DNA from: Candidatus Eiseniibacteriota bacterium
GTDB taxonomy: Bacteria; Eisenbacteria; RBG-16-71-46; CAZAMP01
DNA: 64,000 bases
Assembly (NCBI GenBank): GCA_965224245.1
Contig: OZ245046.1
Span: 3,424,001-3,488,000 of the forward strand
Direction: 5' to 3'
Under the pieces are notes generated by a model. That model was not told the origin of the DNA and made no database searches. It was given only the letters and a program-made list of their open reading frames with translations. Both the position numbers and the translations under genes were made by a program. Of this stretch, positions 1 to 64,000 are shown one piece after another. Each line of letters begins with the position of its first letter. The first letter of the stretch is position 1.

Positions 1-1
1 C

Positions 2-349
2 GGCGTCTACGGTCTTCTGGACGACGCCTACCTCGCACAGACCTTTCTGTGGGGCATCTCGACGCTGCACGCCGAGGAAACCGGCATCCCGCTCCTGGGA
101 ACCTACCTCGCGGGCGCGAACGCCATGGTGCGCGCCTTCATCGGCAACGCGGTGGCGACCCAGCTCGACGAGGTGGTCATTCACGACCTCGAGGAGGCGG
201 ACGTCAAGGCGCGCCTTGCCGAGCTCGTGCGCCATCCGCGCACGATGCACGCGGACGCCGGTGGGGAGCGTGGCTCCTGGGGTGACACGTGGGAGAGCGA
301 GATGACGCGCTCCGCCCGCGAGCTGGGCGTGTCGCTCGACTTCGAGTGA
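2..349 (+). CDS. Hypothetical protein, 5'-truncated (possible YkvA/DUF1232-like)
   Basis: Frame open from window edge: GVYGLLDDAYLAQTFLWG...LGVSLDFE*; GLLDDAY resembles the DUF1232 motif. Confidence 0.55.
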   Translation, partial: GVYGLLDDAYLAQTFLWGISTLHAEETGIPLLGTYLAGANAMVRAFIGNAVATQLDEVVIHDLEEADVKARLAELVRHPRTMHADAGGERGSWGDTWESEMTRSARELGVSLDFE

Positions 350-353
350 CGGG

Positions 354-2114
354 TCAGCGCACGCGAACGAGCTTGCCCGTTCCGTCACGCACACGTCCGT
401 CGTCATCCGGCGGACCGGACACGCGATACGTGTACGAGCCGGCGGGCACCGGGCGGCCGTCGTCGGATCGGCCGTCCCAGCGGACCCCGGCGCCGGCGCC
501 GGCCCCGGCGTTCCCGACGAGCGTTCTCACGAGCCGGCCCGCCGCGTCGTAGATCCGCACGCGCGTCGGACCGGGCGTGGCGCCGAGCAGCGGGATGGTC
601 GTCGCGCCGCGGGTCGGATTCGGGACAGGTCCCATGATCCCCGAGCCGCTCGAGGATCCCGGCTCGGCCCCGATGATCGTGCACGTCGTCGCGTCCACGT
701 ACGCGAGGTCGTTCGTGACGGGCACGCCCGCGTCCGCGAGCACGGCCGTGGTGGCGTTCAGGTAGATCCGGAAGATGCTCGAGGGATCGTCCGGGTCCTG
801 CATCGGGTAGTCCGTGTATCCATTGTCCACGATCGCGGGCACCAGGATGTGGGCGGTGGCCCAGAGATCCAGCGCCACCGGATCCAGACCGGCCACGAGC
901 CGATCGAGCCGCGTCGCCTCCTCGTAGCTGCACCACGGCCCCCCCGACGGGTGGGCCAGCACGTAGATGGCATCGACGAGATTCAGATCGGGCCGGCGCA
1001 CGTCCGCCAGGAAACGCCCGAGGCCCCCGTAACGGACCGCCGCGTGTGTGTTCGTCGAGAGCTGCGTGGTCATCGTGCCCACGTGGTGCTTGACGCTGGC
1101 CGTGACGCCGTACACCGCACCGTGGCACTTCAGCACCGGTACGTTCAGAAACGTGAATGCGTCGTCCGAGTAGGTCTGGCTCCCCGGGTCGAAGACCCCG
1201 TGCTTCAGGCTGACGTAACGTCCCTGGGCCGTGCGGAACTTGGGATACGAGACACGAATCCGCGCGATCGCGTCGTACTCGCCCACCACGTAGCCGTCGG
1301 TGAGATCGCCGTCGGTGTACTCTGCGACCGAGGTGGAGCGGATCGCATCCCACAAGTACGTCGATACCGGCCAGCCGGCGTCGGCGAAGTCCGTGACGAC
1401 GTCCAGGGCCGACTGCGAGTGGTCCTCGGCGTTGCTCTCGGCCCAGTCGAACGTGCCCCGCCCCTGTGTGTTCTCCACCACGACGACCTCACCCGTGAAG
1501 CCGTCGGGGTGCTCGACGATGCGTGCGATCAGACCGCGAAGGACGTCGGTGTTGGTGCCGCCCCGCTCGGGCCATTGCTGGTTGATCTTGATCAGCACGA
1601 CGTCGTCGTACCCGACGATGCCCTCCGGAGCGCTCTCCGGCGCCCCCGAGCCCGATCGATAGAACGAGAGCCCACCGGCGTGCATGCAGGAGATCAGCTC
1701 GTCCACGCCCAGATGATGATCGCCCGCGGGCCCGCCGGCGTTCTCGATCGCGAACACCGACGCGCGATAGTCGGCGAACCGCGAGGACGTGTCGATCGCG
1801 GCGCGGGCCGAGACGCCCGGGCGAGACCCCTCGGGCGGGCCCGCGGACAGCACCAGCGCGAGGACGAGCGCACCCGCGGGGAGAAGGCGCGCCGCGCGCG
1901 AGCGTTCACCGGCGAGGGGATGCGCCCGGTCGATCGCGTGGAGCAGGGGGAGCCCGAGCACCAGCGTCGAGCTCGCGAGCGCCGCCCGCTGGCACGGATA
2001 GGCCAGACGCGACGGCTTCCGTCCCGAGCGCAGAAGAAGCCAGACGAGCGCACCGATCGCGAGGACGGTCGGATGACCGAGTAGTCGGCGGCATGAACGG
2101 ACGGCCCAGCGCAT
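354..2114 (-). CDS. DUF362-domain protein with C-terminal FlgD-Ig/T9SS-like domain
   Basis: VLIKIN...TNTDVL, NVPVLKCHG...GVTASVKHHVG, LVAGLDPVALD motifs; C-terminal PNP..IYDAAGRLVRTL..WDGR..GSY; GGAGGAG RBS before ATG 2114. Confidence 0.8.
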   Translation of the reverse strand: MRWAVRSCRRLLGHPTVLAIGALVWLLLRSGRKPSRLAYPCQRAALASSTLVLGLPLLHAIDRAHPLAGERSRAARLLPAGALVLALVLSAGPPEGSRPGVSARAAIDTSSRFADYRASVFAIENAGGPAGDHHLGVDELISCMHAGGLSFYRSGSGAPESAPEGIVGYDDVVLIKINQQWPERGGTNTDVLRGLIARIVEHPDGFTGEVVVVENTQGRGTFDWAESNAEDHSQSALDVVTDFADAGWPVSTYLWDAIRSTSVAEYTDGDLTDGYVVGEYDAIARIRVSYPKFRTAQGRYVSLKHGVFDPGSQTYSDDAFTFLNVPVLKCHGAVYGVTASVKHHVGTMTTQLSTNTHAAVRYGGLGRFLADVRRPDLNLVDAIYVLAHPSGGPWCSYEEATRLDRLVAGLDPVALDLWATAHILVPAIVDNGYTDYPMQDPDDPSSIFRIYLNATTAVLADAGVPVTNDLAYVDATTCTIIGAEPGSSSGSGIMGPVPNPTRGATTIPLLGATPGPTRVRIYDAAGRLVRTLVGNAGAGAGAGVRWDGRSDDGRPVPAGSYTYRVSGPPDDDGRVRDGTGKLVRVR

Positions 2115-2233
2115 GATGGCTCCTCCCGCGACGTCGGTGAAGATCGAGGTGCGAGGACCGCCGGGATCCCCGCGAGCGGCGAGCGCCGCACGGCCTGCCA
2201 GGAGCCCAGAGCACAGCACGATCCGGTGGGAAG

Positions 2234-2257
2234 CCGCCATGATGCAATTGCATCATG
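2234..2257 (-). promoter_or_regulatory. Palindromic operator-like site CATGATGCAATTGCATCATG (2238-2257) plus GCGG tail
   Basis: Perfect 20-bp AT-rich palindrome in intergenic DNA; related copies at 2712-2735 and 25631-25654. Confidence 0.65.
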
Positions 2258-2335
2258 CCGGTACGCAGTCACGTCATGGCGGCCACGCGAGTCGGACCCG
2301 GGGAGAGACCGGGCGCCGAAGGGGCATCGGCCCGG

Positions 2336-2617
2336 TCACATCGTCATCAGTCCCTGGAGCTGGAACACACATGCGCCCCTGGTGCAGTTGAAGTCCGCCC
2401 GGATGTCCATGCCTTCACACCGGCCGGTGCCTTCGTGCACGACCGAGCCGGTCACCTCGAAGTCGACCGCCATCGACACGGTGGCTTGGTACCGCATCGG
2501 CGCGTGTCGATCCAGCGATGCCGGATCGTCATCGACCGGCGCGAGGGCATTGTCCTCGCAACCCACCGCGAACGCCACGCTCGCGATCGGCACGAGGAGC
2601 TTCGAGCAGAAGCTCAT
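2336..2617 (-). CDS. Small putative lipoprotein (93 aa)
   Basis: Signal peptide with lipobox-like AFAVG-C; GGGGG purine tract upstream of ATG. Confidence 0.6.
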   Translation of the reverse strand: MSFCSKLLVPIASVAFAVGCEDNALAPVDDDPASLDRHAPMRYQATVSMAVDFEVTGSVVHEGTGRCEGMDIRADFNCTRGACVFQLQGLMTM

Positions 2618-2711
2618 GACTCTACCCCCAGTCCTTTGGTGTGTGCGCGAGGCGGGCGCGGGCGCGGATCCTCGCGCGATCGTCGAGAACGATCGCGCTC
2701 CACCACCTCAC

Positions 2712-2735
2712 CCGCCATGATGCATGGACATCAAT
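2712..2735 (-). promoter_or_regulatory. Second copy of the TGATG..TGCAYCATGGCG motif
   Basis: 13-bp exact match (ccgccatgatgca) to 2234-2246, plus CATCA half-site. Confidence 0.5.
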
Positions 2736-2800
2736 TCGCGGTCGGTCACCGAGATGAACGCGTGATCGAGTCGGCACGGGGATCGACGAGTGACGTTCCG

Positions 2801-4285
2801 TCAGACGTTCGATGACGTGGGGGACTCTGCGGCGATCGACGGCGCGGACACCGGCCCGTATATCCGCTCCGCCGCCGCCACCGCACCCATCATCACGCCC
2901 CAGATCGCGTTGAAGCGATAGTGCGTGACGATCGAGCTGGCCAGCGACAGCACGAGTACGCCCACCATCGTTCCCGCCACGCTCATGGCGAGCAACTGGA
3001 CGTCCCGATGGGGATGTCGGGCCAGCACCCAGCACCGCCACAGCACGAGGACGAGGAAGCCCGTGAACAAGAGAAGACCGATGATGCCCGACTTCCACCA
3101 CAGCGTGAGGTAGCTGTTGTCGACGCGGAGGACCGTCGTGTTCTGGCCCCGGAGGATCGGGATGTCCTCCTCGTCGCCGATCCCCCATCCGACGAACGGA
3201 TGAACGGCGACCTTCTCCTTCCAGACGTAGGCGAAGGAGACGAGGCGAATCACGATCGCGGCGGATCCGGCCGCGTCCGTGGCCTCGGCCGCGCGCTCGG
3301 CGACGCCCTGGGACACGTCCGCCGCGCCACGTCCCCCGCCGATCGTGCCCAGCAGTCCCCACCCGACGACCCCCGACAGGATCAGGGTCAGCACCCCGCC
3401 CACCAAACGCGAGCGCCGAACGTGCACGGCGCGAAGCGCCACCACGCCCGCCGCGATGATCGAGACCGGGAGCGCGACGAACAGGGCCCGTTGCTGCGAG
3501 AGGAGCGTCACCAACACGCACGGAACGAAGCCAATCAGCCACCACCACGCGCTGCCGCGGCGCGCGACCAGGAACGCAGCGAGCAGAAACGGGGCGATCG
3601 CCACGACCAGGTTCGCCTGTCGGGTCACGATGCGACCGAACGTCACGTCCCACGTGATTCCACCGACTGCGGCCAGGACGTACTCGACGAACACCAGCCC
3701 CACCCCCGCGAACATCGCGACGAGCACCCACAGGAGGTCTCCCGGGGTGCGGAGGGCGTCGGCCGCGATCGGGTAGGTCACGTAGAGCGCCAGCAGCATG
3801 GCCTCGGTCCTGAGGGCGCCGGGCTCGTGGCCGAGCCAGACGCCGCGCAGGACCGACACGAACATCCAGGCCGTGACGAGTCCCCACGCCCAGGGGAGCG
3901 ACCGCGCACCACCGCTGAGGCGTCCGCGATCGAGTGCGTCCTTGAGCACGTGAAACGCCGCCACCCCGATGAGCCCGTACGCCATCAACGGATGGTAGGC
4001 GAGGGGTACGAACTCGAACCGGAGGCGCTCGAGCTGTGTCGCCATCAACAGCACGATCATCAGTGACAGCGTGCGGGCCGCCGAGCGGCACACGACCGGA
4101 GCCACGACGGCGAGCAGCGCCGCGATCACCACCAGGAGCGGGTCCAGACGCGACATCCCGTAGATGGCGGCGGCCGCCGCGGCGGCGTACGCGGCGGGCA
4201 CCCATCGCCGGGCATGTCGCACGACCGCGTCCAGCGTGGTGCGAAGTCCGCGGTCGACCCACGTGGTGACGGCCTGCGGGGTCAT
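2801..4285 (-). CDS. O-antigen ligase/polymerase family (Wzy_C) membrane protein
   Basis: About 12 hydrophobic segments; LSQQRA, R..SF..VW, HPFVGWGIG, VDNSYLTLWWKSGIIG; ATGA overlap with upstream gene. Confidence 0.8.
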   Translation of the reverse strand: MTPQAVTTWVDRGLRTTLDAVVRHARRWVPAAYAAAAAAAIYGMSRLDPLLVVIAALLAVVAPVVCRSAARTLSLMIVLLMATQLERLRFEFVPLAYHPLMAYGLIGVAAFHVLKDALDRGRLSGGARSLPWAWGLVTAWMFVSVLRGVWLGHEPGALRTEAMLLALYVTYPIAADALRTPGDLLWVLVAMFAGVGLVFVEYVLAAVGGITWDVTFGRIVTRQANLVVAIAPFLLAAFLVARRGSAWWWLIGFVPCVLVTLLSQQRALFVALPVSIIAAGVVALRAVHVRRSRLVGGVLTLILSGVVGWGLLGTIGGGRGAADVSQGVAERAAEATDAAGSAAIVIRLVSFAYVWKEKVAVHPFVGWGIGDEEDIPILRGQNTTVLRVDNSYLTLWWKSGIIGLLLFTGFLVLVLWRCWVLARHPHRDVQLLAMSVAGTMVGVLVLSLASSIVTHYRFNAIWGVMMGAVAAAERIYGPVSAPSIAAESPTSSNV

Positions 4286-5412
4286 GACGGGCGATCGCGC
4301 GTGCGCGAGGGGGACAACGTGGCGGCCACGGCGAGAATCCCGCCGCCGTCCCGCTCGAAGAACGCGAGCGTACGGGCGATCGCGACCGCGAAGACGACCG
4401 CGATCGCGAACGCGCACAGAACGACCTGCGTACGGCGGGGAAGCGCGCGACGCTCCGGAACGGCCGCGGCGTCCACGATCTGAAGCGGACGCGACCGTCC
4501 CGCTTCGGCGAGCACGGCGTCGGCCCGCCGGGTCGTCAGATACTCGTGGAGCGCGCGCGCGACCACGACCCCCCGGTACATCCGTTCGCTCTCGGCGACC
4601 GGCTCGGGCTGGCTCGACAGCACGGCGTCGATCGCGGCCAGCTGGCTTCGCCGACGCCGGATGGGATCGGAGTCGGGCGCGAGCGTCCGCGCCATCGCCT
4701 CGAGCTCGACCTCGAGCTCGAGCCTGATGGCCGAGAGCGCGGTCCACGCGTCTCCGGTCGACCGCGGCGTGCCCGGAAGACCGCTTGCGGCCTGAAGGGT
4801 CGCCCAGTCGGCCTCGACGTGGTCGAGCACCTCCCCGACCGCCACCAGCCGCGCGTCGAGAAACTCGCGCTGCCGGCGCGCCCGGTCGGCCGCGACCTCG
4901 GTCAGGAACGCGTCCAGCTCGTTCACCATGCCATTCACGATCGACGCCGCCAGCTCGGGGTCCCGGTCACGGAGCCGGATCCGGACGAGATCGTCGTACG
5001 GGTTCACATCGCTCTGAAGGCGATCGAGGAGCGTCAGGTACGCGCCGTCCGCGTTGTCGGCGCGGTAGTGAGATACGAGCCCGTGCTCGACGATGATCGG
5101 ATCCACGATGCGCCGCGATCGCAGCAGGCTGGAGACGAGATCCGGCGTCAGTGGCCCCGGCAGCGTCGGCTCGGCGGCGAGCGCGCCCGGCACCAGCGCG
5201 GCGAGGCCGCGGGCGCCGGACACCGCGGCGCCGTCGGACGGGCGAACGAGCGCCCGCGCGACGTACTGCGGCGTGGCGAGGAGCGCGTACGCGAGGCCGG
5301 CCACCGTGACCAGGACGACGTGGGTGAGCGCCGGCCGCCAGTGGCGAAGAAGGGTGTGCAGCTCCGCCCTGGCCCGCGAACGCAGGTCGGTCAGGTCGGT
5401 GGTCGGCGACAT
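4282..5412 (-). CDS. Polysaccharide chain-length determinant (Wzz/GumC family)
   Basis: N-terminal TM followed by TPQYVARA, DRDPELAASIVN, coiled coil, IVDAAAVPERRALPRR and a C-terminal TM. Confidence 0.8.
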   Translation of the reverse strand: MSPTTDLTDLRSRARAELHTLLRHWRPALTHVVLVTVAGLAYALLATPQYVARALVRPSDGAAVSGARGLAALVPGALAAEPTLPGPLTPDLVSSLLRSRRIVDPIIVEHGLVSHYRADNADGAYLTLLDRLQSDVNPYDDLVRIRLRDRDPELAASIVNGMVNELDAFLTEVAADRARRQREFLDARLVAVGEVLDHVEADWATLQAASGLPGTPRSTGDAWTALSAIRLELEVELEAMARTLAPDSDPIRRRRSQLAAIDAVLSSQPEPVAESERMYRGVVVARALHEYLTTRRADAVLAEAGRSRPLQIVDAAAVPERRALPRRTQVVLCAFAIAVVFAVAIARTLAFFERDGGGILAVAATLSPSRTRDRPS

Positions 5413-5574
5413 CGCGATCCTCGGTATCGGCCAGCTCTCCGGGACTCGGTCGCCGGAGTCTATCGAGCCCGGCTCGGGGCCGGAACCGCGAAGTCGACCG
5501 GTGATCGTGGACGCCGCGGTGACGGGAGCGTGGCGTCGGCGACCCGGTCGACCCGTGATCGCCGGGACGTGCCG

Positions 5575-5643
5575 GCCGTCCCGGCCGCTGCCGTCCCGGC
5601 CGCTGCCGTCCCGGCCGCTGCCGTCCCGGCCGCTGCCGTCCCG
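5575..5643. repeat. 15-bp tandem repeat (GCCGTCCCGGCCGCT x4.6)
   Basis: Four perfect units plus a 9-bp partial unit, read directly. Confidence 0.95.
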
Positions 5644-5659
5644 TACTCGGAGGCGACCG

Positions 5660-7960
5660 TCACCGGGTGAGGATCATCTTCCGCTGGCTGGTGACCTGCC
5701 CGGCGCGCAGCCGTCCGAAGTACACGCCCGGCGAGGCCCGTCGGCCATCCGCGTCACGACCGTCCCAGGTGACCCGGTGGGCGCCCGCCTCGGTGAAGCC
5801 GTCGACCAGCACCGCCACGAGCCGCCCCGCGCTGTCGTAGATCCGAAGCGACGCGTCGCCCGCCTCGGCCACCTCGAACGAGATCACGGTGGCCGGGTTG
5901 GCGGGGTTCGGACGGTTGCCGAGCAGGTGCGGTCCGCCCCCCGCGCTCACGTCGCCGACCGCGACCGTGGTCGTGATCGTGAAGTCGTCATCGGAGATGT
6001 CGAAGAACACGTTGTCGGCCGCGGCCACCATCACGCGCGCATCGGGCGTGTCGATGTCGGGCAACGTCACGAGCTCCGAGCCGTCGTTGGCTGTCCCGGC
6101 CAGGAGGGTCGTAGGATACGTGTAGCCGCCGTCGGTCGAGAGTCGGATGTCGACGCTCTGGCAGTTCACGGTGGCGTTGTCGGTGCCCGCCACGTCCCAG
6201 GTGATCTCGTGGGGCACCGTCGAGCTCAGCGTCTCGCCGCCGTTCGGGGCGCTCACGAGGAACGGACCGGCGGTGTCGTCGACGTCGAAGCTCATCAGGT
6301 CGAAGTCGCTGCCACCGCCGTCGGCGCGGTTGTCGCGCGCGACGAGTCGGAACCGGAGACCGCGCGCGTAGCTGGGGAGGATCTCGCCACGCGTCTGGGT
6401 GCCGTTCACGATGTCCGACCAGGCCGGGAACGTGCGCGACGGGCTCGTCACGGGCAGGAACGAGCGGAAGATCGGCGCGTTGTCCATCGGGAAGTCCGGA
6501 TGCCCGCCGGGGCCCAGGTCGAACTCCTCCCAGCAGTAGGTCAGCTCGTCACCGTCGGGATCGGTCGCGCTGCCGGTGAGCGTGAACGGGGTCGAGATCG
6601 GGATGGCGTCGAACGGGATCGGCGGCGTGGCGTCGGGCACGGGCGCGTTGTTGCCGGTGCTCGTGACCGCGGCGCACGAGCTGAAGTTCGTGGTGTAGAT
6701 GATGATGAGATCCAGGCTGCGCGCGTTGAAGTAGTCGTCGCTGTACGTCTGGATGTTGTGGCTCCCGCAGAGTCCCGCGTAGGCCATGATCGTCGAGCCG
6801 CTTCCCGGCTCGTATGCGGTGATCGCGGTGCGGTTGCCACCGCCGCACGACCCGGCGGTTCCGTTGAAGCTGTGCGTCGCGTTGAACTGATGTCCGATCT
6901 CGTGCGCCACGTAGTCCACGTAGAACCGGTCGCCGACGGGGCTCGACAGACCGGTGACCCCGCGCGCCTTCTGGCCCCCGACACACACGACCCCCAGTGA
7001 CGCGATCCCGCCGCCGCCGGTGCTGAACACGTGACCGATGTCGTAGTTGGCCGCGCCGATCACCGAGTCCAGGTTGCTCTGGTTCTGGCTCAGCATCGCG
7101 AAGCCGTCATTGTTCGTGTACGGGTCGGTGGCCGGATTCGTGTAGACGATCAGGTTGTTGTTCGGAATCAGCTCCAGCCGCACCGCCACGTCCCGCTCGT
7201 AGATTCCGGTGACGCGATTGATGGCGACGATGATCGCGTTCATGCCGTCGGTGACGGTGCCCCCGTGGAACTGCGTGTACTCGCCGGTCGCCGCCACCGC
7301 GGTCCGGTACGTCCGGAGCTCGCTCCCGCTCGGAATGCGGCTCACCCCGTCCCGCGTGGCCTCGGCGGCCCGGATCTCGTCCTGCGTGGCGTCGAGGACA
7401 CACGACCAGGATGAGGTCACCCGGCGGGCATCCGCACGGTGGTACACGACGTAGTGGACGACGTCGCCGCGCTGGTAGGGATCGATGAACACCGTCCCCG
7501 CCGCCCGGAGGATCATCGCGTGAAAGCCGTGGGGCGTCATGTCGAGTCGCACCGTGGCCGTGCGATCGTCGATACCCTGGGCCACGTACGTGCGCATCTC
7601 CGGGAACTCCGCCGCGAGCTCGGGCGCCATGATCGGAGACTCGACCACATGGAACCTCGCCAGCGTCCCATCGGGCATCGGCAGCGACAGCTCGGCGGCC
7701 GCGGACCACGCGTCCGGCGACTCGAGCGGCGCCCGATCGAGCGCGTCGCGCAGCCGATCGACGTCGGCGGCCACGGTCACGTACGCGGCGGGCACGATCA
7801 GACGATCGCCGGTGGTCGTGATGGTCGCCTCGCTCACCGGGGACCAGATGTTCTCGGCGGTGGCCGGCGGGGCAGCGACGATCACCGACGCGACCAGGCA
7901 CGACAACCAGAGCTCGCGCGACTGTGCGCGGGGGCGGCGGCGGGACGGTCGATCGAACAC
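5660..7960 (-). CDS. Secreted reprolysin-like (M12B) zinc metallopeptidase with FlgD-Ig/T9SS-like CTD
   Basis: HEIGHQFNATH zinc motif, GSTIMAYAG Met-turn, signal peptide, CTD; GGAGG before GTG 7960. Confidence 0.9.
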   Translation of the reverse strand: MFDRPSRRRPRAQSRELWLSCLVASVIVAAPPATAENIWSPVSEATITTTGDRLIVPAAYVTVAADVDRLRDALDRAPLESPDAWSAAAELSLPMPDGTLARFHVVESPIMAPELAAEFPEMRTYVAQGIDDRTATVRLDMTPHGFHAMILRAAGTVFIDPYQRGDVVHYVVYHRADARRVTSSWSCVLDATQDEIRAAEATRDGVSRIPSGSELRTYRTAVAATGEYTQFHGGTVTDGMNAIIVAINRVTGIYERDVAVRLELIPNNNLIVYTNPATDPYTNNDGFAMLSQNQSNLDSVIGAANYDIGHVFSTGGGGIASLGVVCVGGQKARGVTGLSSPVGDRFYVDYVAHEIGHQFNATHSFNGTAGSCGGGNRTAITAYEPGSGSTIMAYAGLCGSHNIQTYSDDYFNARSLDLIIIYTTNFSSCAAVTSTGNNAPVPDATPPIPFDAIPISTPFTLTGSATDPDGDELTYCWEEFDLGPGGHPDFPMDNAPIFRSFLPVTSPSRTFPAWSDIVNGTQTRGEILPSYARGLRFRLVARDNRADGGGSDFDLMSFDVDDTAGPFLVSAPNGGETLSSTVPHEITWDVAGTDNATVNCQSVDIRLSTDGGYTYPTTLLAGTANDGSELVTLPDIDTPDARVMVAAADNVFFDISDDDFTITTTVAVGDVSAGGGPHLLGNRPNPANPATVISFEVAEAGDASLRIYDSAGRLVAVLVDGFTEAGAHRVTWDGRDADGRRASPGVYFGRLRAGQVTSQRKMILTR

Positions 7961-8084
7961 GATGGGACCTCCATGGCGCGGGGTCTCGAGACGCGACGGT
8001 TGGCCGGCGGGCGACCGGTGCGAGAACGCGAACCGCCTCGAGGACGTTCCTGCGAGATGCTCGGGGATGGTGGTCGGACAGGGA

Positions 8085-8093
8085 AGTGTATCA
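8085..8093 (-). promoter_or_regulatory. Putative extended -10 promoter (TGaTACACT) for the peptidase gene
   Basis: TGn-TAnnnT match in intergenic DNA. Confidence 0.4.
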
Positions 8094-8170
8094 CGCGATC
8101 GCATCCCGAGCCCGACCGAGCGCCGCGCGGTGCCGTGCGCCGCCTCGCGGGCCCGGCCGCCAGAACGCCG

Positions 8171-9787
8171 TCAGCGGGAAGGACCCCAGGCCGGCATCGC
8201 GCGCATCAGGAGATCGGCCCGCCGGCGCGCGTCGTCGGGAGGAACGCCCTGCCACTCCTCGATCCATCGGGTCAGGACGTCGAGGACCTGCGAGCGGGGG
8301 CGGAGCGCGCCGTGCTCGTCGGAGCAGAATCGGCAGTAGCGATCGGAGGAGCCCCGGTTCAGCTCGGCGCTGAGCGTGGCCGAGCAGGACTGGCAGTGCC
8401 GCGCGGGAGCGAGCGTCAGCCCCCCCGTACCGCGCGTCGGGACGACACCGGTGACGTCCGCCAGGACGTCCATCCAGGAGACCGGCAAGAGCCCGATCGC
8501 GCGTTCCATGGCCACGATCACCGGCGCCGTGGCGCCCGGCGCGTGGTCGGCGCGCGCCCGATCGACGAGCTCGCGGAACAGATGCCGGCAGAGGGCGCGG
8601 CGGAACCCGATCCTGGCAGAGGGGACGTCCTCGAGCCGCCATCCATCTTCCGCGCCGGATACGAGCGCGCCCGCATAGAGCCGTGCGGTGGCACCGGGCG
8701 CGCTTCCGGGGAGCGCCGGGAGATCCCGGATCAGGATTTCCCCGACCTCGGCCATCCGGTCGCCCGGGGGCCAGGTCACCACCAGCGGGCGTGCCGGCAG
8801 CTCGTCGGCGGCCTCCGGGATGAGGGCGGTCGCGACCCCCCGGGCCTTCAGCTCGGCATGGGTTCGGGACACGACCGCGCGCCGCGCGACGACCACCAGG
8901 CCGCCATCGGCGGCCTCGCGCGCGTCGAGGACGGTGGCGGCCAGGCCGACACCGCCATCGATCGCACCGCGGCGAATGCGATCCGACGGCACGCGGTGGT
9001 GGATCCGCAGGATGTCCTCCGCCGCATCGCCGGTGCCGACGACGATCGGGGCCGACGCGCCGGATCCCATCACCCCGTCCCAGTCTCGCGGGAGCTCCCC
9101 GGTCGTCCCCTCCACCGCCAGCGCCTCCAGAGGCGCGCGCCATCCCGGGATCGTCACGGCGGTCGACTCGCGGCGCTCGGTCACCACGTCCCCGGGCACG
9201 CCGACGACGAGATCCGGCGGCACGCCAGAGCCCGTCGGCTCGAACCACGCCGGGTCGCCATCGGTGAGCTCCCAGGCAACCGCCACGTCGGGTCGTGCCG
9301 ATTCCAGCGCCCGCCGCACCAGCTCGACCCCGAGGATCGCCGGGCCGTCGCCGGTCCCGCCCGGGTGGGACGGATGCACGCCGATCCGGATCCGGAGCGG
9401 ACCCGACGCGCGCCCGACCTCCCGGCCCTCCCGCCGGCGCCGTCCGCGGCGAGCCGGCGGCCCGGACACCAGCGTGTCCACGAACGCCGCCGTCTCCTCG
9501 TCCCAGTCGATGCCGACCCCACGGACCCACTCCGCGGGATCCTCGCCGGCGTAGGTCGCGATGGCGACGACGATGCGCGTCCACGAGCGCACGAGCCTCA
9601 GGTTGCGGCTCCCGGACAGCGCCGGCACGTCGCCGTCCACCAGGATCCGCTGAATCGTGTGCGTGGAGATGCCCAGGCGGCGCGCGAGCGTCCGCCGGGA
9701 CCCGAGGCGCTCGTCCTCGTGCCGCAGCACGGACCAGAGCGGCATGAACGCCGGCGGCAGCGACGCCGGCGGTCTGTTGGCTGCCAC
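8171..9787 (-). CDS. Putative transcription regulator: HTH + solute-binding-like domain + C-terminal zinc ribbon
   Basis: SRRTLARRLGISTHTIQRIL (HTH); CQSC...YCRFC...MPAW (Zn_ribbon_2-like); GGGGAGG RBS before GTG 9787. Confidence 0.65.
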   Translation of the reverse strand: MAANRPPASLPPAFMPLWSVLRHEDERLGSRRTLARRLGISTHTIQRILVDGDVPALSGSRNLRLVRSWTRIVVAIATYAGEDPAEWVRGVGIDWDEETAAFVDTLVSGPPARRGRRRREGREVGRASGPLRIRIGVHPSHPGGTGDGPAILGVELVRRALESARPDVAVAWELTDGDPAWFEPTGSGVPPDLVVGVPGDVVTERRESTAVTIPGWRAPLEALAVEGTTGELPRDWDGVMGSGASAPIVVGTGDAAEDILRIHHRVPSDRIRRGAIDGGVGLAATVLDAREAADGGLVVVARRAVVSRTHAELKARGVATALIPEAADELPARPLVVTWPPGDRMAEVGEILIRDLPALPGSAPGATARLYAGALVSGAEDGWRLEDVPSARIGFRRALCRHLFRELVDRARADHAPGATAPVIVAMERAIGLLPVSWMDVLADVTGVVPTRGTGGLTLAPARHCQSCSATLSAELNRGSSDRYCRFCSDEHGALRPRSQVLDVLTRWIEEWQGVPPDDARRRADLLMRAMPAWGPSR

Positions 9788-9884
9788 GTGCGATCCTCCC
9801 CCTGGCTCCCGCCGGTGACGGCGGGTGCAGACTAACACCGCGCCCCGCTCGATCTCACCGGTCCGCATCGACCTCACGGATCGG

Positions 9885-9943
9885 TTGACGGCCCCGGCCG
9901 CGGGCGGTATGGTTGTGATGCTAGCAACGCTTCTAGCTTCACA
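9885..9943 (+). promoter_or_regulatory. Sigma70 promoter TTGACG-N17-TATGGT followed by inverted repeat TGTGATGCTAG-N8-CTAGCTTCACA
   Basis: Near-consensus -35/-10 with 17-bp spacer; 10/11 arm match at 9914-9943. Confidence 0.7.
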
Positions 9944-9956
9944 CAAGGAGGTCATC

Positions 9957-11660
9957 ATGGGAATTCGATCCTGGATCGCGGCGGGCCTGATCGCGGCATT
10001 GCCGCTCGCGGCGCATGCCGCCTTCGTCGAGCAGCCCGAGTTCGGCGCCGGAGCCACGATCCCGGTGGCCTGGGCCGACGCGGACGGAGATGGCGATCTG
10101 GATCTCGCCGTCGGCAACTTCAATCAGCCCAATCAGCTCTTTCGCAACGACGACGGCGTCTTCGTCGCGCTGGCCGAGTTCGGCGCAGGCGCCACCTTCG
10201 CCGTCGTGTGGGCCGACGTGGACGACGACGGCGACCCGGATCTCGCCGTCGGAAACGGCAACGGGCAGGCCAACGCGCTCTACGTCAACGACGGGCTCGG
10301 AGGATTCACCCCCGAGGCTCAGTTCGGCGCGTCCCGGACGAACGCGATGGCCTGGGGCGACGCCGACGGTGACGGCGATCTGGATCTCGCGGTGGGCAAC
10401 GGCCTGCTCGGCGTCGCCCAGCAGAACTACCTGTACCTGAACGACGGCGACGGGACGTTCACCGAGGTGCCGGCGTTCGGCGTCGGCCAGTCCGCGACGC
10501 TCGCCTGGGGCGATGCCGACGGCGACGGCGACCTCGACCTGGCCGTCGGCAACGGCGGGTTCGGCTTCACCGGGCAGAACGTGCTCTACGTGAACGGTGG
10601 GACGGCCTCGTTCACCGAGCAGCTCGACTTCGGCGAGGGCGACACGTCCAGCCTCGTCTGGGGCGACGCCGACGGCGACGGCGATCTGGACCTCGCCGTC
10701 GCGAACTGGAACGGCGGGCAGAACCGGCTCTACGTGAACGCCGGTGACGGCACGTTCACCGGCGAGGATCAGTTCGGAGCCCGCGATCCGAACACGATGG
10801 CGTGGGCCGACGTCGACGACGACGGCGACCTGGATCTGGCCGTCGGCAACGGCGACTTCATGAGCGCCGATCAGAACTACCTCTACCGCAACGACGGCGG
10901 TGGGACGTTCACCGAGATGCCCGCGTTCGGTCTGGGCAGCACCGACTCGATCGCCTTCGCCGACGTCGACGGCGACGGCGACCTCGACGGGGCCGCCGGA
11001 AACGAGCACACCCCGCCGCAGAACTACCTCTACCTGAATCAGGCAAACGACACCGACTACCTGCGCATCGCGCTCGAGGGGCGGCTCCACGCGTCCGGCG
11101 CCGGCTACTCGAACCGCGACGGGATCGGGGCGACGGTCGCCGTGTACACCGCGGGGCAGCTGGGCGATCCCGCCGCGCTCCTGGGGTTCCGTGAGATGTC
11201 CGCGCACGGCGGCTTCTCGTCGCAGAACGAGCGGGTCGCCCACTTCGGGGTGCCGGGGGTCGAAACGGTCGACGTGCGCGTGACGTGGCCGGGCTCGGCG
11301 GGGAGTCGAATCGTGGACGATCTGACGGGCGTGGCCGTCGGCCAGTCGCTCGTCGTCGTCGAGGGCAGCGGGACGGTCGCGGTTCCCGCGGCGGTGGAGG
11401 GTGACGGAACGTCGCTGACCGTCCCGAACCCGACCCGCGGGGCGACCCGGATTCGGCTGACGGGCGCCTCCTCGGGCGGCGACGGCGATCGCGTTCGCGT
11501 CTACGATGCGTCCGGCGCCCTCGTCCGCGTCCTCGCGCTCGACGCCCATCGCTCGGCGAGCTGGGACGGACTCTCGAGTGGGGGTCGACCGGTCGCCCCC
11601 GGCGCGTACTTCTGGCACGCCGATTCCGGTGAGCGCGGCCGCATCCTGATCGCACGCTGA
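9957..11660 (+). CDS. Secreted FG-GAP/VCBS beta-propeller + ASPIC/UnbV (CRTAC1-like) + CTD
   Basis: Seven WxDxDxDGDxDLAVGN repeats; NRDGIGATV..GGFSSQN..HFG..VTWP; AAGGAGG RBS. Confidence 0.9.
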   Translation: MGIRSWIAAGLIAALPLAAHAAFVEQPEFGAGATIPVAWADADGDGDLDLAVGNFNQPNQLFRNDDGVFVALAEFGAGATFAVVWADVDDDGDPDLAVGNGNGQANALYVNDGLGGFTPEAQFGASRTNAMAWGDADGDGDLDLAVGNGLLGVAQQNYLYLNDGDGTFTEVPAFGVGQSATLAWGDADGDGDLDLAVGNGGFGFTGQNVLYVNGGTASFTEQLDFGEGDTSSLVWGDADGDGDLDLAVANWNGGQNRLYVNAGDGTFTGEDQFGARDPNTMAWADVDDDGDLDLAVGNGDFMSADQNYLYRNDGGGTFTEMPAFGLGSTDSIAFADVDGDGDLDGAAGNEHTPPQNYLYLNQANDTDYLRIALEGRLHASGAGYSNRDGIGATVAVYTAGQLGDPAALLGFREMSAHGGFSSQNERVAHFGVPGVETVDVRVTWPGSAGSRIVDDLTGVAVGQSLVVVEGSGTVAVPAAVEGDGTSLTVPNPTRGATRIRLTGASSGGDGDRVRVYDASGALVRVLALDAHRSASWDGLSSGGRPVAPGAYFWHADSGERGRILIAR

Positions 11661-11755
11661 TCGGCGTTCTTTGGTCGAGGTTCACGCGGGCGTATACTGA
11701 TCGCGATCGTCGGGAGTGACTGTGCTCGACTCGCTCCAACCACAAGGAGGCGATC

Positions 11756-12223
11756 ATGCCGGCCAAGAAGCTCCGTGAGTTCCTCGATCAGAACGGCGTC
11801 AAGTACGTCACCGTTCAGCACTCGAAGGCGTACACCGCCCAAGAGGTGGCGGCGGCCGCTCACGTCAGCGGCAACGAGCTCGCCAAGACGGTCATGGTCA
11901 AGGTGAAGGGAAAGATGGCCATGGCGGTCGTGCCCGCCGCGTACAAGGTGGACTTCGACCTGCTGCGAGATGCGATCGGCGCCGACGACGTCCAGCTCGC
12001 GACCGAGAAGGAGTTCGAGAATCTGTGCCCCGGTTGCGAGGTCGGGGCGATGCCGCCGTTCGGCAACCTGTACGGGATGGACGTCTACATGGCGACCGGA
12101 CTCCGCGACGAGGACGAGATCGCGTTCGCCGCGGGCACGCACACCGAGGTCGTGCGCATGAAGTTCGGCGACTACGCCCGACTGGTGACGCCGAAGATCA
12201 TCCGCTTCGCGGTCTCGGTCTAG
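11756..12223 (+). CDS. YbaK/EbsC family aminoacyl-tRNA deacylase
   Basis: HSKAYTAQE, LAKTV, CEVGAMPPFG, AGTH motifs; AAGGAGG RBS. Confidence 0.9.
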   Translation: MPAKKLREFLDQNGVKYVTVQHSKAYTAQEVAAAAHVSGNELAKTVMVKVKGKMAMAVVPAAYKVDFDLLRDAIGADDVQLATEKEFENLCPGCEVGAMPPFGNLYGMDVYMATGLRDEDEIAFAAGTHTEVVRMKFGDYARLVTPKIIRFAVSV

Positions 12224-12289
12224 GTCATCGGACGCCGCTCGCGTCGAGCGGCGTCCCCGCCTCTCGCCCGGCGCCGGCCTGCGACCGGC

Positions 12290-12565
12290 TCACTCGTGAT
12301 GGGAGCGGTACTTCTCCAGATCCTCCAGCGAGAACTTGTTCAGCTTCACGATCGTGGCCCCCGCGCGGTATGCCGGTGGCAGGATCGCTCTCGCCTCGTC
12401 CTTGTCGTCGGCCTCGACCGTGATCCAGGCCTTGTGAACGTCGTCGAAGCAGCCGAAGTCCGCGTTCGTCATGAAGTGCGATCCGGTCTCGAGCAGCACC
12501 CTGACGGCGTTCGCGCACGCGACGGCTTCCGATTCGTGTGGAACCTCGATGAGGAACCTGGCCAT
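12290..12565 (-). CDS. Conserved small hypothetical protein (DUF3303/ferredoxin-like fold possible)
   Basis: GGAGG RBS; natural composition; GC..DVHKAWITVEA motif. Confidence 0.7.
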   Translation of the reverse strand: MARFLIEVPHESEAVACANAVRVLLETGSHFMTNADFGCFDDVHKAWITVEADDKDEARAILPPAYRAGATIVKLNKFSLEDLEKYRSHHE

Positions 12566-12700
12566 CGTCGATTACCTCCATCCCTGTCGTCTCGTCCGGC
12601 ATTCCGCCGATCGATCGAGAGCCACGCGATTCAACCACGGAAGCCGGCACCGCCACAACCGGGCGGGCGTTCGACCCGGGTGCGGCGCGAACGCCGGAGA

Positions 12701-14358
<1,658 letters not shown>

Positions 14359-14362
<4 letters not shown>

Positions 14363-15771
14363 GGTTTGCCTTCGTCGCCGCCGGTCTCGGCGATGGGTAG
14401 CTCGACCCGGAACTCCGTTCGCCCCGGCCGCGATTCGAACGAGATCTCGCCGTCGTTCTGCCGGACCAGGCGGCGCACGATGTCGAGTCCGAGGCCGGTG
14501 CCCTGTCCCACCGGCTTGGTGGTGAAGAACGGATCGAACAGCTGCTCGCGGATCGCGGGCGCAATGCCCGCGCCATCGTCGACGACGCGGACCACCACGC
14601 GTGCGTCCTCACGGCCGACCCGCACGTCGACCCGACCCGAAGAGGCGATCGCATCGAGCGCATTGTCCACGAGGTTGGCCCAGATCTGGTTGAGCTCGCC
14701 GGGGAGTCCCCGCACCGGGGGCAGATCCGGCTCGACCTCCACCGTCACGGAAGCCGACTTCCGCTGCGCCTTCGAGCGGAGCACCGCGATCGTGTCGTGG
14801 ATGCCCCGCGCGACGTCGACCGGTACCGCGCCCGTTCCCTGGTCCATGTGCGTGAACCCCTTCACGGCCGTGACCAGGCCCGAGATGCGCAGGGCCGCTT
14901 GCTGGATGTCGTGGGACAGGCTCCGCACCGAGCATCCGGCCGCCGCCCATCGCAGCACGGGCTCCAGCGAGGGGCCGGGAACCGCCGCGGCGACGCGCTC
15001 GAGCGCGTCGAACGTCACGGCCGTCTCCGCCAGCGCATCGGCCAGCGTGGAGTCCAGCCCCGCGTCGTCGAGCCAGTCGGCGATGGCGGCCTCGTGCTCG
15101 GCCTGCTCGATCGGGGATCGGACGCCCTGCGCCGGTGTCGCGAGACAGGACTCGCGCACCGCGTCGACGGCGGCGAGCTGGGCGTCGGAGAGTCGGGCCG
15201 CCCCCAGGGCTCGAGACGCTCGTTCGGCCTCTTCGAGCCGCTCCCCGAGCATGGCCGCGTTGCGCTCGATCGCCGACGCGGGGTTGTTCAGCTCGTGCGC
15301 CAGCCCGGCGGACAGCCGCCCGAGCGAGACCATCTTCTCGTCGTGCAGGTCGCCCGACGTGAAGGCTCTCGCCCGATCGACCATGTTGTGGACGAGTATC
15401 GAGGTGACCTCGTGACACTCGCGAATCAACGCGGGCAGGTGGTCGCGATGAATGGCGAGGACCTCCGTCGGCTCCCGGGCGACCGTGTCACCGGGCGGAC
15501 CGACCATGCGCGAGTACGGGAGCTGACCGGTGACGTCGCCGGCCCGCCACTCCATGCCCTTGTGGAGCCCGGCACCGCGATCGACGTAGATCACGATGCA
15601 ACCCGAGAGCACGATGGCCAGGCTCTCGGCGCTCTCACCCTTCGCGGCCAGGACCTCGCCGGTCTCCAGGCGCTCGAGGGTGCCCCGCGCGACCAGCCAC
15701 TCCAGTTCCCGGCGGGACGCGCCGCCGAGGGTCCGATGTGCCGCGAGGCGGTCGATCAGGTCGGTCGTCAT
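14359..15771 (-). CDS. Cytoplasmic histidine kinase with N-terminal cNMP-binding-like domain
   Basis: LAHELNNP H-box, NLVDNALDA, DDGAGI, FDPFFTTK, GTGLGL; start may be 15789. Confidence 0.9.
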
Positions 15772-16023
15772 CGTTGCGCGCTCGCTCATTCGGAACAGCC
15801 CGGCCTCACTCCGATCGACGAACAGGACGAACTTCGCATCGGTCATCATAGCAACGGACTGGACGTCGCGACCATCGGATCACGACTGCGCCTGGGAACG
15901 GGGCTTCGTGGACGTGTAGAATGCTCCTCTTCGGAGCTTCCACGATCGGTCCCGCCGAGCGACCCGCGCGACCGGGCCGACCGCGGCGGGACCGGCCACC
16001 CGCCCGAGACGAGGAGGACGTAC

Positions 16024-16341
16024 ATGGACTATCACGACCTTCACAAGCTGACCGTCGTCAAGCTCCGCGAGATGGCCAAGGAGTACGACGACCTCGAGGG
16101 TGTCACCGGCATGACCAAGGACACGCTGTGCGACGTCCTCGCCGACAAGATGGGCATCGAGAAGCCGCACAAGGTCGTGGTCGGCATCGACAAGGCCTCG
16201 ATCAAACGGGAGATCCGGGCGCTGAAGAAGGTGCGCGAGGAGGCGCTGGCCGCCCGCGATCGCCAGAAGCTGCACGATACCCGCCGCCAGCTCCACAGGC
16301 TGCGCCACAAGCTTCACAAGGCGTCGAAGCTGGCTGGCTAG
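16024..16341 (+). CDS. Small basic protein with Rho termination factor N-terminal-like (HeH) domain
   Basis: LHKLTVVKLREMAKEY..GVTGMTKDTL; GAGGAGG RBS. Confidence 0.75.
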   Translation: MDYHDLHKLTVVKLREMAKEYDDLEGVTGMTKDTLCDVLADKMGIEKPHKVVVGIDKASIKREIRALKKVREEALAARDRQKLHDTRRQLHRLRHKLHKASKLAG

Positions 16342-16349
16342 GCCTGCGG

Positions 16350-16398
16350 GATCCCCGGGTCCGCCGGCGCCGGGCAGTCGGCCGGCGGATCGGGGATC
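16350..16398. terminator. GC-rich stem-loop after the small gene (terminator-like or REP-like, no U tract)
   Basis: gatccccg..tccgccggc / gccggcggatcggggatc arms. Confidence 0.4.
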
Positions 16399-16501
16399 TC
16401 CCTCGGCAACACGTTGCCGGCCCGGACCGCCCGTGCGGCCCTCTCCTCGCCGGGCTCCCGGGCGGATCGCATCGATCCCGCCCCGGTCCCCGCCGCACGT
16501 T

Positions 16502-16547
16502 TGTCCAGATTTTGGACGAACCCCGGGATGTCCGATCTGGGTACAAT
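16502..16547 (+). promoter_or_regulatory. Two TGTCC-N9-AC(A/G) boxes overlapping a TACAAT -10 element
   Basis: TGTCCAGATTTTGGACG (16502-16518) and TGTCCGATCTGGGTACA (16529-16545). Confidence 0.5.
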
Positions 16548-16582
16548 ATGTCGATGATTTTATTGAGACACGAGGAGAAGCC

Positions 16583-17851
16583 TTGAGGATCGCCGTGGTC
16601 GGGACCGGGGTTTCCGGGCTCGTGGCCGCCCACCTCCTGCACCCGCGACACGACGTCACGCTCTACGAGCGAGAGGAGCACGTGGGCGGCCACTCTCATA
16701 CCGTCGACGTGCCCACCCGCGACGGTCCGCCGGTCTCGGTGGACACCGGCTTCATCGTGTTCAACCACCGCACGTATCCGGCCTTCACGGCGCTTCTGGA
16801 CGAGCTGGGCGTGGCCAGCGAGCCGTCGAGCATGGGCTTCTCCGTACGGTGCGACCGCACCGGCATCGAGTACGCGGGCGCTTCCCTGTCGACGCTGTAC
16901 GCGCAACGTCGCAATCTGCTCCGTGCCGGCCACCACCGGATGGTGATTGATCTCCTGAGGTTCTACCGGGACGCCCGGCGGGCGCTGGAGGCGATCGACG
17001 ACCGGAGGACGCTCGGGGAGTTCCTGGACGCGGCCGGGTACTCGGCGAGCTTCCGGGACCGACACATCCTCCCGATGGCGGCCGCGATCTGGTCGGTCAG
17101 CCCCGCGCAGGTACTCGACTTTCCCACCCGCTTCGTGCTGCGGTTCTTCGACAATCACGGCATGATCCAGCTCCGGGATCGGCCCGTGTGGCGCGTGGTG
17201 ACCGGAGGCTCGGCCCGCTACGTCGAGGCGCTGACCCGGCCGTTTCGCGATCGCATCCGCACCGCGACCGCGGTGAGCGCCGTCCGGCGGGGTCCCATGG
17301 GGGTGAGCGTGCACAGTGAGCGCTTCGGGACCGAGACGTTCGACCACGTCGTCATCGCCTGTCACGCCGATCAGGCCCTCCGGCTTCTCGCCGACGCGAC
17401 CGAGACCGAGCGGGCGCTGCTCTCGGCGACCGAGTACCGCCCCAACCAGGTGTGGCTGCACACCGACGCACGCGTGCTCCCGAGGAACGTCCGCCTCTGG
17501 TCGAGCTGGAACTACCGTGTCCCCGAACGCACGAGCGACCAGGTGACCCTGACGTATCACATGAACACGCTCCAGAACCTCGACTCGCCCACCGACTACT
17601 GCGTCACGCTCAATCCGTCGCCGGGCGAGATCGACCCGGCTCGCGTCATCGCGCGGTTCGTGTACGACCACCCGGTGTTCACGCATGCCAGCGCGGGAGC
17701 CCAGGCACGACATCGGGAGGTTGTGGCCGCCAACCGCACGTCGTTCTGCGGCGCCTACTGGGGGTTCGGGTTCCACGAGGACGGCGTCCAGAGCGCGATC
17801 CGCGTGGTGCGTGAGATCGAGTCGAAGGTGCCGGCCGGGGCGATCGCGTGA
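16583..17851 (+). CDS. FAD-dependent oxidoreductase (COG2907; UfaD-like fatty acid desaturase)
   Basis: [45 protein letters not shown] start after GAGGAG. Confidence 0.9.
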
Positions 17852-18627
17852 GCCTGGCCAGCGCGATCTACCGCGGACGCCTCGTCCACCACCGCCGGGG
17901 GCCGGTCCGGCACCGGTTCGGCCATCCGGTCGCGATGCTGTACCTCGACCTGGACGAGCTGGGCGCGGTGTTCGATCACCGGGCGATGTGGTCGCGCACC
18001 CGCTCCGCACCGGGACGCTTCGTACGGGCCGACTATCTCGGCGATCCCAGGATCCCGCTGAGCACGGCGGTTCGGGACGCGGTGGCGTCGAGCACCGGCG
18101 AGGCACCGACCGGCCCCATCCGGATGCTGACGTACGTGCGCATGTTCGGCTACTGTTTCAATCCGGTGACGTTCTACTACTGCTTCGACGCCGACGGCGT
18201 GCGGGTCGAAGCCGTCGTCGCCGAGGTCACGAACACGCCGTGGCGGGAACGACACGCGTACGTGCTCAGCGAGCCCGAGACGGTCGGAGGCGACGCGCGC
18301 CTTCGGTTCCGCACCGCGAAGCGGCTCCACGTGTCGCCGTTCATGCCCATGACGGTGGAGCACGTCTGGCGCTTCACGACGCCGGGCGATCGTCTCCACG
18401 TTCACATGTCGAATCTGGATGCCGGTCGCCCCACCTTCGACGCGACGCTGGCACTGGAGCGGGAGCCCATGACGAGCCTCAACCTGAACCTCTTGCTCGT
18501 GAGAAACCCGTTCATGACGCTCCAGGTCGTGGGTGCCATCCACTGGCAGGCCCTGCGACTGTGGCTGAAGCGCTGCCCGTTCCACCCCCACCCGTCGAAG
18601 GACACCCGAGAGGTCGAGGAGCCATGA
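17848..18627 (+). CDS. DUF1365 family protein (UfaO-like)
   Basis: [44 protein letters not shown]. Confidence 0.9.
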
Positions 18628-19865
18628 ACACCTCCACATTGACCCGCCCGCACCGGAGCGGCCGCCTGTCCATCGACGGCGTCGCCGCCCGCGTCGTTCG
18701 CCGGGCGTTCGCGCGTATCGGGCATGGACGACTCGACGTGAGAACGGGGTCGGACTCGCGATCCTACGGCGACGAGGATTCCGACCTGCACGCGCGCGTC
18801 GTCGTGCACGACGACCGCCTGTTCGGCGCCGCGCTCGCGCACGGGAGCGCTGGCATCGGCCGTGCCTATGCCCGCGGCTGGTGGACGACCGACGACCTGC
18901 CTGCCGTGATCGCTCTCTTCGCCCGGAACGACGCCGCGCTCTCGTCGCTGACGCCGATCGCGCGCTGGGTCGGGGATCCGATACGTCGGATCGCCGCATG
19001 GCGTCGCCGCAACAGCCGGTCCGGGAGCCGGCGCAACGTCCGTTCTCACTACGATCTCGGCAACGCGTTCTTCGAGCTCTTCCTGGATCCGACGATGACC
19101 TACTCCTGCGCGCTCTTCGAGACGCCGGAAGCGACGCTGGAAGCGGCCTCGATCGCGAAGCTGGATCGCGTCTGCGAGACGCTGGCGATCGGCTCGTCCG
19201 ACCACGTGCTGGAGATCGGCTCGGGCTGGGGCAGCTTCGCGATCCATGCGGCCCGCACCCGGGGCTGTCGCGTCACCACGACCACGATCTCGCGCGAGCA
19301 GCACGCCGTGGCCCGGCGGCGCGTCGCCGAGGCCGGGCTGTCCGATCGCGTCGACGTCCGACTCGACGACTACCGCGATCTCCGCGGGCGCTACGACAAG
19401 CTCGTGTCCATCGAGATGATCGAGGCCGTGGGCGCCCGGCACCTGGACGCCTACATCGGCACCTGCTCGTCGCTTCTTCGTCCACACGGTGCGATGCTGC
19501 TCCAGGCGATCCTCATTCGCGACCACCTGTATGCGCGCGCGCTCTCGTCGATCGACTTCATCAAGTCCGAGATCTTCCCCGGCACGTTCATGCCGTCGCT
19601 GACCGCGATCACGCGGAGCATGTCGCGCGTGTCGGATCTCGTCGTGTCCGATCTGTTCGAGATGACCGCTCACTACGCCGAGACGCTCGCGCGCTGGCGT
19701 CGCGCGCTCCTCGCGAACGCGGAGCGCGTCGTGGCACTCGGGTTCGACGAGACGTTCGTTCGGCTCTGGGAGTTCTACCTGGCCTACTGCGAGGCCGGAT
19801 TCCGTGAACGCCGGATCGGAGACGCCCAGATCCTCCTCACCAAGCCATCGTGGGGCCCGTCGTGA
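18624..19865 (+). CDS. cfa: Cyclopropane-fatty-acyl-phospholipid synthase family methyltransferase
   Basis: [48 protein letters not shown]. Confidence 0.9.
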
Positions 19866-20653
19866 TCGACTGGACCCTCGCGGCGTGGGCCTGGCTGGGA
19901 TCGGCGGCCCTGATGGGAATCCTCTGGCTCGTTCAGCTCCGGACGCGCAACGCCGCGATCGTCGACGTGGGTTGGGCCGCCAGCCTCGGCCTGATCGCGG
20001 TGGGCTACGGGCTCGGCGCCGGCGGTGGCGCCGTGCATCGCGCGCTGATCGCCGCCGTCGCCGGGTCCTGGGGGCTCAGGCTCGCGTGGCATCTCCTTCG
20101 CGATCGCGTGCAGAATGCGCCGGAGGAAGGACGTTACGCCGCGCTCCGCGCGCGCTGGGGCGACCGAGCGGATGCGTGGCTCCTCGCGTTCTTCCAGGCG
20201 CAGGCGCTCCTGGCCGCGGGGCTCTCGCTGCCGATGCTGGCGGTCGCCTCGCGTGTCAGCGAGTCGCTCGTGGTCGGCGAGATCATCGGCGTCGTGCTCG
20301 TCGGGATCGGCGTCGTCGGCGAGTCCATCGCCGATCGCCAGCTGAGCCGGTTCAAGCGGCGGCCGGGGACCGACGGTCAGGTCTGCCGGGAGGGCCTCTG
20401 GAAGGTATCGCGACACCCCAACTACTTCTTCGAGTGGCTGGTGTGGTGTGGCTACGCGGTGATGGCGTGGGGCGCCCCGGGCGGCTGGACGGGCCTCGTC
20501 GCCGCCGCGGTCATGCTGGTGCTCATCCTGAAGGTCACCGGGATCCCGCCGACCGAGGCCCAGGCGCTGCGTAGCCGTGGCGCAGCCTACCGCGCGTATC
20601 AGGAGACCGTCAGCCCGTTCGTGCCGTGGCCCACCCGCCGGGCGCTCTCATGA
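19862..20653 (+). CDS. DUF1295 membrane protein (steroid 5-alpha-reductase-like)
   Basis: [10 protein letters not shown](G)[22 protein letters not shown]. Confidence 0.9.
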
Positions 20654-21693
20654 CCTGGATCGAGCGCATACTGGAGCGCGACGTCGTTCCCGATCGGCTC
20701 ATCCGGATGGGCATTCGCCGCCGGCTGGCCGATCGCCTGCTCCGGAGCCGCCGGGGATCGGTGGAAGAGGCCCACGACCGCCTGCGCGAGCTGATCGGCT
20801 CGCTGCGCGAGAGTCCGATCGCGATCCACACCGAGGACGCCAACGCACAGCACTACGAGATCCCGCCCCGCTTCTTCGAGCTGATCCTGGGCAAGCACCT
20901 GAAGTACAGCTCCGCATACTTCGGACCCGGCACCCAGGATCTCGACGACGCGGAGGCCGAGATGCTCCGGCGCTACGAGGAGCGGGCCCGCATCCAGGAC
21001 GGGATGCGCGTGCTCGATCTCGGCTGCGGATGGGGCTCGTTCACGCTCTGGCTGGCCGGCCGTCACCGTGGCTGCCGGATCACGGCAGTCAGCAACTCCA
21101 CCCCCCAGCGCCTCCACATCGAGGCCGAGGCCCGGCGCCGCGGGCTCGACAACGTGCGCGTCGTCACCTGCGACGTCAACGCGCTGGAGCTGGATCGCAC
21201 CTTCGACCGCATCGTCTCGGTGGAGATGTTCGAGCACGTACGCAACTACGAGGCACTGATGCGCCGCCTCGCCGATCTGCTCGTTCCCGACGGCAAGCTC
21301 TTCGTACACATCTTCAGCCACCGGGAGACGGCGTATCCATTCCAGGAGGAGGGACCGAACGACTGGATGGCCCGGCACTTCTTCACTGGCGGGATGATGC
21401 CGTCGGATTCGCTCCTCATGTACTTCCAGCGTGACCTCCTGCTCGAGGACCACTGGCGCCTGGACGGGACGCACTACGCGAAGACGGCCGAGGCGTGGCT
21501 CGCGAACCTCGATTCGCGCCGCGCGGAGGCCATGGCGGTGCTGGCGGACGTGTACGGCGCATCGAACGCCCGCCAATGGTGGGTTCGCTGGCGCATCTTC
21601 TTCATGGCCTGTGCCGAGCTCTGGGGCTACGAGGGCGGGCGCGCGTGGCTGGTCTCGCACTACCTCTTCGAGCCTCGTCCGTCGCTGCGGTAG
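20650..21693 (+). CDS. SAM-dependent methyltransferase (Cfa/coclaurine N-methyltransferase-like)
   Basis: [38 protein letters not shown]. Confidence 0.9.
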
Positions 21694-21780
21694 AATGGCA
21701 GCTCACCATTCGTTCGGGGATCGCTCCTGGCTCCCCGGTCGCATCCCGCACGTGCCATTGCGTGCGGACGTGGAGGGATC

Positions 21781-24120
21781 ATGAGCCGAGCCCCGTTCGT
21801 CGTCGTGCTGGCGTCGCTCCTCGCGGCTGCCGTGTCGGAGGCCGATCCGAGCCCGAGCCTCCAGCTGGGCACCCTTCCCCACCGGGCCGGTGAGGCGCCC
21901 TGGCGGATCGCGGTCCCGATCGACGACGTCGTCGTGGCGTTCGACGCGTCCGACGTCCGTCTGGCCGTGCGACCCTCGCCCGTGGACGATCGCGCGTGGC
22001 TCGTGTTCACCGCGAACGGGGTCGGTCCGGCCAGCGGCCTCCTTCGCGTCCGGGACGCGGACGGTGGCGTGCGCGCGATCGCGGTGGCCGCGGACGTGGC
22101 CGACGTCTCCGAGTTCGACGGGCTCCTGCTCCGCGGGACCGAGCCGGGCGACGTCATCGAACGCTACCTCCGGCCCGGCGACGCTCGGATCGACCGGATC
22201 GACCTGGCGCGCGCCCGGATCGCGACCGTGAGCGCGGCGTCCGCGACGACCGGTCCCGCCGACGACGACGCCGGGTGGCTCCACGTCCGCGTCCAGCTCC
22301 AGAGCGGCGTCGGCGAGTGCGACGGCGTCCTGCGCGGCACCGACGCGCGGGGGCCGGTCGCGGTGCCGGTGCACGTGTCGCTCCTCGAGTCGATCACGGT
22401 GCTCGGGGGCGCATCGCTCGCCACCGGCTTCGTGCCGCGCCGGGTGAGGCCCATCGAGGAGCGCCTCCTCGGCTCCCGCTACGCCGCTCGGGTGGGCATC
22501 CTGGGACGCCGTGGCGACATGAGGCTGCTGCGGATCCTCGCCGCGACGGCCGACCCGGAGGGCCTGCAGCTGACGACACGCGGGTTCTTCGACGTCGCCG
22601 AGGGCCCATCGCCCACCGATCGCGTGCACCTGTCCCGCCTCCGACACCTCGGCGGCGACGTCACCGGCTCGCGCTTGCTGACGCTCAGCCCCGGACAGGC
22701 GGCGGTGTTCGATCCGATCGAGGGTCTCGTCGCGCGTCACACCGACCCGCTTCTCGCGCGTCTGGGCGCGGCGTGCTCCAGTCGGCTCGCGCGCAACCGC
22801 GTCTTCGCCATCACCGGCGACGGCGGTGGCGAGTGGTTCCTGGCCAGCTTCCGGGCACGGCAGAGTCCCGGCGGCACCGAGCTGCGCGGCACCCGGTACG
22901 AACCGTCGCTGCAGGAGCTTCTCGGGCGACCCCAGCTGTTCGTCGGCGACCTCGCGCCCATCCGTTACCGCCTGGGCGCGCGACTTCACGAGCGGCTCCT
23001 GGTCGGGGTCGGGACCGAGAGCGGCCAGCTCCGGCTCGTCGAGCTCGCCCGCAACGGCGCCACGATCGCGGGTCGCGTGCGCCATGCCCTCGAGGTCGGC
23101 GATCCATCGGTGCTGCCGGACGTACGGCTGACCCGGCTCCCGTCCCGGCGGGTCGGATCCGCCGGGCTGCCGGCGCGGGTACGCGTGATCGTGCCGCGGC
23201 AGGAGCTCCGGGTCCTCTCGGTGAACGAGCCGGGGAGCTGGACGCGTCTGGGGCGCGAGAGCATCGGAAGCACCGCGGCCGGAACCGGCGTGGCGCTGGC
23301 GCGTCAGAGCTTCCTCATCGGCGGTCCCGACGGCCGGGGCGGCACCGACCTGATCCGCTACGCGGTCGACGGCGGAGCCCTCGTGGCACGTGCGCTCGGC
23401 AGCCTGCCCGAGGTCGCCGCGCGGCACTATCGAGCATCGGGGCGCCGCGAGCACGCCTGGCTCGTGGGCACCGACCCGCGCGGCGGCGGGCAGGTGCGGT
23501 TCGTCACGAACGGCCTCGCCGCCGGGACCAATCTCCCGCCGATCGTGGATGCCGGAGCCGACTTCCGGACCACGGAGTCTCGCGTCCGTCTGCGCGCCCG
23601 TCCGCGTGACGCGAACGGGGACCCGATCTCGGTCCGCTGGTTCGGTGAGGGCGTCGAGTTCACCGATCGCTTTGCGCGGCGCACGTTCGCGTTCGTGCGC
23701 CCGGGACGCACGCAGGTGGGCGTAATGGCCCGCGAGAGTGGCGTCGCCACCGCGGGGATCGCGCTCGAGGACGTCGATGCGCTCGTCGTCCGCTTCGACG
23801 ACGTGCTCGCCGCCGACTCCGGCGATGCGGGGACAGCGGGCCTGGCCACCGCGCTGGGCCGACCCGAGCCGAACCCCGCGAGCGCGCACACGACGCTCCC
23901 GTTCACGCTCGCCTCCGGGACCCGCGTGCGCATCGACGTGTTCGACGTGACGGGACGGCGCGTGCGAGAGCTCCTCGACGACCACCTCGGGGCGGGCGGC
24001 CACGACGTCGCCTGGGACGGCGCGCTCGCCGACGGCACCGCCGCGCCCAACGGCGTGTACTGGGTTCGGCTGCGGGCCGGCGATCGATCCTCCGAGCGAC
24101 GCGTCGTGCTGACCCGGTGA
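21781..24120 (+). CDS. Secreted hypothetical protein with PKD-like module and FlgD-Ig/T9SS-like CTD
   Basis: Signal peptide; NLPPIVDAGAD..DANGDPISVRW; PNP..VFDVTGRRVREL..WDG..GVYW. Confidence 0.75.
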   Translation: MSRAPFVVVLASLLAAAVSEADPSPSLQLGTLPHRAGEAPWRIAVPIDDVVVAFDASDVRLAVRPSPVDDRAWLVFTANGVGPASGLLRVRDADGGVRAIAVAADVADVSEFDGLLLRGTEPGDVIERYLRPGDARIDRIDLARARIATVSAASATTGPADDDAGWLHVRVQLQSGVGECDGVLRGTDARGPVAVPVHVSLLESITVLGGASLATGFVPRRVRPIEERLLGSRYAARVGILGRRGDMRLLRILAATADPEGLQLTTRGFFDVAEGPSPTDRVHLSRLRHLGGDVTGSRLLTLSPGQAAVFDPIEGLVARHTDPLLARLGAACSSRLARNRVFAITGDGGGEWFLASFRARQSPGGTELRGTRYEPSLQELLGRPQLFVGDLAPIRYRLGARLHERLLVGVGTESGQLRLVELARNGATIAGRVRHALEVGDPSVLPDVRLTRLPSRRVGSAGLPARVRVIVPRQELRVLSVNEPGSWTRLGRESIGSTAAGTGVALARQSFLIGGPDGRGGTDLIRYAVDGGALVARALGSLPEVAARHYRASGRREHAWLVGTDPRGGGQVRFVTNGLAAGTNLPPIVDAGADFRTTESRVRLRARPRDANGDPISVRWFGEGVEFTDRFARRTFAFVRPGRTQVGVMARESGVATAGIALEDVDALVVRFDDVLAADSGDAGTAGLATALGRPEPNPASAHTTLPFTLASGTRVRIDVFDVTGRRVRELLDDHLGAGGHDVAWDGALADGTAAPNGVYWVRLRAGDRSSERRVVLTR

Positions 24121-25562
24121 CCGCGCGCTCTCGCCGCGGCTTCCTGGCCGCGGGCGTGCGCGCGGCGCTGGGCCTCTCGCTCGCCGGCGTGTCCGGTGTG
24201 AACGCGCGGGGACTCGGGGTGGGGGGCCGCGCGAACGGCGAGCCAGAAGCCTCCGCGCGGACGGCCGCCGGCGCGGGAACGCCCGGCGACCCGCGGGATC
24301 TCGCGGGGCCGGAGCCGGAGTACGCCGCTGCCCTCGACGAGCTGCTCTGCGTCTACGATCAGGTGCGCGCCTCGCACCTCCTGCGCGAGATCGTCGAGAT
24401 CGTCCGCCACGCGTCCGACGCCACGCGCCTTCACGTTCTGGTCTCGCCCGCGCTGCGGGACGAGGCCGAGGCCCGCTTCTCGGCGCACGGCGTCGGCAAT
24501 CTCCGCATCGTGCCCATCGAGGCCGAGTCCCTGTCGGGTAGCTGGGGCCGCGACATCCTGCAGGTGACGCGGTCGGGGCGCGGGCGCCGGATCGCGCACG
24601 TACCGTGGCACAAGCAGGCGACCACGCGCGAGGAGCTCCGCGAGTCCGAGGTCCGGCTGGCTCCCCTCGCCCACGACGACCTCGACGTCCGCCTGCTGCC
24701 CGCGGCGTTCGAGGGCGGGAATCTGATGGCCGATCGCACCTCGGAGGGCCGCCGGGTGCTCTTCGCCGGCTCGACGATCGCCGTCGAGACGAGAGCGCTC
24801 TACCAACGCTGGTACGACTCGACGATCGGCTCGGCCGACGTGGCACGCGTGCTCGCGGACGGCCTGGGAGTGGACGAGGTGGTCTGGATCGGTCCTCGCG
24901 ATCGATCCGGACACCTCGCTCGCCAGCCTCGTCTCCTCTTTCACGTCGACATGGGCATGACCCTCGTGGCGCCGGGCACCGCCGTCGTCGCACGGATGGA
25001 CCCCGAGGCCCCCTGGCCGAGCGCGCATCGCGAGCTGATCGCGGCCGAGCTCGCCCGGACGCGTGAGGCGCTCGAGCGCCGCCGGCGTCTCGGGGTCCCG
25101 ATCGACTCGCTCGCGGCGGTGCCCGCCGCGGCCGCCACGGACTCGGTCGTGGCCGCGCGCGAGCTCGAGGAACGCCGCGCGCTCGCGGACGCGGCCGCGC
25201 ACCTCGAGGACACGGCCACGCGCCTGTCCGATCGGGGCTACCGGGTCCATCGGCTCGACACCGAGCCCGAGCGCGCGAGGCGCTTCCAGTCGTACGTGAA
25301 CGTCATCCCGTCGCGGGATCGGCTGATCGTTCCGATTTACCCGTCGATCGACCGGGTTCACGGGTGGGTCGTTCCCGGGCGTGGTGGGCGCGATCGTGTC
25401 GACCTCGAGCTCGGGCTGCGCGACAGCGCGTTCGCGCTGGAGGGGGGGAACCTGGCCGCGCTGGAGCTGTTCCGAACGCTTCATCCCGACGTTCGGCTCG
25501 TGCGGGACTACTTCTTTCTGGCCAGCGGAAACGTGCACTGCGTGATCGGTCGCGTCGGCTGA
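24117..25562 (+). CDS. Tat-exported agmatine deiminase/peptidylarginine deiminase-like (pentein) enzyme
   Basis: SRRGFL Tat motif; WGRD, EGGN, HVD, SYVN, GNVHC catalytic-type motifs; GTGA overlap. Confidence 0.75.
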   Translation: MTARSRRGFLAAGVRAALGLSLAGVSGVNARGLGVGGRANGEPEASARTAAGAGTPGDPRDLAGPEPEYAAALDELLCVYDQVRASHLLREIVEIVRHASDATRLHVLVSPALRDEAEARFSAHGVGNLRIVPIEAESLSGSWGRDILQVTRSGRGRRIAHVPWHKQATTREELRESEVRLAPLAHDDLDVRLLPAAFEGGNLMADRTSEGRRVLFAGSTIAVETRALYQRWYDSTIGSADVARVLADGLGVDEVVWIGPRDRSGHLARQPRLLFHVDMGMTLVAPGTAVVARMDPEAPWPSAHRELIAAELARTREALERRRRLGVPIDSLAAVPAAAATDSVVAARELEERRALADAAAHLEDTATRLSDRGYRVHRLDTEPERARRFQSYVNVIPSRDRLIVPIYPSIDRVHGWVVPGRGGRDRVDLELGLRDSAFALEGGNLAALELFRTLHPDVRLVRDYFFLASGNVHCVIGRVG

Positions 25563-25630
25563 CGAACGACCGGTCGAGCGGACACCGCGATCGACTCCGA
25601 AATCCTCGCGTTCCGACCGAATCCGACCGG

Positions 25631-25654
25631 AATGATGCAGTTGCACCATGGCGA
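25631..25654 (+). promoter_or_regulatory. Third copy of motif: AATGATGCAGTTGCACCATGGCGA
   Basis: 17/20 match to the 2238-2257 palindrome; same polarity relative to the downstream gene. Confidence 0.6.
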
Positions 25655-25794
25655 AACCGCTCCTTCCTCTGGTTGAATCGGCGTCGATCGCGGCCCGAGC
25701 AACGTGAGCAGTCCATCCCGTCCGGCTGCGCGCCCGTTCCGCTGCCGCCCCGCGTTCCGCCAGACTCGCCCGTCTCGAATGTGGGAGGTACGCC

Positions 25795-26376
25795 ATGAGA
25801 CGTCTCGTGACCGCGGGCGCGCTGGTCGGCGCGCTCACGCTCGTTGCGGCATCGGCGCCGCGCGGGGAAGTGATCGACTGTGCCGCCAGCACGTTCCCCG
25901 ACTGCATCCGCGTCTGTCCCGAGGGCGACGTGGACCTGCCGGTCACGCTGGTCGGTACGAGCGGCAACCCGATCGCGGGTGCCGTGGTTCGCCTGATCGT
26001 GTCCGCGATGTGCACGTACACGGGAACTGACGGGGTGCTGCCGTGCCCCGGCGCGGCCTATCCGGTCGTGACCGGCGTGACCGATGCCTCGGGTCGGGTC
26101 GACTTCTCGCTTCCGTGGAGCGGGTGCTGCAGCGGATCGGGCGCCGTCTCGATGGAGGTGGATCCGGGCGCGGTGGTGTGCGTCAGCTACGACTCGATCG
26201 GGTCGGTCGACTCGCACTATCCGCTGGACGGAGTCGTCGGGCTGGCCGACTTCGTCGTCTTCCAGATGGCGTTCCTGAGCACCGACACCTGTCACGACTA
26301 CTACGGGTGCGACGACTTCGTGGCGCTGGCCGACTTCGTCGTCTTCCAGACGCACTTCCTGCACGCGTGCCCGTGA
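25795..26376 (+). CDS. Secreted Cys-rich protein with duplicated dockerin/EF-hand-like C-terminus
   Basis: Signal peptide; 11 Cys; DGVVGLADFVVFQ / DDFVALADFVVFQ; GGAGG RBS. Confidence 0.75.
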   Translation: MRRLVTAGALVGALTLVAASAPRGEVIDCAASTFPDCIRVCPEGDVDLPVTLVGTSGNPIAGAVVRLIVSAMCTYTGTDGVLPCPGAAYPVVTGVTDASGRVDFSLPWSGCCSGSGAVSMEVDPGAVVCVSYDSIGSVDSHYPLDGVVGLADFVVFQMAFLSTDTCHDYYGCDDFVALADFVVFQTHFLHACP

Positions 26377-26514
26377 TCGGAGACCCCGACGCGTGATGCG
26401 CCGCGTGGCCCGGTGCGTCGCCGTGCCGCGCGGCCGCCTCGTCCTCCGGGACCGAGTTCGCGGACGCCTCGACGGTGGGCCCGGCCGGGGGGATCCGATC
26501 AGCCTGGGGGCGGT

Positions 26515-27267
26515 CTAGCTGGAGCGTCGCGACCGGCGGCGCAGCACGCCGATACCGGCCAGCCCCAGACCGAAGAGCGCGACCGTCCCCGGCTCGGGAA
26601 CCGGCTCTCCGATCGGCGTACCGGTGAACAGGAAGTCCCCGCGCTCGGCGCCGTCGAAGTCGAGCCAGCCGTCGGCGACGAGGGCCCCGGCGTACTCCGG
26701 GAAGTCCTCCAGACGGTAGCCGTTGTCGGCGAACCGGAACGAGTACGGATGGTCGCCCTGCTTGTCGGTCAACAGGATCGGCATGCGAGCGGTGTTCCCG
26801 CCCACGTCGAACAGGGGTGTGATCGAGCCGTTGTTCGCGGCATCCTCGGCCCCGATCCGGACGTTGGCCCCGTCGTCGCCCGACACGATGTTGACCCGGT
26901 ACGTGAAGTCGACGCTCCAGTATCCCAGCCACGGGTCTCCGAAGTAGCCGAGCCCGCGGTCGAGCCCGCCGTACACCGTTCCGAAGATCCGGACGGTGTC
27001 GTCGCCGAGCGAGCCGTCGCCCGCCGTGCCGCCGTCGTCGTATCGCAGCTTCATGTCGGTGCCGGCGCGCTCGTTGAAGTCGAACGTGAACCGGTCGATG
27101 TACGGCGTGACGTCGTAGAGCTCGTCGAGCCGCATGCCGTAGATCGGGGGTGCCAGCGAGCCGTCCGGATGGTTCGCGAGCTGAAAGAAGTACTGGGTCG
27201 CATCCGCCGTCGTGGACGACGTCAGGATCAGAGCCGAGACGGCCGCGAGCCGCGTGAGTCCGTTCAT
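26515..27267 (-). CDS. PEP-CTERM sorting domain protein
   Basis: Signal peptide; VPEPGTVALFGLGLAGIGVLRRRSRR C-terminus. Confidence 0.93.
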   Translation of the reverse strand: MNGLTRLAAVSALILTSSTTADATQYFFQLANHPDGSLAPPIYGMRLDELYDVTPYIDRFTFDFNERAGTDMKLRYDDGGTAGDGSLGDDTVRIFGTVYGGLDRGLGYFGDPWLGYWSVDFTYRVNIVSGDDGANVRIGAEDAANNGSITPLFDVGGNTARMPILLTDKQGDHPYSFRFADNGYRLEDFPEYAGALVADGWLDFDGAERGDFLFTGTPIGEPVPEPGTVALFGLGLAGIGVLRRRSRRSS

Positions 27268-27323
27268 CGTGGTGCTCCGTCGAAGGGGTCACCGCCGAGA
27301 CGTGCTCGGGGCACCCGGTCTCC

Positions 27324-27459
27324 GTGCAGGCGCCGAGCCCCGTGCGTGCGCACCGTCACCGGGGAGTCGCACGAGCCGGGCATCCATCATCCATGTCGCC
27401 CTGCGCGGATGGGATTTGTAACGTACAGTTTACGATATGGGTCGCGGATGGGCTTGTAA
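27324..27459 (-). promoter_or_regulatory. Putative sigma54 promoter (GG-N10-GC) with upstream direct-repeat enhancer-like sites
   Basis: GGGCTCG-GCGC-CTGCA near 27325-27340; repeats cgcggatggg(at/c)ttgtaa at 27404-27421 and 27443-27459. Confidence 0.45.
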
Positions 27460-27491
27460 AGCGGTGAATCGACAATCGTTCGGTTCCCGGC

Positions 27492-30400
27492 TCACGCGTC
27501 GGCGGGGCCGCCCGGGGCAGCCACCTCGGCCCGTCGCAGCCTCGCGACCAGCCGGGAGACGTGCTGTGGCGACCGTGTCCGTCGGGCCAGGACGGCGTAC
27601 ACCGCCGGCACCGAGAACACCGTCAGGGCCGCCGAGATCGCCACGCCGAACACGACCACGATCCCGATCGGCTGTCGCGACTCCGCCCCCGCCCCGGTGG
27701 CCAGCAGGAGCGGGAGCGCCCCGAACGTCGTGCACGCGCTCGTCATCAGGATCGGGCGGAGCCGCACCGACGCGGCATCCGCGATCGCGTCCTCGAACGG
27801 CAGTCCGCGATCGCGGAGCTGGTTCGCGAACTCCACGATCAGGACCCCGTTCTTGGCCGCGAGCCCGATCAGCAGGATGGCGCCGATCTGGGTGAAGACG
27901 TTCACGGTGGCGCCGAGGATCCAGAGCCCCGCGAGCGCCCCCGTCAGCGCCAGGGGCACCGTGACCAGGATGACCACGGGGTGTACGAAGCTCTCGAACT
28001 GTGCCGCCAGCACCAGGAACACGATCACCAGCGCCAGCCCGAACGTGAAGTAGAGGTTGCTGCCGGAGCTCCGGAACTCGCGGGCCTCCCCGTCCCAGTC
28101 GATGCGGGCGCTGGCGGGCAGCACCTCGTGTGCGCGCGCCCCCAGCCGATCGACGGCCGTCCCCAGGCTCACGCCCTCGCCGAGAGCGGCCTCCACCTTG
28201 ATCGCGCGCATGCGATCGAAGCGCCCGAGCTGATCGGGCCCGGCCCGCTCGTCGAGCGTCACCAGGTTGGCCAGCGGCACGAGCTCCCCTGCCGACGAGC
28301 GGACGTACAGGTTCGTGAGGTCGTCCGGGCTCTGGCGATCCTGGCTCTCGCCCTGGAGGATCACGTCGTACTCGCGACCGCGATCCACGTACGTCGTGAC
28401 CGTCCGCGAGCCGAGCATCGTCTCCAGCGTCCGGCCGACGGTCCCCAGCGAGACCCCGAGCGCGGCCGCGCGGTCGCGATCGACACGCACCTGCATCTGC
28501 GGCTTCCGCTCCTGGTAGTCGCTGTCGACGTTCACGAGCTCGGGCATCTCCTCCATCGCGGCCACGAGGAGATCGCGCCACTCGGCGAGCTGGGCGTAGT
28601 CGGGGCCCCCGAGCACGAGCTCCACCGGACGTCCGTCACCACGGATTCCCAGGCTCTGGGGCGTCACCACGTTGGCACGAACGCCGGGCAGCTCGCCGAG
28701 CTTCCGCCGGATCCTCCCCGCGATCTCCTCGGCGCTCTCGCGGCGCTCGCCCCAGGGCTTCAGGATGACGATGCAGCGGGCGGTGTTGACCGCCCCGGTA
28801 GAGCCGAAGCTGGCCGGCACGCGCACGAGCGTGCGCAGGACCGGCCCGTCGGGCCCCGCCTCCTCCATGACGATGTCTTCCATCCGGCGGGCGTAGCGAT
28901 CGGTGTACTCGAAGCTCGCGCCCTCCGGCCCGCGAATCGACATGAAGAAGACGCCGCGGTCCTCCTTCGGCGCGTACTCGGACGGCAGGAGGCGTACGCC
29001 CACGACGGCCAGCCCCGTCATCACCAGGCTTCCGGCGAGCACCCACCCCGGCCGCCGCACGACGCGCGCGACCGCCGCCCGATAGCGGCCGGTCAGCCAC
29101 CGGAAGAACCGGTCGATACGCAGCGTCAGGCCCGCGGGACGCTCGTGCCCCTCGAAGAGCCGCGAGCACATCATCGGCGAGAGCGTCAGCGCGACGAGGC
29201 TCGAGAACATGACCGCGGCCGCCAGCGACAGCCCGAACTCGTTGAAGAGGCGTCCCACGTCTCCCTTGATGAACGAGATCGGCACGAACACGGCGATGAG
29301 AACCGCCGTCGTCGCGATGACGGCGAAGCCGATCTCCTGGGACCCCTCGAGCGCGGCCAGGAGCGGTGGCCGGCCGTCCTCGATCCGGCGGTAGATGTTC
29401 TCGAGGACCACGATCGCATCGTCGACGACGAGCCCGATCGCCAGCACGAGCCCCAGGAGCGTGAGCGTGTTCACGGTGTATCCGAGGGCCGCCATGACGA
29501 TGAACGTCGCCACCACCGAGACCGGCACCACCACGGCCGGGACGAGCGTCGCGCGGACGTTTCCCAGGAACAGCCAGATCACCACGAGCACGAGGAAGAT
29601 CGAGAACGCGAGCGCCTTGTAGACCTCGATCATCGACGCCTCGATGAACTCGGCGCGATCGTAGTTCAGCTCCAGGCGCATATCCTCGGGCAGATCGGCG
29701 TTGACCCGCGCCATCTCCTCCCGGACGCCGTGCGACACGTCCACCGTGTTCGCGGTCGAGAGCTGCTCGATGGCCAGCGACACCGCCGGGATGCCGTTCG
29801 CGCGGGCCAGGTTGCGCTCGTTCTCGGCACCCAGGCGCACGTCGGCGACCGCGGCCAGCCGCACGAGCTGACCGTCGGCCCCCCGTCCCACCACCAGCCG
29901 GCGGAAGTCCTCGGGAGACGAGAACCCGGTGTCGGTCCGGAGCGTGAACTCGCGCTCGCGGGACTCGAGACGGCCCGCCGGAAGCTCGACGTTCTCGGCC
30001 CGGAGCGCCGACTCGACGTCCCCGACGGTGAGGCCGTGCGCGGCCAGGAGCTCGCGATCGAGCCAGATGCGCATGGCGTATTGCCGCGCCCCCGAGATGC
30101 GCACGCGTGCCACGCCGGGCACGCTGGAGAAGCGATCGGTCAGGAAGCGCTCGGCATGGTCGGTGATCTCGAGCCCGGACATCACGTCGGACGTGAGATT
30201 GAGGTACATCACCGCCCGCGTGTCGTTGTCCACCTTGGCGATCTGGGGCGGATCGGCCTCGGGTGGGAGCTGATCGAGCACCCGCGAGACGCGATCGCGG
30301 ATGTCGTTCGCGGCCTCGTCGACGTCGCGCGAGAGGCTGAACTCGATGCGGATCTCCGACTGCTCGTCGCTCGACGAGGACGTGAGCTTCTCGATGCCCT

Positions 30401-30623
30401 CCAGGCCGGCGATCCGGTCCTCGATCACCTGCGTGACCTTCGTCTCGACCACCTCCGCGGACGCGCCGCGGTAGCTCGTCTCGATCGAGACGACCGGTGG
30501 ATCGATGTCCGGGTACTGCCGAACCGGCAGCCCCACGAGAGCCGCCAGCCCGAGGATCACCAGGAGAAGCGAGATCACGGTGGCGAAGACCGGTCGGCGG
30601 ACGGACAGATCGGAGAGGATCAT
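27492..30623 (-). CDS. RND efflux transporter permease (AcrB/MdtB family)
   Basis: SVRRPVFA, AIGLVVDDAIVVLENI, GLAAKNGVLIVEFA, RLRPILMT. Confidence 0.97.
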   Translation of the reverse strand: MILSDLSVRRPVFATVISLLLVILGLAALVGLPVRQYPDIDPPVVSIETSYRGASAEVVETKVTQVIEDRIAGLEGIEKLTSSSSDEQSEIRIEFSLSRDVDEAANDIRDRVSRVLDQLPPEADPPQIAKVDNDTRAVMYLNLTSDVMSGLEITDHAERFLTDRFSSVPGVARVRISGARQYAMRIWLDRELLAAHGLTVGDVESALRAENVELPAGRLESREREFTLRTDTGFSSPEDFRRLVVGRGADGQLVRLAAVADVRLGAENERNLARANGIPAVSLAIEQLSTANTVDVSHGVREEMARVNADLPEDMRLELNYDRAEFIEASMIEVYKALAFSIFLVLVVIWLFLGNVRATLVPAVVVPVSVVATFIVMAALGYTVNTLTLLGLVLAIGLVVDDAIVVLENIYRRIEDGRPPLLAALEGSQEIGFAVIATTAVLIAVFVPISFIKGDVGRLFNEFGLSLAAAVMFSSLVALTLSPMMCSRLFEGHERPAGLTLRIDRFFRWLTGRYRAAVARVVRRPGWVLAGSLVMTGLAVVGVRLLPSEYAPKEDRGVFFMSIRGPEGASFEYTDRYARRMEDIVMEEAGPDGPVLRTLVRVPASFGSTGAVNTARCIVILKPWGERRESAEEIAGRIRRKLGELPGVRANVVTPQSLGIRGDGRPVELVLGGPDYAQLAEWRDLLVAAMEEMPELVNVDSDYQERKPQMQVRVDRDRAAALGVSLGTVGRTLETMLGSRTVTTYVDRGREYDVILQGESQDRQSPDDLTNLYVRSSAGELVPLANLVTLDERAGPDQLGRFDRMRAIKVEAALGEGVSLGTAVDRLGARAHEVLPASARIDWDGEAREFRSSGSNLYFTFGLALVIVFLVLAAQFESFVHPVVILVTVPLALTGALAGLWILGATVNVFTQIGAILLIGLAAKNGVLIVEFANQLRDRGLPFEDAIADAASVRLRPILMTSACTTFGALPLLLATGAGAESRQPIGIVVVFGVAISAALTVFSVPAVYAVLARRTRSPQHVSRLVARLRRAEVAAPGGPADA

Positions 30624-31669
30624 CCGCCGGTCCCGGCGTCCCCGAGCACGCGCACGACCATGCCCGGGCGGACCTTCTGCGTGCCCTCGATCACGACGCG
30701 CTCATCGGCCCCCAGCCCGTGCACGATCTCGACCTGGCCCACGCGCCGCCGACCGACCCGGACCTCGCGCTTCTCGACCGCGTTGCCCTGGCCGACGACG
30801 AACACGAACTGCCGGCTCTGCTCGGGCACCAGTGCCTGCTCGGGTACCACGAGGACCTCGGCGTCCTCCCCACGCACGCGGACGCTCAGGAACATGCCCG
30901 GGCGCAACAGGCCCTTCGGGTTCGGCATCCGGGCGCGAACGGCGACCGTCCGGCTGACGCGATCCACGCGCGTGTCCACGGTCTCGACCCGTCCCGCGAA
31001 GACCGTGTCCGGCCAGGCGGCGCTCGTGGCCTCGATCGGGAGCCCGGGAGCGAGCCGTGACAGCGCCGTCTCGGGCACGTCGAAGTCGACGTTCATCGTC
31101 TCGGTGTCGTCGAGCGTCGTGATCACGACCGAGGGACCGACGAGGCTCCCCAGGCTGACCCGGCGGAGCCCCACCCGCCCCGCGAAGGGCGCGCGCACCA
31201 CCGTCTCGGCCAGTCTCGCCTCGGCCGCGTCCAGGGCGGCCCGGTCCGCGTCGCGCCGGGCGGCCAGCGGCTCGAGCTCCGCCTCGGACACGAGCTCGGA
31301 GCGGAAGAGCTCCTGTGCCCGCGCGTACTTGCTCTCGGAGTCGACCAGCGCGGCCTTCGCGGCGGCCACCGCGGCCAGCGCCTGAGCATCCTCCAGCTCC
31401 ACGAGGATCTGCCCGGCATCCACGCGGGCCCCCTCGGTGAAGTGAATGGCGGTGAGGGTCTCGGTGATCTGAGGTCGGATCTCGACCGACTCGTTCGCCC
31501 GCGCGGTGCCGAGCCCCTCGACGACGCTCGGAAACGGCACGAGGCGCGCATCGGCGACGACCACGCGCGGCCCGTCCTGCGCGGAGGTGGGGTCCGCCGA
31601 GAGCGCCCACGCGAGCGCCGGAGCGAGGCACCGGCATGCAAGACGGTGGTATCGAAGCGGCAATCGCAC
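30620..31669 (-). CDS. RND efflux periplasmic adaptor (MFP)
   Basis: VRAPFAGRVG, LRPGMF, VPEQAL, GTQKVRPG; GGAGG before GTG 31669. Confidence 0.92.
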   Translation of the reverse strand: MRLPLRYHRLACRCLAPALAWALSADPTSAQDGPRVVVADARLVPFPSVVEGLGTARANESVEIRPQITETLTAIHFTEGARVDAGQILVELEDAQALAAVAAAKAALVDSESKYARAQELFRSELVSEAELEPLAARRDADRAALDAAEARLAETVVRAPFAGRVGLRRVSLGSLVGPSVVITTLDDTETMNVDFDVPETALSRLAPGLPIEATSAAWPDTVFAGRVETVDTRVDRVSRTVAVRARMPNPKGLLRPGMFLSVRVRGEDAEVLVVPEQALVPEQSRQFVFVVGQGNAVEKREVRVGRRRVGQVEIVHGLGADERVVIEGTQKVRPGMVVRVLGDAGTGG

Positions 31670-31897
31670 GCGGCTCGTCCCTCCTCGAGAGTCGTCTCGG
31701 CGCACGCCGACCGGCGCGCGGGGATGATCGGCATGACCGTCACGGCTCGGGAGACGCGAGCGCCGCCACGAGTGCGCGTACCGGTGACTCCTCGGTACCC
31801 CCCGACGCACGATTCGTTCCCGGAGAAACGCCGGACCGGGAGTGTAGGACGTCCCGCCGGCAGGTGCATCGCGTTTCGACCGCCCGCCGCGGCGGCG

Positions 31898-32713
31898 CTA
31901 GGGGATGCGTGCGCCGATCACGGGCACCATCCACACGGCATAGGCTCGGGGGTCGCGGACGCTCGCGATCATGCCGTCGAAGTACGCGATCGCCTGCTCG
32001 CGCGTGAAGTGGGTGTGCTCGGCGACGGGGTCGACGTATCCATCGCGCCAGGCGGTGAAGATGGCCGCCAGCGTCTCGCGCGGAACGCGGAGCGTATCGG
32101 CCACCACGTAGTCGATCGTGATGTCGGTGATCCCCAGATCCACGAGGATCGCGTGCGTGTGCCGACCCACGAAGAGGTCGGTTCCGGTCGCGGCCCCGAA
32201 CTGAACCGGCCCGTGGTGCCAGAAGTCCCTCGGATCGGGGGTTCCCCGCTCGAAGTGCAGCATCCCGTAGTCCTCGGGGATGAGGTGCAGCCGTCCTCCC
32301 GGCCGCGTCACGCGGACGAGCTCGGCGATGGCGCGCTCGGGGTACGGAATGGAGTGCAGCACGTGACGGTTCACGGTCAGGTCGTACGTGTCGTCGGGCG
32401 CGTCCAGCGCGTAGACGCTCTGGTTGCCAAAGCTGAGGCGCGGCGCGAGCGGCGCGTAGCGCGATCGGGCGAACGCGAGGCTCTCGTCGAGGATGTCGAC
32501 GCCCAGCACGGTCGCGCGCGGGAACGTCTCGGCGAGCCGCGAGGAGATCTCTCCCGTGCCGCAGCCCACGTCGATCACGCGGATCTCGTCGGTCAGTCCG
32601 TAGCGCCGGATGAGCTCGGACTCCTGCGGCCAGATCGCGCGCGCCTGCGCGTCGAGCGTCCGCACCATGGACTCGTCCGCCATCTGCCTGGCGTGGGGAT
32701 TGAGATCGGTCAT
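31898..32713 (-). CDS. Class I SAM-dependent methyltransferase
   Basis: IDVGCGTGE, LGVDI, ELVRVTRPGGRL. Confidence 0.9.
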   Translation of the reverse strand: MTDLNPHARQMADESMVRTLDAQARAIWPQESELIRRYGLTDEIRVIDVGCGTGEISSRLAETFPRATVLGVDILDESLAFARSRYAPLAPRLSFGNQSVYALDAPDDTYDLTVNRHVLHSIPYPERAIAELVRVTRPGGRLHLIPEDYGMLHFERGTPDPRDFWHHGPVQFGAATGTDLFVGRHTHAILVDLGITDITIDYVVADTLRVPRETLAAIFTAWRDGYVDPVAEHTHFTREQAIAYFDGMIASVRDPRAYAVWMVPVIGARIP

Positions 32714-32914
32714 GGGCGAGAGCATACCAGGCGCGACGCATCCGCCCCATCGCGCATCGCGTCGGCCGGCCCATGCATGGGGGCGGCGCGGGTGGATGCT
32801 CACGGGAGTTTCATCGCGCGCCGGCTCGGGCTAGTGTTCCGGGTCCGACACGACGACGGCCCGCCGCGGGTGACCGCCATCCCGGCGGGCCATGCACGAC
32901 ACGACCGAGGTCCC

Positions 32915-34537
32915 ATGTCATCGAGCTGGATCGCCAACATCGACCGCTGCGAGGCCGTCGTCGCGGGTAACCGCGGCCCACGCGTCCTGATCCCCGTGGT
33001 GGGCAGCCGATCCGACGCCGCGTTCTGGAAGTCCGCCCTCACGCGGTCCGCGCCGGAGGTCCAGAACGCCGACGGCCGGGTCGCGGTCGCGCCGGCGGTC
33101 GAGACGCGTCGCCTCGGCAACCTCCTGGGAACCCTCGCGGCGTGGTCGGAGGCCGGCCCCATCGACCGCCGCGACGTCGCGCTGATCAGCATGGTGGTCG
33201 GCCAGGGGAAGCGACTGAGCCCGTTCACCCAGGCCCTCGGCAACCGCAAGGCCGCCTTTCCCACACCCCGGCGTGGCTCGGACGGCGCGTTTCTGACCAT
33301 GTGCGAGGTCGCGAACTTCTCGGTCTGCCCGTGGGCGGACGTGCTCCGAGACGCGGGCTTTCGCGGCGTCATCGTCAAGTGGGGCGACGAGGCGGTGGTG
33401 CCCGGCGTCCCCTTGACCGCCTCCGCATCGGCGTTCGGCGACGTGGACGTGGTGCGGCTCGTCGGCGACGCCGAGCCCACCGACGAGCTCGCGCGGCAGA
33501 AGGAGTGGATCGTCACCGACTCCCGGACCGGCGACGTGGCCGGCGTGGTGGCCCGACAGCCGCACCGCTCGCTGATCGCGCGCCTCGACGAGCTCGGCGG
33601 CGCCGATCGGCGCGTCGGGATCAACCTGGGAAGCCTCGCCATCGGGCACGACCTGATCACGATCATCCACGAGGCCTTCGCCGACGCACTGGAGCGGCCC
33701 GGCGTGTGGATCGACTGGGATCCCTACTTCTGGATCGCGCTGGCCTGCGAGACGCGTGACCGGTGGCGCGCCGAGGGCGCCCGCGAGCGCGCCATCGGCA
33801 AGTCGGACCTCGACACGCTGGAGGCACGCGTGCCGGACTTCGTGGATCGCGTCCACCGCGTCCGCGATCTCTTCCGGGATCGCCTGGGGCGACCCATCCG
33901 CCAGCGGGCGCTGGCGTTCGGCGAGCCCCTGTGGATCGACCTGGGCCAGCAGACGGCGCTGCGCGAGCACATGGAAGCGCTGCTCGCGCACGACGATCAC
34001 GGGGCCGCCCTCCGGCGCCTGCACCGCATCGGCGAGCGCCGCGACGCGCGGGGCAACATCGTCGTCGACGGGCTCGTGGCTCCCGATGCCGACGTTCGCG
34101 ACAGCATCATCATCGGATCGACGATCGCCGACGGCCGATCGCGCGTGCACCGCGGCGTCATCCTGGGCAGCCGGATCGGACGGGTCGACATGCCGCGTGG
34201 CGGCGCCCTCATCGAGTGCGTCCTCGGCGACGCACGCGCCGAGGGCGAGGGTGCGATCGCGTTCCGTTCCCTGGGAGACGCGCTGGCCCTCTCTGCCCTC
34301 GATCGTCACACGAGCCTCGTGCTGGGAGGGCGCGTGGTCGACGTGCGCGGCAGCGAGACCCTCCGGTCCTACGACGGCGAGGCGTACGAGGCGCCCGTGC
34401 TGGGCAACACCATGTCTTTCGCCGAGCTCGCGACGCGCGCGGGGGCGGCGGACGGCCGATCGCTCGCCGACGACTGGATGCGTCACGCGACCCGGATCGC
34501 GGCCCGCATCGCGGCCCGCATCGACGCCGGCGGCTGA
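32915..34537 (+). CDS. Hypothetical protein, sugar-phosphate nucleotidyltransferase-like
   Basis: VVGQGKRLSPFTQALGNRK resembles the GxGxRL.P.T...K signature; WGD; C-terminal beta-helix-like stretch. Confidence 0.55.
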   Translation: MSSSWIANIDRCEAVVAGNRGPRVLIPVVGSRSDAAFWKSALTRSAPEVQNADGRVAVAPAVETRRLGNLLGTLAAWSEAGPIDRRDVALISMVVGQGKRLSPFTQALGNRKAAFPTPRRGSDGAFLTMCEVANFSVCPWADVLRDAGFRGVIVKWGDEAVVPGVPLTASASAFGDVDVVRLVGDAEPTDELARQKEWIVTDSRTGDVAGVVARQPHRSLIARLDELGGADRRVGINLGSLAIGHDLITIIHEAFADALERPGVWIDWDPYFWIALACETRDRWRAEGARERAIGKSDLDTLEARVPDFVDRVHRVRDLFRDRLGRPIRQRALAFGEPLWIDLGQQTALREHMEALLAHDDHGAALRRLHRIGERRDARGNIVVDGLVAPDADVRDSIIIGSTIADGRSRVHRGVILGSRIGRVDMPRGGALIECVLGDARAEGEGAIAFRSLGDALALSALDRHTSLVLGGRVVDVRGSETLRSYDGEAYEAPVLGNTMSFAELATRAGAADGRSLADDWMRHATRIAARIAARIDAGG

Positions 34538-34691
34538 CCCGACCGTTCACCTTGTACATTGTCGCCCGGAATCCCCGTGCGAAGGACGAGTGCTCCCGCC
34601 TCGCGGGCGGTATGATGACGGCGCTCGGTTGCCCGGGGTTGGCGACCCGCCCGTCGCCGCGACGCGGTGATGCAGTCTCGGAGGGATCGTC

Positions 34692-37421
34692 ATGTCGCAT
34701 TCCGCCGCCTGGCTGGCACGTTTCACACTCACGCTCGCTCTGGCCACGAGCGCCGCGGCCGCGCTCGCGAGCGAGCCCGTGGCCCTCGATCCCGCGCTGG
34801 CCCGGCGCCATCAGCTCGAGTCCGGTACCCGTCAGTCGATCACGATCCGGGTCGCCGACACGCCCGGTGCGGAGCCACGCGCGGCCGACGGCGCGATCGA
34901 CGTCACCGTCAGCCTCGCGGGGTCGCCGGTGGTCATCCACCTCGAGCCCCACGACGTCCGGGCACCCGGCTTCACGGTGCTCGCGGAGTCGGCCTCGGGT
35001 GCGCGACCGGTACCGGTGGCCCCGCCGCGCACGTACCGCGGCCACGTGCTCGGGCGGCCCGAGGTGCGCGCCGCCGCCACCGTCGACGGCGGCGAGCTCC
35101 GGGCGCGACTCACCGATGGCACCGAGACGTGGTGGCTGGAGCCGGTCGGAGACGGATCCACCGAGCACCTCGTGTATCGATCCGAGGAGGTCCTTCCCCT
35201 TCCCGGCGTGTGTGTGCTCCCCGACGGTGTCGCGTCCGCGCCGGCGGCGGGCCCGGATGCCGACCCGGACGCGATCGGCGGGGACCCCGGGTGCGGCAGC
35301 CTCTGCCAGATCGCGATCGACGTGGATCCCCAGTACGCGGGGATCTTCGACACCCTGGACGAGGTCGTGGCCGACATCGAGGGGCTCCTGAACGTCGTCG
35401 ACGCGATCTACGCCGACGATCTCGGCATCACCTACGAGATCACGACGATCCACATCCACGGGGCCGACGAGACACCGTACTCGACGAACGACCCGTACGC
35501 GCTCCTGGATCAGTTCGCCGCGCTCTGGAACACCGAGTACGCCGACGTCGTGCGCGACGTGGCGCACCTCTTCACGGGTCGCGAGCTGTCGGGCGCCGTG
35601 ATCGGGATCGCCCAGGTGGCGGCGATCTGCACCGACGAGGGCTACGGCATCTCGCAGTCGTTCTTCGGCGGCAACTACGCACAGCGGGTCACCGTCACCA
35701 CGCACGAGCTCGGACACAACTGGAGCGCCCTCCACTGCAACGGCGATGCCGACTGCCAGATCATGTGCGCGAGCGTCTCCGGCTGCACGAGCGAGAAGGA
35801 GCACTTCGGGCGCCGGTCGCTGAGCGCGATCGCCGCTCACCGGGCCACGCGGACGTGCCTGGACGACGGCGGCCCGGTGGCGCCCTCGTCGAGGGACGAC
35901 GACACGGTCACGCTCATCGGCGAGCCCGTCGACGTCGACGTGCTGGCGAACGACTTCAGCGTGACCTGCGCGGAGCTCACGATCACCGCGTTCGACGTGA
36001 CGACCGAGGCCGGCGGAACGGTCGCCCGTCACGCCGGTGGAGGCGAGGGCGGTCGCGACGTTCTCACCTACGTGCCGCCGGCGGGCTATGAGGGGACCGA
36101 CAGGTTCGGCTACGTCATCGTCGACGACCAGGCCCTGGAGGCGACCGCCCGCGTGCGCGTGGACGTGCTCGAGTTCCGGGATCCCGACGCGGCGACGGAG
36201 CGTGCGCCAGGTCTGGCCGCCACGTACTACGCCTATCCGCGCCCGTTCTCCGCGCCGGACCTCGACGCGTTCACGGCCTACGCGTCCGACGCGCTGCCCG
36301 AGCTGTTCTTCCGGCGGACCCTCCGCGAGGTCGGGACCAGCGGACGGATGGACGAGGTGGGCGCCCGCATCGCGGGGACGATCGTCCTCGACGAGCCGGG
36401 GACCTACACGTGGTTCGTGACCGCCGACGACGGTGCCCGCGTGAGCGTGGATGGCGTGCCGATCGTGGAGAGCTCGTTCTCGGAGGCGTCCGGGAGCCTC
36501 GATCTCGAGGCCGGCGAGCACGCGCTCGTCGTCGAGTACTACGAGATCGACGCGGCCTCCGGCCTCAGCGTGGAGCTGGAGGGCCCCTCGCGTCCTCGCG
36601 CCGTCGTGGCCACCGATCTCACCGGCGGCGCGGACTTCGCGGTGAGCTACTACGCACTGCCCGACGCGGCCTGGCTGCCCGACTTCACGACCCTCGTCCC
36701 GCTCGCGTCGGAGACGGTCCCCTCGCTGTTCCGGGTCTCGCAGACCGGAGAGCTGGGCACCAGCGGACGCGCGGACCTCGTGGCCGCCCAGTACGTCGGG
36801 TTCCTGGAGGTGCCCGTCCGGGGTGTCTACCGCGTGTGGTTGGAGTCGGACGACGGCTCGGCGCTGTGGATACACGACCGCCGGATCGTCGTGAACGACG
36901 GTGGTCATCTGATGCGAGATCGCGGCGGCTGGATGGCCCTCGAAGCGGGCGCGCACCCGATCCGGGTGGACTACTTCCAGAAGCGTGACGCGCACGGGCT
37001 CATCGCCCGGATCGAAAGTGACGGGCTCGAGCGACAGGTGATCCCGGCCGACTGGCTGTCGCAGACCGACGTCGGCACGCCGATCCTGCCGCCGGGCGAC
37101 GGCTCCGATCCCTCGGGGGGCACCCCGAGCGCGCTCTCGGTCGGGCGGGTGACCCCGAACCCGTTCTCGTCGATCACGACCGTGGAGATCGCGGTCCCGG
37201 GCGACGGGCGAGCGGAGGAGGCCGTCCGGGCCGACGTCCACGACGCGGCGGGACGCCGGGTCGTGTCGCTGGCCGTTCGCCCTCCCGGAGCCGACGGAGT
37301 CACGACGGCGTCCTGGGATGGCCGGGACTCGGCGGGACATCCGGTCGCGCCCGGCGTCTACTTCCTGCGCGTTCGGTCCGGATCCCACCAGGTCGTGCGT
37401 CCGGTGCGGCTGACCCGATGA
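34692..37421 (+). CDS. Secreted M12 metallopeptidase + Ig-like domain + two PA14 domains + CTD
   Basis: HELGHNWSALH, CQIM Met-turn, DVLAND..YVPPAGYEGTDRFGY, TADDGA and ESDDGS PA14 motifs. Confidence 0.88.
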   Translation: MSHSAAWLARFTLTLALATSAAAALASEPVALDPALARRHQLESGTRQSITIRVADTPGAEPRAADGAIDVTVSLAGSPVVIHLEPHDVRAPGFTVLAESASGARPVPVAPPRTYRGHVLGRPEVRAAATVDGGELRARLTDGTETWWLEPVGDGSTEHLVYRSEEVLPLPGVCVLPDGVASAPAAGPDADPDAIGGDPGCGSLCQIAIDVDPQYAGIFDTLDEVVADIEGLLNVVDAIYADDLGITYEITTIHIHGADETPYSTNDPYALLDQFAALWNTEYADVVRDVAHLFTGRELSGAVIGIAQVAAICTDEGYGISQSFFGGNYAQRVTVTTHELGHNWSALHCNGDADCQIMCASVSGCTSEKEHFGRRSLSAIAAHRATRTCLDDGGPVAPSSRDDDTVTLIGEPVDVDVLANDFSVTCAELTITAFDVTTEAGGTVARHAGGGEGGRDVLTYVPPAGYEGTDRFGYVIVDDQALEATARVRVDVLEFRDPDAATERAPGLAATYYAYPRPFSAPDLDAFTAYASDALPELFFRRTLREVGTSGRMDEVGARIAGTIVLDEPGTYTWFVTADDGARVSVDGVPIVESSFSEASGSLDLEAGEHALVVEYYEIDAASGLSVELEGPSRPRAVVATDLTGGADFAVSYYALPDAAWLPDFTTLVPLASETVPSLFRVSQTGELGTSGRADLVAAQYVGFLEVPVRGVYRVWLESDDGSALWIHDRRIVVNDGGHLMRDRGGWMALEAGAHPIRVDYFQKRDAHGLIARIESDGLERQVIPADWLSQTDVGTPILPPGDGSDPSGGTPSALSVGRVTPNPFSSITTVEIAVPGDGRAEEAVRADVHDAAGRRVVSLAVRPPGADGVTTASWDGRDSAGHPVAPGVYFLRVRSGSHQVVRPVRLTR

Positions 37422-37436
37422 TCGGAGCCGCCCGCG

Positions 37437-40028
37437 TCACTCGATCCGCACGACCTTCGACGTTCTGACGAGGCCCGGGGCGCTCAGCCGGAAGAAGTAC
37501 ACGCCGGCCGTCACCGGGCGCCCGACCTCGTCCTGCCCGTCCCACGTGACCGTGCCGCCGCCCGCCGGGGCGAGTCCATCGAGCACCGTGGCGATCCGGC
37601 GTCCCACGACGTCGTGCACGGTGACCCGGATGGGTCGCGCGGACTCGAGCGTGAAGTCCACGCGGGAGGCCCGCGTGAACGGGTTCGGGACCGCCGGTCC
37701 GAGGCCGATGGTGACCGACGCCGTCGGCTCGGACACCCCGACGGTGGCGGCGCCCGTCCCGCGCACCAGTGACACCCCGCGGTCCAGGTCGTACGGCGGG
37801 TACCCGATGACGGCGGCCACGTCGCCGACCCCGTCGCCGGTGAAGTCGCCGAAGGCGAGATCGGTCGGACTGAAGCCGACGCCGTAGCGCACGTGCGGCT
37901 CGAACGTGCCGTCGCCCCGGTTGCGGTAGAACGAGAAGTCGTTCGACCCGAAGTTCAGGAGCATCGCGTCCACGTCGCCGTCCGCGTCGGCGTCCCCGAC
38001 GGTGAGGCTCCGGACGCCGCCGATCGTCGAGTACGACGCGACGTAGCGGGAATACGGCTCGAACGTCCCGTCACCGTGACCGATCAGGACGCACATCGAC
38101 TGCTGGGGATCGCCGGCCATGTTGCAGGTCAGGAGATCGGCGAACCCGTCACCGTTCAGGTCGGCGCCGACCACGTCCTTCGGCCCCCAGTCGGTGACGA
38201 AGCGGGTGAACGGCCCGAACGTGCCGTCGCCGTTCCCCATCGAGACCGCGATCGCGTCGGCCTCGGTCCAGACGAGGTCGCGGTTGCCGTCCCCGTCGAG
38301 GTCGACGCCCCGGACGATCTCGGCCGCGATGAACGTCGGGTGGACGTACGGCGCCATGAACGTCCCGTCGCCCGCGTTCTCGCAGATGTAGATGAAGTTG
38401 CTGTCCCCGCCCCCGGCGCAGCCGAGATAGTCGGTCAGGAACACGTCGAGATCGCCGTCGTTGTCCATGTCGAACGCCTCGATGCCGCCGGTCCCGCAGG
38501 TGCCAACGGGCCAGGTCACCGTCGGACCGAACGTGCCGTCGCCGAGGTTCGTCCGCGTGTGGAAGTCGTACGGCGGCGACGTCGGGGCGGTGGCCCACAG
38601 AAGATCGACCATCCCGTCCCCGTCCAGGTCGCGCAGCTTCACGTCCAGCGCGGCGCGCGGCGCGGGATAGATCTCGATCGGCGCCAGCGTGCCGTCGCCC
38701 TGATTGCGGAGCACGCCGATCACGCCGCTGGTGGAGTAGTAGCCGGACGTCGCGACGTCCAGATCGCCGTCACCGTCGACGTCCGCGGCGTCCATGTGCT
38801 CGTGAAACGCACCGGCCGGTGTGGACGGCGGCGACCGGAACGCCCCGTCGCCGGGGTTGGGATGCACGGTGATCTCGAGCGAGTTGCGGCTGACGATGAC
38901 CACGTCGGCGTGGGCGTCCCCGTCCACGTCGGCGGTGTCGATGGCCACCGGGGAGTCGCCGGCCGGGAGCTCGGTGCCCGGCAGGAAGCCCCCCGAGCCG
39001 TCGCCGCGGGCGAAGGTCCAGCTCCCGGTGTCGATGTGCACCGTCATCAGATCGACCCATCCGTCACCGGTGACGTCCGTGACCGCCATGTCGACCGGTC
39101 CGGCCAGGAAGTCCACGATCGGGACGAACGACACGGGCGCGAACGTGCCGTCGCCCGCGTTGGCGAACGTGGCCACCGCGTAGTCGTCGGTGTCGATCTG
39201 GGATCGCGTGCTTCCGTAGAAGATGTCCAGGTCGCCGTCGTTGTCGGAGTCGGCGAGCCGCACGCACGGGAACACGTCGTTCACGCCGAACCCGGCGTTC
39301 AGCGCGACCGGAGCTGCGAAGGCACCTCCGGTGTTCATCAGCACCGCCACCTGCGTGCCCTCGCACGCGGCGACCACGTCCGGACGGTCGTCGCCGTCGA
39401 GGTCTCCGGCGACGAGCTTGTAGGGCGCGGGCAGCGCGGGGAACACCCGAGGGGGTCCGAAGCCGCCGCTGCCGTCGTTCAGAAGCAGCACGACGGTGCT
39501 TCCGAGGCCGATGCGGCCGTAGCCGGCGACCGCGAGGTCGACGTGTCCGTCGCCGTCGAAGTCCGCCGGGGCGATCCCCACCGGACCCTCCACGGCCGCG
39601 TAGTCCTGGCGGGGAGCGAACGTCCCGTCGCCCTGGTTCAGCAGCACCGAGATCGACGTACCCAGCATCGAGCTCCCGGTGTTGGCGGCGACGATGTCGC
39701 CGAAGCCGTCGCCGTCAACGTCGGCCACCTGGACCTCGAAGGAGCTGCCCTGGATCGTGTAGTAGACCGCCTCGGCGTAGCGCCCGTTCTCGTTGATCAG
39801 CACGCTCACGATGCGGGGAAAGAACCAGTGCGAGGTGACGGCGTCCGGGTCTCCATCCCCGTCGAGATCGGCGACGGCGCCCGCGTACGGGAAGTGCGCG
39901 TCGCCGTAGAAGCCGGTGTCGAAGCCGTACCACGTGTCGAAGCCGGGCTCGAACGCGAGGACGGCCGGCGCCAGGATCAGCGCCGCCATCACAGCCGGGC
40001 CGACGGCCGTTCGGCTCATCGTGCTCAT
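37437..40028 (-). CDS. Secreted FG-GAP repeat protein (14 repeats) with CTD
   Basis: Fourteen DxDGDGxxD repeats; signal peptide; GGAGG before ATG 40028. Confidence 0.9.
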   Translation of the reverse strand: MSTMSRTAVGPAVMAALILAPAVLAFEPGFDTWYGFDTGFYGDAHFPYAGAVADLDGDGDPDAVTSHWFFPRIVSVLINENGRYAEAVYYTIQGSSFEVQVADVDGDGFGDIVAANTGSSMLGTSISVLLNQGDGTFAPRQDYAAVEGPVGIAPADFDGDGHVDLAVAGYGRIGLGSTVVLLLNDGSGGFGPPRVFPALPAPYKLVAGDLDGDDRPDVVAACEGTQVAVLMNTGGAFAAPVALNAGFGVNDVFPCVRLADSDNDGDLDIFYGSTRSQIDTDDYAVATFANAGDGTFAPVSFVPIVDFLAGPVDMAVTDVTGDGWVDLMTVHIDTGSWTFARGDGSGGFLPGTELPAGDSPVAIDTADVDGDAHADVVIVSRNSLEITVHPNPGDGAFRSPPSTPAGAFHEHMDAADVDGDGDLDVATSGYYSTSGVIGVLRNQGDGTLAPIEIYPAPRAALDVKLRDLDGDGMVDLLWATAPTSPPYDFHTRTNLGDGTFGPTVTWPVGTCGTGGIEAFDMDNDGDLDVFLTDYLGCAGGGDSNFIYICENAGDGTFMAPYVHPTFIAAEIVRGVDLDGDGNRDLVWTEADAIAVSMGNGDGTFGPFTRFVTDWGPKDVVGADLNGDGFADLLTCNMAGDPQQSMCVLIGHGDGTFEPYSRYVASYSTIGGVRSLTVGDADADGDVDAMLLNFGSNDFSFYRNRGDGTFEPHVRYGVGFSPTDLAFGDFTGDGVGDVAAVIGYPPYDLDRGVSLVRGTGAATVGVSEPTASVTIGLGPAVPNPFTRASRVDFTLESARPIRVTVHDVVGRRIATVLDGLAPAGGGTVTWDGQDEVGRPVTAGVYFFRLSAPGLVRTSKVVRIE

Positions 40029-40163
40029 GCAATCCTCCAGGTTGCGCGCCCGTCCGACGTCCCATCGGACGAGATGCCTCGTTCCATCCGCCGTGCCTCC
40101 CGGCTGGTCACACGGTGTTCTGCTCTCGATTCTCTCCACGTCGACTCGTTGCGCGGTCGACCC

Positions 40164-41609
40164 TCATCGGAGGGTCCCCTCGCCCACGAGCGTCGCCTCC
40201 CCGGCGCGGACCGTGACCTGCGTCGAGGGGAACTCCAGATCCAGCGTGGCGCGGGTCGTCCCGCCCAGCAGCTCGTTGTTTCCGAACCCGAGCGTGACGG
40301 TGCCGGCCAGACATCCGTCGAGAACCGGCAGGCCGGTCGGTCCCGCTCCGGCCGGATTGATCCCGATGCGGACGCTGGCGAGAAGGTCGGCGTCCCCGGC
40401 GGCGTGCGCGATCGCGCCACGGATCAGCTCGGCGCCGCTGTCCCCGCGCACGTCGGTGATGCGGCCGTCGCGCAGCTCGAGCGCGACGTTCCAGACGTGA
40501 CGGCCGCCCACCAGTCCGTAGTCGGCGACCCACGTGCCGCTCGCCCTCGGGGTCGCCGGGAGGATCGTCAACGAGCCGGCCGGAAGGACGTCGAAGCCGA
40601 AGCCCGACCCCAGGTCCTCGCGGGAGACGACGCCGTCGTTCACGTGCGCCGACGCGAGGTCCACCGTCACCGTCAGGTCGGTGCCACGCGTGCAGCCGAG
40701 CGACAGTGACGCGCCGTCGCGGATCCGAGATCGAACCGACTGCGCGCGTTCGGCGAGCCGCTCGTAGTCGGTGTGTACGCACCGCCAGTACAGATCGATC
40801 GCCGCCTCGGGCGTGACGTTTCCGGTCTCGAAGTGCCCGCGGTGCGGCAGGTCGACCTCGAGGTAGCGTGCGCCCCGCTCCCGGATTCGTTGCTGCCAGC
40901 CCGAGACCGCGTCCAGCACGATCGGAAGCTTCTCGCGCTGCGCCCCGCTGGGCGGCGCGCCCTGCGGCATGTGGGTGCTGATGAAGAGCACCGCGTCCAG
41001 GGTCCCGTCCAGATGCGCGTCCAGGAACGGGAGCCGCGCCAGCGACGCGGCATCGTGACGATCGAGGGTCCGGAGAACGACGTTGCGCGACCACAGCTTC
41101 GGTCGCGGTCGCGCTCCGAGTGCCTCGATCTCGACGACGCACGCCTCGGCGAGCTCGAGCCCCATGGGGCCGAACATCACGAGGACGGTCTCGTCCTCGT
41201 GCACGCCGAGACACGTCGCCACGACGGTGCGCGCGACCTCTCCCAGGTCGATGTCGAGGATCTCCTTGCGACGCCAGTCCAGGAACGCCGCCTCGGCCGA
41301 CTGCCGGAGCGCGGCCGACGTGCTGCCGTCACCACAGGCCAGTGCCGGATCCATCAGGAAGTTGCGCGCCACCGCGCGGTAGTAGCGCTCCTCGCGACGC
41401 CGCTTGCGGCCCGTTCCCACGACCTCGAGGAGACCGTGCTCGAGAAGCTGCCGGACGTGGTAGTGAGCGCGGTTGGCGGGCATCTCGAGCTTCCTGGCGA
41501 CCCCGGTGACGGTCAGGGGCTCGCGCGTCAGGAGGTTCAGCATTCGAAGCCGCTCCTCGCGCGCGATCGCCCAGATCTGCGACATGCGCAGGAGCTCGAA
41601 GTCCTTCAT
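40164..41609 (-). CDS. ArsR-type winged HTH fused to degenerate M29 aminopeptidase-like domain
   Basis: RLRMLNLL..LTVTGVARKL..HYHVRQLLEHGLLEV..ERYYRA; GTDLTV, LELRDGRI, IGIN, GTV.LGFGNN. Confidence 0.8.
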   Translation of the reverse strand: MKDFELLRMSQIWAIAREERLRMLNLLTREPLTVTGVARKLEMPANRAHYHVRQLLEHGLLEVVGTGRKRRREERYYRAVARNFLMDPALACGDGSTSAALRQSAEAAFLDWRRKEILDIDLGEVARTVVATCLGVHEDETVLVMFGPMGLELAEACVVEIEALGARPRPKLWSRNVVLRTLDRHDAASLARLPFLDAHLDGTLDAVLFISTHMPQGAPPSGAQREKLPIVLDAVSGWQQRIRERGARYLEVDLPHRGHFETGNVTPEAAIDLYWRCVHTDYERLAERAQSVRSRIRDGASLSLGCTRGTDLTVTVDLASAHVNDGVVSREDLGSGFGFDVLPAGSLTILPATPRASGTWVADYGLVGGRHVWNVALELRDGRITDVRGDSGAELIRGAIAHAAGDADLLASVRIGINPAGAGPTGLPVLDGCLAGTVTLGFGNNELLGGTTRATLDLEFPSTQVTVRAGEATLVGEGTLR

Positions 41610-41646
41610 GGCGATCGTCTCTTCCGTCCCGCCCGGCGGTCCGGTA

Positions 41647-41666
41647 TATGCAATTTTTCTTGCATA
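41647..41666. promoter_or_regulatory. Perfect inverted repeat TATGCAA-N6-TTGCATA, likely autoregulatory operator
   Basis: AT-rich palindrome 38 bp upstream of the HTH gene start. Confidence 0.7.
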
Positions 41667-42832
41667 ACTCCTCAAAACAAAGACGGCGGCGGACGGCCCG
41701 CCTCCGAGGGTCCGATCATCGGGCCTGCGCGCCCCGCGCGCAATCGCGGGTTCCCCGAACCGGCCGCGCGGGCGGGCCACCTCTCGTTCGAGAGTGGGTC
41801 CCCGGACCGCGCTGATACCCGGAGCCGGGCATTTTCCTCGGACCGCGCGCGCCCCGACGGGGCCGGCTCGGTCAGGTGCTCCAGCTCTGCAGGAGCTCCA
41901 TGTAGTTCCCGCGCTCGTACGCGCCCGGATCCGGGGAGCGGCTCAGGTTCATGCTCCCCTGCATCTGCCGCAGCGACTCGTACTCGTGCGCCTCGAGCCA
42001 CGTCGTGAGCTCGGACTTGACCGCGCTCAGGTGATCGGGCCCCCGACGCAGCAACGACGACACCATCTGGACCGCGTGCGCCCCGCACATGATCGACTTG
42101 ACGACGTCGGCGCTGGAGTGGACGCCCCCGGTGATCGCCAGTGAGAGCTCGGTCTGCTCCGAGAGAATGGCCAGCCAGCGAAGTCGCAGGAGCAGCTCGT
42201 CGGACGTGCTGAGTCGTAGCGATCGCGTGACCGTCAGCTCCTCGATGTCGAGGTCGGGCTGGTAGAAGCGATTGAAGACGACGAGCCCCGCGGCGCCGGC
42301 GCGGAACAGCTCCCGCGAGAGGTGCGGCAGCGCGGTGAAGAACGGCGAGATCTTCACCGCGATGGGAATGTGAATCTGCGCGCTCGTCGCGTGCACCATC
42401 TGCACCAGCCGGCGCTCGATGCTCGCGGCGTCCTCGGCGGGATCGGTGGCCAGGAAGTACACGTTCAGCTCGAGCGCGTCGGCTCCGGCCTCGGCGAGCT
42501 GCTTGGCGAAGCGCAGCCATCCCCCCATGCTGGTGCCGTTGAGCGAGGCGATCACCGGGACGTCCACCGCGTCCTTCACCCGGCGCAGGTGCGCGAGGTA
42601 CTCGTCGATGCCCATCGCGAACGTGGGCGTGGACGGGAAGAAGCTCATCGCCTCGGCGAAACCCTCGCTGTGGCTGTCGAGGTGGGCGAGCGCGCCGAGC
42701 TGGTCGGCCACGATCTGCTCCTCGAACAGCGACCGCAACACGATGGCGCCCGCGCCGGCGTCCTCGAGCGCCCGCACCGAGTCCAGCTCGTCGGCCAGCG
42801 GGGACGCGCCGGGCATCAGCGGGTTTTCGAGC

Positions 42833-46507
<3,675 letters not shown>

Positions 46508-46690
46508 GACGATGTCCCAGGCGAGAGGTTCGGGGTCGAGGGCGGGCACCTCGGAGGGCTGTATGTTGGAGGTCCGTGTCCCAAGGGGGGCTCGGATCCG
46601 AGATGCCCGCAGCGTTCGCACCGGACAAGACTCGGTGATCGAGTCCCCCGGAACCATAAGGGGTTTCCGTAGCGGAAGTTGCGAGAACCG

Positions 46691-47884
46691 CTATGCGGGA
46701 TTCGGCGTACCGTTCGCGTGCCCCGATCGGGCTGCGTCCCGGGCGTTTTCGGGGATCGCGGAGGCGATGACGGCGCCCCCGACGACACGATCGCCGTCGT
46801 AGAAGGCCGCGGACTGACCCGGCGTCACCGAATCTCCGGGCGAATCGAAGCGGAACGCGACGCGACCATCCGACCGGAGTTCGAGCGTGCCCGGAGCGCC
46901 GGCGTGGCGATATCGGATCTTCGCGCTCACCCGTAGCGGCTCAGACGGTGGCTCGCACGAGACCCAGTTCACGTCGCGACCGACGAACCCCGCGGACGCC
47001 AGCGCATCGCGCGGCCCGACCGTGACCACGTTGTCCGAGGCGTCGAGGCCGACCACGTACAGCGGCTCGTCGTGCGAGATGCCGAGACCGCGGCGCTGGC
47101 CGATGGTGTAGTGCGCGACGCCCCGGTGCTCCCCGAGCGTCGACCCGTCGACGTGCCGGATCGAACCCGCGCGAAGGGCCACCGGCCGTGCGGCCGACCG
47201 CCCCGTACGCTCCCCGGCGCGAAGCTCGACGAAGCGCGCGTAGTCGCCGTCGGGCACGAAGCAGATGTCCTGGCTGTCGATCTTCTCCGCCACGGGAATG
47301 CCACCGCGACGCGCGTGCGCCCGGATCTCGTCCTTGGTGTACGCACCGATCGGAAGCATGGTGTGGCGGAGCACGTCGCGCTCGACCGACCAGAGCGCGT
47401 ACGACTGGTCCTTGTCGGGGTCCACGCCGCGCCGGAGCTCGACACCGTCCGGCGTCTCAAAGAGACGCGCGTAGTGCCCCGTGGCCACGCGGTCGGCCCC
47501 CGCCGCCCGCGCCTTCTCGAGCAGCGCGCCGAACTTCACGTGCTGGTTGCAGAGCACGCACGGGTTCGGGGTCCGCCCGGCGAGGTACTCGTCGACGAAC
47601 CGGTCCACCACCCGCTCGGTGAAGCGATCCTCGAAGTCCAGCACGTAGTGGCGGATGCCGAGCACGTCGCACGTGGCGCGGGCATCCTCGATCGCCGACA
47701 GCGAGCAGCAGCTGCGGGGGCCGGCGTCGCGGTCCCCGTAGCACCAGAGCTTGAGCGTCACACCGAAGACGTCGTGGCCCGCCTCCACCAGGAGCTGCGC
47801 GGCGACCGCGGAATCCACGCCGCCGCTCATCGCCACCGCGACGCGTCCGGACCGGGCGGATCGACTCGGGGTGCTCGGGCTCAC
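46691..47884 (-). CDS. mnmA: tRNA 2-thiouridylase MnmA
   Basis: AMSGGVDS, TPNPCVLCN, ATGHY, KDQSY, DSQDICF, TIGQRRG, PGQSA. Confidence 0.96.
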   Translation of the reverse strand: MSPSTPSRSARSGRVAVAMSGGVDSAVAAQLLVEAGHDVFGVTLKLWCYGDRDAGPRSCCSLSAIEDARATCDVLGIRHYVLDFEDRFTERVVDRFVDEYLAGRTPNPCVLCNQHVKFGALLEKARAAGADRVATGHYARLFETPDGVELRRGVDPDKDQSYALWSVERDVLRHTMLPIGAYTKDEIRAHARRGGIPVAEKIDSQDICFVPDGDYARFVELRAGERTGRSAARPVALRAGSIRHVDGSTLGEHRGVAHYTIGQRRGLGISHDEPLYVVGLDASDNVVTVGPRDALASAGFVGRDVNWVSCEPPSEPLRVSAKIRYRHAGAPGTLELRSDGRVAFRFDSPGDSVTPGQSAAFYDGDRVVGGAVIASAIPENARDAARSGHANGTPNPA

Positions 47885-49035
47885 GGCGTATCCTCGCGTC
47901 GGCGCGCGATCGCGCCCAGTCGGGTCGCGATCGCCAGCGCCTCGTCTCGGGTGTTCTGGCGACCGAAGCTCACCCGGATCGCCGACCGAGCGAGCGCCGG
48001 ATCGACGCCCATCGCCGCCAGCACGTGCGATGGCTCGAGGGCGCCGGTCGTGCACGCCGCCCCACTCGACACCGCGACGTCGGCCAGGTCGAGCGCGATC
48101 AGGGTCGCCGCGGCGTCGGTGTCCGGGATGAGCACCGCGCTCGTTCCGGGCACGCGCGGCGCCCCGCCGCCCGCCACGACGAGGCCGGGGCATGCATCGC
48201 GAACCGCCTCCTCGAATGCCCGGGTGAGGTCTGCGAGTCGAGAAGCATACGTGGCCTGCTCGGTCGCAGCCAGCTCGCACGCCACGCCCAGCCCCACGGC
48301 CGCCGCGACGTCGGGCGTGCCGCCGCGACGGCCCGCCTCCTGTCCGCCCCCCACGACGAGCGGCGTCAACGGAGCGCCCCGGCGCGCGACCAGGGCCCCG
48401 ATCCCCCGGGGTCCGTAAATCTTGTGCCCCGACAGCGACAGATAGTCGACGCCGGTGGACCCCACGTCCACCGGCATCCGGCCCAGCGCCTGCACGGCGT
48501 CGGTGTGTGCGCGCGCCCCCGCCGCGTGCGCGATCCGGACCACCTCGGCCACGTCCTGGACGACTCCGGTCTCGTTGTTGGCGGTCATGACCGAGACGAG
48601 GACCGTATCGGGCGTCACGAGCCGGTCGAGCGCCCCGAGATCCACGCGTCCCTCGGGATCCACCGGCGCGTGCGTGCCACGCCAGCCGGATCGGGCCAGC
48701 ACGTCGACGGCCGCGAGCACGGCGTGGTGCTCCACGCTCGAGGCCACGACGTGTCGCCGGCCCTCGTCCGCGCGCTCGTCCGCGGCGCCCAGCGCGCCGC
48801 CGAGGACGGCCAGGTTGTCGGATTCGGTCCCGCCGGACGTGAAGATCACGTCGCGGGGCTCCGCGCCCACCGCCGATGCCACCCGGCGCCGGGCCACCTC
48901 CAGGAGCCGGCGCGCGTCCTGTCCGAGCCGGTGAAGGCTCGCGGGGTTACCCGCTCCGGCGACCGCGGCCGAGGCGACGGCCTCGCGCACCTCGTCGCGC
49001 ACCGGCGTGGTGGCGTTGTGATCGGCGTAGATCAT
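47881..49035 (-). CDS. Cysteine desulfurase (IscS/NifS family)
   Basis: YADHNATTP, FTSGGTES, ANNETG, HTDAVQ, SGHKIYGP, SSGAAC. Confidence 0.95.
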   Translation of the reverse strand: MIYADHNATTPVRDEVREAVASAAVAGAGNPASLHRLGQDARRLLEVARRRVASAVGAEPRDVIFTSGGTESDNLAVLGGALGAADERADEGRRHVVASSVEHHAVLAAVDVLARSGWRGTHAPVDPEGRVDLGALDRLVTPDTVLVSVMTANNETGVVQDVAEVVRIAHAAGARAHTDAVQALGRMPVDVGSTGVDYLSLSGHKIYGPRGIGALVARRGAPLTPLVVGGGQEAGRRGGTPDVAAAVGLGVACELAATEQATYASRLADLTRAFEEAVRDACPGLVVAGGGAPRVPGTSAVLIPDTDAAATLIALDLADVAVSSGAACTTGALEPSHVLAAMGVDPALARSAIRVSFGRQNTRDEALAIATRLGAIARRREDTP

Positions 49036-49075
49036 CGTGGTCGCTCCGGCTGAGGTCGGGAGCGCCCGAGGACGC

Positions 49076-49690
49076 TCAGGACCCGACGTCGGCCGGGTCG
49101 ATCACCCGGAGCGTCATCGGCACCGGGCTCTCCGGATGCCCGGCCACGTCCGCGGGCTCGCTCGCGATCAGATCGGCGATCTCGTATCCACGCACGACGC
49201 GGGCGAACTGGGTGTACATGCCGTCCAGGTGCGCCGCGCGCCCGAGCGTGATGAAGAACTGACAGCTCGCGCCATCGAGGCGGTAGTCGCGGGCCATGCC
49301 GACCGAGCCGCGCGTGAACGGGCGCCCTGACGGCTCGAGCGGGAGCCGCGCGTCCTCGATCCCCCCGTAGCCGTCGTTGGCCGGGTCCTCGTCACGCGAG
49401 TTGGGATCGCCCCCCTGCAGGACGAAGCCGCTCAGCGTGCGGTGGAACGTCGTGCCGTCGTAGAAGCCCTGCCGCACGAGCTCGAGGAAGCGCTCCACGT
49501 GACGCGGTGCGAGATCGGGCATCATCTCGATCACGATCGATCCCGGCGGCGTGTCGATCGAGACGCGCGTGCCGGACACGGGGGGGTCGGGGTGACCGGG
49601 GATCTCGTCCGGCGCGGGCTGGGGCTGCGGCGCAGCCGTCGCCACCCATCCGAGCACCATCGCCGTCATGAGGGCGGCGACGGTGCTCAC
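49076..49690 (-). CDS. Exported cyclophilin-type peptidyl-prolyl isomerase
   Basis: APRHVERF, FYDGTTFHR, QGGDP, VGMAR, QFFI, HLDGMYTQF; start uncertain. Confidence 0.9.
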   Translation of the reverse strand: MSTVAALMTAMVLGWVATAAPQPQPAPDEIPGHPDPPVSGTRVSIDTPPGSIVIEMMPDLAPRHVERFLELVRQGFYDGTTFHRTLSGFVLQGGDPNSRDEDPANDGYGGIEDARLPLEPSGRPFTRGSVGMARDYRLDGASCQFFITLGRAAHLDGMYTQFARVVRGYEIADLIASEPADVAGHPESPVPMTLRVIDPADVGS

Positions 49691-49719
49691 ATGGGCTACG
49701 CGGCCGCATCCGACGCACC

Positions 49720-50931
49720 TCACTGCTGCGAGGCGACCTTGCGGGCGCGGGCGGCCTTGATGCGGTCGTCCATCCGGCCGACCTCCTCGGTACAGTATCC
49801 GACGTATCGCTTCCACTTGTCCGTGCAGGGATTGGCGACCACGCTCTCGAACTCGGCCTTGGCGCTCATGTACTTCTGGGCCGCACCGTCGAAGTTGCCG
49901 GCCTTCTCCATCTCGATTCCCTGGCCTTCCAGGCCCTTGCCGAGCGCGGCCTTGGCGCCGCAGTTGGCGGGCTCGATCTCCAGCGCGCGCTGGGCCGCCG
50001 TGACGCACTTGGTGTAGTCCTGTGCATCCTTGTAGATGAAGGCCAGCGAGATCCACAGGCCGACGTCGTCGGCGTACTGCTCGTGCTCGACCACCTTCTC
50101 CATGACGGCCGTCGCCTCGTCGAACTGCTTGATCGCCTTCAGGTAGTTCGCGTAGCGCCACATGTCGCTGGCCCGTCTGGCCGTGTACTCGATGCCCTCG
50201 GTGCCGTCGGGCGGCCACAGGAGCTCGAACATGCGCTGGTACACGGGCAGGCACCGGCTGTAAACCTTTGCCATGCCATAGGTTCGAGCCACGAACGACA
50301 TCGAGACCTCGTCGTCGGGGTCGCGCAGCAGGAGGCGTTCGGCGACCGTGAGCCGCGGCAGCCGCATCCTCGGCACCTGTGCCATGTAGCTGTTGAGCTC
50401 GCTGATGAGCCGCAGAGAGTCGGGGCGGATCTCGAAGGCCTGGGCCGACGCCATGATCGCGTCCGGATTCTGGTCGACCGAGTACGCCGCCCGCGCGAGC
50501 TGTCCCCAGTAGTTGATGTCGTCGGGGTTCTCGCGAATGAGCTCCTTGTAGACGTTGATCCCCTCGTCGAACTGCTCGGAGCGGACCAGCGCGTTGGCCA
50601 GGAGCTCACGGATGCCGAGGTTGGCGGGGTCCCGCTCGTTGCCGGCCTTGAGCGTCTTCACGGCGTCCGCATACTGCTGCATCTTGGTCTCGCAGCGGCC
50701 CTTGTAGAAGTAGCCCTCCACGAAGTCGGGGCAGGCTTCGACGACCGTGGTGAACAGCTCGAGCGCGTCGGGCACCTGCTGGCTGCGCCAGTACTCCACA
50801 CCCGCGCGGAAGTCGCGATTGCACTTCTCCTCGATGTCGAACGACTCGTCCTGCGCCATGGCGCCCGACCCGAGAAGCGCCACCAGCGCGACGACCCCCG
50901 TCCCCACCCGCTTGCTCTGGCACCAACCCAT
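49720..50931 (-). CDS. Exported tetratricopeptide repeat protein
   Basis: Signal peptide; repeated helical TPR patterns; AAGGAG RBS. Confidence 0.85.
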   Translation of the reverse strand: MGWCQSKRVGTGVVALVALLGSGAMAQDESFDIEEKCNRDFRAGVEYWRSQQVPDALELFTTVVEACPDFVEGYFYKGRCETKMQQYADAVKTLKAGNERDPANLGIRELLANALVRSEQFDEGINVYKELIRENPDDINYWGQLARAAYSVDQNPDAIMASAQAFEIRPDSLRLISELNSYMAQVPRMRLPRLTVAERLLLRDPDDEVSMSFVARTYGMAKVYSRCLPVYQRMFELLWPPDGTEGIEYTARRASDMWRYANYLKAIKQFDEATAVMEKVVEHEQYADDVGLWISLAFIYKDAQDYTKCVTAAQRALEIEPANCGAKAALGKGLEGQGIEMEKAGNFDGAAQKYMSAKAEFESVVANPCTDKWKRYVGYCTEEVGRMDDRIKAARARKVASQQ

Positions 50932-50966
50932 CACCACACTCCTTTCACGCTCGCACGAGCCGCTCG

Positions 50967-51617
50967 CTACGAACGACGAGAGAGGATCGTCTCGACCACG
51001 CCGATGTTCTCCTCGGCGGCCTCGGCCGCGTCGGTGCCCGGAGCCAGCTCGATGACCTTCTGCCACTTCCGGATGGCCTCGCGGTAGATGCCCGCGTCCG
51101 CGAACGCGACCGCGATCTGATAGTAGGCCTCGTAGGACGTCGGATCGAGCTCGAGCGCTCGGCGGAACTCGGTCATCGCGTCGTAGTAGTTCCCGGTGCT
51201 GTAGAACGCGCTCCCGAGGTTCACGTGGGCGCGCGTGTCGTCCGGACGCACCTCGAGCGCCTCGCGCAGGTACTCGATGGCCCTGGGCGTCTCACCCTGC
51301 TCGTTGAGGAGGGCCCCGAGGTTGACCAGGACCTCGACGTAATCCGGCTTCAGGCTGAGCGCGGCCTCGTACGACGCGACCGCGTCCGCGCGCCGCGAGA
51401 GCTCACTGTAGACGTTGCCGAGCTCGAAGTAGTACGTGGGATCGTCCGCCCGGTCGGCACTCTGCGCCTGGAGCTGCTCGAGCTCGGCGGTCAGATCGTC
51501 GACCTTCTTCAGGGCCTCGGTCACGGCATCCTCGCTCTGGGCGAGCACCGATCCGGGGATGGCGAGCGCCGTCAGGAGCGCGGCGGTGAGTCCGATGGCG
51601 ATCGAGCGTGTCTTCAT
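50967..51617 (-). CDS. Exported tetratricopeptide repeat protein
   Basis: Signal peptide; YFELGNVY, VNLGALL, HVNLGSAFY repeats; GGAGG RBS. Confidence 0.9.
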   Translation of the reverse strand: MKTRSIAIGLTAALLTALAIPGSVLAQSEDAVTEALKKVDDLTAELEQLQAQSADRADDPTYYFELGNVYSELSRRADAVASYEAALSLKPDYVEVLVNLGALLNEQGETPRAIEYLREALEVRPDDTRAHVNLGSAFYSTGNYYDAMTEFRRALELDPTSYEAYYQIAVAFADAGIYREAIRKWQKVIELAPGTDAAEAAEENIGVVETILSRRS

Positions 51618-51764
51618 GTTCGGTTCTTCCTCCGGACGACGGGAGACCACGAGTTGATCGGCTGAGAACTGTAACAGCTCGGGCCGCGTCGTTTCCCGGG
51701 ATTCTGCCGCTCCCGCGATCTCATCCGGCGAGCCCGACGACCCGCGGGACCGCCCGGGCCGCCG

Positions 51765-52487
51765 TCAGGCGCCGATCAGCCGGGGCAGGATGGCGCCCGC
51801 CTTTCCCCCGAGGTGGATCGCGACGTGCTCGGTCAGAGGCGTCGGGACCGGGTTGACCTCGATCACCTCGGCACCGGTACCGAGCGCCAGCTCGGGCAGC
51901 GCCGCCGCCGGATAGACGAGGCTCGACGTTCCCACCACCAGCACGACATCGCTCTGGACGGTGACCTCTTCGGCCCGTCTCAGCGCCTCCCCCGGAAGGG
52001 CCTCTCCAAACCAAACCACCGCGGGTCGGATCAGTTCCCCGCACGAGCACCGCCCCGGGGGGCCGGTGCGGGTCGGCATGTCGCCGCCCCCATTGACACA
52101 ACTCAAGTCGCTACAACGAGTTTTGAGGATCGAACCGTGCAGCTCGATCACGTCGTCCGACCCCGCGCGCTGGTGCAGACCATCGACGTTCTGGGTCACC
52201 ACGACGACCCGCTTCCGGCGGCCCAGGGCCGCGATCGCGGTGTGCCCGTCGTGGGGCGAGGCGTCGCGCACCAGGCCGGCGCGCCACTGGTACCACTCCC
52301 ACACGCGCTCGGGATGGCTGGCGAACGCCTGGGGACTGGCCAGCTCCTCGGCCCGGAATCCCCGCCAGAGCCCGTCAGGGCCGCGAAACGTGGGGACGCC
52401 GCTCTCGGCCGACATCCCGGCTCCGGTGATCACGACCACCCGCTCGGCGATCTCGAGCATGCCCCGGACCGCGGCCAGCTGGTTCAT
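51765..52487 (-). CDS. cobB: NAD-dependent protein deacylase (sirtuin)
   Basis: GAGMSAESGVPTFRG, WYQWR, TQNVDGLH, ELHG, RPAVVWFGE, GTS. Confidence 0.95.
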   Translation of the reverse strand: MNQLAAVRGMLEIAERVVVITGAGMSAESGVPTFRGPDGLWRGFRAEELASPQAFASHPERVWEWYQWRAGLVRDASPHDGHTAIAALGRRKRVVVVTQNVDGLHQRAGSDDVIELHGSILKTRCSDLSCVNGGGDMPTRTGPPGRCSCGELIRPAVVWFGEALPGEALRRAEEVTVQSDVVLVVGTSSLVYPAAALPELALGTGAEVIEVNPVPTPLTEHVAIHLGGKAGAILPRLIGA

Positions 52488-53395
52488 TCCCGTCCTCCGG
52501 CCGGCAGGTCCGGCGTACCCGGCGCGGTGTCTCCGCCGCCGACCCTCAGGTTGTGGAGCCCCATCACGATCAGCTGGAGGATGCCCGCCACGAACAGCGC
52601 GCCCAGCCCGAGGAAGAGCACGTGCAGCACGTCGTCGTTCTCGTCGATCAGCCCACCCCCGACCAGCGCGAGGAGGACGAGGTTGATCCCCGTCATCACC
52701 AGCCCCGACGAGCGCCCGTAGGCCGTGGGCTGGATCGCCACCCGCCCGTTTCGGAGATACAGGATCGTCACCCCGCCGAACAAGAGGACATACCGCGCCG
52801 CCACGAGACCCATCAGCCACCCCGGGATCCAGCCGCTCGCGTAGAAGCCGGAGTAGATCGCCACGATGTAGCCGACGTCGACGAGGGGATCCAGGATGAG
52901 CCCCAGCCGCGTCCCCATCGACCAGCGTCGCGCGATGAAGCCGTCCAGCACGTCCGAGAGCCCCGCGACGGCATACGCGAGCGTGGCCAGCACCAGATAC
53001 CCCTCCACGATGAACAGGTGGATCGCCGGGATCAGGAGGAGCCGGAACACGCTGAGCTGGTTCGGCAGCCCGATCCGCGATCGGGGCTGGCCGTCCGCGT
53101 CGCGCAGGAGCCCCAGATGCGCGAGCAGCCATACCGTGCCGGCCAGCACCCAGACGCTCTGGTGGAGGATGAAGCGGATCGCGACGCCGCCCTCGACGCG
53201 AAACGCCAGGCCCAGCGCGCCGGCCAGGAACAGGGCGTGGAAGCCGAGAGCGTTCACGAGCACCGATCGGACGGCGTCGGGGTTCGCCTCGGCCCGGCGC
53301 CTGGCCAGGCCGATGCACCGCCCGACGTACTCGGCGAACGCCGGGGGCGTGTATCTTCGGCGCCTCAGCACCTTCAGATACGGCTCTACGAACAT
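52484..53395 (-). CDS. CDP-alcohol phosphatidyltransferase family protein
   Basis: LPNQLSVFR, SDVLDGFIARR..TRLGLILDPLVD. Confidence 0.9.
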   Translation of the reverse strand: MFVEPYLKVLRRRRYTPPAFAEYVGRCIGLARRRAEANPDAVRSVLVNALGFHALFLAGALGLAFRVEGGVAIRFILHQSVWVLAGTVWLLAHLGLLRDADGQPRSRIGLPNQLSVFRLLLIPAIHLFIVEGYLVLATLAYAVAGLSDVLDGFIARRWSMGTRLGLILDPLVDVGYIVAIYSGFYASGWIPGWLMGLVAARYVLLFGGVTILYLRNGRVAIQPTAYGRSSGLVMTGINLVLLALVGGGLIDENDDVLHVLFLGLGALFVAGILQLIVMGLHNLRVGGGDTAPGTPDLPAGGRE

Positions 53396-53447
53396 CCATC
53401 GCCCCTGCGGGGGCGGCCGGGGTACGGCCGCCCGGATGGGGCCCGAG

Positions 53448-56168
53448 CTACGCGTCGAGCACGGCGCGGGCCGCCGCGAGCCGCGCCACCGGGACGCGGA
53501 ACGGTGAGCACGACACGTAGTCCAGGCCGAGCGAGTGGCAGAACACCACCGATCTCGGATCGCCTCCGTGCTCACCGCAGATGCCCAGCTTGATGCCCGG
53601 ATCGGCGGCCCGTCCCTTCTCGACCGCGATCCCGACCAGCGCGCCGACACCCTCGGCGTCGATGCTGACGAACGGATCCTCGTCGAGGATGCGCTTAGTG
53701 ACATAGTCGGGAAGGAACTTGCCGGCGTCGTCGCGACTCAGGCCAAACGTGGTCTGCGTCAGATCGTTCGTGCCGAACGAGAAGAAGTCGGCGTGCTCGG
53801 CCACGCGATCGGCGGTCAGTGCCGCGCGGGGCAGCTCGATCATCGTGCCGATGAGATAGGGAATCTCGAGGCCGCTCTCGCCGATGACCTCCGCGGCCAC
53901 GCGCTCCACGACCGCGCGCTGGAGCGCGAGCTCGTTGGCGTGGGACACCAGCGGAATCATGACCTCGGGATGGACCGGGATCCCCTCCCTGGCGACGTTC
54001 ACGGCCGCCTCGAAGATCGCGCGAGCCTGCATCTCGGTGATCTCCGGGTACTGGATGCCCAGCCGGCAGCCGCGGTGCCCGAGCATCGGGTTGGCCTCGG
54101 AGAGGTTCGCCACGAGGTCCTGGATCTCTTGAACCGAGATGCCCATGGAGTCGGCCACGCCGGTCAGCTCGGCCTCGCCGTGGGGCAGGAACTCGTGAAG
54201 CGGCGGATCCAGCGTCCGGATCGTGACCGGGCGACCCTCCATCGCGCGGAAGATCCCGATGAAATCCTCTCGCTGCATCGGAAGGAGCTTGGCCAGCGCC
54301 TCGCGCCGACCCTCCGCGTCCTTCGCGAGAATCATGCGCCGCACCTGGAGAATGCGATCGGCGTCGAAGAACATGTGCTCGGTGCGACACAGACCGATCC
54401 CCTCGGCCCCGAACGCGACCGCGTGGGCGGCGTCCTCGGGGGTGTCGGCGTTCGTACGCACGCGGAGCCGTCTCGCCTCGTCGGCCCAGCTCATCAGGCG
54501 GGCGTACTGCTGGTACACGGGAGCCTCGTCCGGCGCCAGCGACTTCTCGATCAGCACCTGGAGGATCTCCGACGGGCGGGTCGTGAGCGCCCCGACGATG
54601 ACCTCGCCGGTGAGCCCGTCGATCGAGATCGAGTCGCCCTCACGGAGGACTCGCCCGCCGACCTTGATCTCGGCCGCGGCGTAGTCGATCGCGAGCGCGC
54701 CACAGCCGACGACGCAGGGCTTACCCATGCCACGGGCGACGACGGCCGCGTGCGACGTCATGCCGCCACGCGCGGTCAGGACGCCCTCGGCGACGTGCAT
54801 GCCGTGGATGTCCTCGGGACTGGTCTCGACGCGCACCAGGACCACCGGCTCGCCGCGCCGCGCCCACTCGACCGCGTGGTCGGCGGTGAAGACGATCTTC
54901 CCGGTGGCCGCGCCGGGCCCGGCGTTGAGTCCGGTGGCCACCACGCGCTCCTCGGCGATCGCGCGCCGCTTCTCGTCCGCGTCGAAGATCGGGCTCAGGA
55001 GCTGCACGATCTGCTCGGGCTGGACGCGCCGGATGGCCGTCGTCGAGTCGATGAGCCCCTCGTCCACCATGTCCGTGGCGATGCGGAGCGCGGCGAATCC
55101 GGTGCGCTTGCCCGATCGCGTCTGGAGCATCCAGAGCTTGTCACGCTCGACGGTGAACTCGATGTCCTGCATGTCCTGATAGTGTGCCTCGAGCCGCCGC
55201 CGGATGTCGTCGAGCTGGCGATACGCCTCGGGCATCGCCTCTTCGAGGGGACGCTCGGGGTTCGAGCCGGCGCCCGCGCGGTTGATCGGGGCCGGCGTAC
55301 GGATGCCGGCGACGACGTCCTCGCCCTGCGCGTTGATCAGGTACTCACCGTAGAAGACGTTCTCCCCGGACGACGGGTCGCGCGAGAACGCGACCCCGGT
55401 CGCGCAGTCGTCCCCCAGGTTGCCGAAGACCATGGCCTGCACGTTGACGGCGGTCCCCCAGTCTCCGGGGATACGATGGATGCGGCGATACTCGCGGGCC
55501 CGTGGGATCTCCCAGGACTTGAACACCGCGCCGATCCCGCCCCAGAGCTGCTCCATCGGATCGTCGGGGAAGTCGCGTCCGGTGTGCTCGCGGATCGCGG
55601 CCTTGAACCGGGGAATCAGCGACTCCCAGTCCTCGGCGGTGAGCTCGTTGTCGCGCTCCACGCCCCGGCGCTCCTTGGTCGCGTGCAGGAGCCCCTCCAT
55701 CACGTCGCCGTCCACACCCATGACCACGTTGCCGTACATCTGGAGCAAGCGCCGATACGAGTCGAACGCGAAGCGACGATCACCGGAGTCCTCGATGAGT
55801 CCGGGCAGCGTGGCCTCGCAGAGACCGAGGTTGAGCACGGTGTCCATCATGCCCGGCATGGAATCGCGCGCGCCCGAGCGCACCGACACCAGGAGCGGGC
55901 GCTCACGGTCGCCGAACTTGCGTCCGACGATGGTCTCGATGTGCCGCAGGCCGGCCTCGACCTCGGCGCGGAGCTCGGCCGGGTAGGAGCCGTCGTGCGC
56001 GTGGTAGTACGTGCAGACGTTCGTGGCGATCGTGAACCCCGGAGGCACCGGAAGGCCGATGCGGCTCATCTCGGCGAGATTGGCCCCTTTGCCGCCCAGG
56101 ACGTCCCGCATCTTGGCGTGGCCGTCGGCCGATCCGCCGCCAAAGTGGTACACGTGTCGTGATGTCAT
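53448..56168 (-). CDS. ppdK: Pyruvate, phosphate dikinase
   Basis: [48 protein letters not shown]. Confidence 0.98.
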
Positions 56169-56230
56169 CGATGTCCTCGCTGTGGTCGGTGGTCGCGGAC
56201 GTCACGGCGCCGAGAGCGCCGGAGGGCTCC

Positions 56231-58030
56231 TCATCGAACGATGACGAGCTGTCCAGTCTTGCGTTCACCGGTGGGCGCTTCGACGAGCCAGAGATAGACG
56301 CCGCTGACGACGATCTCGCCGGACTCGTTCCGAAGGTTCCAGTCGTGCGTGCCATGCACCTCTGCGTGCTCGAGCCGGCGGACGAAGTCCCCCGCCAGCG
56401 TGTAGATCTTGATCGTCGCCTCGGTGGGGAGATTCACGAACTGGATCTTGCGCTGGCCGGGAAGCTCCCATCGTGGGAAGCTCGCGCTGTCGACGTCGCG
56501 GACGTACGGGTTCGGAACCGGGTACACGTCCGCGAGGAGTGAGGTCCTGTTGGCCGCCTGCGATCGCGCGTAGAGCGTCTCCGGCCACACCGCGGCCGTG
56601 TTGGGCACGACGCGATCGGGCACGCCGTCCACGAACACGGTGTCCTCGCACGCCGAGGGAAACTCCACGTTTCGGGATCGGTTGCGGTACCGGGAGAACG
56701 TCGTGACCGCGTAGCGGAGCTCGAAACCGTTGTACGGACCGGGAGCGTCCAGCACGATCACCGGCGGCTGCTCGTCCTCGCCGCCGCCCAGGTCGTCCTC
56801 GGTCTCGCCGAGGGTCAGGGCCCGGATCGACTCGGGGTCGTTGAACGACCGGGACTCGACGCCGCCCTTGCGTTGCTGCAGGAGAACGCGGGCCGTGCCG
56901 CCTGGCGTGTCGGAGCCGACCATGACGAACGCGAAGTCTCCCTCCACGTCGTCGGGCACGGACCACTCCGTCTCGTCTGTGGTGAGGAGGCGCTGGCCGC
57001 CGGGAACGGCGTCGAAGAATGCGCTGGCCCACGACACCGAGGCCTGCTGCCCGACCAGCTGGGGCGTGCCGCGCAGCACCATCGCGATCTCGGAGCCGGC
57101 GGTGAGGATGGGCCGCGGCAGCGAGTCCGGGAACTCCCAGGACGCCCACGCGATGCCCGAGGTCGCACCGCCGCTGCCGAACCGCCGGGTGGTGGATCCG
57201 ATCACGGCTTCCACGTTGGGAACGCCGCCCGGTGCCTCCACGATGTCGAGCTCGGTGACCCAGATCGACTCGGCCGGCCCGAGAAACAGCCGTACGCGAT
57301 GGAGCTCCACGTCGCCGCCGGCGGGCATCGTGAGGGTCTGCGCGAGCGAGAATGTCTCGATGATGTCCTCGCCGGTGAACTCGTCCTGTCCCACCACGAT
57401 GGGGCCGAAACCGATGGAGCCGATGTCGAAGTCCCACGACTTCGAGGACTCCTCGTCGAGGGGCCGCGTGACGTCGTAGGTGCGGATCTTGCGGAAGCCG
57501 CGCAGCTTCGGATCCAGCTGGTTGTCGTACGCCGCGCGCCAGACGTTGTAGCCGCCGAATGCGCGATCGCCGGGGTCGGGGATGCTGACGCGCGTCGCGC
57601 CGAGCGTGTCGGCCGGGTCGCGTCGCCACTCGAGGTCGACCGTCCGGCTGCCGACCTCGGCGATCGTGAGCAGCAGACCGTCGATCGCGAAGCGACCGCT
57701 CCGCACGCTGCCGGTGGCGCACCCGATCCGGAGCGACAGGTTGCACGCCGCCCCCATGCCCAGGTCCGACACGGTCCACTCGTACCGACCACCGTTGGGA
57801 ATGTCGTCCGCGATCGTGTCGATGTAGTCGCGGCCGGCGTAGAGCTCGATGTCCACGAGGGAGCACTCGGAGAACGTGTCCCAGGTCACCTGAATGGTGT
57901 CGCCGACGAGCAGGCTCGTCCCGCCCGCGGGCATGGTCACGGCGGCCTGGGGCCGCGGTGCGATCGCGCACGTCGCCGCGAGCGTGAGGGCCACGAGCCG
58001 CGCGTGAGCCGAAAAGCGTCGATCAATCAT
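56231..58030 (-). CDS. Secreted protein with N-terminal Ig-like module and T9SS-type CTD variant
   Basis: Signal peptide; VYPVPNPY..IQFVNLP..IKIYTLAG..WNL..SGVY. Confidence 0.8.
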   Translation of the reverse strand: MIDRRFSAHARLVALTLAATCAIAPRPQAAVTMPAGGTSLLVGDTIQVTWDTFSECSLVDIELYAGRDYIDTIADDIPNGGRYEWTVSDLGMGAACNLSLRIGCATGSVRSGRFAIDGLLLTIAEVGSRTVDLEWRRDPADTLGATRVSIPDPGDRAFGGYNVWRAAYDNQLDPKLRGFRKIRTYDVTRPLDEESSKSWDFDIGSIGFGPIVVGQDEFTGEDIIETFSLAQTLTMPAGGDVELHRVRLFLGPAESIWVTELDIVEAPGGVPNVEAVIGSTTRRFGSGGATSGIAWASWEFPDSLPRPILTAGSEIAMVLRGTPQLVGQQASVSWASAFFDAVPGGQRLLTTDETEWSVPDDVEGDFAFVMVGSDTPGGTARVLLQQRKGGVESRSFNDPESIRALTLGETEDDLGGGEDEQPPVIVLDAPGPYNGFELRYAVTTFSRYRNRSRNVEFPSACEDTVFVDGVPDRVVPNTAAVWPETLYARSQAANRTSLLADVYPVPNPYVRDVDSASFPRWELPGQRKIQFVNLPTEATIKIYTLAGDFVRRLEHAEVHGTHDWNLRNESGEIVVSGVYLWLVEAPTGERKTGQLVIVR

Positions 58031-58057
58031 CCTCATCCTCCACACGTCAGGCGGCCC

Positions 58058-58086
58058 ATTATAGAAGGGCGCCATCGGTCTCACAA
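58058..58086 (-). promoter_or_regulatory. Sigma70 promoter TTGTGA-N17-TATAAT
   Basis: Consensus -10 with 17-bp spacer upstream of 58030. Confidence 0.7.
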
Positions 58087-58247
58087 CAAGCGAGAAGGCT
58101 CGCGCCGCGCTCCGCGGCGAGCCGGACGGGACCGGCCCCGCGGTGTCCGGGATCGGCTCGGTCCTGCGCTCTCGGCTCTCTGGAGGGGGTCGATGCGGCG
58201 CCGGCCCGGGGACCGGGCGCCACATCGTCGAATGGGAGAGATCCGGA

Positions 58248-60770
58248 CTACGGCGACACTCCGAAGACCCAGTCCGTGGCTTCCTTCATCAGCCTCGACA
58301 TCGATCCATCCTCGGCCTCGGCCTCGCGGAAGGCGTAGAGCTGGAACCCGAGCCACACGATACGCCCCTGGGCCGACTCGGGATCGGGGTTGCGATACCG
58401 CATGACGACCGGCTGGTTCTCGAGCTTGGAGCCGAAGGGCGTCAAGCACACGTCTTGCACGAGGTTCAGCCACTGCGGGCTGTCCGGATCGTCCGGATCG
58501 TAGTCGGGGTTGAGCTCGGCCCGCTCCCACGCCCACGCGTTCGCGGTCATCGTGTACAGCGTGTCGAGGCCGGCGGTGATCAGGGGCGGCGCTCCGTCGG
58601 GAGCCGAGATGAGGCCGCCGTTCGTGTTCTTGCGCCCGAGATTCCAGCTGTCGTGCCAGATCGCGACGCGCTCGGGATCGTAGCCGGTCGGGTCGGGGAT
58701 GCCGAGCGGGTACTCCTCGGCGATCGCCCGGGCCGACGGGCGCAGGGCGACGATGCCGCTGCACGGCAGCAGCAGCGAGGTCACGGTGCCACGCGGAGCC
58801 CGGTCGAACTTCGTTCTGAATCGCATGATGTCCCACACGAACGACCCGGGGCCGAAGTTCGGGTTGTCGAACTGCGGGAGCTCGGGAACGTAGGCGTCGG
58901 ATGTCAGGTAGAAGTCGCCGAGGAGCGCGCCGATCGTCTGGCGCCCCCACACGATCAGGTTGCCGCCCGCCCGAACGTAGATCGACAGGTACTTGCCGAA
59001 CTCCGCGGTCGGGCTCTGGTCGGTCAGGTTGCCCAGGAGCGAGCCGTCCAGCCCGCCCGGGGCCACGTTCCAGTAGAGCGTCTTGAACCGGCTGAGGTAG
59101 GACAGCTCCATCTCGCGCCGGTTCGTGCTTTCGACGCACTCCCGGGGCGTCAGCGCCGCGTCGAACAGGAAGAGCTCCTCGCCGAGCTCGAGGTGATCCT
59201 CGACCGCGTGGCGCACGATGGGACGGATGAAGTTGTCGTGGTCGCAGTCGTTGATGCCGGACGCGGTGAAGTCGTCGATCAGCACGGCCGTGCGGTCGAA
59301 CGAGAACGGGATGACCTCCATGATGATCGACGCGATGATCTCGCGGTCGGCGCGATCGCTCTCGTCGCGCGCCTTGATGTACAGGACGTGCGACTGCCCC
59401 GCGTCCTCCTCGGTGAACGTGTACTTGAAGCCGGTCGAGTTTCCCCAGCCGATCCATCCGCCGATGCCGTTGTCCGATCCGCAGACCTCGCACTCGGGGT
59501 CGGGGATGTCGAGGGCGAAGTTCATGTTGCCCTCTTCGGCACCGTACCAGGACGCGTCCTGCGTCCACTCGAAGTCGAGCTCGACGTTGACCGGCACCTC
59601 CACGCGCCACTCCTCCCCGGGCGCGGTGAACCGCCTGATCCCCAGGAAGTTACGCTCGCGGACGGTCAGGTGCGGATTGACCGGCCGGAGCGGGTCGACG
59701 AACAGCTTCAGCACGTTGCCGATGTTCTCCTCGTCGCGTACCAGGAGCACGCGATCCGGACTGACCGCGCCGGCCTGATCCACGGCACGGATGGCGATCG
59801 CGTAGAAGCGCGGGCCCGCGAGGTTGCGGAGCTGAATCCGGTCGCTCGGATACGGAGCGTCGAGCTTCGGCCACCAGTCGGTCTCGTAGTAGTGCTCGGG
59901 CGTCGGTAGTGGCGGGAACTCGACCCCCGCCTCCTGGGGCTCCGGCACGGCGAGTGAGTCGGGGATCAGGAGGTTCCTCTCGCGGATGGCGGACCAGCCG
60001 GTCGGCGGCAGCGAGTGGATGAGCTTGCGCAGGATCGGGGCGTCGTCACTGCTGAGCCCCTCGGTCTCGCTGATGCCGATCAGCTTGAGCTGGTAGCCGA
60101 CCGGCAGCTTGTCCGGATTGACCGCGTCCTCGTCGCGTCCCGACCAGCGCACGTTCAGGAACGTGCTGACCGAGGCGAGCTTCTCCGATCCGCTGCCCAC
60201 CGGCTGCAGGATGCGTGCGGTCGGAGCGATCGTCACGGCGTTGAAGAAGCGCATGTCGGACGGTGACTCGGCTCCGCGGTTGTCGATGGCCTTGATGAAG
60301 AACGAGTGCCACTGCGACGCCGTCGGCGGCACGCCCGGTCGCTCGTCGTCGGCCGCCTCGAACGCGAAGCTACCGGAGAAGGTGTCGATGCGCCGCCAGA
60401 GCGAGTCGGGGCTGTCGTACAGGGGCTCGACGCCGTTGGCGATGCAGACGGCCGGGTCGTTGGACTTGCCCGGCACCTCGATCGTCGTGGTCTCGCCCGT
60501 CTCCTCGTCGATCACGTCCACGGTCTCGGTGAACCGACACAGGCACGTGTCGTCGATGGCGTACAGGAAATGTGAGACGGTGCCGTCCGGGTCGGACCCG
60601 AACCAGTAGAACTCGACGCGGTAGTCGGCCTCGCTGCCGTTGGCGGCGCCACCGGTGATGCGGACCGAAGGCGACTCGTTCGGCTGCGGGTTCTCTCGGA
60701 GACCATCCCAGCCGCACCCCATGACGAGTGCGGTCGTCAGCGTCGCCAGAAGCAGAGGTCGGGATCGCAT
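58248..60770 (-). CDS. Large lipoprotein with repeated Ig/FN3-like modules
   Basis: LVMG-C lipobox; WxGxDxDG and AIDNRG/AVDQAG modules; GGAGG RBS. Confidence 0.8.
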   Translation of the reverse strand: MRSRPLLLATLTTALVMGCGWDGLRENPQPNESPSVRITGGAANGSEADYRVEFYWFGSDPDGTVSHFLYAIDDTCLCRFTETVDVIDEETGETTTIEVPGKSNDPAVCIANGVEPLYDSPDSLWRRIDTFSGSFAFEAADDERPGVPPTASQWHSFFIKAIDNRGAESPSDMRFFNAVTIAPTARILQPVGSGSEKLASVSTFLNVRWSGRDEDAVNPDKLPVGYQLKLIGISETEGLSSDDAPILRKLIHSLPPTGWSAIRERNLLIPDSLAVPEPQEAGVEFPPLPTPEHYYETDWWPKLDAPYPSDRIQLRNLAGPRFYAIAIRAVDQAGAVSPDRVLLVRDEENIGNVLKLFVDPLRPVNPHLTVRERNFLGIRRFTAPGEEWRVEVPVNVELDFEWTQDASWYGAEEGNMNFALDIPDPECEVCGSDNGIGGWIGWGNSTGFKYTFTEEDAGQSHVLYIKARDESDRADREIIASIIMEVIPFSFDRTAVLIDDFTASGINDCDHDNFIRPIVRHAVEDHLELGEELFLFDAALTPRECVESTNRREMELSYLSRFKTLYWNVAPGGLDGSLLGNLTDQSPTAEFGKYLSIYVRAGGNLIVWGRQTIGALLGDFYLTSDAYVPELPQFDNPNFGPGSFVWDIMRFRTKFDRAPRGTVTSLLLPCSGIVALRPSARAIAEEYPLGIPDPTGYDPERVAIWHDSWNLGRKNTNGGLISAPDGAPPLITAGLDTLYTMTANAWAWERAELNPDYDPDDPDSPQWLNLVQDVCLTPFGSKLENQPVVMRYRNPDPESAQGRIVWLGFQLYAFREAEAEDGSMSRLMKEATDWVFGVSP

Positions 60771-60772
60771 GA

Positions 60773-62797
60773 CTAGTGCCTCCCTGTGGCGTGCGGGTCG
60801 GCGTCGGCACTGGCCCGGTCGCCCGCCGGCACCCCCTCGTCGATGACGGTGAATGGAATCACGTACCGACTCGTGCGCTCGGCCACATCGGTCCCGGCAT
60901 CGAGGGTCTGCTCCAGCCAATCGCGGATCTCGACGTAGAGATAGTGCTCCTGCACGCGACGGTCCTGGATGATCAGCGGCTTGAAGCAGATGGGCACGAT
61001 CTCGTTCTCCCGGATCGGGCGGCCGGGCAGCATGATCCGGTCCCAGCCGGCGGTCCGTCCCGGCGCCACGTCGACACCCCAGCGTACGTGCGTGACCCAC
61101 CCGGCCGAGAACGGGCGAATGCCCGCGGACATGCCGGTGTCGGTGTCGCGCGCGAACAGGAGGGCGCAGAACGAGGCCACGCGCGTGCCGGCATCGGGAT
61201 CGAGGTCCTCGAACTCCAGCGAGAACGTCTGGCCGGGCTGTGGGAACGCGGCGAAGTCCAGCGCGCTGATCGGCGCGTCCTCGCCGCTGTCGGCGTATAG
61301 GGTGGTCACCGCGCACGGCGTGTCGGACTCGGCAGCGCTGCCCTGGGTCCGATCCACGACGTACGTGGTGTCGTTGCCGCAGACCGTGACGGTGTCGCCG
61401 GGGGCCCCGGTCAGACACCCGCATGCGCCCATGTCGAATCCGGGCTTGTCCAGAATGAGGCGCGGCGACCTGTCGACGTGGATCTCGAGCGTATCCGCAT
61501 ACGCGGTTCCGCGCTGACCGGTGTCGTCGACGCCGGCCACGATGATGCGCCAGTCCCCCGACGTGAGCGGGCCGGCGATGACGGTGTTCGGGGTGTCGGG
61601 TGCGTACGCGGCGCAGTTCCAGCCCGTGTTCACGCAGGTCAGATCGCCCGGAACCTGCTCCTCGCCCGGCGGCGCCCACGGCGCGTACCGCGGCGAGCAC
61701 TCGAGCACGGTGATGTCCAGTCCCTGGACCTCGCCGTCGGGGTCGTTCACCTCGACCTCGAACTGGACCCACCAGCTGCTCGACGGGGATTCGACACCGA
61801 GGGTGTCGGCCGTGCTGACCCAGGTCATGCCGTTGCCGATGTCGGGATCCCAGGGAGGCTCGGGCAGATTCTGCGCCGTGTAGTCGTAGGGCGCGGTCTC
61901 CGGCCCGAGATCGCAGTCGAAGTCCGGGTCCACGACCCGGAGGTTCGAGATGCGGAACGCACAGTCCTGGGGATCGGCGCCCGGGGGACACTGGACGTCG
62001 GCCTCGGCGTCGATGTTCACGTGGAAGTAGCGGCAGGCCTCGCCCTCCCAGCCCGCGTCGTCGATCGGCTTCACGAAGAACGAGTACGACCCGGGCGAGA
62101 GATCGGGGTACACGACGGACGTGTCGGAGATCGACCCGCCCCGGAAGTCGCTGTCCACGCCCGCGAGCTTGTACTCGAACGCCACGACCGATCCGACACC
62201 GGTCCCGAACAGCGAGTCGGCGTCGACGCCGCGCCAGCGGAACTCCGCGGTCGCGCCGATCGGAAGCGTGTCGGGCGGGAAGCCGACCTCGCACCGGGCG
62301 GGCACGTGCATGTCGATCGTGTCCGGCCAGTCGGCCCGGTAGCCGCGGTCGGCGGTGAACACGACCGTCGGCGGCTCGAAGTCCTTGGCCTGGAAGAGCA
62401 CGTACGCGGGGTCCAGATCGCGGCGGCCGAGGTTGTCCACGGCACGCACGTAGAACCGGTTGTGAAGGAGCTGTGCGGTGCCGTCGTCGCCGCCGACGGG
62501 AAACCGCACCAGGCTGTCGGTGCGAAACGTCTGGTGCCACACGACGTCGTCGAGGTTGCCGGCCGAGTCGGTCACGGTCACCTCGAAGAACGCCACCTGG
62601 CCGTCGGGGTCGTACCCGTCCCAGTAGAGCTGATTGATGTAGAACCCGGCTTCGTTGTACTCGGGCGATTGAACGAGATACGTCTCGGGCGCCCGGTTCT
62701 TCTCGTCGCCGACCGGATCCTGGTCGCGACAACCGGCCCAGAGAACGCAGACGGCCCCGACCGCCATCACCAGCCGGGAGCGACTCGTGTTCGTCAT
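60773..62797 (-). CDS. Large lipoprotein, paralog-like to the downstream gene
   Basis: LWAG-C lipobox; NRAPETYL, WDGYDPDG, AVDNLG modules. Confidence 0.8.
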   Translation of the reverse strand: MTNTSRSRLVMAVGAVCVLWAGCRDQDPVGDEKNRAPETYLVQSPEYNEAGFYINQLYWDGYDPDGQVAFFEVTVTDSAGNLDDVVWHQTFRTDSLVRFPVGGDDGTAQLLHNRFYVRAVDNLGRRDLDPAYVLFQAKDFEPPTVVFTADRGYRADWPDTIDMHVPARCEVGFPPDTLPIGATAEFRWRGVDADSLFGTGVGSVVAFEYKLAGVDSDFRGGSISDTSVVYPDLSPGSYSFFVKPIDDAGWEGEACRYFHVNIDAEADVQCPPGADPQDCAFRISNLRVVDPDFDCDLGPETAPYDYTAQNLPEPPWDPDIGNGMTWVSTADTLGVESPSSSWWVQFEVEVNDPDGEVQGLDITVLECSPRYAPWAPPGEEQVPGDLTCVNTGWNCAAYAPDTPNTVIAGPLTSGDWRIIVAGVDDTGQRGTAYADTLEIHVDRSPRLILDKPGFDMGACGCLTGAPGDTVTVCGNDTTYVVDRTQGSAAESDTPCAVTTLYADSGEDAPISALDFAAFPQPGQTFSLEFEDLDPDAGTRVASFCALLFARDTDTGMSAGIRPFSAGWVTHVRWGVDVAPGRTAGWDRIMLPGRPIRENEIVPICFKPLIIQDRRVQEHYLYVEIRDWLEQTLDAGTDVAERTSRYVIPFTVIDEGVPAGDRASADADPHATGRH

Positions 62798-62865
62798 GGT
62801 AGGAATTCCCAAGTGGTAAGAGGGTGCAACCCCGCCCCTTCGTCGTCATCCACCCCAGCGTGAAT

Positions 62866-62894
62866 ACCCTATCAGCAGCCTAATCCACGGTCAA
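62866..62894 (-). promoter_or_regulatory. Sigma70 promoter TTGACC-N17-TAGGGT
   Basis: Good -35, 17-bp spacer, TAnnnT -10. Confidence 0.55.
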
Positions 62895-62977
62895 CAATGC
62901 CCCGAGACGGCCCGCGCGCCTCGGTTTCCGCCCGTCCTTCCCGCCGGAGGGGCGTCTCCATCGGTGCGGACCGCTCG

Positions 62978-64000
62978 TCAGCCACCGGCGTGCCGGGCGG
63001 GCGGGGGCGACGCGAGAGCCCGCGCGATCGGACCGGCCAGCCTCGCGGCGATGAACCCGTTCCCGGCGGCGTTGGGGTGCGCGGGATCGAGAAACCACTC
63101 GCCGTTGGTAGTCGGATCGGCCTCGCAGAGTTCCGGAATCCGCACGAACGGTACCCCCTCCCGCTCCGCGATCCGGGCCGCCAGGTCGCGATACCCGGAG
63201 ACGGGGGTCCGAAGCGTGAACCAGGTCGGGCCGTAGGGTGTCAGTGTCTCGGTTTGAAACGGGGTTCCGAGGACGATCCCCTGCGCACCGGTCGCCCGGA
63301 TGTCCGCCAGGAGGCCCTCGAGCGTGGTGGCGTAGTCCGCCGGCCCCAGGCGCGCGACCGGAGCGCCCCCCGCTCTCGCCCACGGCGGAGACGCCAGCAG
63401 GCCCCGCATGAGTCGGTAGAAGCGGCGTTCGTGGAGCAGGGCGCGGACCCCGAGTAGACGCGCGCCCGCGCGATGGACGTCGAGGTCCGAGGCGAACATC
63501 TCGCGCGCGTCGTTGAAACCGTAGGAGACGACGACGAGGTCGGGGCGGAGACGTTTCGAGAGCCGGCGCCACTGTCGGCGGCCCTGAAATGCCGTGTATC
63601 CGGGGATGCCGGCGTTCACGACGTCCACGTGCAGGCCCTGTTGCGCGAGGCGTTTCCGGACGAGCTCGGGGAACGTCTCATCCCACGAGAGACCGTAGCC
63701 GAACGTCACCGAATCGCCGAGGAAGAGCACCAGTGGACGATCCCCGCCGGAGCGCACGGGCTCCGGGCCACGCAACCCGAGCGAGTTCGTTCGAAAGCGC
63801 GTGCGCTCGCCGACGACGTCGAGTCCGGGACGCAGGACCCAGAAGAGATCGGGATCCGTGTCGTAGAACAGCTCCTGAGCGTCGATTTGATGGACGAGCT
63901 CATGGAACGTGGGGTCGCTCTCGGTGCGCGGGAGGCCGAGCAGGGCGAGCACGATCTCGACGCCGCCCACGAAGATGAGGAGGGAGGCCGTGGCGAGACC
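62978..64000 (-). CDS. SGNH/GDSL hydrolase family protein, 5'-truncated
   Basis: FLGDSVTFG, NAGIPGY, YGFND, DPAHPN blocks. Confidence 0.9.
   Translation of the reverse strand, partial: GLATASLLIFVGGVEIVLALLGLPRTESDPTFHELVHQIDAQELFYDTDPDLFWVLRPGLDVVGERTRFRTNSLGLRGPEPVRSGGDRPLVLFLGDSVTFGYGLSWDETFPELVRKRLAQQGLHVDVVNAGIPGYTAFQGRRQWRRLSKRLRPDLVVVSYGFNDAREMFASDLDVHRAGARLLGVRALLHERRFYRLMRGLLASPPWARAGGAPVARLGPADYATTLEGLLADIRATGAQGIVLGTPFQTETLTPYGPTWFTLRTPVSGYRDLAARIAEREGVPFVRIPELCEADPTTNGEWFLDPAHPNAAGNGFIAARLAGPIARALASPPPARHAGG

Follow-up and report, generated by a model that had tools for sequence, protein, structure and literature searches.

A helix-turn-helix protein with an M29 aminopeptidase-like body that lacks the metal ligands, and its candidate operator, in a Candidatus Eisenbacteria genome

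The window, a 64,000-nt stretch of DNA, includes a minus-strand gene whose predicted product, P0001, joins a DNA-binding domain to a body with the fold of the M29 aminopeptidases. The reading frame begins with an ATG at 41609 and closes with a stop codon at 40164-40166. An identical 481-amino-acid protein is present in the protein collection searched, together with 35 related protein clusters, and the closest relatives (P0002-P0012) are 49-67% identical and mostly derived from metagenomes. The gene and the segments of its product are:

40164..41609, minus strand: predicted regulator gene (protein P0001), 481 aa plus stop codon (ORF and translation; Pfam HTH_20 and Peptidase_M29)
41352..41609, minus strand: ArsR-type winged helix-turn-helix (wHTH), residues 1-86 (HTH_20/HTH_5, PH1932 match, modelled secondary structure)
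41259..41348, minus strand: linker with a long helix (95-117), residues 88-117, leading from the HTH to the M29 body (model, dimer interface, PH1932 alignment)
40167..41258, minus strand: full-length M29-fold body without metal ligands, residues 118-481 (Foldseek, hhalign)

A Pfam search of P0001 returned HTH_20 (residues 18-64, E 1.2e-10, 41.6 bits against a cut-off of 27), HTH_5/ArsR (23.7 bits, cut-off 22) and Peptidase_M29, PF02073 (35.2 bits, cut-off 27, E 8.1e-9). In the structure model (pLDDT 89.6) the HTH is made up of helices 9-15, 18-29, 34-40 and 45-57 and wing strands 61-66 and 75-86, and its profile matches in the PDB include ArsR, SmtB, CzrA, NolR and HlyU. The best sequence matches, over residues 8-105, are PH1932 (1uly/2cwe) and Phr (2p4w), archaeal ArsR-like wHTH proteins with a C-terminal helical extension. 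PH1932 (1uly) matches the P0001 family profile with an E-value of 6e-11 across the wHTH and the post-wing segment, and it is with this segment that residues 88-117 align. Both archaeal proteins are only about 190-200 aa long and have a short helical dimerisation region, whereas P0001 has a 360-aa enzyme-fold body in that place. A CxC in helix 3 is the metal-sensing motif of ArsR/SmtB-type regulators; by sequence inspection, residues 1-117 of P0001 hold no CxC and a single cysteine, C91, and the protein falls below the cut-off of the metalloregulator ArsR/SmtB model NF033788 of NCBIfam (28.2 bits, cut-off 55).

With regard to the M29 body, Foldseek aligned 411-422 columns of the model to PepS, AmpS and AmpT (E 9e-19 to 5e-16), the matches in this E range being 4icr, 1zjc and 2ayi together with NicX 7cn3, and hhalign aligned 367 columns to ligand-bearing M29 relatives (probability 100%, E 2e-52). 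A preliminary description of this DNA had proposed an ArsR-like wHTH fused to a full-length aminopeptidase-like body, and the Pfam, Foldseek and hhalign results confirm that architecture. P0001 shares with AmpS (1zjc), AmpT (2ayi) and PepS (4icq/4icr/4ics) the two-subdomain fold over about 410-420 columns (TM normalised to target 0.57-0.64) and, by prediction, dimerisation through the N-terminal subdomain. It differs from them in its identity of only 14-17%, in the added N-terminal wHTH and long helix, and in having none of the six metal ligands.

The AmpS ligands are E253, E319, H348, H381 and D383, forming a dinuclear site written 'EEHYHD' in an excerpt of PMC7023490, and in the list given for CgnB the DE-motif Glu is a further ligand (excerpt of PMC10070186). 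Ligand columns were set from an alignment that combined 49 fused with 99 standalone relatives. Because the sequence or profile alignment of P0001 to solved M29 structures ends before the second ligand, the columns were fixed by way of ligand-bearing standalone relatives. One of these, P0057 (Pfam M29, 94 bits), aligns its LPAGE, GE and DE..H to PTEE, GE and DEN..H of AmpT 2ayi, and the pattern E-E-(D/E/N)E-H-H-D occupies the ligand columns in 27 of the 99 standalone relatives. All six canonical columns are substituted in P0001 (S346, S412, G432, T439, D457, E459), at the following codons:

40572..40574, minus strand: S346, replacing the first ligand Glu (LPAG-E of M29; PTEE in AmpT and PepS) (alignments)
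40374..40376, minus strand: S412, replacing the bridging ligand Glu ('GE' motif; His of HX52HXD in NicX/Hpo) (alignments)
40293..40316, minus strand: G432 to T439, replacing the Glu and His of the 'DE......H' motif (alignments; CgnB ligand list, excerpt of PMC10070186)
40233..40241, minus strand: D457-L-E459, replacing the HxD ligand pair (alignments; DNA checked)

The motifs first read by eye, LPAGS, LASV, LDGCLAGTVT and TLDLE, correspond precisely to LPaGE, aELG, LDEKiaGTvH and LHWDL in the alignment with relatives that have the ligands. The earlier claim that essentially all ligands are substituted holds throughout the fused clade (n = 44), with no ligand left in 38 members and one of six in the other 6. 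The first HxD column (D457) is D in 19/44 and N in 16/44, and the second (E459) is S in 10 and R in 7 of the 44, with many other residues besides. Motifs of the M29 family that do not bind metal (LPAG, SDG, IGxNP, GG) are kept in P0001. As the metal centre is lost, P0001 is not expected, judging from its sequence, to act as a metallo-aminopeptidase. The site is also gone from 72 of the 99 close standalone relatives of its M29 domain; non-catalytic M29-fold proteins may therefore far outnumber what the two crocagin proteins, CgnB and CgnE, hint at.

Chemistry other than peptide hydrolysis also occurs on this fold: the 2,5-dihydroxypyridine dioxygenases NicX and Hpo are M29-like in structure but have no peptidase activity. 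NicX (7cn3) ranks with the top structural matches of P0001 (Foldseek E 2e-17, TM normalised to target 0.66-0.69), and the NicX/Hpo profile alignment covers about 190 residues, including the C-terminal motifs. P0001 might by this precedent still be an enzyme with a non-canonical active site, and thus a bifunctional enzyme-repressor. Its carboxylates D431, D457 and E459 lie close together in sequence and could in principle hold a cation, and a second group of HTH-M29 fusions (P0056, P0079, P0114) keeps three to four of the six ligands. The iron motif of Hpo/NicX is HX52HXD (excerpt of PMC3831237), and its 2-His-1-carboxylate triad reads S412, D457 and E459 in P0001, so that none of the three NicX-type ligands is present any more than the six of M29; nor do NicX and Hpo have an HTH. 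Moreover, the fused clade conserves neither D457 nor E459, and no other His or Cys cluster that reaches 90% conservation was found in it. A surviving enzymatic function is accordingly regarded as very improbable.

The homodimer model of P0001 scored 0.80, against 0.00 for the best of three controls; the mark applied is reached by 20 of 30 proteins that have a same-chain pair in the solved structure, and by 1 of 23 that have a single chain there. Contact agreement between runs was at least 98% and partner pLDDT at least 86. Because M29 and ArsR dimers have been solved, resemblance to them may account for the pass. The modelled interface comprises residues 88-116 and residues 141-203 of the M29 N-terminal subdomain, and the clade-invariant WSR motif (173-175) falls partly inside it. 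Most likely, on the strength of this model, P0001 is a symmetric homodimer held together through HTH helix 1, the long helix and the M29 N-terminal subdomain.

A body that dimerises without catalysing could serve as a dimerisation or scaffold module only, in a regulator or architectural protein that has no small-molecule or peptide effector and exerts control through its abundance or a protein partner. The use of the N-terminal subdomain, including part of the invariant WSR, in the modelled interface is consistent with such a role, as is the variability of the former ligand columns across the fused clade, where the most frequent residue accounts for 23-80%. Conserved residues are more frequent near those columns (11/47 versus 33/311, p = 0.017), but without Gly and Pro the comparison becomes 4 versus 19 (p = 0.36), so that the enrichment near the old site rests on Gly and Pro only. 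For both reasons one shared ligand at the old metal site is not favoured. Against a pure scaffold stand the full length of the roughly 360-residue body in 44/44 clade members, the conservation at 90% or more of polar residues away from the modelled interface (Q224, R245, E268, D332, N418, D431, N445, T455), and the observation that a few helices suffice for dimerisation in smaller ArsR-type proteins such as PH1932. A further argument against it is that the M29-derived crocagin proteins CgnB and CgnE bind peptides without catalysis (excerpt of PMC10070186). A body without any effector is considered unlikely.

CgnB and CgnE, of crocagin biosynthesis (6zsv, 6zsu), provide a parallel for the putative binding function of P0001, being derived from the M29 fold and engaged in binding rather than hydrolysis. 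According to the same excerpt of PMC10070186, CgnE has lost the metal site and binds no metal, and both are monomeric single-domain proteins from which the N-terminal dimerisation region is largely missing. In P0001, by contrast, the N-terminal subdomain is present and aligned, a DNA-binding domain is attached and a dimer is predicted; the Foldseek matches to the two proteins (E 6e-7 to 1e-6, TM normalised to target 0.48-0.52) are much weaker than those to the peptidases. The earlier proposal that the pseudo-peptidase body senses peptides or amino acids finds support in the analogy with CgnB/CgnE and in none of the comparisons made; as the former ligand columns vary in the clade, sensing is no more than an inference.

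Two features lie in the interval between the regulator gene and the DHODH-like gene upstream of it:

41647..41666, no strand assigned: perfect inverted repeat TATGCAA-N6-TTGCATA (TATGCAATTTTTCTTGCATA), candidate operator, 37 nt upstream of the ATG (unique in the window; repeats at homologues)
41675..41702, minus strand: terminator-like GC hairpin with a T-rich tail at the end of the DHODH-like gene, just before the candidate operator (sole terminator-like site in 39900-42000)

The perfect palindrome that had been placed 38 bp upstream of the gene is present as described, at a corrected distance of 37 nt. It is the sole match in the window at up to two mismatches and had matches in 0/100 shuffles. 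At up to three mismatches the only match in the 64 kb is the site itself, where 3.73 would be expected by chance, and in the absence of a second copy no further member of a regulon can be named from the window. Perfect 7-N6-7 inverted repeats are not rare in this GC-rich DNA, with 15 in the window; what distinguishes the palindrome at 41647-41666 is that it is 75% AT in a window of 70% GC, lies between genes and is conserved in relatives. Four merged windows in the 64 kb reach at least 70% AT over 20 nt, and as two of them overlap at the candidate operator, they amount to three separate AT-rich spots. No Rfam family matched in 39800-42100.

Homologous loci were found by a profile scan with a 19-sequence alignment, and the comparison covered loci outside the group of closest relatives, P0002-P0012. 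At seven of nine such loci an AT-rich inverted repeat with a CA-N8-TG core stands in the equivalent place with a differing half-site sequence, so that, with the window's own, position and architecture are kept in 8 of 10 genes. The form TTTCAG-N6-YTGAAA occurs at six of the 12 fetched loci, once per locus and 52-65 nt ahead of a conserved (K/R/N)DF start motif. L009, where the upstream repeat is TACACAA-N6-TGGTGTA, combines the most divergent repeat with the most divergent recognition helix (PTQQANYH versus PANRAHYH). No upstream repeat was seen at L005, and the one at L003, some 150 nt upstream, is degenerate. Under the strict definition of an AT-rich 7-N6-7 repeat with at most one mismatch, 156,785 nt contained six. 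Four of these lie within the 111-nt windows taken upstream of each of the 10 genes, where 0.014 would be expected.

The palindrome might nevertheless be the site of another factor, part of a promoter or of a transcript's 5′ end, or a chance repeat, the regulator then acting elsewhere in the genome. Apart from the number of perfect repeats in the window, such a reading can draw on a spacer-less palindrome with identical ATGCAA/TTGCAT half-sites at 2238-2257, which could point to a different hexamer-recognising factor, and on the consensus scan of 39900-42000, which placed no sigma-70-type promoter around the palindrome or elsewhere in that interval; reading by eye for other promoter types was likewise fruitless. 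The half-site, too, is ATGCA in the window and TTTCA in most relatives despite near-identical recognition helices (ANRAHYHVRQ versus ANRAHYHL[QKR]R), which leaves the change of half-site specificity unexplained. The very low background of strict repeats and the retention of position and architecture argue the other way, as does the fact that ArsR-type regulators as a rule control their own genes through an inverted repeat close by. A site unrelated to P0001 is thus held to be quite improbable. The palindrome is likely the regulator's binding site, as far as comparison of the loci can tell; the earlier notion of an operator of its own gains from the similar repeats in the same place, although the half-site sequence is not shared.

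Downstream of the regulator gene and in the same orientation lie:

40029..40163, minus strand: 135-nt gap from the regulator's stop codon to the FG-GAP gene (terminator scan, fold z-score)
37437..40028, minus strand: FG-GAP repeat protein of 863 aa, secreted, carrying a FlgD_ig/T9SS-sorting-like domain at its C-terminus; possible target (FG-GAP_3 E 9e-75, FlgD_ig E 3e-7)

Por_Secre_tail scores 22.1 bits in the FG-GAP product, with a cut-off of 23. The gap holds no terminator-like site and no unusual RNA structure (fold z-score -0.54). In L001, L002, L004, L006, L007 and L008, which are among the seven homologous loci that bear the upstream repeat, an orthologous gene for a secreted protein of about 800 aa (44-79% identity between loci) directly follows the regulator, and in L001, L002 and L006 the stop of the regulator and the start of that gene overlap (ATGA). 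Orthology between these genes and the FG-GAP gene of the window was considered and rejected, only the C-terminal 115 aa or so being matched, at 30-35% identity. The proposal that P0001 controls the co-oriented FG-GAP gene is plausible, given the terminator-free gap and the linked secreted-protein gene in six relatives; the lack of orthology counts against it.

The domain make-up, the ligand loss, the palindrome with its conservation and the operon-like layout in relatives are all directly observed. The explanation favoured for them, with somewhat better than even confidence, is that P0001 acts as a dimer and as a one-component regulator of its own gene, with the pseudo-peptidase domain serving as effector or dimerisation module. 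An ArsR-type wHTH and long helix fused to a complete M29 fold without a metal centre would constitute a one-component transcription regulator, the homodimer of which would place one recognition helix on each half-site of the palindrome. Because the palindrome is preceded by the terminator of the DHODH-like gene and followed by the regulator's start codon, the regulator most likely controls its own transcription, and read-through would extend control to the secreted FG-GAP/sorting-domain protein downstream. The direction would be repression, which is usual for ArsR-type proteins. The pseudo-peptidase body would act as a combined dimerisation and effector module, and its most likely effector would be a peptide or an amino-group-bearing small molecule that alters operator occupancy.

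Regulators built on enzyme folds (MocR/GabR, PurR, ROK and others) are already known. Of these, MocR/GabR/PdxR and PurR are functional analogues of the proposed P0001, having a wHTH and a dimeric enzyme-derived effector module, but the effector fold is unrelated (aminotransferase or phosphoribosyltransferase) and the cofactor or ligand site is retained there, whereas the metal site is gone in P0001. GabR, PdxR and PurR rank low among the Foldseek matches (TM 0.12-0.13), probably by way of the HTH. A full-text literature search found no paper on HTH-M29 fusions or on the M29 aminopeptidase fold as a regulator. A bolder and rather doubtful reading is that HTH-M29 proteins are an undescribed family of one-component regulators, in which a metal-free pseudo-aminopeptidase cleft would sense free peptide N-termini or amino acids and switch genes for large secreted sorting-domain beta-propeller proteins in Eisenbacteria-like bacteria. 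The Firmicutes-like sister group with a partial metal site, exemplified by a Zhaonella formicivorans protein, would then be an intermediate stage between enzyme and repressor.

Were the favoured explanation true, P0001 would be a clear-cut example of a pseudoenzyme taken over for regulation, complete with candidate operator and target gene, and a way into gene regulation in Candidatus Eisenbacteria, which to our knowledge have hardly been studied. Some 35 clusters, formed at 90% identity, and an Atlas cluster with 388 members would, moreover, be mis-annotated as peptidases. Database names for these proteins are 'aminopeptidase' or 'helix-turn-helix domain-containing protein', and PF26233 is listed as a precomputed domain for some members of the related clusters.

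The reading that we favour, with some confidence, is that P0001, the 481-aa HTH-M29 protein of the window, is a homodimeric, self-controlling regulator of the ArsR type, whose pseudo-peptidase body would supply dimerisation and probably effector sensing. The homodimer would bind the palindrome before its own gene and would control both this gene and, by read-through, the secreted protein encoded downstream.

The P0001 reading frame is on the minus strand, running from an ATG at 41609 to a stop codon at 40164-40166, and the protein collection contains the protein in exactly this 481-aa form. A longer frame, starting from a GTG at 41780, would cross the palindrome, and its extra residues have no counterpart in relatives. 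Pfam places HTH_20 on residues 18-64 (E 1.2e-10, 41.6 bits), and also matches HTH_5/ArsR (23.7 bits, cut-off 22) and Peptidase_M29 (PF02073; 35.2 bits, cut-off 27); the NCBIfam ArsR/SmtB metalloregulator model stays below its cut-off (28.2 against 55). PF26233 is among the precomputed domains of P0001 and several relatives. The AlphaFold2 model, for which 32 relatives were aligned, is a confident one (mean pLDDT 89.6, pTM 0.78) and has the following parts.

Residues 1-86: winged HTH
Residues 95-117: long helix
Residues 122-481: large alpha/beta body

The body has the complete M29 fold. The top Foldseek matches in the PDB, aligned over 397-422 columns, are PepS (4icr/4ics/4icq; E about 1e-18), AmpS (1zjc; E 1.6e-17), the dioxygenase NicX (7cn3; E 2.4e-17) and AmpT (2ayi; E 4.8e-16); sequence identity to the M29 peptidases is just 14-17%. 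The crocagin proteins CgnE and CgnB rank behind the peptidases (E about 1e-6), and the HTH part finds its matches in PH1932 and ArsR/SmtB proteins. The fusion of an ArsR-like winged HTH to a full-length aminopeptidase-like body, proposed in the preliminary description, is thus borne out by Pfam, including the above-cut-off match to PF02073, by the model and by Foldseek. A two-copy model of P0001 scored 0.80, against 0.00 for the best of 3 controls; the mark for this score is reached by 20 of 30 proteins whose solved structures pair two copies of one chain and by 1 of 23 whose solved structures are single chains. The runs agreed in at least 98% of contacts with a partner pLDDT of at least 86, and the symmetric interface of the model involves HTH helix 1 (residues 4-28), residues 82-116 and, in the M29 body, the N-terminal subdomain (141-203). 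Because ArsR-type and M29 dimers have already been solved, this pass shows likeness rather than proof; it does agree with a dimer that would read a two-fold symmetric site.

Direct profile alignments of P0001 with solved peptidases end before the second metal ligand, and the ligand columns were therefore fixed through ligand-bearing relatives. A profile of the body alone (alignment A3), searched against 1.84 billion representative proteins, matched 2645 relatives at E <= 1e-3, of which 935 reach E <= 1e-10 and 140 reach E <= 1e-30; standalone proteins, without the HTH, of 355-430 aa make up the majority of the best 150 of the 2645. Among the matches listed, 49 fused and 99 standalone proteins of 340-440 aa were aligned, omitting shorter fragments and longer multi-domain proteins. 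Seven common columns read E-E-D-E-H-H-D in 25 of these 99 standalone proteins, and two more deviate solely at the Asp, giving 27 ligand-bearing proteins of genuine M29-type sequence: P0057, P0058 and P0059 score 88-125 bits across the entire Pfam M29 model, and LPAGE, GE and DE......H of P0057 align to PTEE, GE and DEN..H of AmpT. The ligands are E253, E319 (bridging), H348, H381 and D383 in AmpS (PMC7023490) and Glu161, Glu252, Glu274, His280, His291 and Asp293 in CgnB (PMC10070186). When the profile of the fused family (A1) was compared with that of the 27 ligand-bearing proteins (A4), 367 columns aligned (probability 100%, E 2e-52), pairing the following segments.

P0001 LPAGS: ligand-bearing consensus LPaGE
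P0001 LLASV: ligand-bearing consensus IaELG
P0001 LDGCLAGTVT: ligand-bearing consensus LDEKiaGTvH
P0001 TLDLE: ligand-bearing consensus LHWDL

From this pairing the six ligand positions of P0001 are S346, S412, G432, T439, D457 and E459; the four motifs originally picked out by eye had been correctly placed, and the claim that P0001 has lost its metal ligands stands. That P0001 survives as a non-canonical enzyme seems very improbable in view of these residues, even on a fold shared with the dioxygenase NicX. The iron triad of NicX/Hpo, HX52HXD (PMC3831237), falls on S412, D457 and E459 in P0001, which is therefore not a NicX-type enzyme.

Ligand loss is characteristic of a clade and not of P0001 alone. 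A word-indexed search (E <= 1e-3, identity down to 38%) found 35 related protein clusters, those with names coming from Candidatus Eisenbacteria and Planctomycetes MAGs. Precomputed HTH families are present on 31 of them; of the exceptions (P0007, P0010, P0032 and P0033), P0007 has an HTH visible in the alignment despite this, and P0032 and P0033 are short fragments. In an unrooted FastTree of 150 bodies, a clade with support 0.989 unites 44 of the 51 fused proteins; it also contains P0052, a 370-aa protein without a Pfam match that we take to be truncated. Homologs in this clade share the loss: 38 of the 44 retain none of the six ligands, and the other 6 retain one. Six further fused proteins (P0056, P0079, P0101, P0103, P0114 and P0130) group weakly (0.575) with ligand-bearing enzymes, and three of these retain 3-4 of the six ligands, their columns reading EESHNP (P0056), EETHHP (P0079) and EEHHTS (P0114), with Pfam M29 scores of 70-116 bits. 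These three may be enzyme-repressors or intermediates; the cluster of P0056 contains P0181 (WP_227765532.1), a Zhaonella formicivorans RefSeq protein named 'aminopeptidase'. The outlying proteins suggest, on an unrooted tree and a weak second grouping, that the HTH-M29 architecture may be older or more widespread than ligand loss, or may have arisen twice.

Among the matches listed, the full ligand set is also missing from 72 of the 99 close standalone proteins, for example P0064, P0066, P0069, P0072, P0083 and P0086. Many of the 72 retain just the first Glu, in patterns like E-x-x-W/Y-T-G/S, and start with signal-peptide or lipoprotein-like N-termini. The standalone relatives P0062 and P0150 carry additional TPR repeats, and P0037 (583 aa), whose body is M29-like, has part of an HTH_20 at its N-terminus and an AraC-type HTH_18 at its C-terminus; it is a fusion of another kind or else two genes called as one. 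Source databases name HTH-M29 proteins as aminopeptidases or HTH-domain proteins, and in the ESM Atlas there is a single look-alike cluster (388 members, score 0.98), with PF02073 on 90% and HTH_20 on 55% of its members. Full-text searching outside subscription journals turned up no paper about an HTH-M29 fusion or M29 pseudoenzyme regulator. Regulators built on enzyme folds are already known, and the HTH-M29 protein merits a bench test without representing a new principle.

Effector sensing is the weakest link of the proposed mechanism, since residues at the six former ligand positions differ from one member of the fused clade to another, and conservation near them (11/47 versus 33/311, p = 0.017) is enriched solely through Gly and Pro, with no enrichment once these are removed (p = 0.36). 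The same pattern suits a body that is scaffold only, a reading that we hold to be unlikely. On the side of sensing stand polar residues in other parts of the body, kept in at least 90% of the fused clade (R175, Q224, R245, E268, D332, N418, D431, N445 and T455), and the precedent of CgnE, a metal-free peptide binder of the M29 fold (PMC10070186).

The candidate operator, TATGCAATTTTTCTTGCATA, is at 41647-41666. The perfect palindrome described earlier is present, but lies 37 nt rather than 38 from the P0001 ATG. It is the sole match in the window at <=2 mismatches (0 of 100 shuffles had one), and even at 3 mismatches the 64 kb contain no second copy (1 found, the site itself; 3.73 expected by chance). 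Perfect 7-N6-7 repeats are generally common (15 in the window), nearly all being GC-rich; this one has 75% AT within a window of 70% GC, where just three separate spots reach >=70% AT over 20 nt, the remaining two being 16541-16573 and 27413-27438. It directly follows a terminator-like hairpin (41702-41685), the sole such hairpin of the region, which separates the regulator from two co-oriented upstream genes. No Rfam family matched around it.

Within 41872-46657, minus strand: pyruvate:ferredoxin oxidoreductase gene (POR_N, POR, EKR, Fer4, TPP_enzyme_C)
Within 41872-46657, minus strand, next: DHODH-like gene (DHO_dh, E 4e-16)

Upstream repeats were compared at nine full-length homologous loci from genome contigs (L001-L009), leaving out three HTH-only loci. 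TTTCAG-N6-YTGAAA occurs once upstream of the regulator gene in each of L001, L002, L004, L006, L007 and L008, and the 12 loci contain no other copy. It lies 52-65 nt before a conserved (K/R/N)DF motif and is perfect in L006 (CTTTCAG-N6-CTGAAAG). L009 has TACACAA-N6-TGGTGTA 97 nt upstream, L003 a degenerate copy farther upstream, and L005 (Phycisphaerales) no upstream repeat. Under a strict definition (7-N6-7, <=1 mismatch, >=60% AT), 6 repeats occur in 156,785 nt, 4 of them inside the ten 111-nt windows upstream of these nine genes and P0001, where 0.014 were expected. Homologs share the palindrome in part: an AT-rich repeat with a CA-N8-TG core, common to all versions along with the AT-rich spacer, lies upstream in 7 of the 9 loci, but the half-sites differ (ATGCA in the window, TTTCA in most loci, ACACA in L009). 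The most divergent recognition helix is that of L009; the helix of P0001 differs only slightly from those of the TTTCA group and so does not account for the change in half-site. This leaves room for a palindrome that belongs to something other than P0001, which, set beside the recurrence of the repeat before regulator genes, we judge quite unlikely.

The favoured reading of P0001 as a self-controlling regulator extends to the next gene. An orthologous secreted protein of ~800 aa (44-79% identity between loci) directly follows the regulator in L001, L002, L004, L006, L007 and L008, with overlapping stop and start (ATGA) in L001, L002 and L006. Where its C-terminus is present (L002, L004, L006 and L008), a propeller-like region is followed by FlgD_ig (Pfam), a T9SS-sorting-like domain (NCBIfam, near cut-off) or both. 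In the window, a 135-nt gap, in which no terminator-like site or unusual structure was found, precedes the gene of an 863-aa FG-GAP repeat protein whose C-terminal domain is of this kind too. This protein was rejected as an orthologue of the downstream protein of the relatives, just about 115 aa matching at 30-35% identity. In 7 of 10 loci the regulator gene has behind it a gene for a large, secreted, propeller-type protein that carries a sorting domain, a recurrence that may be partly chance because proteins of this type seem to be common in these genomes.

ATGCAA-N9-TTGCGC at 40027-40047, a pair of degenerate half-sites whose spacing is wrong, overlaps both the start codon of the FG-GAP gene (37440-40028) and its Shine-Dalgarno sequence (GGAGGA) and is probably chance. 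Residues 85-120 of the FG-GAP protein weakly match TcdB_toxin_midN (Pfam, 28.6 bits, cut-off 24.8); the match lies inside the repeat region and was put down to likeness between repeats rather than taken as a sign of a toxin. The ~800-aa gene is in pieces in L008 (three overlapping ORFs, 7397-9894) and L006 (two, 2676-5165), which may reflect frameshifts or assembly errors. The hexamers TTGCAT and ATGCAA occur 2 and 5 times in the 64 kb, and a perfect 20-bp palindrome at 2238-2257, CATGATGCAATTGCATCATG, has the ATGCAA/TTGCAT half-sites of the candidate operator without its spacer. This 20-bp palindrome covers the ATG of a secreted-protein gene with DUF362 and FlgD_ig (354..2240, minus strand) and that of a divergent 186-aa ORF without a Pfam match.
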